Assembly: GCA_964247055.1 (NCBI GenBank)
Contig: OZ176050.1
Coordinates: 13,888,001-13,952,000, forward strand
Direction of reading: 5' to 3'
Source: Paragordius varius
Lineage: Eukaryota; Animalia; Nematomorpha
Length of the DNA stretch: 64,000 bases
Numbering within the stretch: position 1 is the first letter of the stretch; every line of letters starts with the position of its first letter. The notes under the pieces were generated by a model that saw only the letters and a list, made by a program, of their open reading frames with translations, was not told the DNA's origin and did not search any database. The position numbers were made by a program, and so were the translations under genes. Below, piece by piece: positions 1 to 64,000 of the stretch.

Positions 1-308
1 TCATCTTCGTCACTTTCGGCTTCACTCACTTTCTAAAATCCCAGGAAAAAAATTTCAAAAAAATATATTTTTTCTATGAATTCTCTAAAAATTATAAGTT
101 AAGGATTAAATGTTATATTGCATATAATTTTATAATTATTCAAATATTAAAATCAAAGAAACATTACTGATACGTTTTCAACCATGAGATTATCAAAGTA
201 TTACAAAATATTTTATTCTGAAAAATATTTCCATCAAAGATTGTGTATAAACCAATAATTTGCTCATATTTTTAATTTAAATATAATATATTAAAGAATA
301 TAGATTGT

Positions 309-342
<34 letters not shown>

Positions 343-387
343 TAAAACAAATATAATATTTGTATTATAAAAGTAGTTTTTTTTGAT

Positions 388-673
388 AAAAGGGTGTGAA
401 CAGATAATAAACCATATATTATTCGTAATAGCAATTTAAAGGTCCCTCCAAAAAATTTTTAAAGGACCCGAGAAATTATAAATTGCAAATTTAGAAAAAT
501 CGCAGTATAATTAATTTTCTCAATTTCTGAATAAATTTATTCGACTAAAGCTTATTTTAATTTTTACAGTTTGATAATGTAATAAATATGAATGACCGTA
601 TATACTTCTAATGCGACCCGCACCTGTTTTTTTAGTTAAAAATGTTACCCGCGAAGCCATTTGTGTATTGGAC
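388..673. mobile_element. Degenerate hAT (Buster/Charlie-like) MITE remnant; related fragments at ~3160-3420, ~12295-12345 and ~46607-46650
   Basis: Shared GCGGCCCGCG-like motifs and TTGGACAC(C/G)..TG termini. 46607-46640 is a near reverse complement of 650-672. Confidence 0.45.
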
Positions 674-925
674 ACGTCTGACCTAGACATAACTCATAAA
701 ACTAATAATTATTCATGTTTTAAACAAACATCGATTAATTATATTATTTTATATACAAGAATATATATAATAATTTATTTTTCGTATAAAAGCGTCATGA
801 AGCGAACAAATAAATAAAATAGATTATTCTTACAAATAAATCATAAAAACGCACTGTTTAATTCAATTACAGGTAAACGCAACTTGGATTTTGAACTATT
901 ATAAACTATAAAGTAAATAACTTAC

Positions 926-3900
926 CCAAACATCATTTCTAAACATTGGATCCTCATCGTCGTCTTCGAGGGCACAATTGTTATTCCTTTCTGCGGTTTC
1001 GCTTATTTTAGCATTTTGCATACCATTCGATAAATTTTGATTTTTATGCTTAGGCTTTAACTGATGATTATTTTTAACATCAGAACTAAATTTTTTCGTT
1101 TCAGAATTCACAGTAAAAGTATTATCTCCAATATTGTTGATTTTTAAATTATCTACCATAGGTTTTTGCTGTTTTTGTGGTTTTAAATGTGCAAAGGTAA
1201 CATAAGTTTTTATAAGGTCGGCACATGTGGAATCCTTTAACCATGTATGGGCATGGATACAAAGTTTAGGTATGAGTTGTTTTAAACAGGCTAGTATACG
1301 TTTTCTATTTTAAAAAAATTAATTGTATATTTGTTTAACTAATTGCTAAAAAAATGAATTTATTAAATGTTTTTCAAATAGAATAAATCCAATATTATTT
1401 TACTCTTAATTTGTTTTAGTTTAAAAATACAATTGATTACATATCAGCGATAGATTAAAATGGTTATTTTATTTTTAGTTATCGATTAAAACCCCAAAAA
1501 TATGTTTGTATATAACGTAATTACAAATTTAAATTATTTAGCCTTAAATTGTTTCGATCATAGTTTTGAAAAATTTAAGCTGTATATTATCTAATATAGC
1601 GATAAATTAGAACCGCAAGAAATTAATAATTTTTTAAATATTAAAAAAATATTTTAAACTGCGTTTCATACCGGTACCAATTTGATTTTTATCATTATTG
1701 TAGAATATGTTTACTTTGTATTAAAATATCATTTTCCATTTATCTAATCATATATGTATATTCCTTTGTTTAAGCACATTAATATTTAATTGATATTGCT
1801 TTTAAATTTAAAAATATATGAAAATCATTTGACAAAAAACTTTGTATCCAGAACCGTTCATATTAATTATATATATATATATATATATCTCAAAAATATT
1901 TAAGAAAAATTAAATTCCTAAAATTTCACATTTTAGGCATTTGTACACACAATAAGATATCATTATATATTTAAAACTTTCGTAATAATAAAAAATAAAA
2001 ATATTCGAAATTAAGCTTTTTTTATCTATATCTATTTTAAAAAAAGAGAAATAGTTAAATATTAACCTGACTGCTTCCTCAGACATATCTATAAGCTGGA
2101 CATGAATTAAACATTGTTCCAAAATAAAATTAAATTTTGTCCGTGTAAGGATACCACTCTCCTCATCATTATTTAGGGCATATCTTTTCCCATCTTTTTG
2201 ATGTTGCTTAGCAATGGCGTAATAAATGTACCTTATAAAATTTATATATTTTATCAACAATATTGTAACTTTTTTAAAAAAATACTTATATCATTAACTT
2301 AATTAATATATACTCTATATTAAGGAGGTAAATATCAATCTACTTTATTAATATTTGCGGTATTCTATTAATAATGACACACCATAACTAATGAAAACCC
2401 AAATAATTTAGTTAGTAAAGTCATCGATAAAAATATTTTTTTTTATTTTACAGCCTCAAACAATCATTTTAGTTTCATATACGGTTAAGTTAAGGCGATT
2501 TTTTTTACAATTTGCATGCTTTGAAAATCAATAGACTAACTATACCATTTCCCAGTCTAAATAAACGTTTTCCCAGTCAATCGAAACATTTTCCCAATCA
2601 ATCGAAACGTTTTCCCAGTCAATCGAAACATTTTCCCAGTCAATCGAAACGTTTTCCCAGTCAATCGAAACATTTTCCCAGTCAATCGAAACGTTTTCCC
2701 AATCAATAAAAACATTTTCTCAGTCAATAAAAACATTTTCCCAATCAATAAAAACGTTTTCCCAGTCAATAAAAACGGTTTTATTTTTGATGATAAATAT
2801 CAAAACAAGAATATCAAAACACCTTTTAACCATTATTAGCGTAATATTAGGATATAATTTTTATAAAAACACAATTGAATGACAATTTTTCCAAGTATAT
2901 TCCTGTGCACAATCATTAATGATTTATTCTTTAAATGTTATATTTTTGGAATTTAAGTTAAGGTAATATTTTTTATTTATCGACGCATTTATATATGCGG
3001 CTAACTTATAAAATCTATACTTACGGATTAAATAATAAAATTTATAAAAATATACCATTTTTATCACAAAGTCATTTAACACTTTATTGGATCTAAACAT
3101 AAACTTTACGCCAAGTTTTTTTAATATTTATAATTTGATTCATTGGAGGCCCAACGCTGCCTTCTGATAATCTTTGTGCGGCCCGCGAAAAATTTGGAAA
3201 ACCATATGCAAAAATATGCCCACAAAATCTTAGTAATAATCATATTTCTTACGTATTATTATGAATGGGTCTATTAAATTGGTAAAAAATTGTTATATTG
3301 TGTTTGTATTTTGCAGTCTTATAAAATTATGTGAATGCCCGTATATATTTCGAATAGAAAACCGTGTGCTTTTTGAGTTAAAGATGCGGCCAGCGAAAGC
3401 ATTTAGTTGGACACCCTTGTTTTAGTAAAATATCCTTTTTATTAAATATTTTTAGCTCAAAAACATTTTTATCAAAAAAAATTTCGTTAAGAGTTTTTTC
3501 CGACAGTATATTTATCGACAAACCGGAGATATTTAAAAACTATTCTGAAGCGTTCCGCAAATATTAATGCGGACTATCGATAAAATAAAAAATATTATCT
3601 TAACTTAAATTCCAAAAATATAACATTTAAAGAATAAATCATTAATGATTGTGCACAGGAATATACTTGGAAAAATTGTCATTCAATTGTGTTTTTATAA
3701 AAATTATATCCTAATATTACGCTAATAATGGTTAAAAGGTGTTTTTATATTCTTGTTTTGATATTTATCATCAAAAATTAAACCGTTTTTATTGACTGGG
3801 AAAACGTTTTTATTGATTGGGAAAATGTTTTTATTGACTGGGAAAATGTTTCTATTGACTGGGAAAACGTTTCGATTGACTGGGAAAATGTTTTTATTGA

Positions 3901-6900
3901 TTGGAAAAATGTTTTTATTGTCTGGGAAAATGTTTCGATTGACTGGGAAAACGTTTCGATTGATTGGGAAAATGTTTCGATTGACTGGGAAAACGTTTGG
4001 ATTGACTGGGAAATGGTATATATCGGTGTCCCTAACCTATGGAATTGCCTTTCTGGGCTTACGGAATTCCAACTCCGCTTACATATATTACTAATTGGCT
4101 GTTTCTAGCAACTGGTTATAGCGCCAGATAAACCCGCTTTATAATTTATAATTCGTAATCTTCAATTCTAAATACTAAGTAAATTATAGTTTTATACATG
4201 TTAACGCCCCCTTCCTCCCGAAGAAATTCTCTCCACAATTACCCTTATAAATATACTTTAACTGTATAATAATAATTTGCAAAAAATAGCTCACTCTTCC
4301 ATAAAATCAATGAAAGACATGGCATTTGTAGGCAAAAATTTTTCCACATAACGATTTCGTAGCAGCCCCAAATCAAGTTTATCCAAAAATGTGTTCATAA
4401 ATTGTATGAGATGATTCCAATAGAACAAAGCTTCGCTTAAAAAACATTTTTCACATGACATGAGGGAATTGATATTGGTTTGATTTAGTGTATTATTATT
4501 ATTGTGAATATTTTCAATATTAGAAGCAGTGGTATTTGAGGAGGGTATTTTATATACTAAGTCGTAATTATCATTGTGATATATACGTTCCAATTTCAAC
4601 AAATTTCTATTAACCAATTAAACAAATATATATACATTATGAAATTTTGGCTTTGAATATGCAAATATATATATTTATTTAGCTATAAAATGAAGTAATT
4701 TTAATTATATAATTTATTAATTTAAAAATATATCGTTATAAAATTACGTTTTCTCCTCCCTAACCAGATACTTCATAAGTATGTCAATGTCATCATTTAA
4801 ATCTCTATGGTTTATATGAAGATTTTTCCCATTCACAATTGTTGTATTATTAGTGTTGTTGTTAATGTTTCTACAGCTCAAAATAGTTTGTTCCAAAACG
4901 TGTGTTATTTCAAGATTATTATTAGGTGCTGCGCTGTGTAAATTTTTTAAAACGCTTTCAAAGAATGTCCTGAGAACTTGTGCACTGAGTTTGGGACACA
5001 ATTCAAAATCCAAAAGAGATAACAACTGCAAAATATTTCCATCTAATTGTTTAACCCATGTGGTTATGAGACGTTCGGAAAAGGTTTTTCGAAAATTAGC
5101 TACACATTCACAAAAGATATTTAATAAGAGAAATTAGTTTCATGAAAAAATGGGAATATAATTTGACTTAAAAGGCAACGCTCGTTGTAGATTATAATTG
5201 TGATTATGTTTGAACAAATTGAGGATCAAAAAATGAAAATCTTTTAAAAATATATTAATTCTTTACTTTTATGTTTGTGTCTATATTTTTATATTAAATA
5301 CAAATTAACTTAGGATAATTTAGGTTATGATAGAATCAACCAATGAAAATCATATACATTATCGTTATCCAAAAACGCACGAAACGATTGCTATTGGGTA
5401 TCGATAAAGTATTTATTTCATCGCTTAATCATGTGTGTAACTTAGACGACCTAATATAAAAGGCATAATATCCTTAATATAATCTACCATCATCTTCGTT
5501 ATATATTAGTGTGAGTAATTGTATCCGTTGATGTATGGTAATATATTTTATAGGTATTTTTTCCATAATTATAGTGTATGCCGTTTTACGCACGACCGAA
5601 TTCGGGTCTCTACAGCGTTCAAGAAGAGATGCCTTTGTGTAACGACAAGGTATTATATTTTGAAGCACTTTAAGTCTCAGCGTTGAAAGTGGATCGTTTT
5701 TCAGCAAAAACAAATAATCTAAAAAGGAATAAAAAGGAAAATTTTATAACCCGTACGTATAATATCAAAATTGTAAATAAAATATAGTAAGATTAACAAA
5801 TGATTTCAGGTAAAAACTAATAAGTTATTAAATGAAAAAAATGATTAGCACATGGTTAAAAAATGTGTTAAATTTACAAATAGATACTACAGAAAGGATT
5901 CATCAAGGGTAGTTGTTTATGGTGTATTTATTATATATTTTTTTAACCATCTAATCATTTTTTGATATTCTTTTGTTTTTTTGTGATAATCTTATTGTAT
6001 TTTCATAATATAAGATAGTGAAACAAACATTTTCCCTTTTGATATAACTTTATACACAATCGAAAGGAGGAACTGTTTCGAAATTAACACATATTAACAA
6101 TATTTTAAATAATTTCCAAGTTATTGATAATTTTTATTAATTTAGGGTTAAAAACTCTGAATTCATTCCAATAAAAGGTAATAATTTAAATACCTTTTAT
6201 AATTGGACATTCTGGATCTAGTGGATTTTGAAAAGGTGCAGTTGCTGATATAGCCATAGACCGAACCATAGAAGATTTATCCATTAGACAAAAGACAAGT
6301 TTATCATAGATTTCATCGTACAAATTGGCTTCAACCTCGTCATTTTTCCCCAGATTTTGAAACAAGAGATAAAAGAATTGACATATGCGGTACCTTATCT
6401 GTTATTGTACAAATAAAGCTTTATTCAGAAATAAACCCAATCGAATTTGAAACTAAAAAAGTGAGGATACGCTATAAATATAGGTTAAAAATAGTGAAGA
6501 ATATTTTTGTAATTTGTAAAACTTGAGTTGACAAAAGCAAGTGAAAGGTAAAAAACGCTGAGTAAAGTATTATAATTTGAAGCTGCCATAAAATTAAGCG
6601 GAAACCAAAATCAAAAACTCTTAATCATAAATAAGCAGTAATACATTGTTAAATATCATAGAAAATAAAATTAGAAATTATATTAATCTGAATTGAAAAT
6701 CAAGTGTTTACAATAAACTGATCTATCTTGAATAAGCTATAAATGCGGAACGAAAGTAAAAAAACAACTTACAGACCAAAACTAAACTGGATTGAATAAT
6801 AAATTAAATTTATAGATAAATCCAAAAAATTTTAAAAGCAAATTACAATGGGAAGAGTTGCATCCAAATGATTTAACATAAACCCTATAAGGGTATGAAC

Positions 6901-7226
6901 ATCACTTTTCATCATGGTAGAATCTGAAGCTAAATCACCAAATGTGATGGATGATTTATCTTCTTTAATAGTAGCGCAAAGTTTGGCAATCAAAATTAAT
7001 CCATTGGTTATGGTTTGGTCCTTACTTTCACAAATGATAAAACGCTTAACTATCTCAATTATAACATCCCAGTATTCTTGCTTATCATCGCACTAAAATA
7101 AATACTAAATTTTATTACTTTATCATATAAAAGCGTTAAATTTTTTAACAATTTATTATGTTTTGATACGGAGTCTTGTGCAAGATCAAATATCTCATAA
7201 AAATCCGATTTTTGAATTTGGCGCAT
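926..7226 (-). CDS. NCAPG: Condensin I subunit CAP-G (HEAT-repeat), 5' eight exons; gene continues toward/off the left edge
   Basis: Phase-consistent GT-AG exons 7226-7119, 7092-6847, 6398-6194, 5718-5488, 5099-4748, 4606-4295, 2231-2067, 1304-926. Peptides EIFDLAQDSVSKHNKLL, IRYRICQFF...MDKSSMVRSMAI...QNPLDPECPII, KNDPLSTLRLKVLQNI...RCRDPNSVVRKTAY, LDGNILQLLSLLD and FILEQCLIHVQLIDMSEEAVRKRIL are collinear with the CAP-G/Ycg1 N-terminal half as I recall it. Exons after 926 are unresolved; an acidic exon may start at 32 (KVSEAESDED). Confidence 0.9.
2541..4020. mobile_element. Foldback-type element with ~440-bp inverted arms, in CAP-G intron
   Basis: Arms 2541-2983 and 3577-4020 are near-perfect reverse complements. 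Each starts with TATACCATTT followed by ~11 copies of a 21-bp unit (TTTCCCAGTCAATCGAAACGT); the ~600-bp spacer is unique. Confidence 0.9.
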
Positions 7227-7586
7227 TGTAAATGTCATTCAATGATAAAACAATATGCGGATAAATAAACAAAATTATAATTTTTTTATTAATATATCAT
7301 AAAAATCCGATAATGTGTGTTAATAATATTTTTGGGGCAAAATTTAAATTCCAATTCCAAGGAATTATTCTCAGGCCAACTATTGATAAATTGACTAGCG
7401 GTACACATGTAGCTATATTATCCATTGCATGAAATATCTAAAAAAAAAGTTATTTATCATATCTTTTTTGGCATAAATAAACTTTAAAATACACATATAT
7501 AAATTCTATTATTATTAATTTTTAATTCATATCCTAGCCCATTTTATATTTTCGTAATTTCTTAAATGTTCAAAATTGAGCTTTAA

Positions 7587-8151
7587 CACTTCGATTCAAA
7601 TTGGGGTATCTAAATACCCCAGACTAAATTTAAATTATTATTTTTAAAAAACTATTGAAGAAAACGGTCCCAATTTAAATTGATGCTTCTATCCTGATAA
7701 GAATTATATAAATATGCCAAAATAGCTTGATAAAATTTTGTTTTAAAAAATATCCATCTAACTACTTCGAAGCCATTTTTATTTTACAAAATTTTTGCAA
7801 AATATCGTCTTCATTAATTTTAAGTATAAAACTAAAGCTAATTTTATTATAAATTACATTTAACATTGATAGAAATATAAAAGGCGGTTTATTTTTTATT
7901 ATTTTTTAATTTTACAATTTGACACATGTCACGGTGACGAAATTATTTCGGTTTTAGCTAAAAATAAGTAATATCAAGTATCTTTGGATTAAATCTTTTA
8001 TATATTTCGGTTTATTAATGTTATAAAAGTGCAAAATTTTGCCATGGTTATGATTCCTTCCATACTTTTTAAAGAATTTGATTTTAAACAGGGGGTACTT
8101 AACTACCCCAATTTGAATCGAAGGACTAAAATGAGGTGTTCTATCCAGATG
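7587..8151. mobile_element. piggyBac-like MITE (~565 bp, TTAA-flanked); other copies 42883-43427, ~59540-60058, ~62907-63830, 63955-64000
   Basis: TTAA at 7583-7586 and 8152-8155; imperfect TIRs containing TTCGATTCAAATTGGGGTA. 63955-64000 is identical to 7587-7632 and is also preceded by TTAA. Confidence 0.75.
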
Positions 8152-8409
8152 TTAAAGAGGCTTTAAATGAAATTCAAAATAAAAATAAAAAATTACATAA
8201 ATCATTATCTGCTAAACAAAACAATTAATATAACTTCTGCTAGGCTCAATTATACGTTATTGATTATACATTATAAAAACATTAAGCTATCAAAAAATAA
8301 ATATGAAACCTATATAGTCATAAGCCGATGCATTTTAAATTACTATAGTAATTTTTACTGCATAGTTTTTTAATTTTTAACATTAACTGAAAACGTTTAA
8401 AATATATTA

Positions 8410-8704
8410 CAGTAAAAGAAATTATACGGACAAAACGTAAAAATATAAAGACAAATATTTTTTTCTAAAAGACAAACAAACCATACTTTTCAAAACCTCA
8501 ATTTTTCTCATATAAGCTATTTAGAGTTATAATTATAAAATATAGAATTGATTATGTTAGTATAACATATCTCTACGCAGACTTTGCCATATAAAATAAT
8601 AAGTTATAGTGATATAAATCTAGATTTAAAAAGTATAGTTGTCTTTTAGAAAATATTTGTCTTTATATTTTAACGTTTTGTCCGTAAAATTTCAGTTTTT
8701 ACTG
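8410..8704. mobile_element. Tc1/mariner-like MITE family (TA|CAGTAAAA...TTTTACTG|TA); other copies 23555-23791, ~41858-42106, ~47185-47378, 52007-52300, 54222-54892, 55257-55524, 57321-57540, ~57549-57808, 58241-58501
   Basis: TA-flanked long TIRs with conserved ATTATACGGACAAAA and GACAACCATAC blocks, repeated about 10 times in the window. Confidence 0.85.
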
Positions 8705-11244
8705 TAAATTCAAATATTTAAAAGGCAGGGATTGGATATAAACTTTATAATTTTGGTTTTCATCTTTGACATAGGTCCAATTGTCTTCGTGAGGTATGAT
8801 GGAGGCCTTTGTCCTAATGTCACTGGTAAGATATGAAAGCATAAATTCCGACATCCATTCAATTGGAACCCTGATGTTTTGGCTTAAGCCAAGGTGACAA
8901 TTTTCACAAGCCTTTTTAACACATGAATAAAACTTTTGAACTGGAAAATAAAATTCTAAGGAATCATATAAATTTTTGATTCTTACTTAAAAAAATAAAA
9001 GTTCTACCAATAACTTCTCTACTCCTTATTTCGCCACCTAAACGATATATAATATAAAACAATAATCTTTAAATTTTTATAGTTTTGTCTTTATATTTGA
9101 CATGTAATATAATTGGAAGAAAATAGGAACCTTAAAAACTAAAGCCTTTATATGAACTGGTCGAGTACGAAACTCAATTTGAAGTGCGCAATGCTTATTT
9201 CGGTGCATATCAACGGACCCTTGACAACCTATCAGGTAAATCCCATCTTGCTTAATATATGGCGACATAGTATCATTCATATTACCATTCCTACTTATGT
9301 TTTTTAGGTTACCGTCAGATTTTACGAGACGGAAATTATTAATGGTTAATATAGGATGAGTCAAATTTGCTAAATGTTGAAACATGTGGGTTCTTTTATA
9401 CTTTTCATGCGTTGCCATGTCTACGGCATAAACTTCGTACTGATTTATGTATTCTAGCAAATTCTCTCCAAATCTATTATCCGATAGCGAGCTTGTAGAC
9501 GTGGGAGATTTATGCAAGAAATCAAGCGTTGAAATATTGAGGCTCTTAATTCCTGCCGTTGATATTGCGGCATTTATCTCAATAGAGGTAATTGAAGGTT
9601 TGGTTGAAAAGTTTCGCAAAGAATTCAAACTATAATTAACAGATTGGGTGGTAAATGAATATTGATTTGGAGTTACGTTAATATTGTAAGAGGGCCTAAT
9701 GTTCAAAGTAGTCTGAAATCGAGTTATATTATAAATCAAAGTATTATTAAAGGATCCCTTGGATAAATATGGGATATGAGTTGACAAGGATATATTATTA
9801 ATATTGAGTTGCGTGCTATTCGATATTTTTGTTAAAAGATTCGAATTAGCAAATATAATTGGCATCATATTGGTTACTCGGTAGAGAGAAATATTTTTAA
9901 CTGAAAATGTTGCATTAACAGTTGCAATATTAATGTTTGTTGTGATATTTTTACTTTTAACAGTGTATATGCCGGTTAGATTACCAATACTAACTTGTGG
10001 TCCTAGTGATGAGTTTTTTAAAGTTGAGGAGCCATTTGATAATAATTTGCGACACTTGTCATACTCAGATGGTCCGGCCATTTCAGCCGTTGTTTTTGGC
10101 CACCAAAGTGGTAAACTTAATCGAGAGCGTCCATTTTTATTAGGAGAATTAAAAACATTTTTTGGTTTTTGTGGAATATCATTGTAATTATGTTGTTTAT
10201 ATCCACAGTTTATATTGCAACAAAAAAGGCCATGGTTACCAAAAACTTGCGATTTCCGCCTCCTTTTCTGTTTTAGTACTTTACGTTTTAAAGCGTGTAA
10301 CATTATAATCTTTTTGCGTAAAATTTCATTCCTACTCTGCATATAATTTACAAATATATTAACATTATTTTTTATTGGCTTCTCATTATTATTGATGCTA
10401 TTATTAAAAACCAGTCCAGAAAGACCTGCTGTATTATTTATGAGAGTTGACCGTAAAGTTTTATCAAAATTAATATTTCCAGAGATAAGAGTATCCGTTT
10501 TATTTTTAGTCGATATGGCATCCGTTGTAAAAATTATATTATTATATTTCATCAAAGTTACACCTTTGTTGAGATTTACGTCCTCACTAATTGTAATTTT
10601 ATTTTCCATTTTTTTGATATTTGTAGCATTATTACCACTGTATGCAAAAGTTGTATTGAAAAAAATAATTTTTTTATTTTCCGTTGATTTGACATGCATT
10701 TCATGGAGTTTTGATTTCAATTTTAGAGCCAAATCCGTTAATTTACGTTTAAGTTCAATATCAGATTTTAGGCTTTCGTTAACAGTTATAACTGGACCGA
10801 GTGTTGTAAAATCTGATGTATGAATTGAAGTTTGGTTTTTTTCAACTAACATATGCATGGCTTGTTCAATGGCAGTTTTCTGAATATAGAATGGAAATAT
10901 TTTATAACATTTAACTAATGCTCAAATGAAATAATAAAATAATTGAAAGTACAAACTTGGTTTTTCTTTAGGAATGGTGTTGTCACATCTATTGATTGGT
11001 TAATTAACTTATCATTAGTGTTGGTTGTCATCAAATTTGGGAATTTGATATTGTTCCCAAATAGAATATTGATAAAATCACGGTTTTCTGCCAAAAACTT
11101 TGCATATAAAGTATCTTCTCCCCTTTGATTTAAATTGTCATTTAGGGAATTTTTACTGGCCCATGTCATTCTGATACCGAATATAATTATTACGTAATGA
11201 AGAAATATATTATCTTTAACTTTAATGGGATCCAAAATTTTCAT
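8699..11244 (-). CDS. Unknown secreted or type II membrane protein, ~749 aa, Asn/Ser/Thr-rich stalk plus Cys-containing C-terminal domain
   Basis: Exons 11244-10957, 10879-9131 and 8911-8699, all phase 0 with GT-AG. N-terminal hydrophobic segment IFLHYVIIIFGI. The third exon (ACENCHLGLSQNIRVPIEW...) is not in the ORF track. The ORF-track start at 11271 is TTG, so the ATG at 11244 was used. Confidence 0.65.
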
Positions 11245-14200
11245 CCATATAATAGGATAAGTTTTGGACAACTTAATATAACCTAATCATTTGGTTAAAT
11301 AATTTTTAACTGTAAATTTAAAATAAAAAACGCACACGTTATACATATACATTCTAAATTTTAATATATAATAATTAATGCGACAAAATAATAAACTAAT
11401 TTAATTATTTATTTGACGAATAATTATAAATTCTGTTGATATGAATTTAGAAAAATTATACATTTACCGATGCGTCGTACATATACAAAACATTTTTTTG
11501 TAATATTCCCCAAAATCTATTTCCCAGAAATCAGACACCAATAAAGCACCACCTCCTAGTGTTTTCCAAATTAAACATGATTGCCGGCATCCCAGGAAAA
11601 ATTTCAAATTAAAAGATCATAGTTAATTTATATCGAATGATTTAAATCCAAGTATGGACAAAATAATTAGTTTACATAAATAATCCAAAAAAATAGGATG
11701 ATTACATATTACTAGTGTAAATATTTCGCATTATCAAATTATCACTTAATATAATCAAACGATGAGTACAAAGAACCATATCTAATAAGCGACGCAATCA
11801 AACTTTTCGAGATCATACCTCTGATATAAGAAGAATTTTAGAAAATCTGCTAGTTGGAATTTATCACTTCTTATTCTGAAAACGATATGAAAATGATCCA
11901 GAAAAAAATTCAGAAGGGACTAAAAAGGTGGCAAAATGATAATAAATTTTAATATACCGTGATTTAACTTTTAATCAAATCGAAAGAACTGTCTTTCTCC
12001 AATCAAAAAATAAAGTGCTTGGTATGTATACTATATGAAAAGTTTGGAACGACACATGCAATCGACACTGTACTGTGTCAATTTTATAAATGCTTAAATA
12101 AATAATCCATATTTTTTAATCTGAAATTTGATAGTGGTTCTGCATTTTTAAAATAGGAATTAAGCTTTGTTGATTAAATTTATAATAATTTTAAATAAGC
12201 AGATGTATCTTATTAAAGTTTTTTAATACAGAAAAAAATTATTTAATTATAAATTTGTTTTAGGATAATGGTTAACTTATTCAAAAATTAAATTTGCGTC
12301 CGCGAGATTTTTCAAATGAAAATGCGGCCCACGAAGCCATTACCGTCATGAACATATCCAAAATATTTAATTAAGTTTTTATACATAGATTTTGTTAAAT
12401 AAACTGCTTTTCTAAATCTATTTAACATTAATTATTATATAAACAAATGTATATAGGGGTTTTTTAAAAAAATAATAAATTATAAGAACACTTTAGAAAA
12501 AGATGCCATCTATTTAATAGACACTTATATTTAAGTTGTTTTATAACTTAATGTCTGATATAGCGAACAAGAAATAACTAACATAATTATTACTGCTAAA
12601 ATAAATGGCTATGTGGTTGCTCTTTCTTTTTAAAGCCCTGATTTTTTAGCATAAATATTTTAGAATTACCACTTTTATCCTCGAATGATTGACTGTCTAT
12701 ATGATCGTCTGGAATAAAAATGAAATTCAAAAAAGATACGATTAGTTTAGTAACAATATTTTGAGTCATATTAACCTATAAAGTACTTCAAATTGATGCA
12801 ATTTATATCAAACTATTGAATATTAAAACAAACAAAGTACAAAACTACATTTCTTTCAAAGACAACCATTATATTTGGGTAAATAAATATTTATTTATAA
12901 ATTATATATATTTTTTGTTTTGACAAGTTTATTTTATTAAATTGGTCTTATTACTAAATTATATTTGTTATACTGACAAAAAAGTTAAAATTTAATAATA
13001 AAGCCTACAAAAAAAATTAATTTTCCATTTTTTTGGCTAGGTTGCCTTTTAAGATGGTTTTATACTAGAAGTGAATTTTGTAAATAAACTAAATTTTTGG
13101 AAGATATTTTATTAATTATCAAACATTGTTCTCAGATAAAGTATATATTTTTTAGAGTTTTGTGACTTCTAGATTCTAAAAATCAAGACAGCTCCAAAAC
13201 ACGATAGAAACGAACAATTGATATAATTATCAAAATATATCAAGTTTTTGCTGTGAAATGTAGCCTGAAAGCTAAAAGTTAATTAATTACATTTTCTAAC
13301 CATAAAATACTTTTTTTTGCCTGTTGCATAAGCGATTAAAATTATTTATGGAAAAAAATGGCGGCAAAAAAATTTGAAATAATTTTTTTTTATAATTTTA
13401 CATTTTTTTTAAAAAAATTTGTATAATGCGCCCAAAAACATATTTTTAAATTCGGCTTAATACCTTAATTTTTCTTATATTTAAATTTCAAATCGGCCTT
13501 AGATAAAACTACCCCAAAAGGCAGTTTAGTGTTAAAGGTTAACACATTTAGCTCAATCGGGTACAAATAAGATATATTAGTTTAATAATAATATAATTAT
13601 TAGATTAAATTTTTAATCGGTTTTGGGTCAAGTTGCTTTGGAATAGAATTTTTAACAGTTAAGAAACGAAAATATTTCCGAAGAAAATTGTAACTTTGCG
13701 CATTCTTGTTGAAAGATAAGATGTAAGGTTAACAAAAATTGAGATATGTGAACTTTTCTCTTCAATAGTTGCACATCATCAGTGCGACACAATATTTAAA
13801 AATATGGAATGCTGGAATCATTATGAAATTTATTACAAACAAAGTTTAAGGTCGGTTTGATAATTGAGTAAATATGGAATAAAATTGGATTTGAAATTAA
13901 TCAATTATACATTTTGCTAATTAATACAGATAAAAATACCAATGAAATAGCAGCCATCTTAATGTCAAATATATCTGGTAGTTTTTTTCTTAAAAATTTA
14001 CTTATTAATATCAGTTAATATTTAAAAATTTAATCAAAACTTAATATTTTGCATATTTATTATCCCATTTTATCAAATAAAAATATATGCAGTATAAGAT
14101 ATAATTGTTAAAAAATTGGAAGTTTTAACCCAATAAAGTGGTAATTCTAAGGCAATTACATTTAGAGTACGCAAAGAAGTGCTTATTTCATTGAGATTTC

Positions 14201-16282
14201 ATTTTGGTTAATATTGTTAAAATTTACGTTTTTAGGCATGAAAACTCAAATTTAAACCTGATAATATATGATAATTATTTGAATAAATTAAATATGAAAA
14301 AAGTTTTTTACTTGGGTACAAACCATATGAATCAATTAACTGCATATAAATTCTTCAAAAAAACTAGTCTAATTGTGCGAAGATCTCCATCTAAAAATAT
14401 TTATTAATGATCTTAGTAAAACCCATTATGAAAAATTAATTACACAGCAGGCTCGATTAATTTATCATTAAATTTTTTAAAATATTATTTTAAGGTTTTT
14501 AAAAACTGGCTGGCCGATTAATTTAGGAATATATTCTTTTTTGCAAATTCAGATTTTTATTGTCCCTGATAAAAATACTTTTAATTTTATAGTATAATAT
14601 GATATATTAAGACTTCCTTACCTTTTATAAGTGAAAATACATATTTAAGTAGCATTCCCTAATAATTTTAAATTACAAAATTTAATAAAAATTAAACATT
14701 ATATGAATAAAAAAGCTGTTCCTTTTTATTATATATATTATTGTTAGATATCATTTTAAATTGGTAAAACAGTGGAGTTTAAAATTAATAATTTTCTAAT
14801 TTTTGCTATCAAAATATATTCACGGGCATTTTAACATTAACTTTTTTATCAAACAAGATACAATGCAAATCCTTGAATTTTAAAAAATTATTCAAATTCA
14901 AACTGTAGTCCTTATAAATGGGTGATTTTTTATGTAGTATTTAAAATAATGACTTTTAAAACCTATTTTTTGAAATATAATTAAATTATTTCTTAAAATC
15001 CGCCCTTTCAACTATGGCGTCCAGTGCATCAGCCCCCCTTCCTTCCCCCTAGATATTTTCATTTACCAATAAAAATCTTAATAATTTTTAGCGGATAAAA
15101 AAGCCAATTTGAGTTTTGACAATGCATAGTATTTGTCCTTGTAGACACTTTTTAATATTAGTTTTAGTAAAATTACCCTATAATAAGTAGTTCAAAGGTA
15201 AGAATGTAATCTGCAAAAACTATAAAATATACTTTTAAAGATATATTGTATAAATAAAATTTACTATGACATATAAGAAGATACAAAAAAGTGAAAGGTG
15301 AATGATATAGAAAAAAAGATAAATTTTGATGATTTTTTGTTTAGTTTAAAATATATAAAAAATACAAGAATACATAAATAATGCCAAAAAGATTTGTTGA
15401 AAATCATCACTAAAAAATGCATGTACAATGATTAAATAAAAGAAAATGGGAAAGGACTTAAGCGCTAATTTTCAATAATATATAATTGAGTGGACAAATA
15501 TGGATATTCTTAGGTGATTTCACTGATTATTTTAATGCTACAACATAAATACATTTTATATGTTTGTGTGGTATCTATATAAAAATGCAAACTAACTTTT
15601 ACTGTAACGTCCATTATAGGCCAGATCTATAATTTTAATGGCTAAAATAGTAATTTTCACCATTTGAGATATAGCCTATAATAGTGTTCTTACTGTATCT
15701 AATAAATTAAATACATGGATATATAAGTATTATTAAAATTGAGATTCATATAATAAATAACACACATATGAAAATATAACTTTTTGGGGTCCCATCAAAT
15801 CACAAATGGTAAGAAAGTATGCTTTAAAAATGAAACGTTATGATAAAAAACGATCATAATGACTAAAATCTAGGCGCATAATACGTAAAAGAAAGAATTA
15901 AATGTCATAAATTTTGGCCTTTGGGAAAACTATACAAGGTATGTATAAGTGTTGGCACATTCATATATCACAAAGAAAAAGGTATGCAAAGATGCTGATG
16001 CACTCTAAGGAGCTATGTTAATGGTTATATGAGATAGTTTTAATTTAATTCGTAATTTGTATTGTATACTTTACAAATTAATTTTACAGATTTGATATTA
16101 ACCAAAAAACCTATTACGTGCGTTTAAATCTTTCTCAAATAACAAATTGACGTTTAAAACATTCTCAAATAACAAATTAAAAGAAAGACACAAACCAATC
16201 CTTTTCTGTTTAGTGTAATATCAAATAATAGTTTTGAACAAAATTTTATGGTTCATTTGTTTCAAAATACATGCTTGCCCGT

Positions 16283-19200
16283 TTAAGCCGAACTATCCCA
16301 CTCAAGTCCGCTAACAATTAAATCTTGCGCTGTTAACCTGCGATGATTATTAGAATTATCAATATAGTCTCTCTCATTTTCACAGATTATATGTTCCTGA
16401 TCAGCAAAATTGTTTTCAATTACATCATCGCTATCCATATTTGTGGTTAAAATTGATTTTTGAGGCCGCATACCACTATTTTCTCGGGTTAAAAGTCCAC
16501 CCAACGGATCATTCAAAAACAAATTTTTATCCTTTGGTGAGGATTCATTAATCCCATTGTTAGTGTCTAGGATACGTTTAACACTATGCGTTAGGTAATG
16601 TTTAAATTTTTTGGTCGTTGAGGAGGAGCCAGTTAGAGCATCATTGGAAGACTGTGAAGGACGTGGTTCTGATAAATTGTAGTTATACACTTGTCCTGCT
16701 ATATAAGATGTAAAATAAAGGTGACAATATTGTTTAAAATTCTGCTTCTCAAATGTATTAACCATTTGCACCTCAAATTTGTCCATAAACATTTCAAGTT
16801 TGCGTATAGGCATAATTTATTGAATATATACCATTTACAATTCAAAATCACCCTTGAACAATTTCACCCTCAAACGATTCAAAATCACCCTCGAATAAAT
16901 TATGTGTTCTTTAAAATTAAAAATTACCTATATTTTTTTATATTTTTAAAAATAATTTTTTGTTTAAAATTAATATGATACTAAAAAAATAATAAATGCC
17001 ATAAGATTATATTTTATATTAATGATGTTATATTACCCCGAAAACACAATTTATTTTTAGGGTGAATTTGAATTGTTCAAGGGTGAATTCGAATTGTAAA
17101 TAGTATATTAATCTATTTTATACATTTTTAATCTATACAATTTATATTAAATCTTTTCATTTATAAAAAAAATATTTTAAAAAAAATTAGAAATTTTTTC
17201 CAGAAAGGTAACTTGACATGTTTACGGAACAACTTAAGGTCTGGTACATTAATAAGAAGCTAAAGTTATAACTCAAAAATATATTTTTAACAAAAGATTT
17301 ACCCATCATGAATCTATCTTCAGGCAAGTGAGGATCTAAAAGATCAGCATTTTCAGTCTCAAAGTTGTTATGAATTATTTTTGATGACGCATTACATGTG
17401 TTTATAGGACGTTCATTGTCAACTAAGCGTTCGGTATCGGCATCATCCACTGCTCCAATAAAAAAATTATGAGTAATAACATTTAGTAAATACAAATATA
17501 GAAAGGATACGGTGTTAAATAGGGAATAAAAAAATAATTGGGTATGAAAAGCATATTTTACTAAATTAATCAAAATTATCGCAAAAAACTATCACTCAAA
17601 TTAAAGCAAACATTACATTATCAAGTATTATAGGCCATTTAAACCTCTATTGGTTAAAGAACGTTAACGTTTTATTGTTACTGCCGTTACGTGGCACAAA
17701 TATTTTTTATGGATAATAACAATAATACGATTATAATTAATTTTTGTTAATAATTATCTCTTTCTATTAATTTTCGCGATTATCATTATATTACTACAAC
17801 TGTTATTACAAAACATAATCACATCATTTACCACATTACTTACCAATAGAACTTGTTGAGGATGATGAAACTAAACGTGAGGTAACCAAATTCATAGTAT
17901 CGAATGATGAAGTCGTCCCACCAACTCCAAAATCTCTGTAGCTATCAGGATTCATATTGTTAGCTGCCATGGGGTTAACACGAACATTGAGACATGAAAA
18001 AGAGGAATCATCCCACCATACCATATCATCACAAGTTGTGCCTGTATGAGGTCTATTGCTAGAGCTACCTCCCCGCATATCAAAATATTTCAATCCTTTC
18101 TCAGAAAAAGACTTTGCACTTATCTTTGATATAAATGTGCTCAGGGCTGAGTTTTGTTTAGGGTTGTCTTTCCATTCAATGGCCCATTTTTGAAGGGGTG
18201 TAGTTGTACGTGATTTTGAGATATTTGCTGCAATATTATGACTCGACATTATTCCTTTAACATAATCCACCATGAAGTGGGTTTTCTTTGATTTGGGTTT
18301 TTGAAGTATACTAGTAGTTTCATTGTTTGTCGCATCAAGATATTTCGCATCCTTAGGGTCATCAAATGTGTAAGTTTTTTCATTCAGAACGGTGCAGGCA
18401 TCATTTTCTTCTACGGAATCTATGGTTAGCCGTGTTGTTAGGGTGTTTGGCAACTCATTATCCGAACCATGTCCCTCTAAATTATCTGTGTTTTGTGGTG
18501 CATAAGATAGCGGTTTTCGTTTTGGCGGCCACCAAGCCCTAACATTATTCCGACCCAATAAAGTGGGTCCTTTTTTTCTGAAAGTATTACTCTCCTTATT
18601 TATATCAGAAACTTCTGCAGATAATGAAGAAGATTCATATCTATAATTATTATTGCTGTTGTTGTTCAATGATGTGCTACGTTTTTTCTTGACAAGTCGG
18701 GTATTATCGTAGGGACGTCGTTTAACACAATAATTGACAAACAAAGCCACAATCAAAACGACCAATATTAAAATAGTTACGGGTGGGATAATGCTAGAAG
18801 AAGTTGTATAGTGAGACAAAAAATAACTGGTGCCGCTATGGAGTGATACATTCCCGCCAATAATACCATTTATACTTTTGTCATCTTCGAAATCTATCCA
18901 GGGTTGTGCTAAGATTGCATTTTGTCCAATATCATCCTGTGTGTGATATTGATGGCTACCATTAGTTGCAATTTGTGACATGGATGAGGCCCGTTTTAAA
19001 TGATAAATTTTTTCCGTGTACCAATCAACTTTGTCAAAGTTTTCAGGGTTATTGTGCAACTCACGGTTTGGATCAGGTGTATTATCCACCATCATGGGAT
19101 AAAGTGATACAACAAGTGAATTGGTATGATCCCATAAACCTAAATCAACACTTACATTATCCTGATTATATGATACCAATTGCGATTCTGTTGACTGTGC

Positions 19201-22200
19201 TAAATTTTCCTTACGTGTCCTGTAAGAGCATCGCAACTCAAAAGCCAAAGGTGTTGATGCCATATAGGTGGTGGGAGAATTGGAATTATCCAAATGGTTT
19301 GATGATGTTTCTTTTCCCTTATGCGTCGTAAAATGATGGTAATACCTTAGTTTTTGTAGCACGCTTTCATAAACACTGACATTAGCGGCATTCCTTATGC
19401 TAACACGATTTCTGCGTTTGTGTGAAATGGCAAGGACATTTTTAAAAGCCGAAAATTGGTTCGATTCTTCCACACCTTGAAGCAGGGGTGCATTAAAGCG
19501 TTCAAACCGTAATCCATACAGGGCTAATATATCGGCCGGTAACATGAAATAACCCATGGGTGATTTGTGTTGCAAGGATTGATTTAAGTTTGCGTTTGTT
19601 ACATTTAAATTGATAATTTCTTGTTGTTCATCATAATCATGATTCAATGGAGACGAATCTATATGGCATCGATCTACTACAATTGGCTGTGAATTTGATG
19701 CGGAATGATCTGATAAAACTTTAAAAGTAACATTTTGGAACATAGGAACGCCTTTGGTCTCGAGATCATGCTTGCTCACATGCAACTCCAATGTATGACG
19801 CGTAACTGATTGATAATGAAAATAATCATAAACTGCCGTATTCCAAACCAATTCAAGCTTCGAGGGGTGTGAGCTGTTTATAATATTGTTCGTAAAATTA
19901 TAGCTGCCAACGTTATTAACTGGATTAAGGATATGACTTTCAACTATAATGGGTGAGGAGGAAGAGGTATCAGTAATATCGCTTGATGACAAAGTCTTTT
20001 TTTCTACAAATTGAGTTTGAGGTCTAACATGTATCCATATGGTTAATGCATGATTTGAAAGAGGGATATATTGATCATACGCTTTTGATTCATTTGTGTC
20101 ATTGGTACAAGTCATTACTGTTTTTATGATAATGCTTCTTTTACCCGGGATAGGGTGGCTAAAAATATAAAATTGTATATATACCATTTACAATTCAAAT
20201 TCACCTTCGAACAATTCAAATTCACCTTCGAACATTCAAATTCACCCTTGAACAATTCAAATTCACCCTTGAACAATTCAAATTCACCCTAAAAATCTTT
20301 TAAGTGTTTTAGAACTAAAATAAATCTCATTATTAATATGAAATATATGCTTATGGTACAGTTAATTAATTTTTCAGTATTATTTTAATTTAAAACAATA
20401 TTTTTATTTTTAAAAAAATAAATAAAATATAGATAATTTTTTATCTCAGAAAACATATATTTTATTTGAGGGTGAATTTGAATTGTTCAAGGGTGATTTT
20501 GAATTGTTTAAGGGTGAAATTGAATTGTAAATGGTATAGATACCACTCCAAAATGTTTTTTTATATAATCTGGTTTTAAGCAAAATATCAAACGAAGCAA
20601 AATATCAAACGAAATAAAATAATCAATCACCCAAACACGGTAAATAAATTGCATCCATTTATAATTCTGAATAATCAAGAGCAAAATATAATAATTTTTG
20701 TTACAAAAACAAAAAAAACCTATTAGATTGTTGATTTCCTAGCACAACGTTTTCACCGTCATTGATAATATACCCATATCCAACATTTTGGAGTATTTTA
20801 TTCAAGCTTTCAACATTGGAACTTGATATAGCCAATGCCTGGCCCATATTATATATGGATGGAGTACCAGCCTGGTTTTTAGTAGCATTTTCTTGATCAA
20901 TGATACTTTGTACAACATTAGAGAGTAAAGGGGTAGTCGATTTTGTCCCATCTTTCATATTCACTCTTAGGGTTATGAATTGGCCCTCTTTCTTGTCACC
21001 GCTTATAGATAATAGGGTATTGGTTTCAAATTTGGCGATTGATTCTTGAGGCTTAATCTCAAGTTCTCCTAGCTTTGCTGTTGATTTTAATGATGTGCTA
21101 TCAATGATTAAGGCTTCACGACATGCAAGTAAGCATTGCGTTATAACTGATTCCGTCCAAACGCCATGTTTAACCAAAGCCAACTCTGAGAGAGCACCCG
21201 TGAAAAAACGGTCCATCCTAGCCTTTCGCCCCTCCCAACAAGCCCCCACAACTGATTTAACAGGTAAAAACGGAGTTGATGATCGCGTATGACCGTTATA
21301 ATAGTGTGATGAGGGCGATAGTTTACGATGTCCCTATATGTAATAAAAAATGACAAAATTAGATATTGCAAATTTGGATTATTGTTAAGGGGTGATAATA
21401 TTGAGATTAGACAATAAGAAAAAAATAAAAAATAGCCCTAAATTGTAAATTTGAATATGAGATTTAGCTAACACATTTGAAATAAGGCAATAAGAGGTTT
21501 ATTCTAAATGAACAGTATCCTAAATGTAATGAATGATCAAATTAAAAATAGTTTAATATTGAATTATGGTAAAAAATATGAAGCTAATAAAAAGGAAATT
21601 AAGTCAATAATGGGTTAATATGAATGATGTTATGTAAATGACCAAAATACTCAATTTATATTTAGATTATGGTAAAAACTAGTCTCACAATATAGACTTA
21701 ATCGGTTATGGAATTATGACTTGTAAAAAAGTTTAAGAATTATGTAGAATTTATGATGCAAATCCCAACTTTCATATATTTTATTATACAGTAAAACAGC
21801 CATATTGTTGGTTATGTTTATCAATAATTAAAAAGTTATTACAACCAATAATAATGAGCATATTAATCTAAAACAATAAATTTTAAAGTTAAGTCAATAC
21901 AAGCTTTGAAACCTTAAAATCGTTGAAATTACTACATTTGAGCAAACATTCGATATGCTTTTCGGTTGACTAAAAACTTTTACAAATCGTTTTACCTGTC
22001 CGCATTCAAATTTTAGCCTATGAAAAAATTTACGCATAAAATGTAAAAAAAGCCATACCCTTTTCCCGCCATGTTGAGCCATAGGATGTAAAGGCCAATC
22101 ATCAATAATTTGTGGGTTTTCGGCTTGTTCAAAGGTGTCATCTTCGCCTTTATTGTTGGTAAGTTTAAGTTTACCATTTTGTTCGGATTTTTGAACATTG

Positions 22201-25200
22201 GATGTTTTATTACGTGCAAACTTTTTTTTCTGTTGCCGTTGTTGAAAACGAACCCCATCAATAAACAGTTCAAAATGTGTTGGGAAAAAAACGTTAATAA
22301 CATAATGATGCCATTCATTATCGCACACTTGATCAAGTTTCCACCGGATTTCGGATGGAGTGAATAACTTTTTTCGGTCTATATATTTGATTTTGGTTTA
22401 ATTTTGGTAAAAAATGTATGAAAAACTGAGTTTATAAAAAAAATTAGTAAATAATTATGTTTACAATGAATATCACAATAAAGTCTTAGTAGTAAAAAAG
22501 GGGTTTTTTAATTACGGTTTTTAGATGCGAATTTTCTAATATAAAATTAGGCATAAAAGGCCATTTATTATTATTATTGATCGTTACGAATTGGATATAA
22601 ATGTTTTATTGGGTATCTTGACAAATTATCAATAAAAAAATAATAAAATTTAAAAAGTTAAATAGCTTATAAACAAATATTACATAATATAAAACCACCT
22701 TAATTTTATATTTTTAGATATCATAACGGTTCTTTTTAAACATATTTTTATCATAAAAAGTTGAATACCTTATAAACAAATACTATATATTATAAAACCA
22801 CCCTAATTTTAATTTTTCAATATCATAATGGTTCATTTTAAACATATTTTTATTATAAACTTAATCGATAGTCAACAAAAATAAGTTAACAAAAATTGAT
22901 ACCAAAAAAACTTTCTTTCCCAAAAGTTGTATCGTGAAACTTGCTGTTGCGTTCTTCCGCACCAAATGAATTATCCGATATAATTGTAGTTTTATCATTA
23001 TCATTAGCATTAGCCTCATTGAAAAGTAAAATTTCTTGTCGAAGTAACAGGATAAGTTTACAATTTTTAAGAAACAAGGCTAAATGATGTCTACTTAGTC
23101 CATAATCATCGGAACGACAAAAGATATGTTCTTTCCTGGGCGAGGTTTGTAAAATACCATCATCCGTTTCAAAGCTATTATTATTGTAATTGTTGAAGTA
23201 ATGATTATGAGGGAGATTTGAATGACGCATCCAAAATGTTAAGCTAAAATTTGTCCCATAACCCAAGATTGGTTCCATGCGTTCTAGCATACGCATTTTA
23301 TCGTCTTGCTGGGGTTTATTGTGCGTTTTGGGTAAATTATTTAACCTGTAAATGTAGTTTTTGTTATAGAACATGGGATTAAACAATAGTTGAAATTTAT
23401 TAAAAGTTACATTTTAAATTTTGAGATATAGGAAGATAAATAAATGATTATCACGAAAAAACAAATGAATATACAAATAATTATTACGTACATGATTTAA
23501 AAATATGTAATAAATATACCATATATGACCCTTGATGACATTCTGTTATATCTACAGTAAAATTATACGAACAAAACGGAAAAAAATAAAGACAATTTTT
23601 TTTCTAGAAGACAACCATACTTTTTAAATGATAAATTAAATATAACTAATTGTTTTAAACTTATATATTTTAGGCTTGTTATTAAATATTTTACTAGGAT
23701 TAATTTAGGTTTTAAAAAACTATGGTTGTCTTTTGGGAAAAAATATTAGTCTTTATATTTTTCTTTTGTCCGTATAATTTTAATTTTACTGTATTTACTT
23801 ATTTAATATATTTTCTAAATCATGTTTTTCGTAATAATCAATTATTAATCTTACTGTATATGACAAATTATCAATGTGACCTTAAATATAAAAGTAATGG
23901 AATAACTTGATTAAAGCGTTTACATAAGTTAATGTGTCCGAAAAAAGCTATACAAACAGATTAGACACCATCTCGAGCATAAATAGTTATATTGATTTTA
24001 TACCTAAGAGGTTAGAATTGGGTAAACTCACAAAAACTATATATTATACTTTATTTATGTAAAACACCATCGAATAAAAATATTATTAACAATCAAAATA
24101 ATAAAAACCATCCAAATTTAAAATTTAATATAATTTCGACTATTTTTATATCAATAAAAAATTCTATGAAAAATAAAAATAATTTTACACACTGGAATTT
24201 TTAAAAAAATCAAATTTTTCGCATACCTTATATTCAATTTAGCTCTCAATTTTGTAATGGGATCATTATTATTAGTTTTATCATTGTTGAAATTTTCAGT
24301 TTCGGTATCAACCGTAACGAAATCGGAATATCCATTGAATGATTTAACTTCAACTCCGGCGTGCATTAAATCAACAATTTCAATCGGACGTTTTCCTAAA
24401 GATAATGTAAAACGATTCACATATAATTGATATAATATATATGTAATTTATGACATTTACAATTCAAATTCACCCTTAAAATTCGAATTCACCCTCGAAC
24501 AATTCGAATTCACCCTCAAATAAATTATACTTTTTAAGATTAAAAATTATCTATATTTTTATATATTTTTAAAAAATAAAATTGTTTTAATTAAAATAAT
24601 ATTGAAAATATAATATACTATGCCAAAAAGATATATTTTATATGAAAAATGAGTTATATTAGTTGGAAAACACAATTTATTTTTAGGGTGAATTTGAATT
24701 GATCGAGGGTGAATTTGAACTGTAAATGGTATATATGAATTAGTTTTGTATCAAAATTTATCGTTAAAAATATCAATTAATTAGACAAAAACTATAAATC
24801 CCAAAAAAAGTAGTTTGACACCATTCGATAAAATATGGAAATATTTATTTTTTTCCATCGACTAAATTAAAATTCTACTCCACAAAAATTTAAGGCATAA
24901 AAATTTTGAAAGCACAAAAAGAACCAAATTTAATTTTATAAAATATTTAGGTAAATTTACAATACTGGTTTACAAATCAAGAATATCTACCATTTACAGT
25001 TAAAATTCACCCTTGAACAATTCAAATTCACCCTAAAAACCATAAGAAATACTTAAATTTTATTTTTTCAGTATTATTTTAATTTTAAACAAAATTTTAT
25101 TTTTTATAAATATATTAAATTATAAATAATTTTTAATTTTAAAAAACACATAATTTATTTGAGGGAAAATTTGAATTGTTCAAAGGTGCATTTGAATTGT

Positions 25201-28200
25201 TCAAGTGAATTTAAATTAGTAAATGTAACACTTCTAATCTATTTTGATCCACGAGATCAACCATTTCAAACATAGACATTATATCGAAAATTGTTAAGAT
25301 TATATAAGTAAATATGTTTGTAATATAAGCATTTTATTACTGTTAAAATGGAAATATTTTTTATAAAGAATAGTAGTGTATCGTGATTCTTAAATGTTGA
25401 AAAAAATATGCAAAAGTTTAGCTATCAATTTTATTTTTTGCACAGGGAGTAGATAATAATTTCATTTACTATGAATATTGTTAATGAATTTGTCCAAATT
25501 TAAATTTATCATTTTAATCTGACCCAATCATTTAGTAAATAAAAAAACCTAATTTCATTTCATCCGATTTGTAATGATTGTTGGTGTAACATTGTTGCAA
25601 TTTTTGAGTTAATAAGTTACGGTCTTCGTCGGAAGGCTTTACATCATCATTTGATTTTGATTTATAATTTAAATTCAATGCTTTTTCTCCGCGGTCACAG
25701 CCTTTGGCATGCGTTATGTTGATATGGGATTCGAAACCAATCGTCGTAATAAAATTGGCAGTTCCCTAAAATAAGTAATTTTTATATTCATAAAAATGAT
25801 GGTTTAAATTTTAAAATTATTTGAAAAAAATAAAAGTAAGAAGAAACGAATAATCATATTAACCGAAAATTTTGGTTATAACTTAAAAAAAACATTCCAA
25901 TTTATTGACAAAAATAGTGATAATCTTATCGATTTAGAAATCATTTTCAACAATATATTGAAAGAAATTTAATACATTTATACAACAAAAATATTGTCAT
26001 TATAATTATAAAATGGCAGATACACGCATGATGTAACAAATTAACACAAAAACTAATTATAAACTTAAGAACCAAAAATTTTACAAGCTAGAATTTATAT
26101 TTTGATAAATATAGTGTATCGTAGAAAGTTTTTAATTTATTGAGTATTCATATTAGCACAGAGTATATGGTTCCCCTTATAACTGACTTAAAAAAGAAAT
26201 GTTCATCAATTGATATATAATTTACAATAATGCTTTAAAGCTTTAATCAATGTAAACTAATATTTGCAATTTTCCATTAATAATTAAAATATTAATAGCA
26301 TAAACATAAAATTTGATAGGTTACATAAACCTTTCATATGTTTTAACATTTCAGACATTTGGATTATTTATTAACTAGTAAAGCCGTGTGATATCTAAAA
26401 AAGTGTGGTCTACCCGGATAACTCAAAACTAATTAGATGTTTATACTTATGAACATATTATATTTTTGCGGTATAGACCATAAATTTACATACTATATCA
26501 TATTATAAATATAACTATTTGCCTGCCATGAGGTTTCAATTCAAACAAAAATATACAATTTTAATTTGGTAAAAGTAACATAAAGTATAAGGTACAAAAA
26601 ATGATTATACATTGCATGAAAATGCAGTGAATGTACTTTTGAAAAAAAGTTAGAAATATTGATAAATCATGAAAGCCGACAAAAGACTCTGCTTTTCTTT
26701 ATTGCACATAGAAATTATATTATCATTACTGGTAAATATAAAAGTTATCTATAATTTTGTTGTAAAATAAAAAAAAAATTCCAAATTCCCCAAAGAGTAG
26801 ACAATGATGGTCTTAACTTTTTTTAAGGTTTTTAAACTAAATCCATAAAAATGAAGAATAATAAAAATGAATAATGATTATTGAACAACACAATAAAAAA
26901 TGCATAAATATATACTATGATTACAGTAACGTATGGTAGAAATCAACAAATAGTTAAAATTAAACAATTTTTTTCGTATATAACATTAATTTTGCCTATG
27001 CTATGGACATACTTTGTTTTAAACCATACGCTACTGTAAATGTCAAATGACAACATGTGAAATATATTTTAAAAGGCTTGACACATATTACACAAAATAT
27101 TATTCATATTTTCATCTTCTGTTAATAATCGAAAAAAATATAATTGTAATCCGATTATTAAGGTATAATAAATATCGAATAATTTTTAACATAAAATAAT
27201 TTGCAGTTAATTTTATTTCCTTGGAAATCAAAAATTAAAATAAACGCTTAAAATAATCAATACTGCCATATTTGTATTCGTGGTGGACGTAAAACCAATC
27301 AATAAATAACCTTCAGCTGTTAAAAATGGTGGTGTTATAGATAAAAGAAATTTATTCAAAATCAAAAATTTTTACAAAATTAATTAAAAAATATAATTAT
27401 GTAATGTAATTTATCCAAGAGACATCTGAATGACTTAAATATATTAAAAGGCAGGCAAAAACAATTTTGTTAACAAAAAAAATTAATTTTCTCCTTATAC
27501 ACATTATACAAAGTATATATATGATGGGTTTTCATATTACATATATATAATTTGTCCATGTAATATATGACAGATAATTATTATATATATATATATATAT
27601 ATATGATAACAAGTGTTTTTCTTTCGCGTGCGTTAAAAACGATAAAAAATATTTACAATGGTGAAAAAAAGATATATAATTATATATACTTTTTTCATCT
27701 CGAAATTCAGTATATATAATTATCATTTTTTATAATTTTAGGTACTTTTACTAATTAATATTATTAATGTACTTAGAGTGGTATATAGTGTACCTACTTA
27801 TGTGGTTATTCCCAAATAAACATAAAAATTGCATAATTATAAAACCATGATATTGTTCCGTTATACTACACTGTTTAAGAAAATAATTATATCAAAACCT
27901 AACGAAATTATAAACCTTTTTGTCAATATTCTTTATTTGTCATGAAAATAAAAATGCAATTAAATCCAACTCATAAGCCGAAACCATCAAAACAAGTCTT
28001 TAGGAAACCTCTAAAATTAGAATTTTTTTACCTGTTGACATTGATTTAGGGTTTGGGGACAGAGTTTGAGTTTAATATGAGGAGCAATTCGCATGACATT
28101 ATTTATAGGGGTATATAATTTATGTGCATCATAATTTCTCCAACCGTTTTGACAGACTGAACGGTCATCAGACGATTCTTTAGCCATGTTATCACGTGAC

Positions 28201-28958
28201 ATATTGATAATATTGTCGTCTGACTGTTTGTGGACCCTTACATGAACAAATGCTGGTTTAGATTTTCGACCTCCACAATCATAAGCAACGACTGGAAGAA
28301 GTATGGTATTATTATTGTATTTGTTAATGATTTGAGATTCATTAAGAGGCGATACGTTGGTTATAATGCCATCATTTGAGATTGCAAAAGGGAGAATATT
28401 TAAAGATTCGGAATTGTCGGAAATTATGCGGTAAGAACAAATGGAATTATAATCAAATGAGCAATCTTTATCAAATGCTTTGAGCTGAATAATACTTTGG
28501 TAATTGATTCCCTCCGTAATATCTATGTAATAATGTCTCTGCTCAAAATATGGATCATATTCGTTCACATCCAAAACTTGGATTTTTAAAGGGATATTTG
28601 GAGATTCTATATTTTCTGCATTGAAGCGCTCCAAGTCACATGGTATTGCTTTTAAATATAAATGGTACAAAGACACTTTCTGACAATTTAATTTTTGAGT
28701 AGCTAATATAGATGCATAACCATTTTCTTTGTTTTTAACATAGATTATAAATGGAATATTTGATACGGAATCAGAGGATAGATTATAGTTGCAAATTGCT
28801 AACCCAGGCTTTGGCAATATTTTTATGGGTGGAGTCACATAAACGGTATATTCATTTTCTTTAATAACTCCATGAAATCCATCATCAGTGTTGAAATCGA
28901 TTCGTAAACAATTTAAGGGTAAAAATATTATAAAATTTAAAACAAAAATAAAAACCAT
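16283..28958 (-). CDS. CLSTN: Calsyntenin (two cadherin repeats, LNS/LamG domain, TM, W-acidic motifs), ~1830 aa
   Basis: Exons 28958-28032, 25765-25621 (donor uncertain), 24395-24227, 23345-22903, 22378-22059, 21333-20720, 20158-17844, 17452-17303, 16698-16283, all phase-consistent. Hallmarks: DVNEYDPYF, AFDKDCS..YNSICSY, AYDCG, AKGCDR, FWMRH...KEHIFCRSD...RHHLALF, WKLDQVCDNEWHHYVINV, VVGACW, PIPGKRSI, TM ILILVVLIVALFV, WWDDS...VNPM, terminal LEWDSSA. Confidence 0.95.
16827..17107. mobile_element. TATA|CCATTT MITE family with 21-bp subterminal repeats; other copies 20180-20538, ~24450-24733, 24986-25228, 34968-35218, 51707-51896, 54389-54745, 55975-56236, 61813-62109
   Basis: TIRs TATACCATTTACA(A/G)TTCAAATTCACCC followed by 1-4 copies of TTGAACAATTCAAATTCACCC, with a conserved AT-rich core. 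The copy at 54389 is nested inside a Tc1-like MITE. Confidence 0.9.
26924..27036. mobile_element. Small TA-flanked Tc1-like MITE in calsyntenin intron 1
   Basis: TA|CAGTAACGTATGG ... CCATACGCTACTG|TA; a matching right end also occurs at ~42791-42806. Confidence 0.6.
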
Positions 28959-29325
28959 TTCATTTTATGTGAATGTGCATCTGTTAAATAACATATGATA
29001 TTCAATATATTTTTTATTCTGTGGATAACGTTGGTTGAAGGGATAGGTCTTTACGTCTATAATAGATATATTTAGTTACTATTTATATACCTATTTTATA
29101 AATTAATAACCGTATATAAAGAAAATTATAAGTAAAAGCTCTATTATATAATACTTATTTAGATACTGGAAAGGAAATATTAAGTCGATGCCGACGATTT
29201 CCTATAAATAGTTTTTTGGTGAAATTAAATTGCATTATATATCGGATAGAATAATATATAATTAAATACAATCGAAAATTTATCACAAAATGATGGTTGT
29301 TATGAACAAAGCATATTGGCTTGAC

Positions 29326-29871
29326 TAGGGTTGTGCGTTTGACTGCTTTTTCAAAAAAATCCGGTCAGACCATGGTCATGGTCATGACCAAGGTCATGAC
29401 CACTTTATCTAAGTAAATACCACGAGATTATGAATTACTTCTGAATTTTCAAATTTTCGCTTTTAATCCTGGATATTTCAAATAAAATTTTTCCTGTTTC
29501 TTTTACACTTTCTTTGATCATTGAAATATCCAATTATAAAATGTTTTTCATTTTATTAGTTCACATATATAAAATAATTGAATATTTTATAAAAAGTTGG
29601 ATTGTTTTCTTTTTCGAAACAACTGGATATGCTTAAATGCTAATGTTTTAAGGATGTATGTTTAACATATTAAATTTTTAAATAAACAAATTTAAATATT
29701 TATATATTTTTTTTATAATATATTAAAAAATAACTTACTATTTTTCTTCCAAAAATTACCAGCAATTTTTCAAAAAACAGCTGAAATGACCATGGTCAAA
29801 AAATAAATAGTCACTGACCTGGTCATGACCCGGTCAATTGACCGGGTTATGACTTGGTCAGCACAACCCTA
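29326..29871. mobile_element. hAT-type MITE (546 bp) with 8-bp TSD, ~370 bp upstream of the calsyntenin ATG
   Basis: TIR TAGGGTTGTGC / GCACAACCCTA; perfect TSD GGCTTGAC at 29318-29325 and 29872-29879; subterminal GGTCA/TGACC repeats at both ends. Confidence 0.9.
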
Positions 29872-30629
29872 GGCTTGACAAAAATACATATAGTTTTTCA
29901 TATTTAAACTCAATTATCTTTTGAGAATGTTATATATTCCAAAGCGATTTAAAATATATATATCTTGAAAGAAAATTAAAGGGCAAATTTAAAGATATGT
30001 TTCTTCTTGGCGTATTATACAAAATGTATAAAATTCCATAAAAACTTTTTGCAGCCACTTTATTCTATAAATTTTAATCCGTAATACAACATGCATATAA
30101 ATGTATAACTTGGTTAAAAATGTAAATAATTATTCTAAAAAGCTTTTACTAGATTTACCAAATACTTGATAAATATTAATTTTGATATCAACTGTTTGTT
30201 TCTATATTGTTTGAAAGCTGTCCCAATTTTAGATTTTAGATCGAAACTGTAAAATTGGCTTTTATTTAATACATAAGAACAATGTTAAATAATTAAGTTT
30301 TAACTTAAATTACTTCAAAAACGGTAGTTTATAAAAATGAGCTCTGGAATATAAAACTTACCCGAAAATGTCAACTAAATCAACAATTAAGGTCATTGAG
30401 TGTTAAAAATCAATAAATTAGTGTTACATGCAAATTTTAAATATATATTTTGTTTGTATATTAAAATTTTCTGTGTTTTGAATTGTCTTATTTTTATATT
30501 TTTTGTACTATGTAAATATCATATCCTTTGTTACTCGAATTTATTGTTATCATGCAAATTATGTTCACTTAAAAATCGTATATATAAAGCACAAAAAACC
30601 GAATAAATATCATTTCAAGTTTTACGTCT

Positions 30630-31150
30630 TCTACCCTCGTTACCTTCTAACATCTGGTGGCCATTCGAAATCCGAACTAATCGAACAACTAATCTAACAT
30701 AACAGTGGCTCCCACAGAGTTCCAAACACATTCGCGCAAGGTATGGGAGTATTCATGGGCCAAGCAATGTCCCGCCTGGAACCGCAATTGCAAATGCGGA
30801 AAACCCAACCATAGTGTAGCTCAAAAAACACTGCCAAAAATATTTCAACCGCCAAATTCATAGAAAAGCAATGCCAATATGAATCTATAGCGACTCTATA
30901 ATCACCATCAACAAATGGCTGCGGTGGACTCCCATATCATTCAACATTTGATGGTTGGGTAAGTAAGATTGGCGCGGACAAGCTTTTAATAAGATTGATC
31001 TGTAAGACGCCTAGGCCGATGGCTAAAGAGTCGATCCACCCTCTACGATCGCAACGCAAAGTGGATGCTTCTGTTATAAAAGGATACCGTTCAGATTCCC
31101 CACTGCACCGATAATCAGTGCGACTGGGCCAGTTTAACAAGAAATGGTCC
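30630..31150 (+). pseudogene. Degenerate Ty3/gypsy-like gag (zinc-knuckle) relic
   Basis: GC-richer island. With one frameshift, 30733-30812 reads (C>R)AR(C>Y)GSIHGPKQCPAWNRNCKCGKPNH, matching the CxxC...H...CPA..xxC..CGKxNH gag knuckle pattern. Multiple stops; no LTR seen. Confidence 0.55.
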
Positions 31151-31329
31151 CGGATAGCGCGAGGCATAGATCAAATGATTCGTCGACACACACAACAAAT
31201 GATGTTATCCTTTCTATGATGTACGCTATTTGAAAAAAGGGATCAACAAAATTGTGATCCATATGTGTGGATTATTTCTAAACATTTTTTAATAGTTATG
31301 ATCTCATAGGATTATCAGAACGGTTTCAT

Positions 31330-33450
31330 AGATTTGTGCATTCATACTCATATATTGTTTACTGGTGGAAGGCCCCAAATTGAAGGCTAACCTTACAAAC
31401 CGCTTACTATAATTTTTACCTATATATGGGTATTATTTAAAGCCTTATTGAATTCTTCAAAACCACGTTATTTTTGTATGGCGTCTCATTTTAAACCGGT
31501 AGATCCCTACCCATAGACCTAGATAAAAAAAGCGCTGAGTTAAATTTTTTGCCTTTATAGGGCAAATATTTGGAACATCTTTGATACCATCGTCTCATGT
31601 GTTATTCGAAAAAATACGTCAACAGTATATAATCGTTATATAATGGCGTATTTTTAGGGCATAAAAGCCCCAAATTAACGGCTAATAAAAAACGCCCTAT
31701 ATTCTTACCTAGTTGCGGGTATTATTTCAAGCTTTTAATGAGCTCAAATGTCTTTATAAATATTTTGCAAATAGCTCTATTAAAACAACAAAATTTCTAT
31801 ATAATGGCGCATTGGCTGGTAGTTTTTTAGCTAGTAAGTGAAAATCGTTGGGCAAAATTTTTGCCTTTTATGAGGAATATCTGGAATCATTATCGATTCC
31901 ATAAGTTTCTATAAGTTATTGGAAATATTGCTTCAAAAATAACAAATTGTTCTATGGAGCATTTTTCAGGGCGTAAAACCTTACTTAGGGGCTTATTAAA
32001 ATAATCCTCTATGCTAAAATATTTGTTTTTTTAGGCCCTTATTGAACTTACATAGTCTCATAGGTTTCCTAAATTTGCCTCCAAAAGCATGCTGTATCGA
32101 TATGGTGACGCAGTTTTACGCGGGTAGCCCCCTAACCAGGGGCGAAACAAAAAAAACGCTAGATTAAAATATTGCCTTATTGGTAATACCTGGAATCATG
32201 ATTGATTCCATATGCTCTCGTGAGATTTTCGAAAATTGCCTTAAAACGAAAAGGTCATTCCATGGTGGCGCATTTTTCAAAGCAAGGGCCTAATTAAGGG
32301 GTAATTTAATAAAACAAATTTTTGCCTTTTTACGGGTAATATTTCGAGCCCTTGAACTCATATGGCCTGATGAGTTTTCTAAAATTTGCCTCCAAAGTCA
32401 CGCTGTATCGATATGGTGGCGCAGTTGTAGACGGGTAGCCTCCTACCCAGAGGCCAATATAAAAAAGACGTTCGATAAAATTTTTCGGCTTTATAGGGTA
32501 TTAACTGGAATCATCATTCCTTCCATATGTTCTTAATAGTTTTTGGAAGAATGGCTTCAAAACAAAATAATAGTTCAATGATAGCATTTTTTAGGGCGTT
32601 AAGGGCCTAATTAACGGCTAATTTAAAAAAAACCGCTCGACTTAAAATTTTGCCTTTTTACGGGTAATATTTTTTCTCTTAAACTTATATTGGCTGATAA
32701 ATTTTCTGGAAGTTAACTGCAAAATAACGGATTTCATAGTGGTGGACGCAGTTTGCGGGTAGCTCCCTAACCAGATGCTAATAAAAAAATCGCTTGATTA
32801 TTTATTTTGCCTTACGGAGAATACATGGAATCATGAATGATTCCATATCTCATTAGTTTTTGAAAAAAATTGCCTCAAAACTTGGAAATCCATCTATGGT
32901 GGCGCATTTTTCAGGGCGTGAAGGGCCTCATTAAAGGCAAAATTTAAAAAACCGCGCTACTTAAGTTTTTGCCTTGTTACGGGTAATATTTTAAGCATCT
33001 ATTGAATTTATATGGCCCTAATTTAGCCCCAAAGGCACGCTATTTCAAACGGGGCAGTTTTTAGCGGTTATCTGTTTAACAGCCCATATCTAAAAACGCA
33101 CGTCTAAATTTTTGCCTTTTCACAGGGAATACCTGGAATGGAATCCTCATTGAATTTTTACAGTCTCATAGCTTGGGCGAAAAATAGATTCAAAAAATTA
33201 TATTTGTGGACTTTGTTTTTTTGAATAAATGGCATATTACGGGGGGAGCGGGTAAAAAAAGAGGATCTAAATCGAAAAAAAAGCGAACCGACCGTGTTCG
33301 GCGCAATTGAAAAAAGTAGAAAAATATCATATTTGAAATCGAATGGTCCAACACATTTTCCGGAAAATTGTCTCAAAGACTCAATTTTTGTGGACTTAAA
33401 CCCGTTTTTTACGCGGGGTGCCCCCGAACTGGAAACCAAAAAAGGGTGAA
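31330..33450. repeat. Diverged tandem array, ~6 units of ~310-325 bp, each made of two related halves
   Basis: GCGGGTAG-like motif recurs at ~31495, 31815, 32119, 32431, 32756 and 33063; AAATTTTTGCCTTTT and GGTGGCGCA motifs recur about twice per unit. Confidence 0.8.
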
Positions 33451-34079
33451 GCTATTGTGGGGGCATTCGGATTTGAATGAGTACCGGTTTTACAGATCAC
33501 AAAGCCAGCATTTTTCATTTATATATAAAACATAGGTTATTTTTTTTATTTTTATACATTTTTAGAAATATCAAAAAGTAGGGGTATTGAGTTGCCTTAT
33601 TATATAAAAATTTAATTATTTTTATTTGATACACGGATGACATTTATTAAGAATGTGTTATTTGTTTTGATATTTTTACAAAAAAAAATTTAAACACAAA
33701 ATAGATTATTAAAACATTTAAAATATATGCCATTATCTAAAGGAGTTAAATTTTAGCACAAAATTTTATCACTTATTGTTAGGCACAAATTCTTGAACAA
33801 GAGTCCCCAAATGGGGGCGCATAAAAATCTAGGGAAAAGGAGCGAAAGACCTTATATTTATGTTAATAAAAATAATGTTTGTTATTATTTGATAACTGGT
33901 ATTTTTTATAACTTTTCAGGATTGTAATATGATTCAACTATTATAAAGATCACTTTGCTAATCTTTCGAGAAATCTATATATTTATAAAAATGGAAAATT
34001 CTGGCTTTGTGATCTGGTACAGGAAAACCGGTAGACCCAATCAAATCCAAATATCGAAAAAATATAATCATTAATAAAT

Positions 34080-34910
34080 GTCCCGACAATAGCTTCGCCT
34101 TTTTTTGAAATAGGCCCCCAGTTCGGGCCCACCCCGTATGAAAAACGGGTTTTTTTTAAAAAACAGAAGTCCACAAAAATCGTGTCTTTGAGACAATTTT
34201 CCGGTAAACGTGTTGGACCATTCAATTTCAAATATGATTATTGTTTACTTATTTTCGATTGCGCCGAACATAGCCGAGCCACTTTTTTGATTTAGGCCCT
34301 CTATTTACCCGCTCCCCCCGTAAAATGCCACCTTTTTCAAAAAACAAAGTCCACAAAAATAATTTTTTAAATCGATTTTTCGCCCTAGGTATGAGACCGT
34401 AAAAATTCTATATGGATTCCACGTATTCCCTGTTAAAAGGCAAAATTTTTAGTCTACCGTTTATTTCCCTTTTTTGGAATTAGGTCCCCAGTTTGGGCCC
34501 ACCCCGTGTGAAAAATAGGTTAAAGAACGTGTTGGACCATTCAATTTCAAATATGATTTTTGTTTACTTATTTTTGATCGCGCTGAACATAGTCGACTCA
34601 CTTTTTTGATTTGGGCCCTCTTTTTACCCGCTACCCCCGTAAAATGCCATTTTTTTCAAAAAAAAACAAAGTCCACAAAAATATTTTTTTGATTGTATTT
34701 TTTTGCCCATGGTATGAGACTGTAAAAATTCGAGAAAGATTTTTCGTATTGCCTGTTAAAAGGCAAAAATTTTAGTCAAGCGTTTCCTTGATGATAGATG
34801 CTGAGTAAGGAGTATCTATCATATGTATAGCATTCGAACCCCCCCCCCCCCCCCCCCCAGAAGTCCGAAGGACTTCCTCGGGCTGCGTAGCAGCACGAGA
34901 TTCACGCTAG
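34080..34910 (+). mobile_element. Helitron-like 3' end with inverted copies of the adjacent array unit
   Basis: Hairpin CTCGGGCTGC-GTA-GCAGCACGAG (34877-34899), then 7 nt, then CTAG (34907-34910) followed by T. 34080-34450 is a reverse complement of 33105-33450; a second partial copy lies at 34460-34790. 5' TC end not identified. Confidence 0.6.
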
Positions 34911-35619
34911 TTTTATATAAAAGCAAACTGTTTCCAACATTATTTCAAATTGGCTTATGTATTTTGATATACCATTTACAATCAAATTAACCCCAAACAA
35001 TTCAAATTTACCCTAAAATAAATTATGTGTTTTTAAAAATTACCTATATTTTTTATTTTAAAAATGATATTTTGTTTAAAATTAATATAATACTGAAAAA
35101 ATAATATATGCCATAAGAATATATTTTAAATTAATGATGTGTTATATTAGCCCGAAAACACATAATTTGTTTTTGAGTGAATTTGAATTGTTCAAGGGTT
35201 TGTATTGTAAATGGCATATCTTTTAGATCAATGAATTTATGTGAAGGCTCAGACTTGGTTTAATTAAATAATAAAACTAGAAACAAATTGAAAGGAGATC
35301 TCCGAAATTAACAAGATCAAAATTGGAGTAAATACTTCAACAATTTAATACAAGGATTTCATTGATTAATGATTTCAAATATTATATTTTTTGTGCTTGT
35401 CTCTAAGGGGGGGGGGGGGGGGGGGGAGCAGTAAATTTTTTAATTTTGGTTGGGTGTGAACAATAAATGGGTATTACTGTAGAAGTTTAAATAATATCGT
35501 AATGGTAGATGACGGATTGATTATGTTTTTGTAATAACAGTTGTTGAATCCGTAAGAGGATGATAAACGAAAAATAAATGGAAAATTAATTGAAAATTAT
35601 ATTTATAACCTGACATTAT

Positions 35620-36300
35620 AAATGATATGTGAAACCCTTTCGTCAATAGTAATCACAAACTAGTTTCGTGCATGTTAGCACTCATCAGTACGACACAACT
35701 ATTTGATTTGGGAAAAAGAGAGTATGCGATATTCGCGAATTAACTTTTGTCTTCTGTCCACCATTTTTATTTAAAAATCCAATCCGAAAATCATATCTTT
35801 AGAGAATTTTCCAGGAAATAAATTCAAATTTTATGAATATTTGTTCTATGACAACGCCGATGCTAATCGAACCATACATTGAAATTACCTCTTAGGAAGT
35901 TTTCTTTGATACAATTTAGCAGAGAACATATAAATTCATATATGTTTAAAACGTTTAAACAAATAATATAAGTAAACTTAGTCAAATGCCCATTTGGAAT
36001 AACGACCAGAATAAGTATATACAGTAAAAGCGTCCATATTAAAAGATGAGTTTTCACAAATTCTCCACGTCACTTATGGACCTGCGAAGGTTTGTGGGCG
36101 AATTAATGATTATCCTTGATTTTTTGGCACCAAATGCACCCCACGTCATTGGATACACGCGTGTAAATTTTATTGGTTTTGCTTTTATATGAGCTACTTG
36201 TCATGGAAAGATTTGACTTTTTGCATTTGGTTTCTGTTTACAGACCTACATTCCGTAAAAACGCTATTCTCGCACAAACTGTATTTTAGTTGTGCCAGGA
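35620..36300 (-). pseudogene. Degenerate Tc1-like transposase relic
   Basis: Minus-strand fragments PMTWGAFGAK (Tc1 VMVWGAF motif), WFD*HRRCHR...FLENSLK..DW and TKGFHISF lie in the order expected for the DDE domain; many stops and frameshifts. Confidence 0.45.
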
Positions 36301-36750
36301 TTCAATATTTTAAAGAAAATAGATTATTGGTATTATAATGGCGGCTATATAATTATATTAAAGAATAAAAAAACCAAGCGGAAGTACTGAAAAATATTTC
36401 TTATATCCAAATATTGAACAAACTATCAAATTGCCGCACTTAAATTTTCAGTAAGTTTAAGAAAATATATTATATAATCTACACATTGTGAAAGGGTATG
36501 ATTAGTATCAAATATATATTAAATTTTTTGACGGTTCCATATGCCAAATTTCTCTTAAAAAATTATAAAAGTAACACAAAATATTAGAAAAATTTATTAA
36601 TTGTTGTAGCAAATATATAAATAATCTTCAAATCCTTAATATATCATAAAAATAATCACATACTAATACACCAGGTAATAAAATAGTTTGCACTAAACTG
36701 GTCAGCACGCTTTTGGAACTTTGCTTTATATTATTTTGGCAAAAACTCAA

Positions 36751-37689
36751 TTAACAAAAGTGATTGGGATGCAAGTAAGAGTAAAAGCGGGAACCCTTCG
36801 TGCCATCCATTCGCCAAAGTGCAAAATAATGACCCAAGTCTTGACTTAAACTATCTCCATCTTTTGGTCGATTATATCGTTTTGTGTTTTCTCCTTCATT
36901 GCTCCTTTGATTTTCTGGCATAGTTTTGCCTTCTTCTGCTACCTCCTCCTGCTGTAAACTTTGATTAGAGTTTGAGTTGTCGCCATCATTGAAATCTAAT
37001 ATGGCGTACAGGAAATCAATGTACCTCGTAGCAAGTTTTAGCGTTTGAATCTTACTAAGTTTATCACTTGGTAAAGTTGGTATAATGTGACGCAAAGTAG
37101 CAAATGCTTGATTCAAAGAATGTGTCCTTTGTCGTTCCCTTACGTTTGCTAAAACCCTTTGATTTTGTAACTCTTCAAGGCTAGAGAAAGGGTAAATCAT
37201 TGATGAAGTATTTATGCTGAGGTTCTGATTGGTATGCCTGCTATTTATGTAATAGTTGGTGTCATAATTTACGGAATAATTTTCATAAGGGACAAAAGCC
37301 GTTTTTTCATAATAACTTGGCGTGTATTGATTAAAATGAATCGTATCTTCAGGACAATTTTTTAGTAGATGTTTGCTAGTATTGTAAGGTACTTGGTGGA
37401 TTTCATCTAAATTTTCACGATCGAGTGTTACTGAATCATTACTTATATTAGAAGGATGAAAAGAATTTTTTTGGGTTAATTCCCCATTATGTTTTATAAA
37501 ATTAAAGGTTTGAATGGGTTTATTACTAATACTTTCTGGGCTCAAAGAAGACGTTTCATCTTTATGAGGAATTGAGTTTTGGTTGACTGCTTTATCGTTC
37601 TGATTGGAATTCGATATCCTAGCTTTTTTATTCGGTTGTTTTTTGTGGGTTTTCACTTTTATTCTACCAAGTTTCTTTTCAATAGCCAT
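36751..37689 (-). CDS. twist: Twist bHLH transcription factor, single coding exon, 312 aa
   Basis: [52 protein letters not shown] plus the C-terminal WR motif [12 protein letters not shown]. Confidence 0.95.
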
Positions 37690-38942
37690 ATTCGAAAAGC
37701 GAATGTTTTAAAGTCACTTTTTTAAATCAATGAAATGAACAACAAATAATTTATTTAACCGAATCCAAGTTATTTTATATTCGATTAATAAACGGCAAAA
37801 AAATGATTGACTTTTATGATGTACAAAATAAAGAGATGCCGAAATTTTCTACATTAAAATATTTTATAATCCATATTCTTTAAAATATCTTCAATATATA
37901 TATTTTACCAATACAGGAAGCGATAAAATGCCACATATTGAGCGAATACACTATAAGTTTTTAAAAGTTTTGCAATATGCGATCGCTATATATTTACATC
38001 CTATAATTAAAAACATATTGTTAAATTAATAAAACAAAAACATTTTTAATTTTGTTCAATATGCATAATAATAATAATAATTGATCATTAAGAAATATAT
38101 ATTATATATTATTAATCTATAAATTTAATTGCAGAACAAAAAAAGTAACTTAGTTAACCAAAAATCAAATTTTTTAAAATTATTTTTTTTAATTTTTTAT
38201 TGTTTTGAACTAGACGGTGTGTGGTATGGTGTGTTGAAAACTTTAACTGCTTTTCATAATCTAGTACTACTAATCTTAAATTTTATTTTTATTGACCGTA
38301 AAATTATCCTATGAGGGCTTCCGGTAAAATATATTCCGGTGTTTTTATTATAGCTCTCATATATAACATCTTCAAAATAATTTTTTTATCACATAAGAAT
38401 TTATTTGGTGAAAATTATCAATCAAAAAAATTTAAGTACAATAAATATAAAATAAATTAAGTGTTAAGTTATATTGCAACTTGGCGGCCTAATTCATTAA
38501 ATGAATCACAATTATGATTGAATATATATCAAAAAAATAATAAAAAAAATTATTGATTGCATTGGATTGTAATATAGAGTGGATATGTTGTCCATAATAC
38601 ACAGGATAATGTTGGAATCACAAAAGGGTGGATTTTCAAATTTGAAAATAACTCGTTAATAAAGTTTTTGAGCAAATTTCGGTGTTTAGTATAAAACAAT
38701 AATAGTCCATAAAAGAATAAAAAAATGTTATTTTAAAAAAAACAAGGAAATATTATGGATATGTGTATATACAAATAGGTTTTTTTATAAACATTTTTTT
38801 CTTTAATGGACTAATAATGTTTTATGCCATATGCTACTGTAATTTTTAATTGACAATACAAATCAATACAAAATAAATGCGTTAATATTACAAAGTTATA
38901 AAGTATAAGAAAAAAATGGGAAACTGTTATATACGATTAAAA

Positions 38943-40133
38943 TTAAAAATAATGATTAATTTCATTATCAGATTGTAATATGTGCTGAAGTTGACCAATA
39001 TAACTTATAGCTTGTTGCAATATCCTGATGCGTGGAACCCGATGTTGCCCTGTCGGTTCAGAAGCCATGTCTTTTGCCTTATATTGGTAATTTGCCATAC
39101 TTTGATCAACGGCTATTCGTTTTTTCTTACGATTATAATGATGATGTTGTGAAAGGAGTGGAATATTTAAGGCATGAGACCCGGTCAAAACTTTGGAGTG
39201 AAGATGGTTCATGGCATTTTTTATACGGAGAGTTCGGACTTTTTCTCTGGCATTACCTGTAAGTCTTCGTTGTATCCAAGCCTCGTCGTCAGTTAAGTTG
39301 GTAGCAGCAGCTTGTCGCCTAAGTTTTTTTGCGTTGTTTGGTAATGCGGACAGGGCTCGTTCAGTTTCTACCTCTGATGATCCATGTAAAGAATTGTTGT
39401 TTTTTACTAAACCCAAGTTATTCATATTTTGGTGGCTTTCATACGAATCAGTCGTGCCGTAATATAATGATGAAGATGATATATCAGTGTCAGAATTAAA
39501 ATTCACTTCTAGTTTAATGTTGGGGACAGTTGGGTAATCATTGACCATGTAACCATTGTATGCGGCACTATGATTAAAAGTCATTTCATTTTGTTGACCT
39601 ACTGTAGACTCAACTTTGACACGGCTGAGATGGTCCATACTTACAGGGTAGTACTGTAAAGAATTTTGATAATCAGTGTCGCATTGCTTTTTCAAATCAC
39701 TTTCAGTGCTAATAAGATCACTTTCCTCCATAAAAAGGTCATCAAAGATGTTTGGCGACAAACACAAAGTATTTTGTTTACGTTCCACATCTGCTGGTCG
39801 TTCTGTTTTCGGTGCAAGTTTGCTTGAGCAAAGTTTATTATTGTGTTGTAGGACACCAAACATTGTTTCATTATCATTGAGTAGTAAAGAAAGGATGGTA
39901 TTGTCATCAACATCATCATCTGTTGCTGCTTGACAAAAATCTGGAAAACTAGAGCTATTATTATTATTAAGATTATTAATTTTTTCATAGTTTGAATCTG
40001 AGTTGGACCACATATCTTTACAAACATAATTCTTGGATTTAGTAAAATTATCATTATAATGGCCAAACTCTAAGGCTTGTTTTTCGTGGAATAGATTGTG
40101 CGGTGATAAATTTTGAACCAGGGTTGTGGACAT
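38943..40133 (-). CDS. Divergent group A bHLH transcription factor with ~50-aa loop insertion, 396 aa
   Basis: Basic/helix 1 RRLTGNAREKVRTLRIKNAMNHLHSKV; helix 2 RVPRIRILQQAISYIGQLQHIL; intronless ORF from an ATG. Confidence 0.8.
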   Translation of the reverse strand: MSTTLVQNLSPHNLFHEKQALEFGHYNDNFTKSKNYVCKDMWSNSDSNYEKINNLNNNNSSSFPDFCQAATDDDVDDNTILSLLLNDNETMFGVLQHNNKLCSSKLAPKTERPADVERKQNTLCLSPNIFDDLFMEESDLISTESDLKKQCDTDYQNSLQYYPVSMDHLSRVKVESTVGQQNEMTFNHSAAYNGYMVNDYPTVPNIKLEVNFNSDTDISSSSLYYGTTDSYESHQNMNNLGLVKNNNSLHGSSEVETERALSALPNNAKKLRRQAAATNLTDDEAWIQRRLTGNAREKVRTLRIKNAMNHLHSKVLTGSHALNIPLLSQHHHYNRKKKRIAVDQSMANYQYKAKDMASEPTGQHRVPRIRILQQAISYIGQLQHILQSDNEINHYF

Positions 40134-41252
40134 TGAAAGTGTAGGACAAAAATAAATTGGATAAAAATGAGAGTATTTAAGGAATCAGGTATAATGAAAA
40201 TGTCATAAAAAAATTAAAATGAAAATTTAAACGATATGTCACCGTTATATATAGGTATGTCGCAGGTAGGTATATTTTTAAAATATGTTTTGAATGATGT
40301 TTGTTTATATATTTATTAGCAAAAAAAGTCAACTGGTTTTTGGATGATAATTTATAAAAGACATTTGGTCTCAAAATTATAATAAGCGTGCTCAGGTAAA
40401 AAAAGTTGTACAATTCCATATAAAAAAAACAGATTGAATTCATGTTGATGTTTTGATAAATTATGTAATTATAAAACATATTTTGGATTCGTAAAGGAAA
40501 AAATATGTGTTTAGTATATACTAGAGAAACAGATTGGTAGTTCGGTAATTATTTTTTTATTTTTAACTCAAAACAAAAACGACACTTGTCAATAAAATCA
40601 AAATGATAACTTTCAATGTCAAACACACATTTTTTAAACCATATTTCCTAACCGGAAAGATGCATACTATCAAAATAGTAATAATCACTTTATAATTAAC
40701 TTTAATGTGGTTTTTCTAATTTATATTATGTAATTAATATTTTAATTAAAAACCACCTTTCTTTCTTTTTTTTCTCATTACGCAGGTAGACGCATTGGAA
40801 ACGTTGTATGATATAACTTTATTTTATTTATATTGCCTACAATATACGGACATCCTAACACACTTGAAAATGTATAAATAAAAAATTAATACTAATTAAT
40901 TATGGTCACACCGACAATCATGTCAATGTTTATATATATATTAGATATCCTAATTATATAATTTTTAAACTGCCCCCTAAAAATATTTATTAATATATAA
41001 AAAATAATATATGTATTAATATATTATTTTCCGGAAAAAAATTTGAATCAATAAAATAAAATATACTATGGATTTTTTTCGTAAAAAAACCCCACAGATA
41101 AAAAGTCTAAAAAAATAGCATATAATAAAATCTATATATATTTGAAATTGGTAAAAAAATTAAATTTATTTCGAATAACAATTATATAATATAATAAAAA
41201 TAAATGTGTGTTATAAATTTATGCAAACGCATTTGTAAAAAACAGACCCCAC

Positions 41253-44200
41253 TTAAAATTTAATTTCATTAATAGGTGATTTCTTAAATTTTTTGTAAGT
41301 CGGTTGTGTCGTACCATCCCACTTATTTTGCCAATATCGATTATTATTAATATTGCTGTTCCCATTGTTAGAACCTTTAGAGTTTGGTGGGTTATTCCAT
41401 GCCCTTGGTCTATATTTAAGAGGTGAATTTGATATGGCTTTTTTCGTACTATAATTCCATTGCCATGTGGCTACTTTTTGTGTGGTTTCAGGTTTGTTCC
41501 AATGCACCATCTGATCTTTCCGCGGGTAAGAATTAAAGTGTTGACTATGTTGGTTAGTATTATAGTTATTATTTTCACTATTGACTTTTTTAACTGCAAT
41601 CGGGACGTATTTGATTAAATATTCGTGCTTATTAGTTTTTGCAGTGGTTGTCGTAGGCGGTTTTATTAATTTAGAATCTTGCCAAGATGCAGAAGGCTTA
41701 GATCTAGGCTTGTATTTCGAATTTGTCGATTTCCATGAGGGGGAGGGACGCGCTGGTGATAATTGATTTTTAGGGGCTGACCAATCCCAACCACTGTTTT
41801 TACCCTTATTATAATTATTATTTTGTGGTGCTTGTGTGGTACTAGCTATATAGAGTAAATATTGAAATTATACAAGCCTAACGTAATAAAAATATAAAGA
41901 CAAATGTTTTGTTTTTCTTTCAAAAAACACTCATACTTTTTTAAGTTTTTTGCATATAAATTTTGAAATATAATTGTAATGCATAATTGAGTGAGTTACC
42001 AATATACATTGCTGTTTGAAAAACAATGAGTTATATTTAATTATAAAAGTATAAAAAAGTATAGCATAATGTTATGTTTTGTCCGTATAAATTTTTAATT
42101 TTTACCATAACTTTTGCCCGGGGCCGCTTGCCATACTATAAATTGTTCAGTAGTTGTTTGAGGTTGGGCTTGTGTTGTAACCTCGTTTTCAACCTTTACG
42201 TGCATAAATAAAAATCAAGGGAATAGTTGGTTACATAACATAATACAATTTTTTTATTTATTACTTTATAAATCATCATTAACCAGTTTTATCCAATTAT
42301 GATAGTTTTTATTTTGTGTACTTTAGAGGGTATATATATATATATATATGTGTGAGTATGCTACTTTTTACTCCTTAAATAACATTTTCCACGGAAATTA
42401 TAATAAACACATGTCTAAAATCATCTTAAAAAAAATTATCGCTTAAAACGCGCAATTATTTACGTTTTTCCTGTAAACTTAAATAAATTTACCATTTGAT
42501 AATAATAATTCACAAAAAATATAAATATAGGGTTTACCACATTTTTAATTAGATTGTTGGATAGCTTAACATTATAAGCTCCGACTGGTTTATGGACATG
42601 GATACTAGAAATTAAAGTGTAAAAATATGTTATAAATGGATTATTTGTAAATAAAGGTCAGATTATATTTAACGATCGAATTTTAATGCTAAACATATAA
42701 TACAATTAAAATTCAACAATTTTTACCTATCTATAATATTTAACATAAATGTTGTTTATTTGATTATTATGAATAAACTTTATTTCATGAGCCATACGCT
42801 ACTGTATTAAACAAATTTAACTGTTAATTAAATCCATATTCATAAATTACATTTTTAGTCAAACCTCTTTGAAATATTTTAACACTTGGATACAACACAT
42901 TCATTTCAGTTTTTAGACTCAAATTGGGGTAGTTGGATACCCCAGGCCTGCTTAAAATTAAATACTTTAAAAAATATGGAAGGTATCGAAACCATGGCAA
43001 AAATTTGCCTTTATATAACATTAATAAATCGAAATATTTAAAAAATTTTATTCAAAAACTCGATATTACTTATTTTAATGTAAAACCCAAAGGTAAAAAT
43101 TTACTCAATGTAACATGTGTGCATTGGCTAATTTGAAAAAAATCTTTTTCTATTTCTATCAATGTTAGATGTAATTTAAATAAAAAATTAGCTGTAATTT
43201 TACCTTTAAAATTAAATGAACACGATATTATGCAAAAATTTTGTAAAATAATGGCGTCGGAGTAGTTTGATATGGAACTTTTTTTCAAAACGAAATTTAC
43301 TTAGATATTTTGGCTTATTGATATAATTTTTATTAGGATGAATGCATAAATTTAAATTGGGACCGTTTCCTTTTGTAGTTTTTTAAAATATAAATTTAAA
43401 TTTAGTCAGACCCCAATTTAAACCATGTTATAGTATATTTATATCAAACGAATATACACAATATCCTGGACTATAATGTTTATAATTGGTTTTAAAAATA
43501 TTTTCTTTCATATACATACCTTAGATTATAAACAATGTATTGATTTATTTTGGTTGCATTGAAAGCATGAAAACGGTTATCTTGATTTATGGGAACTATT
43601 GGAGCTGCGGTAGCGTCTACATAATCACTCGGTGCCAAGGACGTGTCCTAGAAAATTTATTTTACAGGTTTAATATAATTTTCAAGCAGTAAAAATGGAA
43701 ATTATATTAACAAAATGTAAAAATCTAAAAGCATGGTTAGACAATCAATCTACTTTTCTGAAACCTTAGTTTTTCCTATATAAATAATTATTTGATTACA
43801 ATTGTTAAATATATATTTAATTGATTGTGTAATCAACTAATATCTCGTTACAGTATAAGTAAGTATACAATTAATTATTGCCAAATAGCATAAACAACAA
43901 AGGGCAGTATTATTGGCTTATACTTATTTTTTTCAATTTTTACTATTATTAGCCAATAATAATTCTCGTTGCACATGCTATTTGGTAATAATTAATAACT
44001 TTCTAGCAATATACACTTATTCTACTGTACATTATTTATTTGTTTGCAATTTTAAACAATGAGATATTATAAGAAAATAAGATCAAAAAAGTACAGCGGT
44101 CGTTTGACAATAATATTTGTCTTTACATTCCTAAATTTTGACTGTGGATAATCCTTCCTTGCCAATCTGATATAATAATAATACACCTTCAATAATATTA

Positions 44201-45059
44201 TTAAAATATCAATTTTCAATAAATATTATAAAAAAGGCGAATAACTTTATTTTAATCCAAACCAAACCAAACTAACCTCGTAATAATAGTCATCGTAATA
44301 ATCGGTCGATAGTAGGCTCGAAGTCTCAGGTACTGGCATAGAAAGAGGTGTTGTCGTTGAAAAAACTGGTGCATTGGTAACGGCTATAGGAGCTGCAGTA
44401 GACCATACCGCTCCTGATTTCCCGTTATTTGCTCCATAAATGTTTTTTATGATTATGGGTTGAGGCTGGCCTGCCCCCGAAAGTAGGGATGGGAACCAAC
44501 CCGCTGAATTAGCACCGTTTTGTCCGTTTGACTTTTTGTTTGCAGAACCGCTAAAACCGCCACCAAAAATAGATTCAATATTTTTTTCCGCTAATTCTAC
44601 AATGTTTCCAATGTGATCGGCTAAATCTCCAAACGCATCTCCACCCATATGGTCAGGCTGAGCTACGGAGTTGCTATTGCTATTTATAGGGGACCAGACC
44701 ATACTGCTACCACCATTATTCGAGTTTGAGTTTCCATTAGATGGCCATTGCTGGGAGTTACCATCCGAGTTCATCATTGAAGTGTCCGGAGCTTTTGAAC
44801 CAATCCAACCGCTATAACTGATAGCTGGAAACCGTTTTCCAATTGCCTTTGGCTGATTTTCTGCATTGTCTTTGGAGGATAAGTGGGCCGAACCGTTTGA
44901 ATACTTATAATTGCTATTAGCTTTATACGTGTCAACATTAAGTGGCAACAGATTTTTATCGAGTATTATGGGGTGAGGAGCATAAAATTGTGATAAAACC
45001 AAAAGAATGGAGACACAATGATAGATTAAGGAAACGCATTTTCCCAACCAATTTGTCAT
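41253..45059 (-). CDS. Unknown secreted low-complexity protein, ~485 aa (Ser/Asn/Gly/Thr/Pro-rich, periodic Trp)
   Basis: Exons 45059-44277 (phase 0), 42193-42112 (phase 0 to 1) and 41845-41253 join into one frame. Signal-peptide-like N-terminus; YYDDYYYE acidic Tyr cluster. Exon 2 and the first half of exon 3 are absent from the ORF track. Confidence 0.75.
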
Positions 45060-45895
45060 TTGGATTATTGATAAATGATACTAATGTTTTAATAAAAAAA
45101 TAAGTTAAAGTTATACTTAATATACTCAACTCTAAAATATGGTTAATTTTTTTGATCCTTTAAACACATACACACACACGCACCTAAAGCAAAAAATTAC
45201 CTACCATTTTTAACCTTTGATATTAACTTAAAAAAGTGTCTATATTGAATTGAGACAAAAAGATGTATTAATGGACAAGAGGTTAAGGCCATAATCATTT
45301 AAAAACTCACATCTTAAACCAAAAAATTTTTTTATTACACGAAGTCGAAATTGTAAAATATAACAAAAAATAATATCCATATATAAAATATTTTTTATAA
45401 AACCACAATTAATAAATGATAAAAAATTGGTATTGGCGCAATTTTTATTAATTTATATGTATATATATAAATAAAATGGCAAAATTATAAAAAAAATTAT
45501 ACAAATGGGTTTTTCCAGTAATAATTTTCTCCTTAGTAAGCATAAAATTTGGCTATCGTATATTTAATTAAAACTGCTTTTTGTCATACTATAGCTTAAT
45601 TATATCAGATGTGTTTATTAGAAAGGGGGATTAATTATTTATATGTGGTGTTGTTATAACTTTAAAATGTTCAAAGCTTTTTTTTGGAAAAAATTTGTTT
45701 GTTAATTATTTTTAAATAAAGTTGACATGCATGACCGCGACAACTCACAGTAGATTAATATGCAATTCATTATGTGTGAAAATTCAAACGGCTTTTTAAA
45801 AATATTAGGTGTTTTGTATGTTACACATCTTAAACTTTTCATTTTTTATAGTGACAAAAAAGTTTTTAATTTTAACATATGTATATATATATATA

Positions 45896-46135
45896 CACTG
45901 TGTGCAAAAAAATTTTTAACGAAAAAACTTTTTTGAGATAGCTTATGACCAGCGTATTCATTTGCCGCAAAAATTTTATTTGTTGACAACCTAGTTTTTT
46001 GAAATATTGAGAGAAAATCGAAATCGGGCAAAAAGTGAAAATTAAGGATAATTCATAAAATTATGATAAAATCTGAAATGTTATCGTTTATTATCATTCA
46101 ATATATAAATAGCCTAAAATCATATAGTTAGGGTT
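45896..46135 (+). repeat. Dispersed repeat (TA|CACTGTGTGCAAAA, Tc1-like left end); second direct copy 50845-51105. A different repeat is shared by ~43850-43975 and ~50715-50840
   Basis: Visible ~200-bp alignment including GAGATAGCTTATGACC and GAAATCGGG..AAAAGTGAAAATTAAGGATAATT. Confidence 0.75.
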
Positions 46136-46721
46136 TCTATAAAATTTCAGGTCAAAAGATGTTTTTGTTTTATCACACTTAAAAGACAAAAAAATTTAAT
46201 GAATCCATATTAAAATAATTTTTTAAATTATTTACTACCTAAACTCACTATTAAAATCTAAACATTCATATTTTATCCAGGAAAATAAATTTCTATATCA
46301 AAATAAAACCAAAAATATTGTTTTTTTTGCATTTTTTTGTCATCTGCGATATGAGTGTATAAATTTATACTGTTTTATTTTAGATTCATACATGATTAGG
46401 AATTATTAAGTATATAATTTATGCAAAATAGGATTGAAAATTAGTGGAATATCAACCAACAATCCGTACAAATCCCAATACAAATATTAATTTGGCATAA
46501 AAAGACTTGTTTGCCCTTCTGCGATAATTAATTATTTCGGGCCGATATTTTAAAAACATTTCAAATGATTTATTCATTTTAAAACATACGGTTCACTTTT
46601 TTCATCAGATAGGTGTCCAACACAAATGGCTTCGCATGCCGAATTTATAACTCAAAAAAACCGGTGAGTCAGATTCGAAATAGACATTCCTTAATTTATT
46701 AGATTTTTAATGTAAGACGAG

Positions 46722-46948
46722 CAGAGGTGTAGTTAGAGAGGGAAAGGGGGCTCGGATGCCATCGGATTTTAATTTTATTTCAAAAAATAGGTATTTAAGC
46801 GTCAAATACATAAAAAATCACCCCCATTTATGAGTGGTTGGTCATAATCAGGGTTAAATTTGACTATTTTTTTTGTAATTTAAGGGATCGCATGGAGGGG
46901 GAGGGGTATACGCTATAACGGGTGCAAGAAACGCAAGCTACGCCTCTG
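46722..46948. mobile_element. hAT-like MITE (227 bp), TSD degenerate
   Basis: TIR CAGAGGTGTAGTT versus CAGAGGCGTAGCT (11/13 match), similar to the TIR of the element at 58510. Confidence 0.55.
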
Positions 46949-47857
46949 AATAAGACTGAATGGAATACTTAAAATTAATGAATTGTCTCAGAAATAAGGA
47001 TTTTACTGAGAATTTATGAGCATTTTTTACGGGCTACACATATAGAGAGCCCGATGGCCACTTTTGTTTTAAACAGAACGGTTTCTTAGTACACAATTTT
47101 TCGTAAATTATGTTTAAAGCCTACCAACGACTTTGTTTATATTTTTTAGGTAAACTTTATTTTATTTATTTGACTAAAAAATTTTGAAATTATACAGATA
47201 AAAAACGTTAAAATTAGGGGACAATTTATTTTTCTAAATGACAACAAAAATTGGTAACACTCTCAATTATTAAATTTTAATGTTAATTATATGCTTTATA
47301 TAGAATATCAATGTTCAAAAAGTATGGTTGTCTTTTTTTAAAAAATGTCAATTTTAAATTTGTTTGTAAATTTACTGTAATAATTATTATCTTCCATATG
47401 CTAGCGAATGTTGGCCCTTAAATCAAACTGAAAATCAATTATGTGAAATAAAAAAATCTATACACGTTCTCCAAATCTGTACCACAATAATAAAACAAAT
47501 TATAATTAAAGCAAACATAGTTTGTTTCAAATGTCACCTATGTCTTCTTTTCTCGGAGCAAATTGTCTCAGATACTAGGGCCATATTTAACGCTTAAATG
47601 GTTGGATTACCAAAATTAGATCCTTTCATCCGAACGGCAATTTAAGACGAGTCAGACCATATCATGATTGGCAAAAAAAACTATAAGCCATGACTTAAAT
47701 CTAACTCAATTGACCAAAGTCGACTATCTCGATTGCCAGGTATTTCGCTCAAGAATTTGGAAGCTAGCTCATGCTGGATAAATGTATTTTTTCAATTAAT
47801 AAAATTGCTATAAAGTTAATATGAATAAGTTATCTACAAACAGCTTATTTAATTACT

Positions 47858-49969
47858 TTAAGATTCACAAAGGAGGCATTCGTTCTTGAAAGTTTGACGG
47901 AATTTGGAATCTATCACACAGTAGAGGTAAAAAGTTAGCGAATAATTGCAAAATTCCAGCAAATTAAATAGTTTTGTCACTATACGGTATGTACAGGGTT
48001 CACGTGGACAATTAGTTTGAGCAAATGTATAGACCAGAGTTAAAACCGTAATTGGGACAATGAAAATTGTGTACGAAGTTACAAAAGCAAAAAGTAATGT
48101 TAGTAAATGTTTTCCTTTAACCGGGCCTCCCAGGCTTATGCTATTATTTCCCGTTTTAGAAATCGTGGAGGAATTGTGGGACGCTTGTTTTACCAATATG
48201 CCGGGAGATCCTAACTTTTTTCCACGCTTTTGATTCGAATCTAAATTAATTATTGTCGTATTTGGTGGGCCAGTAGTTTTTGATATATTTGAATTGGGTG
48301 TCTTAACTTCATCAGCACCATTCATTGAATATTTTTTGTCACTGGTTGTTTCTATGATATCATGTAAAAAGATTATAGAATTTAAATATACTTTCTACGC
48401 ATATCCACACTTTAAATTGACCCTTTATTATATGAGTGGCCTCTTTTGATTTTTTTACATTGCGTAATAATGAGGATCGACCCATTTTGGGAAAAATAAC
48501 TCGACTTAGTAGACTATTTCCATTTTTTCACACTATGTGTTTGTCTAATTTGAAATTTTAAAATATTAAGAGTTATTTGTGAGGAATTGGGGGTTATGAT
48601 CCTGGTCTTAACGGCCGGTGTTAGTCTGAAAAGTAAAAATTTAAAAAGAATCAATATAGCGTAAATTAAAATAAAGGATTTGAAATATTTTAGAGTTAGA
48701 TAGTGTTAATGGTGTTATGACGTTGATAAACACTTAAAACGATTTTGATCTTATTTGCTTAAACAGCGGTTGGATTCAATGGTTTTGATTAAAGAGTTTC
48801 AATTTCTGTCCTTTTTAATACATGCCACAAAAGTTTAAAAGAATTTGTGATAAATCGAAACAATTTAATACTTGTTTAGCGCCAAAAAGTTCTGAAAACG
48901 GTTTTTGGCAAATCGGTTTCGTTTCAAATCACAAAATAAATATAAATAGTGCAACGCTATAATAAAATATTCTTTCCAACTTTTAAAATAATTTTGTGAT
49001 ATTACAGCGTTATAAAGGGTAAGCGATTATTAGCTTTTTAGTCAAATATTAATACAATATTATAAGGTTTTATAAAAACCTAATAATAAGGGGCTAAAAG
49101 ATTATATGTAATTTTAAAGCCAATAAAGTATTTTTGATTAAAAGCTTTTAAACGAACCAATTGCTATCTTAAAATATTGGACATATATATATATATATAC
49201 TATGTAAACGAGTGTCAATAATTGCATGATTGTGTTCATACACCTTGCGATATGCTTGAAGTAGTTTATAGTTGAGATAAAATATTATGCTAAGTGGTAT
49301 AACGGTTAGGATAAGCTCCTTAAACACCATGTATATGGTGAAGAGTTGAGGATTTGCTATATACACCCGATAATTGTAACGGAATGAATTCCAACGCCGA
49401 TCAAAGCACAAATAAACCGGATAAATGAAGGCTAAAGGAACATTTAAAGCTATAGAAAGGACTAAGCAAACTAAGACTATCCATTTACTCCAACCTGTTT
49501 GTTTCCATTGTGCATGTATACTAAATCGATATAGAAAGAGGTATCGTTCGATCGAGATTAGCAGGAGTAGGAGTGTAGATGTTTTCATCAACGAATTCAA
49601 GGCCGGTAAAAATACTTTGTTTTGGAACCAAACATGCCCATAGCGTTGTGAGATTGCCAAATTTTCCATTTCCCCTTTGTACATGAGTGGGTACGTGGCA
49701 AAAAGGGCACAAACTATGAAATCAGTTACGGCCACTACTTTCATGTAATACATGGCTAGCCGTTCTCGACTCAGGCGTGTATAAACGCAGAAATTAAAAA
49801 CGTTTCCAATCAGGCCCAAAACTATGAGTGGGATACCCACGTAAACGTAAGCATACCGCTCATAAACTAACACCTGGGAATGATCTACGCAAAATGTTAT
49901 ATTGGCGTAATTAGTGATATCATTATCATTCATATCAAAATGGTGATGATCATTTTCTAATAATAACAT
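47858..49969 (-). CDS. Class A (rhodopsin-like) GPCR, FMRFamide/myosuppressin/sex-peptide-receptor-like, two coding exons
   Basis: Exon 1 49969-~49201 has TM1-5 with GLIGN, AVTD and ISIERY; exon 2 ~48390-47858 has TM6-7 with NYSLTFYLYC..DSKFR. The intron lies in ICL3; exact junction uncertain. Confidence 0.9.
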
Positions 49970-51552
49970 TTATGGTGTTTGGATGTAAGTAATAGTTTAA
50001 TAAATGTTTCTTGCAAAAGGTATATTTTTATCAAAAAAGAGTAAATTAAATATATATATGTAAATTGACAAATACTGCCAACTGTTTAATTATCGGATAA
50101 TATAAATCGTGTTGATTGAATTTCCATTTACACTATAGTGTAAAAACAATCAGCGTTTTGCATATTATAATAAAGCGTGTCACGAGACTTGGGCTGAATA
50201 TTAGTCAGCTCTGATTTCTAAAAATATGAAATAAATTTTTAACCCCAAAAAATATTGTTATATTATTAATATATTGTATTATTGCATGATAATATATAGA
50301 ATGGGTTATGTATCTATCTTTATTTATTTATATCTTACTAAATATAATTTACAATAGATAGATATATATGCATGTAATGACAATTAAAATTTAATTGATT
50401 ATTAAGCATAACCATAACACAATGATGTTTTGCATTAGTATTTCAATTTTCATAAGCGCCAATATATATAATACTATATATTATATAATTGAATATTAAT
50501 TATACTCTGTCTACATACATATATATATTTGATGAAATTTTTTTATAAATTATTTATTCCAGAATGGATTGAATTTAAACTGAAATTAGTCATTAAATAT
50601 TTTACAATTTAATCCCGAAATTGGTGTATTTAGTTAATTTTAAACGTTCTGAGTTTTTTCTGTTTTTAAATCTTTGTATAAAGAAATTCCTAACTATAAG
50701 CATAATCAAAATATACAGTATATGGGTAAGTATACATTGCTAGAAAGTTATTAATTATTACCAAATAGTAAATAAAAGGGAAGTATTATTGGTTTATAGT
50801 TATTTTTTTCAACTCTTTATTATTATTAGCCAATAATAGCATTACACTGTGTGCAAAAATGGGGGTCAATTTTTTTTAACAAAAAATTTTTTTCATGAGA
50901 TAGCTTATGACCAATGAATTCATTTGCCGTAAAAATTTTAATTTGTTGACGACCTAGTTTTTAAAATAGTGAGAGAGAATCGAAATCGGGAAAAAAGTGA
51001 AAATTAAGGATAATTAAAATTATAAAAAAAATTGAGATATTTGAATTTATTATGATTTTATCAGACATTTGCAATTTATAAATAGTCTAAATCATATAGT
51101 TTTCCATACACTACTGTGTTGCAAATTCCCCTATTGTAATGTACGGTTAAATAAGCAACCATTTAAATGCATTCTGTATATCTGGCAATAATTATTAATG
51201 TTTAATTACTCATACTGTATTGGCTCAATTTTAAACTCTATTTTAATTATTATCTAGCTAAGTTATGTAAAAAAGGGGCTCTCTACATTTTTTAGTTTAT
51301 TTGTTTTACCATTTTTATGTGTAAAATTTTTATATATAAAATCGATCGATTTATATGCGTACATTTTTTTTCTAGCAACATCCTATTTTTGAATTGCGTA
51401 ATAAAAATACCTTTACGTTACAGACTAAATAAGGTGTTATGATGAAATTTTATTATGTTTTCATAGAAATAGGCCCATGTAAGAGATATAAATATATATC
51501 CGCAATTATAGTATTTTTTATATATCAAAATATTTATTTTAGTACATTTATT

Positions 51553-54500
51553 ATGAAAATGTTGAAATTTTTTCTTACTTTTATATTCATTATTTATGGG
51601 GAAAGAATTAATTCAAACACAGTCGGGAGCGGGATCAACGATCCGAAAATTGTCGATAACAACGGTATCTTATATTTTTTAATTATTAATGGTTTTAATT
51701 GGCATATATACCATTTACAATTACGAATTCACCCTTAAACAATTTGAATTCATCCTCAAACAAAGTATATATTTCATATTAATAATAATGAATTATTTTA
51801 GTTCGAAAACATATAATTTATTTTTTCAAGGTAAATTTTAATTGTTCAAGGGTGAATTTAAATTGTTCAAGGATGATTTGAACTATAAATGGATATTTTT
51901 TATTTTAAATGCAAAGTTTAGTTTAAAACTGAATTTAATAGCCTAACTAGAGTTTTAATACAAATAATTTTTGGTCGATAGATTTATATCTCTATCTAAC
52001 CGATTATAGTAAAATCTCAACTTATACGGACAAAACTAAAAATATAAGGACAAATATTTTTCTCTAAAAGACAACCATACTTTTTAAATCTTGATTTTTT
52101 TAAATTTAACTCATTGTTTTAAACTGCAAAGCACCAAATTGATATGTCTATTGATAAAACAATCAATTATATATTTTATAATGGTAATTACATAATTTAT
52201 ATAAAAAAATTAATGTTTAAAAAGGTATAGTTTTCTTTTGGAAAAAAATATTTGTCCCTATATTTTTACGTTTTGTCCGTATTTATTTCAATTTCTACTG
52301 TATGTTAGGTCCCGATATCATTTTGAAATTTATACGTTTTATTCTTTATAATTTTATTTTTTTCTGTTACTAATCTGTTGTTACCCTTAATTATGATAAA
52401 ATAGTTTTCGTTTTACTAATTAAGTAAGTATGGCGGTGTTAAGATGCCCTCCTCAAAAATTATAATGTTTTGTTGGAAATAAAGAAAAAAAATATTCATT
52501 CATAGAAACGTTAAAAACTTATGGCGAACTTATATGCCCATTCTTTTATTGGTCAGTCATGAGTAATCTATTTTAAAATTAAAAAAAACCATAAATTTGT
52601 TGAACATTTTTATTTGTGTGATATGCTTATTAAAAATTTTATTGCATAGCATCTGAAAGAATTTATATAAATCAACGCAACAACAATTGGACAATTTATT
52701 TATTGGATGCCCCAAAAAATGAAGATAGAATTCCACAGTTAGAAGTTTCTAATAAATTCCACGTAACTCTTATATTTGATATAATTTTATATTGTTTAAA
52801 AGATTTAAGGGCTTTTTCCCACAAGATCAACACACACTTTATGACCTTTTTTGGGGTTATGGTTAGAAAATGTAAATAATTAGCTTTAATAAGCTTTCAG
52901 GTTGCATATAACCTGCAAAAACTATTAATTGATTAGAATCAGCTGTTTAGTTTAGTTGTGTTTTGGAGTTGTTTCAATTTTAGAATCTAGAGCTCAAAAC
53001 TGTAAACAATCATTTTTATCTAATACAAACAATTTTAATTAAATATCTTTCCAAATAGTAATTTATCTATAATATCTGGAATATTATATTACCAACAAAA
53101 ACGTTATGGCGAACAAAAAAGTGCCAACATGGAGGATAAATATTTATTGAGTGAAATTAGTGCGTTTTGTTTGGCATTGTAAATTATTATTTTAACTTCA
53201 AGAGTGTCCTTAAACACTTCAGTTGGTCCTTGAACAATTCAAATTAGTCCTTGAACACTTCCTTAAACACTTTAAGTTGGTTTAATATTTTTAAAGTTTG
53301 ATTAACCATAATTTTTGCTTGTATTTTTTTTATTTTGTTATTTAACCTAATTTTCTATTTATTATATATTTATTCATTTAATGATAATGTTTTTTTTCAA
53401 AATCACTTTTTCAAACTAATTTTTTCCAATTTAACAAAATTATTTTGAATGTTTTCAAGAAATGTATATAATAACCTAGAAAACTAATATATTTTTTAAT
53501 TACGTGTTTCATATAAGATATTATAAAGATATACGGTTTCTCAATGTTTAAAAGTTGATATTGATTTAAAATTTATCGTAAATATTAAAAATAGAGTAAA
53601 AAGATATAATAGATAAATGTAATACGATTTCTTTGATAAAAGTTAAAAACAAAACAAAAAAATCAAAGGACAAACTTGAAATTCAAGAACCAACTTGAAG
53701 TGTTCAAGGACACTCTATAAGTGCAAATGATATATTATTAAATAATAACATATGAACGAAACTTTTAAACCTGTAATCATTAAAATATATGCCTCGTACT
53801 GTAGCAAAAAGTTTGAAATAAAGTATAAAAAACACCTTCCATAAGCCCTTTTTATAATCCTTAGATGATTAATATATAAAACACACATTTTATCGAATGA
53901 AGTGATAATTAGTTTGTCGAATTTTGAAATTGCCATTATTTGTATGTTGTTGTAAATCCTATTTTTTACGCTTTTTAAAAATATATTATTTTATAGTGTA
54001 GTAAATATACAGACGATTTTTTTTCTAAAAGAAAATATATTTCTTTAAACCTAAACTTTTCAAAATTATCTTATCTTTTTGGGTCGCAAAATATATATGG
54101 TTTAAATAAATTATTGCAAAACCTTTATTATATATTTAATATTGTCCTTGTTGTTTATTTTAAAATATTAAGGTGTTTAAAAAATCTATGATTGTATCTT
54201 TATTTTAGTTGAATATAATTACAGTAAAAATTAGAATTATACGGACAAAACGTAAAAATATAAAGGCAAATATTATTTTTTAAAAGACAGCCATACCTTT
54301 TAAACCCTAATTTATTTAAATATCTATCATTGTCTAAAATGACAAAGTGTGAAATAGAGATATATGTAAATATATATATATATATATATATACCATTTAC
54401 AGTTCAAATTCACCCTTAAACAATTCAAATTCACCCTTAAATAATTCAAATTCACCCTTGAACAATTCAAATTCACCCTCAAATAAATAACATGTTTATT

Positions 54501-55890
54501 AAGATTAAAATTACCTATATTTTAATATATTTTTAAAAAATAAAATTTTGTTTTAAATTAAAATAATACCGAAAAAAAAAATTAATTATGCCATAAACAT
54601 ATATTTTATATTAATAATGAGTTATATTAGTTCGAAAACACATAATTTATTTTTAGGGTGAATTTGAATTGTTCGAGGGTGAATTTGAATTGTTCAAGGG
54701 TGAATTTGAATTGTTCAAGGGTGAATTTGAACTGTAAATGGTATATTATTAACACAATTATTTATTACAATTGTAACTAAATAGCTTACTTATATAGGAA
54801 AAATTAAGGTTTTACAACGTATGGTTGTCTTTTAAATAAAAATATTTGTCTTTATATTTTTTGTTTTGTCCCTATAATTTCAATTTTTACTGTAATATCG
54901 ATGAAAAATTCATCGCTTATTATTTATGTTAAAATCTTATCCCGTCTTTGCAAAAAAAGATGAAACACCCACACACTGTTAAATAATCTATATATATATA
55001 TATATATAATTTCTTAAAATTATAGAATTTCAATAATTCTATCTCGGGAATATTTACCTTGAATGAAGTTAAATCCCTTGCTAGGATTTTTATTTATGCA
55101 AACAGTACGTGGCGCGTTTATGGGATTCCTTTTATGATAGGTAGGTGTGCCTTCATACAAAATTACCATTTTTTATTCCTAAATTTTCTTTTTTAAAACA
55201 CTCCTCTTTAAAGTAAAAATTTAAAGAAACAAAATGCAAATTTAAAAATAATAATACAGTAAAAACTGAAATTATACGGACAAAACATATAAATATAAAG
55301 ACAAATATTTATTTCTAAAAGACAACCATATTTTTAATCTGATTTTTTAATTATAGCCTCATTTTTATAAACTTGGAAGTATGAAATACATATGTCTATT
55401 AGTAATACAATCAATTTAATATTTTACAATTGATATTATTTAATTTATATGAAAAAAATAAGATTTAAAGTATGGTTTGTCTTTATATTCTTAAGTTTTG
55501 TCCGTATAATTTCAATTTTTAATGTACTTTTGTTAAAAAAGTTCAAATTTATAATGTGTACTTTGGTTTTGAAAATAACGTTTTTACCTGGATCTTCTAC
55601 TGTAATATATTATTATTGTTAATATAAAAAATAAAAATTACAAACCAGAGTTAAATATGCTTTCACTGTAAAAAGCGATAAATATTTTCTTTCAAAATTA
55701 AAATTTTATATCACAAGCTAATGTGTAAAGTTTACATAACCATGAAATTAATAAAAATAATTACTTTTATTTAATTGTACAGTCCCAGCCTTTGCATGTT
55801 TTTACCTGTCTCTTCTTGTATAAATAATTTATTTTACTGTATATAGATTCTAAAAGCTACAATGGATCAAGTAATAACACATTTACGCAG

Positions 55891-55928
<38 letters not shown>

Positions 55929-58900
55929 GGGTCAAAACTAAGATAATTTTAAAATTACATAATTTTTTCAAACATATACCATTTACAATTCAAATTCACC
56001 CATGAACAATACAAATTTACTCTTGAACAATTCATATTCACCCTAAAAATATATTATGTATTTTCGGGCTAATATGACTCATGAAATGTATCTTTATGAC
56101 TTATATTATTTTATTATTTTCAGTATTATTTTAATTACACGCAATATTTCATTTTTTAAACATAAAAAATATAAGTAATATTTAATTTTAAAAATCAAAT
56201 AATTTATTTTAGGGAGAATTTGAAGTTTAAATGGTTGCTGAATTGTAAACAATTTAAGTGGATGACATAACTGTTTAGATATCATGGGTATTTTGGTATT
56301 ATTCGTAAAAATCTAGAATTTTGTGTAATTTTATTAATCAAGCTTACAACAAAGTTTATTCGTCTGACTTGTCTAAACAAGATATGATTTAACAAAAACT
56401 ATATAAATAAAAACACCAAAAACGATTTTTTTATTGTTTTGTCGCTTTTATGCATATTTAGTATAATTTAATAAGAAACAATTCAAATAAAATTAATCCA
56501 ATGTTGTTTTTTGGGAATATTTTTATCCATTCTTCCCATATATTGACGACTTAACAATATGTTTGTTATGTTGAAAATAATTTTTATCATTAGAAATGAA
56601 GTTGGAGATTAATTTTGAAAACTTACCCCATTTTGATATTGGGGAGGATTATTTCGATAAACCTACTTCCATATCATACGCACAGTCTTATGAATCAGAC
56701 GTAAATCATCCTTACCATGTAATATTTAATGCTATATTATCTTTTATCATTTTGCTATATTTCAATTTTATACTTAGTTTAATGACTAGAAATTTTATTT
56801 GAGTCTAGATTTTAAGGTACCGGAAACGTTGAACAAAATATAATTCTATTTTTGGTGGAAGCATTTGGCTGGCACCACAAAATTTTATTAGCATAATATG
56901 CAACTGCGATTTTTTGAAAAGAGCGAATACCACAAATGGGAATATATTTTTTTTAAATAATTGATTGTTTTAAACTTTAAAGTATAAAATAGTTTTATAT
57001 ATCGCATACTCAATATAATACTATTGAAATTAAATCATTTTTATAAGAGGGATTTAGGTTTCAAAAGTATGAATGCCTCTTGAAAAAATTTTTTTCTTTT
57101 TATTTTGTTTTGTCCTATAATTTCAATTTTTACCGTATTGAATTCTGAAATATCGATTTTGTATGTTGCTGTAAATCTATTTTTTATGCTTTTTAAAAAT
57201 ATTATTTTTTGTAGTAGTAAATATACAGACGAAAAAACATAAAAATTTGATAACAAATATTTTTTTAACCATATTTCTAGGTTTTTAAAAATTATTCCTA
57301 TCTATTTGGGTCGCAAAATACAGTAAAAATTGAATATACGGGCAAAATATGAAAATATAAAGACAGCAAAACATAACCATACTTTTTTAAACCTTATTTT
57401 AACTTATAAAAAACATTTAATTACAATTGTAAAAAACATAATTGATTGTTAGCAATTATTTCTATATTATACAAATAAAGATTGAAAAAATATTTGTCTT
57501 TATATTTCCACGTTTTGTCCCTATAATTTCAATTTTTACTAAATATGGAGTACGTAAAAATTGAATTTATACGGACAAAACGTGAAAATATAAAGACAAA
57601 TATTTTTTCTTATAGACAACCATAATTTTGTAATCTTGATTTTCCAGATAATATACAAAAGTAAATTGGAAACACAATCAATTATAAATTTTACATTGTA
57701 ATTAAATGATGTAAAATACATAATTGATTAAAGTTTAAAAAAAGTATGGTTGTCTTTTGAAAAAATGCTTTTATATTTTACATTTTGGCCGTATAATTTA
57801 AATTACTCTAAATAAGTATTGAAAATTGTATAGTTTAAAATATTAAGGTGTTTAAAAAATCTATGATGAATCTCTCTAAAAAAAGGAATTTTAATTTTGT
57901 GGTTTTGTTTGTATAAATTCAATTTTCGTTGTATATATTTATTTCTATGAAATAATAGACATGGTCTTTGCAAAATCTATATATTTATAAAATTTCTTAA
58001 AATTATAGAATTTCAGTTATTCTGCCTCGGGAAAATTTACCTTAAATGAGATCTTTAATTCATCAATTTCCAGGATTATTCAGGCAATAAGTAATTGGAC
58101 AGTTTATGGGAATCCTCTCATGATAGGTAGGTTTCTTCGTTATAACATACCATTTTTTATTCATAAAATTTCCTTTTATTAAAAAAAATTTTATAAGTAA
58201 AAATTTAAAGAAACAAAATAAAAGTTTGAACGTAATAATACAGTAAAAACTGAAATTATACGGACAAAACATAAAAATATAACGACAAATATTTATTTCT
58301 AAAAGACAACCATACTTTTTTAATCTGATTTTTTAAATAATGTCTCATTGTTTTAAACTTCAAATTATGAAATTGATATGTCTATTGGTTAAAAATCAAT
58401 TATATATTTTACAATTGAAATTATCTAATTTATATGATTAAGCTTAAAAAAGTATAGTTTTCGTTTGAAAAAAATATTTGCCTTTAAGTTTGTCCGTACT
58501 GTATGTACCCAGGGGCGTACCGAGCGTTTGCGGCGCCCGGGGCATAAAACTTTTATGGCGCCCCCGCCCTTTCTCTTTTTGAGAGCCAATAAAAAATTTA
58601 GTAAAAAATTCAAACGTTGCAACTTAAAAACCATATATAAGGACATTTAATTTCAACATGTCCTCAAAGGGGAGATTTTGGGTGATTAGAAATTTTATGC
58701 AGGCTAATATTAGATGTAAAATATTTCGCCATCGATCGTTTTCCGATTGAATATGAGCCTCTATAGCAGAATCAATTCCTCTATTTATCAATCTCCTTTC
58801 TGCCTCTTTCCAAGTAGTAAATGCTTTCCGATGATTGAGGCTATTTTCATGATGGATTAATTTATCTATTTTCCTCCATTTATTAAATCCATGCATAGTT

Positions 58901-61900
58901 ATAAAAGATTATGGAATTAAGTCGATCAAAAAGTTGGCAACAAAAACAATAGGCAGATCTTTGGTGAATATAAAAACCCAGACCTCTAAACTTCAAATCC
59001 TTCTTTTTAACCGACACCTGGAAAAAACCAAGATTGGGGCATTGAACGATGATTTTTTGTTTTAAAAGATGCATTTATTTTAAAATCCATGAGCATGAAT
59101 AGTCATTTCTGTGCGAAGTTGATTGGATATTACGGGAACATTATTATTAGTAAATTTTAAAATGGTGACATCATTAAACTCTGTAATAGCGCTTGGAATT
59201 ACTAGTGGTATATTTGTAGTTTTCTCATCTTTATTTATTGAATTAATAACTAAGGTTTAAGTTTATTTAAGTTATTATTATAAGGGGTACCGTTTTGTTT
59301 GTGTGGCCATACATTTTTTTCAATGTTATGTTCAATATTTCCGTAAATGAGATTTCATATTCATTCGCATTTTATTTGTTTTATTCTCTTCCTGGATTTT
59401 TCGTTTCCCACTTGCGTCACCCTGAGTTTAAGCATTGATATCTGATAAAAATAAAAGTAATTTTAAAAATACAAGGCTTGAATAATAAAAACCTAACTTA
59501 TTAGAGATGAATGATCTTGGGGATTTAATGAATAAAATTGGGTTTTAAAATTGAATATGATTAAAATAAAAATGGCGTCCAAGTAATTTGACATGGAACT
59601 TTTTTTCAAAACGATTTATTTAGATGTTTTGGCTTTTTTATATAATTTTTATTAGGATAGAAGCATAAATTTAAATTGATTGTTTGCTTCAGTAGTTTTT
59701 TGAAAATATTATTTTAAATATAGTCTGGAGTATTTAGATACTTCAATTTGAATCGAAGTGTTCCATCTATTACTGATAGAAATAGAAATGGTTTATTTTG
59801 TATTATTTTTTAATTTTGCTAATACACACATATATTGACTAAATTTTTACCTTTGGGTTTTACTTTAAAATATGTTATACCAAGTATTTTTGAATAAATT
59901 TTTTTAATATTTCGGTTTATTGGTTATAAAAATGCAAACTTTTGCTATGGTTTCAATTCCATTGATAGTATTTAAAGTAATTAATCTAAGCAGGCCAGGG
60001 GTATCCAACTACCCCAATTTATATCGAAGGACTGAAATGAATGTCTTTTATCCAAGTGTTAAGCGAAAAAATAGTTGGCACATGTTGAAGGGAATTCATA
60101 CATGAAAGTTTATTTTTGCACAATGTTTGCTCTTGATCTCATTTCTATAAATACACTGGACAACAAATTTTTCTGCCACTCGGGCTTTTTGAATTTTCTA
60201 ATATTTAGTATTATCTAAATCTGAAATAAAAATTATAACTCGTTGGAAGAATTTTGTATAATTTAATTTTTTGATTATGCGCCCTCTTTATCAAAATTTC
60301 TTTGAAAATATACAAGTAATGCCCATTTGTAATATATCATTCGAAAGAGTAATAAAAACTCTATAAGCATACTTATAGGTATTACATCGACAGTTAATAT
60401 TGGACCCAAAGAGCGACAAACGCGCGAAGCGAGAGCATTTTTTTTAATTATTATATTTTTAAAACTAATGGATGAAAATAGCTCAAACTTTGTTTAGATG
60501 GTGATGAATGTCCAAAAAAGATAACACAAGAAAGTTTTTTTGATATAAACATTTTTTTATTGCTTTTATGTCACTTAAAAATTACCATTACATCAATATT
60601 AATTTATTTTCTTTATAAGGTTGTAATTTCGAAATTTTAAAGATAAAAACAAAGTTTAAGGTATTTTTGATCTTTTATAGCCATTATGTAATAAATTTAC
60701 AGTTATAACTATGCATTTTAGTATCCACTAGGTAAAATATTTATGATAATAATAATTTCATTAAAAAATCAAACCAAAAGCTTTTTTAAACATTTTTTTT
60801 AAATTAAATACTTATATAACCCTAATTATATTAAAATAATTTATATGATTTTCAAATTAGTTTGTCTGTGAAAATTCTTGATTTATTCAGGGATTGAAAA
60901 TTTCGACCATTTAAATCCAAATAACTTTTACATCCGATTGATTTAAATGACTTACTACCATTTAAAAGATGCAGTTTTTTGCGCTCTTTCGAATGATATA
61001 AAATACATGCTTCCTAAATAAAACTTTTAATTTTCGAAATTTCGAGTTTAATGTTAAAGCGGGGCCAAAAAATATCGATAAACTCTAATATAAAAAGATT
61101 CTTGCATGCTAGACCGATTTCCTTTTCAGATATACTAATTATGTACTTTAATGAAATAAATTTTAAATTTACAAGAGTGGCAGTTAAAAAAAATTAAAAT
61201 TTATTGTCTAGTGTTATTATATTATTTTAGGGATTATTAATTGCTGAAAAATCTTACCTGAAAGTTATTATTATTATTTTTGAATAATTTATATTTTATT
61301 TAAAATGTCCATTTAGGCGCCCCTAAATAACGGCGCCCGGGGCATGATGCACCCCCTTGCCCCCCCATCGGTACGCCACTGTATGTACCTTTTTTGAAAA
61401 AATACAAATAAATAATGTGTACTTTTAGGGTTTATAACGTTTATACCTGGATCTTTTACTAGAATATATTATTGTAAATGCAAAAATAGAAAACAAACCA
61501 CAGTTAAAAGGCTTTCACTGTTAAAAGCGATAAAATATTGTCTCTCAAAATTAAATTTTATATCACAAGCTAATGTATAAAGTTTACATAACCATGAATT
61601 TAATTAAAATAATTACTGATTTCAAATGTGGCAGCCTTTGGATGTTTTTGCCTGTCTTGTCTTCTTGAATACAATTTATTTTATTATATATAGATTCTAG
61701 CTACAATGAATCAATCAAAACTATCACATATGAGCGACGCAGTAAATATATATATATATATATACATTATGGAAATAAAATATTTTTTAAAATTACATAA
61801 ATTTTTTAAACATATACTATTTACATTTCCATTTCACCCTTGACACAAATTAACTCTTGAACAATTCACCTATTATGTATTTTCGGGCTAATTTAACTCA

Positions 61901-62781
61901 TTATCCATATGAACTGTATCTGTATGACTTATTTTATTATTATTTCAGTAATATTTTAATTACAAGCATTATTTTATTCTTATAAAAATAAAAAAATATA
62001 TAGGTAACATTTAATCTTATAAAATCTTATAATTTATTTTAGGGTGAATTTGAATTGTACAAGAGTGAATATGAATTGTCAAGGGTGAATTTAAAGTTTA
62101 AATGGTATATTAGGTTGATTTGCTAAATTATATACAGTTTAAGTGGATCAAATAACTGTTTTAAATATCATGGGTTGGTATAATTATATTTTTCCGTAAA
62201 TTTAAAATGTTGTGTAATTTTTCACAAAAAAACGTATTAAAATTTTATTCGTCTGACTTGTCAAAAAAAGATGATTTACAGAAATTATAAAAAAATATCA
62301 AATCAATTTTCTGAATTGTTTTGGATCCGCTTTTATACAGATTTTAAATACTTTAATAAAAAACAATTCAAATAAAATTGTTCCAACTTTGTTGTTTGAG
62401 ATTTTTATTCATTCATTAAAAACTTCCCATACATTGATGACTTAACACTATGTTTGTTATGTTGAAAATTATTTTTATGATTAGAATTGAAGTTGAAGAT
62501 TTATTTTCGAAACTTGACCCATTTTAATATTTGGGGAGACAATATTGATTACCCCACTTCCATATTATACACACAGCATTCTCAATCAGAATTAGTTCAT
62601 CTATACCATGTAATATTAATATTATTTTTTATTAGTTTGCTATATTTCAATATTATACTTTATTTAAATGACTAAAATTGTTTAACAAAATGTATTCTTT
62701 TTTAGAAGCGTTTGGCTAAGGCCACAAAATTTTTTAAGCCTAATATGCTCCTGCGATTTTCGAAGAGCAATTACCACAAAA
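51553..62781 (+). CDS. Putative multi-exon secreted protein (or tandem gene pair) with beta-gamma-crystallin-like repeats
   Basis: Signal-peptide exon 51553-51664. Candidate exons 52485-52562, 52650-52762, 52810-52861, ~53059-53160, 54012-54098, 55026-55140, 55847-~55871, 56594-56718, 57281-57322, 58009-58126, 61429-61473, 61694-61741, 62485-62609, 62706-62781. The chain 57281-62609 splices in frame. Several other junctions are unresolved. Confidence 0.6.
53201..53716. mobile_element. MITE with AGAGTGTCCTT termini and 21-bp subterminal units related to the TATA|CCATTT family
   Basis: AGAGTGTCCTTAAACACTTCAGTTGG at the left end and CCAACTTGAAGTGTTCAAGGACACTCT at the right; internal CCTTGAACAATTCAAATT unit. 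No clean TSD. Confidence 0.7.
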
Positions 62782-62790
62782 GTGAAAATA
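53950..62790 (+). repeat. Tandem segmental duplication: copy A ~53950-56950, copy B ~57170-62790 (expanded by insertions)
   Basis: Collinear homologous blocks, e.g. 54000/57220, 55020/58005, 55540/61400, 55780/61630, 56300/62170, 56590/62480, 56860/62705; shared MITEs at equivalent positions (55257/58241, 55975/61813). Confidence 0.9.
58510..61381 (-). mobile_element. Non-autonomous hAT transposon (2872 bp) with truncated ZMYM1/TTF-zinc-finger-type transposase pseudogene
   Basis: TIR CAGGGGCGTACCG / CAGTGGCGTACCG; perfect 8-bp TSD TATGTACC (58502-58509, 61382-61389). Frameshifted fragments at ~58624-59440: SAYCFCCQLF, GFNKWRK...HENSLNH, WRNILHLILACIKFLITQNLPF. Catalytic core absent. Confidence 0.9.
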
Positions 62791-63321
62791 TTTTTTAGAA
62801 TAATTCGTAAAACCCAAAACCAAAAGCATTATAAGATACCTATTTTTCTATCACAAAAAATATATATTTTATCAGGATATTTTATATATACATATAAATT
62901 ATTTTATACTTGGATACAACACATTTATTTGAATCCTCCGATTAAAATTGAGGTCTTTGGGGACCCCAGGCCTATTTAAAAATAAAATAATCCTAAAAAT
63001 ATGGAACAAATTGAAACCATTGCAAAGTTTGCATTTATAAAACGCTAAACGCCGAAATATATAAAATATTTACAAAAACTTGATATTACTTATTTTATGG
63101 ATTAACCTCAAGGGAAAAATTGAGTCAACATGACATGTGTGCATCAGCTAAATATAAAAATAATGCAGAATAAACGACTTTTTTTGTTTATATCCATGTT
63201 TGATTATACTTAAATAAAGAATTAGCTTTAATTTTAGCGTTAGAAACAAATAAACACGATTTTTTGCAAAAATGTTGTAAAATATGATCCTAAATCTTTT
63301 TTTCAAACTAAATTTTATTTG

Positions 63322-63662
63322 AAATGATGTGGAAATCGTCGTAAAATAACGTGAAAATAAAATAAAATATAATATATTGATTCTCAAATTTACGTCATAG
63401 GCATCATCAAGAGATTAGTTAAGAAAAATATATATAAGACAATAAAAATTAAATTAAAAATGAACAAAATTATGATTGATATTAATTATATGGAAAAACT
63501 CACAAAAAAACCGTTAATGAACACAAAGAAAAATCACAAAGAAACCGTTCTGATATAATTTTTTCTTAACTAATCTCCTGATGATGGCTATAGCGAAAAT
63601 TTGAAAATCAATAAATTATATTTCATTTTTCACGTTATTTTACGACGATTTCCACATCATTT
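63322..63662. mobile_element. Palindromic MITE nested in a piggyBac-like MITE
   Basis: AAATGATGTGGAAATCGTCGTAAAATAACGTGAAAA perfectly inverted at the right end, with imperfect symmetry extending ~110 bp. TSD not clear. Confidence 0.75.
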
Positions 63663-64000
63663 ACATTATAAACTCTCGTCGTTACCCACTCAAATAAATT
63701 TTATTTTGTGTTATAAATATTTTTATTAGGATGGAGGATAAATTCGAATTGGAATTGTTCTTTCAGTAGTTTTTAAAAATGTCTATTTAAATATATCTGG
63801 GGTATTTAGATGCCCCATTTTACATCAAATATAAATTGACTCACCAATCTAGAAGATATTTAATATTTTTTAATGAAATATGTACATATGATCCTTTAAT
63901 ACGTAAAAAAATGTTAAAATATTCCATTTTTCAGTCAAAAGCAACATTTTTTAACACTTCGATTCAAATTGGGGTATCTAAATACCCCAGACTAAATTTA

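Follow-up and report, generated by a model that had tools for sequence, protein, structure and literature searches.

Beta-gamma-crystallins are built from paired Greek-key motifs, each carrying the signature Y/F-x4-Y/F-x-G with a structural Ser ~34 residues further on, and the calcium site of the microbial and invertebrate members reads N/D-N/D-x-x-S/T-S. To our knowledge, no beta-gamma-crystallin-like protein has been described in the phylum of the organism studied here. Another described system with which the present locus can be compared is that of the micro-exon genes (MEGs) of Schistosoma: their first exon encodes a signal peptide, their internal exons are short and symmetric with long introns between them, and their products are secreted, lineage-specific, without homologues elsewhere, and subject to accelerated or neutral-like evolution (bioRxiv 10.1101/2023.06.21.545858; PMC4350168).

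We analyzed a 64-kb stretch of DNA (hereafter the window; 64,000 nt in full), in which an earlier note had placed, at 51553-62781, a hidden micro-exon locus encoding a secreted beta-gamma-crystallin-like repeat protein. The surroundings of this interval are gene-poor and strongly AT-rich (background GC 0.24). The duplicate copy claimed for the locus is present: self-BLAST revealed a tandem repeat in which blocks 53919-54093, 54992-55452, and 55522-56962 of copy A match copy B at 73-82%, copy B being the longer because of transposon insertions in it. No further copies of the A/B exons were detected downstream of the window or elsewhere in the 110-Mb genome, giving two copies in total. The features are listed below, with a slash marking an exon border.

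51553-51664, + strand: candidate first exon; ATG, signal-peptide-like MKMLKFFLTFIFIIYG, donor G/GTATCT, phase 1
52650-52762, + strand: candidate second exon, SERIYINQRNNNWTIY...; acceptor GCATAG/, phase 1 to 0, donor CAC/GTAACT
53919-56962, no strand assigned: copy A of the tandem duplication, from self-BLAST
55026-55140, + strand: A exon 2, NFNNSISGIFTLNEVKSLARIFIYANSTWRVYGIPFMI-G; AG and GTAGGT conserved
56594-56802, + strand: A exon 5; frame open to TGA, T-rich hydrophobic tail
57140-62805, no strand assigned: copy B of the tandem duplication, from self-BLAST and the A/B alignment
57281-57322, + strand: B exon 1 (B1), VFKNYSYLFGSQNT; AG...GT borders, 42 nt, GC 0.26, doubtful
57320-57807, no strand assigned: MITE(s) with ends ACAGTAAAAATTGAATATACGG..., absent from copy A
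58009-58126, + strand: B exon 2 (B2), NFSYSASGKFTLNEIFNSSISRIIQAISNWTVYGNPLMI-G; AG...GT, phase 0 to 1, 118 nt, bears the crystallin-like pattern
58510-61381, no strand assigned: hAT-like DNA transposon, 2872 bp, with TIRs and the 8-bp target-site duplication TATGTACC
61429-61473, + strand: B exon 3 (B3), FITFIPGSFTRIYY; 45 nt, symmetric phase 1, GC 0.26, doubtful
61694-61741, + strand: B exon 4 (B4), SSYNESIKTITYERR; 48 nt, symmetric phase 1, uncertain
62485-62675, + strand: B exon 5 (B5), KLKLKIYFRNLTHFNIWGDNIDYPTSILYTQHSQSELVHLYH plus hydrophobic tail and stop TAA; AG-bounded, at least 125 nt

The MITE(s) were inserted after the A/B duplication. The hAT-like element sits in putative intron 2 of copy B, belongs to a family dispersed in the genome (at least 354 first-look candidates), and gives a weak match to zf-C17orf113. 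The word CAGCTG occurs 3 times in the 64-kb window, against 2.9 expected.

Each of the peptides quoted in the earlier note was found at its position and in its frame, every B segment (B1 to B5) has AG...GT borders, and the B phases run 0-0-1-1-1 as described there. The chain can be read in frame from the ATG at 51553 as far as the stop at 62675, and the exon chains tested were likewise open with one terminal stop, where length and stop count are all that was computed. In such AT-rich DNA, in-frame GT-AG chains are easily built. The duplication, the frames, the splice dinucleotides, and the phases are thus observed, whereas transcription, splicing, secretion, and any function of the predicted gene are inferred. 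The proposal that the segments are duplicated in copy A holds for exons 2 and 5, which are present there as exons, whereas exons 1 and 3 lack an acceptor in A and exon 4 is frameshifted.

Exons 2 and 5 are the two longest open frames within the duplication, and they are the only two of the five B exons that have a frame, AG acceptor, GT donor, and compatible phases in both A and B. In A and B alike, phase 1 is found at the end of exon 2 and at the start of exon 5, so the two can be joined in frame whether exons 3 and 4 are included or skipped. The 25 nt ahead of the exon 2 acceptor are identical in A and B, as is the ATGATAGGTAGGT donor, and the exon itself shows 63% amino-acid identity between copies; its centre in copy B (58050-58102) is the most diverged 50-nt window in the whole A/B alignment (48%). 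For exon 5, identity is 52-58%, and its first 125 nt contain zero A/B indels, where the intron rate predicts ~2-3; the tail has noncoding-like codons, and in copy A an alternative donor (CAT/GTAATA) follows 56718. The dN/dS comparison of A and B exons that the earlier note had proposed yielded 0.59 for exon 2 and 0.9-1.0 for exon 5 (0.91, 1.01).

The least credible exons are B1, B3, and B4, and B1 is probably spurious. More specifically, (i) the last codon of B1 (ACA) and its donor (GTAAAA) lie within the MITE that starts at ~57320 and is absent from A, and copy A reads CTAAAC where B reads CTAGGT, i.e., it has no AG acceptor for exon 1; (ii) at exon 3, copy A has TTTGGTTTTG versus TTTTAGGG in B, again without an AG acceptor, and the codon score of B3 is below that of 99.5% of real coding segments of equal length; and (iii) at exon 4, the acceptor is kept in A and a 5-nt indel throws A out of frame, while an alternative frame from the same AG acceptor is open in A and B alike. 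Because the frame survives their skipping, all three are optional at best.

The term micro-exon suits B1, B3, and B4 alone (42-48 nt). The conserved exons are larger (118 nt for exon 2, at least 125 nt for exon 5) and asymmetric, exon 2 running from phase 0 to phase 1 and exon 5 from phase 1 to the end, and so are not micro-exons. Like the exons of Schistosoma MEGs, the three short segments (42, 45, and 48 nt) are multiples of 3 and skippable in frame. In contrast to MEGs, for which the criterion is mostly symmetric exons of ≤81 nt whose lengths are multiples of 3, most residues here lie in B2 and B5, and the three micro-exons are precisely those not conserved in copy A. The locus further differs from MEGs in comprising two tandem copies and no dispersed family, in having no sequence similarity to them, and in belonging to an animal that is not a flatworm.

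The signal-peptide exon reported upstream is borne out to the extent that an ATG-started, signal-peptide-like frame is present at 51553, with a TATA-like box, TATAAATA, ~60 nt upstream of the ATG. The signal-peptide-like stretch is followed by 22 codons richer in GC/CpG; the exon is single copy genome-wide, its GC is 0.32 versus a background of 0.24, and its codon score resembles that of noncoding DNA. Signal-peptide-like starts make up ~3% of ATG-open frames in the genome, or ~6-7 per 64 kb, and direct reading of the sequence showed that neither unit A nor unit B has, upstream of exon 2, an ATG opening a signal-peptide frame. The segment at 52650-52762 matches the phase of the first exon (phase 1), has no Pfam match, and is an unproven candidate. 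The motifs at 52650 and 53070, described earlier as related to those of the repeat, have no significant similarity to the A/B exons, and tblastn returned self matches only.

Exon indels between A and B were 3; 3; 3, 3, 5; none; and 6, which agrees with the earlier observation that they are mostly 0 or 3 nt: multiples of 3 account for 5 of 6 in the exons versus 9 of 29 in the flanks (Fisher p 0.03). A/B differences were distributed over codon positions as 9/8/10 and 15/7/8, and no sign of purifying selection was found in the A/B exon comparison, where a third-position excess is absent. Divergence was 0.24-0.28 in exons versus 0.18 in introns, and remained ~1.3-fold higher in exons after base-composition correction (p ~0.03). 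We do not read positive selection into this excess, since the higher GC explains most of the difference and one intronic window is nearly as diverged. By these measures the two copies look to differ like neutral DNA. In neutral simulations given the observed substitutions, the frame stayed open in 16% of cases for exon 2 and in 4-9% for exon 5. Among B open frames of at least 35 codons, 3 of 20 are still open in A, where ~1 is expected (Poisson p ~0.08), and one of these three is a non-candidate of 49 codons that runs through a TA microsatellite. The GC peaks of the unique DNA (0.31-0.35 versus 0.24) coincide with exons 2 and 5 and with the first exon, as they do with real exons in the window. 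When codon-usage scores are added up over the nine candidate exons, the sum (4.5) exceeds that of open noncoding frames by ~1.5 SD and falls short of that of real coding segments by ~2.9 SD. N-x-S/T sites number 6 in 123 residues, against 0.9 expected.

A search of 1.84 billion representative proteins found no relative apart from one low-complexity repeat protein (P0001, 219 aa, tandem repeats); its match to B exon 5 (E 2e-6) was judged a chance one, the score coming from three identical repeats. For B exon 2, no relative was found in Pfam, PDB, Atlas, or the protein library, and a word-index search was blank too. Exact look-up of four ORFs of the window in the protein collection returned none. 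A Twist control found a best match of 48% (Gordionus, bdelloid rotifers), indicating that neither the species nor its close kin is represented in the collection, and blank protein searches are thus uninformative on annotation or expression. A PDB profile match of exon 5 to the start of the collagen IV NC1 was likewise attributed to chance, as the collagen IV genes of this genome share 12 of 34 residues with it and no DNA similarity.

The beta-gamma-crystallin identity proposed earlier found no support in Pfam, PDB profiles, or exon-wise AlphaFold2, and its calcium motif is incomplete. Pfam Crystall (hmmscan, E ≤10) had no match to the first exon or to the A and B versions of exons 2 and 5, in a test that covered single exons and in which B3 and B4 fall below the 20-residue minimum of the search. 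PF00030 gave 0 matches in the six-frame translation of the whole genome at E ≤1, whereas two control genomes gave matches, and PDB profile searches with the exons returned no crystallin. Exon-wise AlphaFold2 predicted a low-confidence helix over residues 12-33 of exon 2 (pLDDT 61) and no secondary structure for exon 5 (pLDDT 46); a half-domain need not fold on its own. In the supposed FNSSIS calcium motif, N-S-S-I-S of copy B holds one N/D where two are needed, and copy A has V-K-S-L-A (V-KSLA). Compared by eye, Y-G-N-P-L-M-I-G of B exon 2 has Met at the second aromatic position, Arg occupies the place of the structural Ser, and no first-motif Greek-key signature is present in B1 or at the start of B2.

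B exon 2 does match 9 of the 16 fixed positions of FND.ISSI.V.SG.W..Y..PNF.G, a pattern drawn up with the sequence already in view. No equal match occurs elsewhere in 274 kb of six-frame translation: B exon 2 is the sole segment with at least 7 matches in the 64-kb stretch, and 210 kb of other loci gave a single 7. The W, Y, P, and G of the pattern are kept in copy A. We take the spacing W-3-Y-3-P-4-G, as well as the distance to the later YNESIKT, to fit gamma-/beta-crystallin motifs. Compared with Crystall (PF00030), B exon 2 is alike in F-N-x-x-I-S and W-x-x-Y-x-x-P-x-x-x-G, B exons 3 and 4, if joined, are alike in P-G-x-F and Y-N-E-S-I-K-T, and the module of 80-130 residues approximates one to one and a half beta-gamma-crystallin domains. 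Unlike Crystall, it has no profile match, structural Ser, second aromatic, or complete calcium motif, nothing in the exon-wise models points to strands, and the crystallin-like resemblance of B exon 2 is not conserved in its paralogue in A.

We consider it most likely that exons 2 and 5 are true coding exons, to which the signal-peptide-like first exon (51553) is probably spliced. The gene would be lineage-specific and fast-evolving and would encode a small secreted protein that is N-glycosylated and may carry a hydrophobic anchor at its C-terminus. Its exon module was tandem-duplicated, and A and B would then have changed approximately neutrally, with stops and frameshifts kept out of exons 2 and 5. 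That such a gene is real we hold tentatively, as nearly an even call. What is left of the earlier proposal, a hidden small-exon gene for a secreted protein, is plausible, with the conservation of exons 2 and 5 in its favor and the neutral-looking A/B divergence and lack of conservation of the other exons against it. It is also quite possible, albeit somewhat doubtful, that there is no gene. The locus would then be noncoding AT-rich DNA with a GPCR gene on one side and a gene desert on the other, and the exons would be the longest frames left open by chance; frames in GC-richer patches with rarer stops would have been chained via abundant AG and GT, in a setting of a ~3-kb duplication, MITEs, and hAT. 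Substitutions between A and B that are neutral and without codon-position bias, codon usage closer to noncoding DNA, exons 1, 3, and 4 without an acceptor or frame-broken in A, and one donor inside a MITE are all consistent with the absence of a gene, as are the non-candidate 49-codon frame, just as "conserved" between A and B, the frequency of signal-peptide-like starts, the failure of every search to find a homologue or domain, and the 10 kb downstream of the window, in which no open frame exceeds 83 aa. Less easily explained by chance are the in-frame indel bias (p ~0.02-0.03), the N-x-S/T excess, the 9/16 Greek-key pattern match found once in 274 kb, and the joint retention in A and B of both long frames together with splice dinucleotides and matching phases. 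The exons resemble orphan genes or chance AT-rich frames in having no homologue, a dN/dS of ~1, noncoding-like codons, short length, and a transposon-filled gene desert around them, and depart from the usual chance frames in that, for two of the frames, the splice sites and phase have survived a duplication at K ~0.2 and the indels are in frame, which is somewhat more than such frames usually show.

Alternatively, exons 2 and 5, possibly together with the first exon, could be relics of a duplicated secreted-protein gene of which both copies are decaying neutrally, too young for stops to have arisen in two GC-richer exons. This would reconcile GC peaks, splice sites, and phases with neutral divergence and with the loss of exons 1, 3, and 4 in A, and transposon insertions have accumulated in the introns; nevertheless, we regard it as unlikely, given that decay at K ~0.2 should usually break one or more of the four exon copies (open chance 0.16 and 0.04-0.09 per pair before indels) and that the genome holds no intact paralogue elsewhere. 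The model of the earlier note, in which the spliced product is a secreted multi-domain beta-gamma-crystallin (Greek-key) protein with calcium sites, is very improbable: the 9/16 match of B exon 2 and the W, Y, P, and G kept in A are set against blank Pfam, genome-wide PF00030, and PDB profile searches, helix or disorder in the exon-wise AlphaFold2 models, a calcium site unmet in B and absent in A, and Arg for Ser and Met for the second aromatic. Moreover, the pattern was chosen post hoc, after reading the sequence, and the match depends on including exons 3 and 4, neither of which is an exon in copy A. We give hardly any credence to a real gene whose spliced product would fold into a highly diverged Greek-key module and would escape ORF- and profile-based annotation through small exons, neutral-rate turnover, transposon-laden introns, and one MITE-supplied donor.

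The finding as it stands is an ordinary one, and unproven. A crystallin motif noticed by eye failed profile tests, and at ~24% GC, in-frame GT-AG chains, signal-peptide-like starts, and "conserved" duplicate frames arise readily, which calls for caution. If the core exons are real, they would represent a further fast-evolving, taxonomically restricted gene for a secreted protein, in a parasitic animal with a barely annotated genome; genes of this kind, which ORF-based pipelines miss, are the usual candidates for host interaction.

Self-comparison of the window bore out the tandem repeat described in the earlier note, with copy A at 53919-56962 and copy B at 57140-62805, the latter having outgrown the former through a hAT-like transposon and extra MITEs. 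The following elements were located:

58510-61381, hAT-like DNA transposon of 2872 bp with terminal inverted repeats and an 8-bp target duplication, in copy B only
~8.4, 23.6, 52.0-52.3, 54.2-54.9, 55.25-55.53, 57.32-57.81 and 58.24-58.50 kb, MITEs of an abundant family whose ends resemble ACAGTAAAAAYTGAAWTWATACGGRCAAAA

The hAT-like element is bordered by its target duplication, TATGTACC (58502-58509 and 61382-61389), has GC-rich inverted ends (CAGGGGCGTACCGA... and ...TCGGTACGCCACTG), and belongs to a family with at least 354 first-look candidates genome-wide, the nearest copies of which are 91-92% identical. Because the MITE end reads ...CA/GTAAAA (slash, junction), every MITE insertion supplies a donor-like site, and the donor of the proposed exon at 57281 is one such site.

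All peptides quoted in the earlier note were found at their positions and in their frames. Its five candidate exons in copy B (B1-B5, hereafter exons 1-5), each preceded by AG, are:

57281-57322, plus strand, B1
58009-58126, plus strand, B2
61429-61473, plus strand, B3
61694-61741, plus strand, B4
62485-62675, plus strand, B5

B1-B4 are followed by GT in contexts (GTAAAA, GTAGGT, GTAAAT) that resemble the donors of the window's real genes, B5 being exempt, and the proposed phases, 0-0-1-1-1, were reproduced. Chains leading from the ATG at 51553 via a candidate exon at 52650-52762 into copy A, copy B or both are multiples of 3 in length and contain a single stop, at the end, these being the two properties scored in this check. 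Exons 2 and 5 occur in exactly two copies each genome-wide, the first candidate exon (51553-51664, plus strand) in one, and a search for further copies downstream of the window found none.

We compared the fate of each exon in copy A. The counterparts of exon 2 (55026-55140) and exon 5 (56594-56802) there retain frame, AG and GT, and exon 2 can be spliced to exon 5 without loss of frame whether or not exons 3 and 4 are included, since both pairs are phase-compatible. Exon 1 lacks its acceptor in A, and the last codon and donor of B1 sit inside a MITE that is not present there; exon 1 is therefore younger than the duplication, or spurious. Exon 3 likewise lacks its acceptor in A, and exon 4 has its acceptor, with the frame broken by a 5-nt indel. 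Such a mixture of kept and lost parts might also be read as a dead gene, which we consider unlikely. The centre of exon 2 (58050-58102 versus 55067-55116) is the most diverged 50-nt window between A and B (48%), its flanks being 80-100% identical; 44% is reached in an intronic window (62195-62244), so this divergence is not unique. A GC-richer patch (0.38-0.40) directly follows exon 5 in both A (56797-56888) and B (62689-62795); no frame in it is common to both copies, and it could be a 3' UTR or a regulatory element.

Several observations count in favor of coding. The frame-friendly exon indels reported earlier held up, with multiples of 3 in 5 of 6 exon indels versus 9 of 29 in the flanks, and exon 5 shows zero indels in 125 nt between A and B. 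Under neutral simulation, the frame survives in 16% of runs for exon 2 and in 4-9% for exon 5, and the splice dinucleotides of both are intact in A and B. In addition, the first candidate exon and exons 2 and 5 are the GC peaks of the unique DNA, and N-x-S/T sites stand at sixfold expectation, an excess that is partly compositional. Other observations count against coding and in favor of chance frames within duplicated noncoding DNA, a reading to which we accord a sizeable probability, appreciably short of even. More specifically, A/B dN/dS values of 0.59 (exon 2) and 0.91-1.01 (exon 5) came with no excess of differences at third positions; A/B divergence was 0.24-0.28 in exons versus a uniform 0.18 in introns, a ratio of ~1.3 once the higher mutability of G/C sites is allowed for; and signal-peptide-like ATG frames are common here. 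By a codon-usage log-odds score whose training set was the long ORFs in 250 kb of the same genome, the nine candidate exons jointly exceed open noncoding frames by ~1.5 SD and fall short of real coding segments by ~2.9 SD. Among the open frames of at least 35 codons in aligned B blocks, 3 of 20 are still open in A (~1 expected, p ~0.08), and one of these three is not a candidate exon:

61694-61840 (plus strand, frame 0) versus 55847-56002, 49-codon frame through a TA microsatellite (IYIYIYI), open in A and B

This frame is clearly noncoding and serves as a yardstick of how easily a frame is "conserved" here.

The earlier note had further inferred a beta-gamma-crystallin-like product. As a string match, the likeness of B exon 2 to its pattern is real: 9 of 16 fixed positions agree, with at most 7 in all other stop-free windows of a six-frame translation of 274 kb, and the spacing agrees with that of gamma- and beta-crystallin motifs. 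In the proposed calcium motif, B has no second N/D, and copy A carries another sequence at that place. The crystallin motif's structural Ser and its second aromatic are absent, and the match further requires exons 3 and 4, neither of which is an exon in A. Homology and fold searches took single exons as queries, one by one. Pfam Crystall (PF00030) gave no match at E up to 10 to exon 2 (A, B), exon 5 (A, B) or the first exon, and none at E up to 1 across the six-frame genome, two control genomes being positive. Likewise, PDB profile searches found no crystallin, and the Atlas and word-index search returned no match. For exon 2 alone, AlphaFold2 predicted a helix of low confidence at the very place that calls for strands, and for exon 5 alone it predicted disorder; half-domains are a weak test, and these folds could not decide the matter. 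A crystallin fold appears very improbable. The earlier observation is confirmed in part; of its interpretation, the repeat is supported, a hidden gene for a secreted protein may be present, and the crystallin identity found no support in the independent tests.

Two other likenesses were rejected. Searching 1.84 billion proteins with exon 5 gave a single match, a tandem-repeat protein with a score inflated by its repeats. Within B exon 5, IDYPTSILYTQHSQSELV (62547-62600) resembles the collagen IV NC1 start over 18 residues (PDB 8txn, LDYLTGILITRHSQSETV), which we judged to be chance; the genome's own collagen IV genes (on C2 and C6) match the exon 5 segment weakly, with no DNA similarity to it.

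The genome is 110 Mb in 44 contigs and very AT-rich, and the last recognisable gene of the window lies at ~50 kb. Up to that point the minus strand carries one cadherin-domain gene, one rhodopsin-type GPCR and two bHLH genes separated by 1.3 kb:

36751-37689, minus strand, Twist-like bHLH gene
38943-40133, minus strand, second bHLH gene

Since the closest relatives of the Twist-like gene in protein collections, from Gordionus and bdelloid rotifers, reach at best 48% identity, neither this species nor any close kin of it is represented there. Between 50 kb and at least 74 kb the DNA is gene-poor (GC 0.21-0.28), and its sole frame exceeding 90 amino acids is a 99-codon frame running into the first candidate exon. 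The word CAGCTG occurs 3 times in the window (2.9 expected), once at 52940, between candidate exons. Judged from sequence, this DNA may harbor a real lineage-specific, fast-evolving gene for a secreted protein, with exons 2 and 5 as its candidate core, a reading to which we give close to an even chance.
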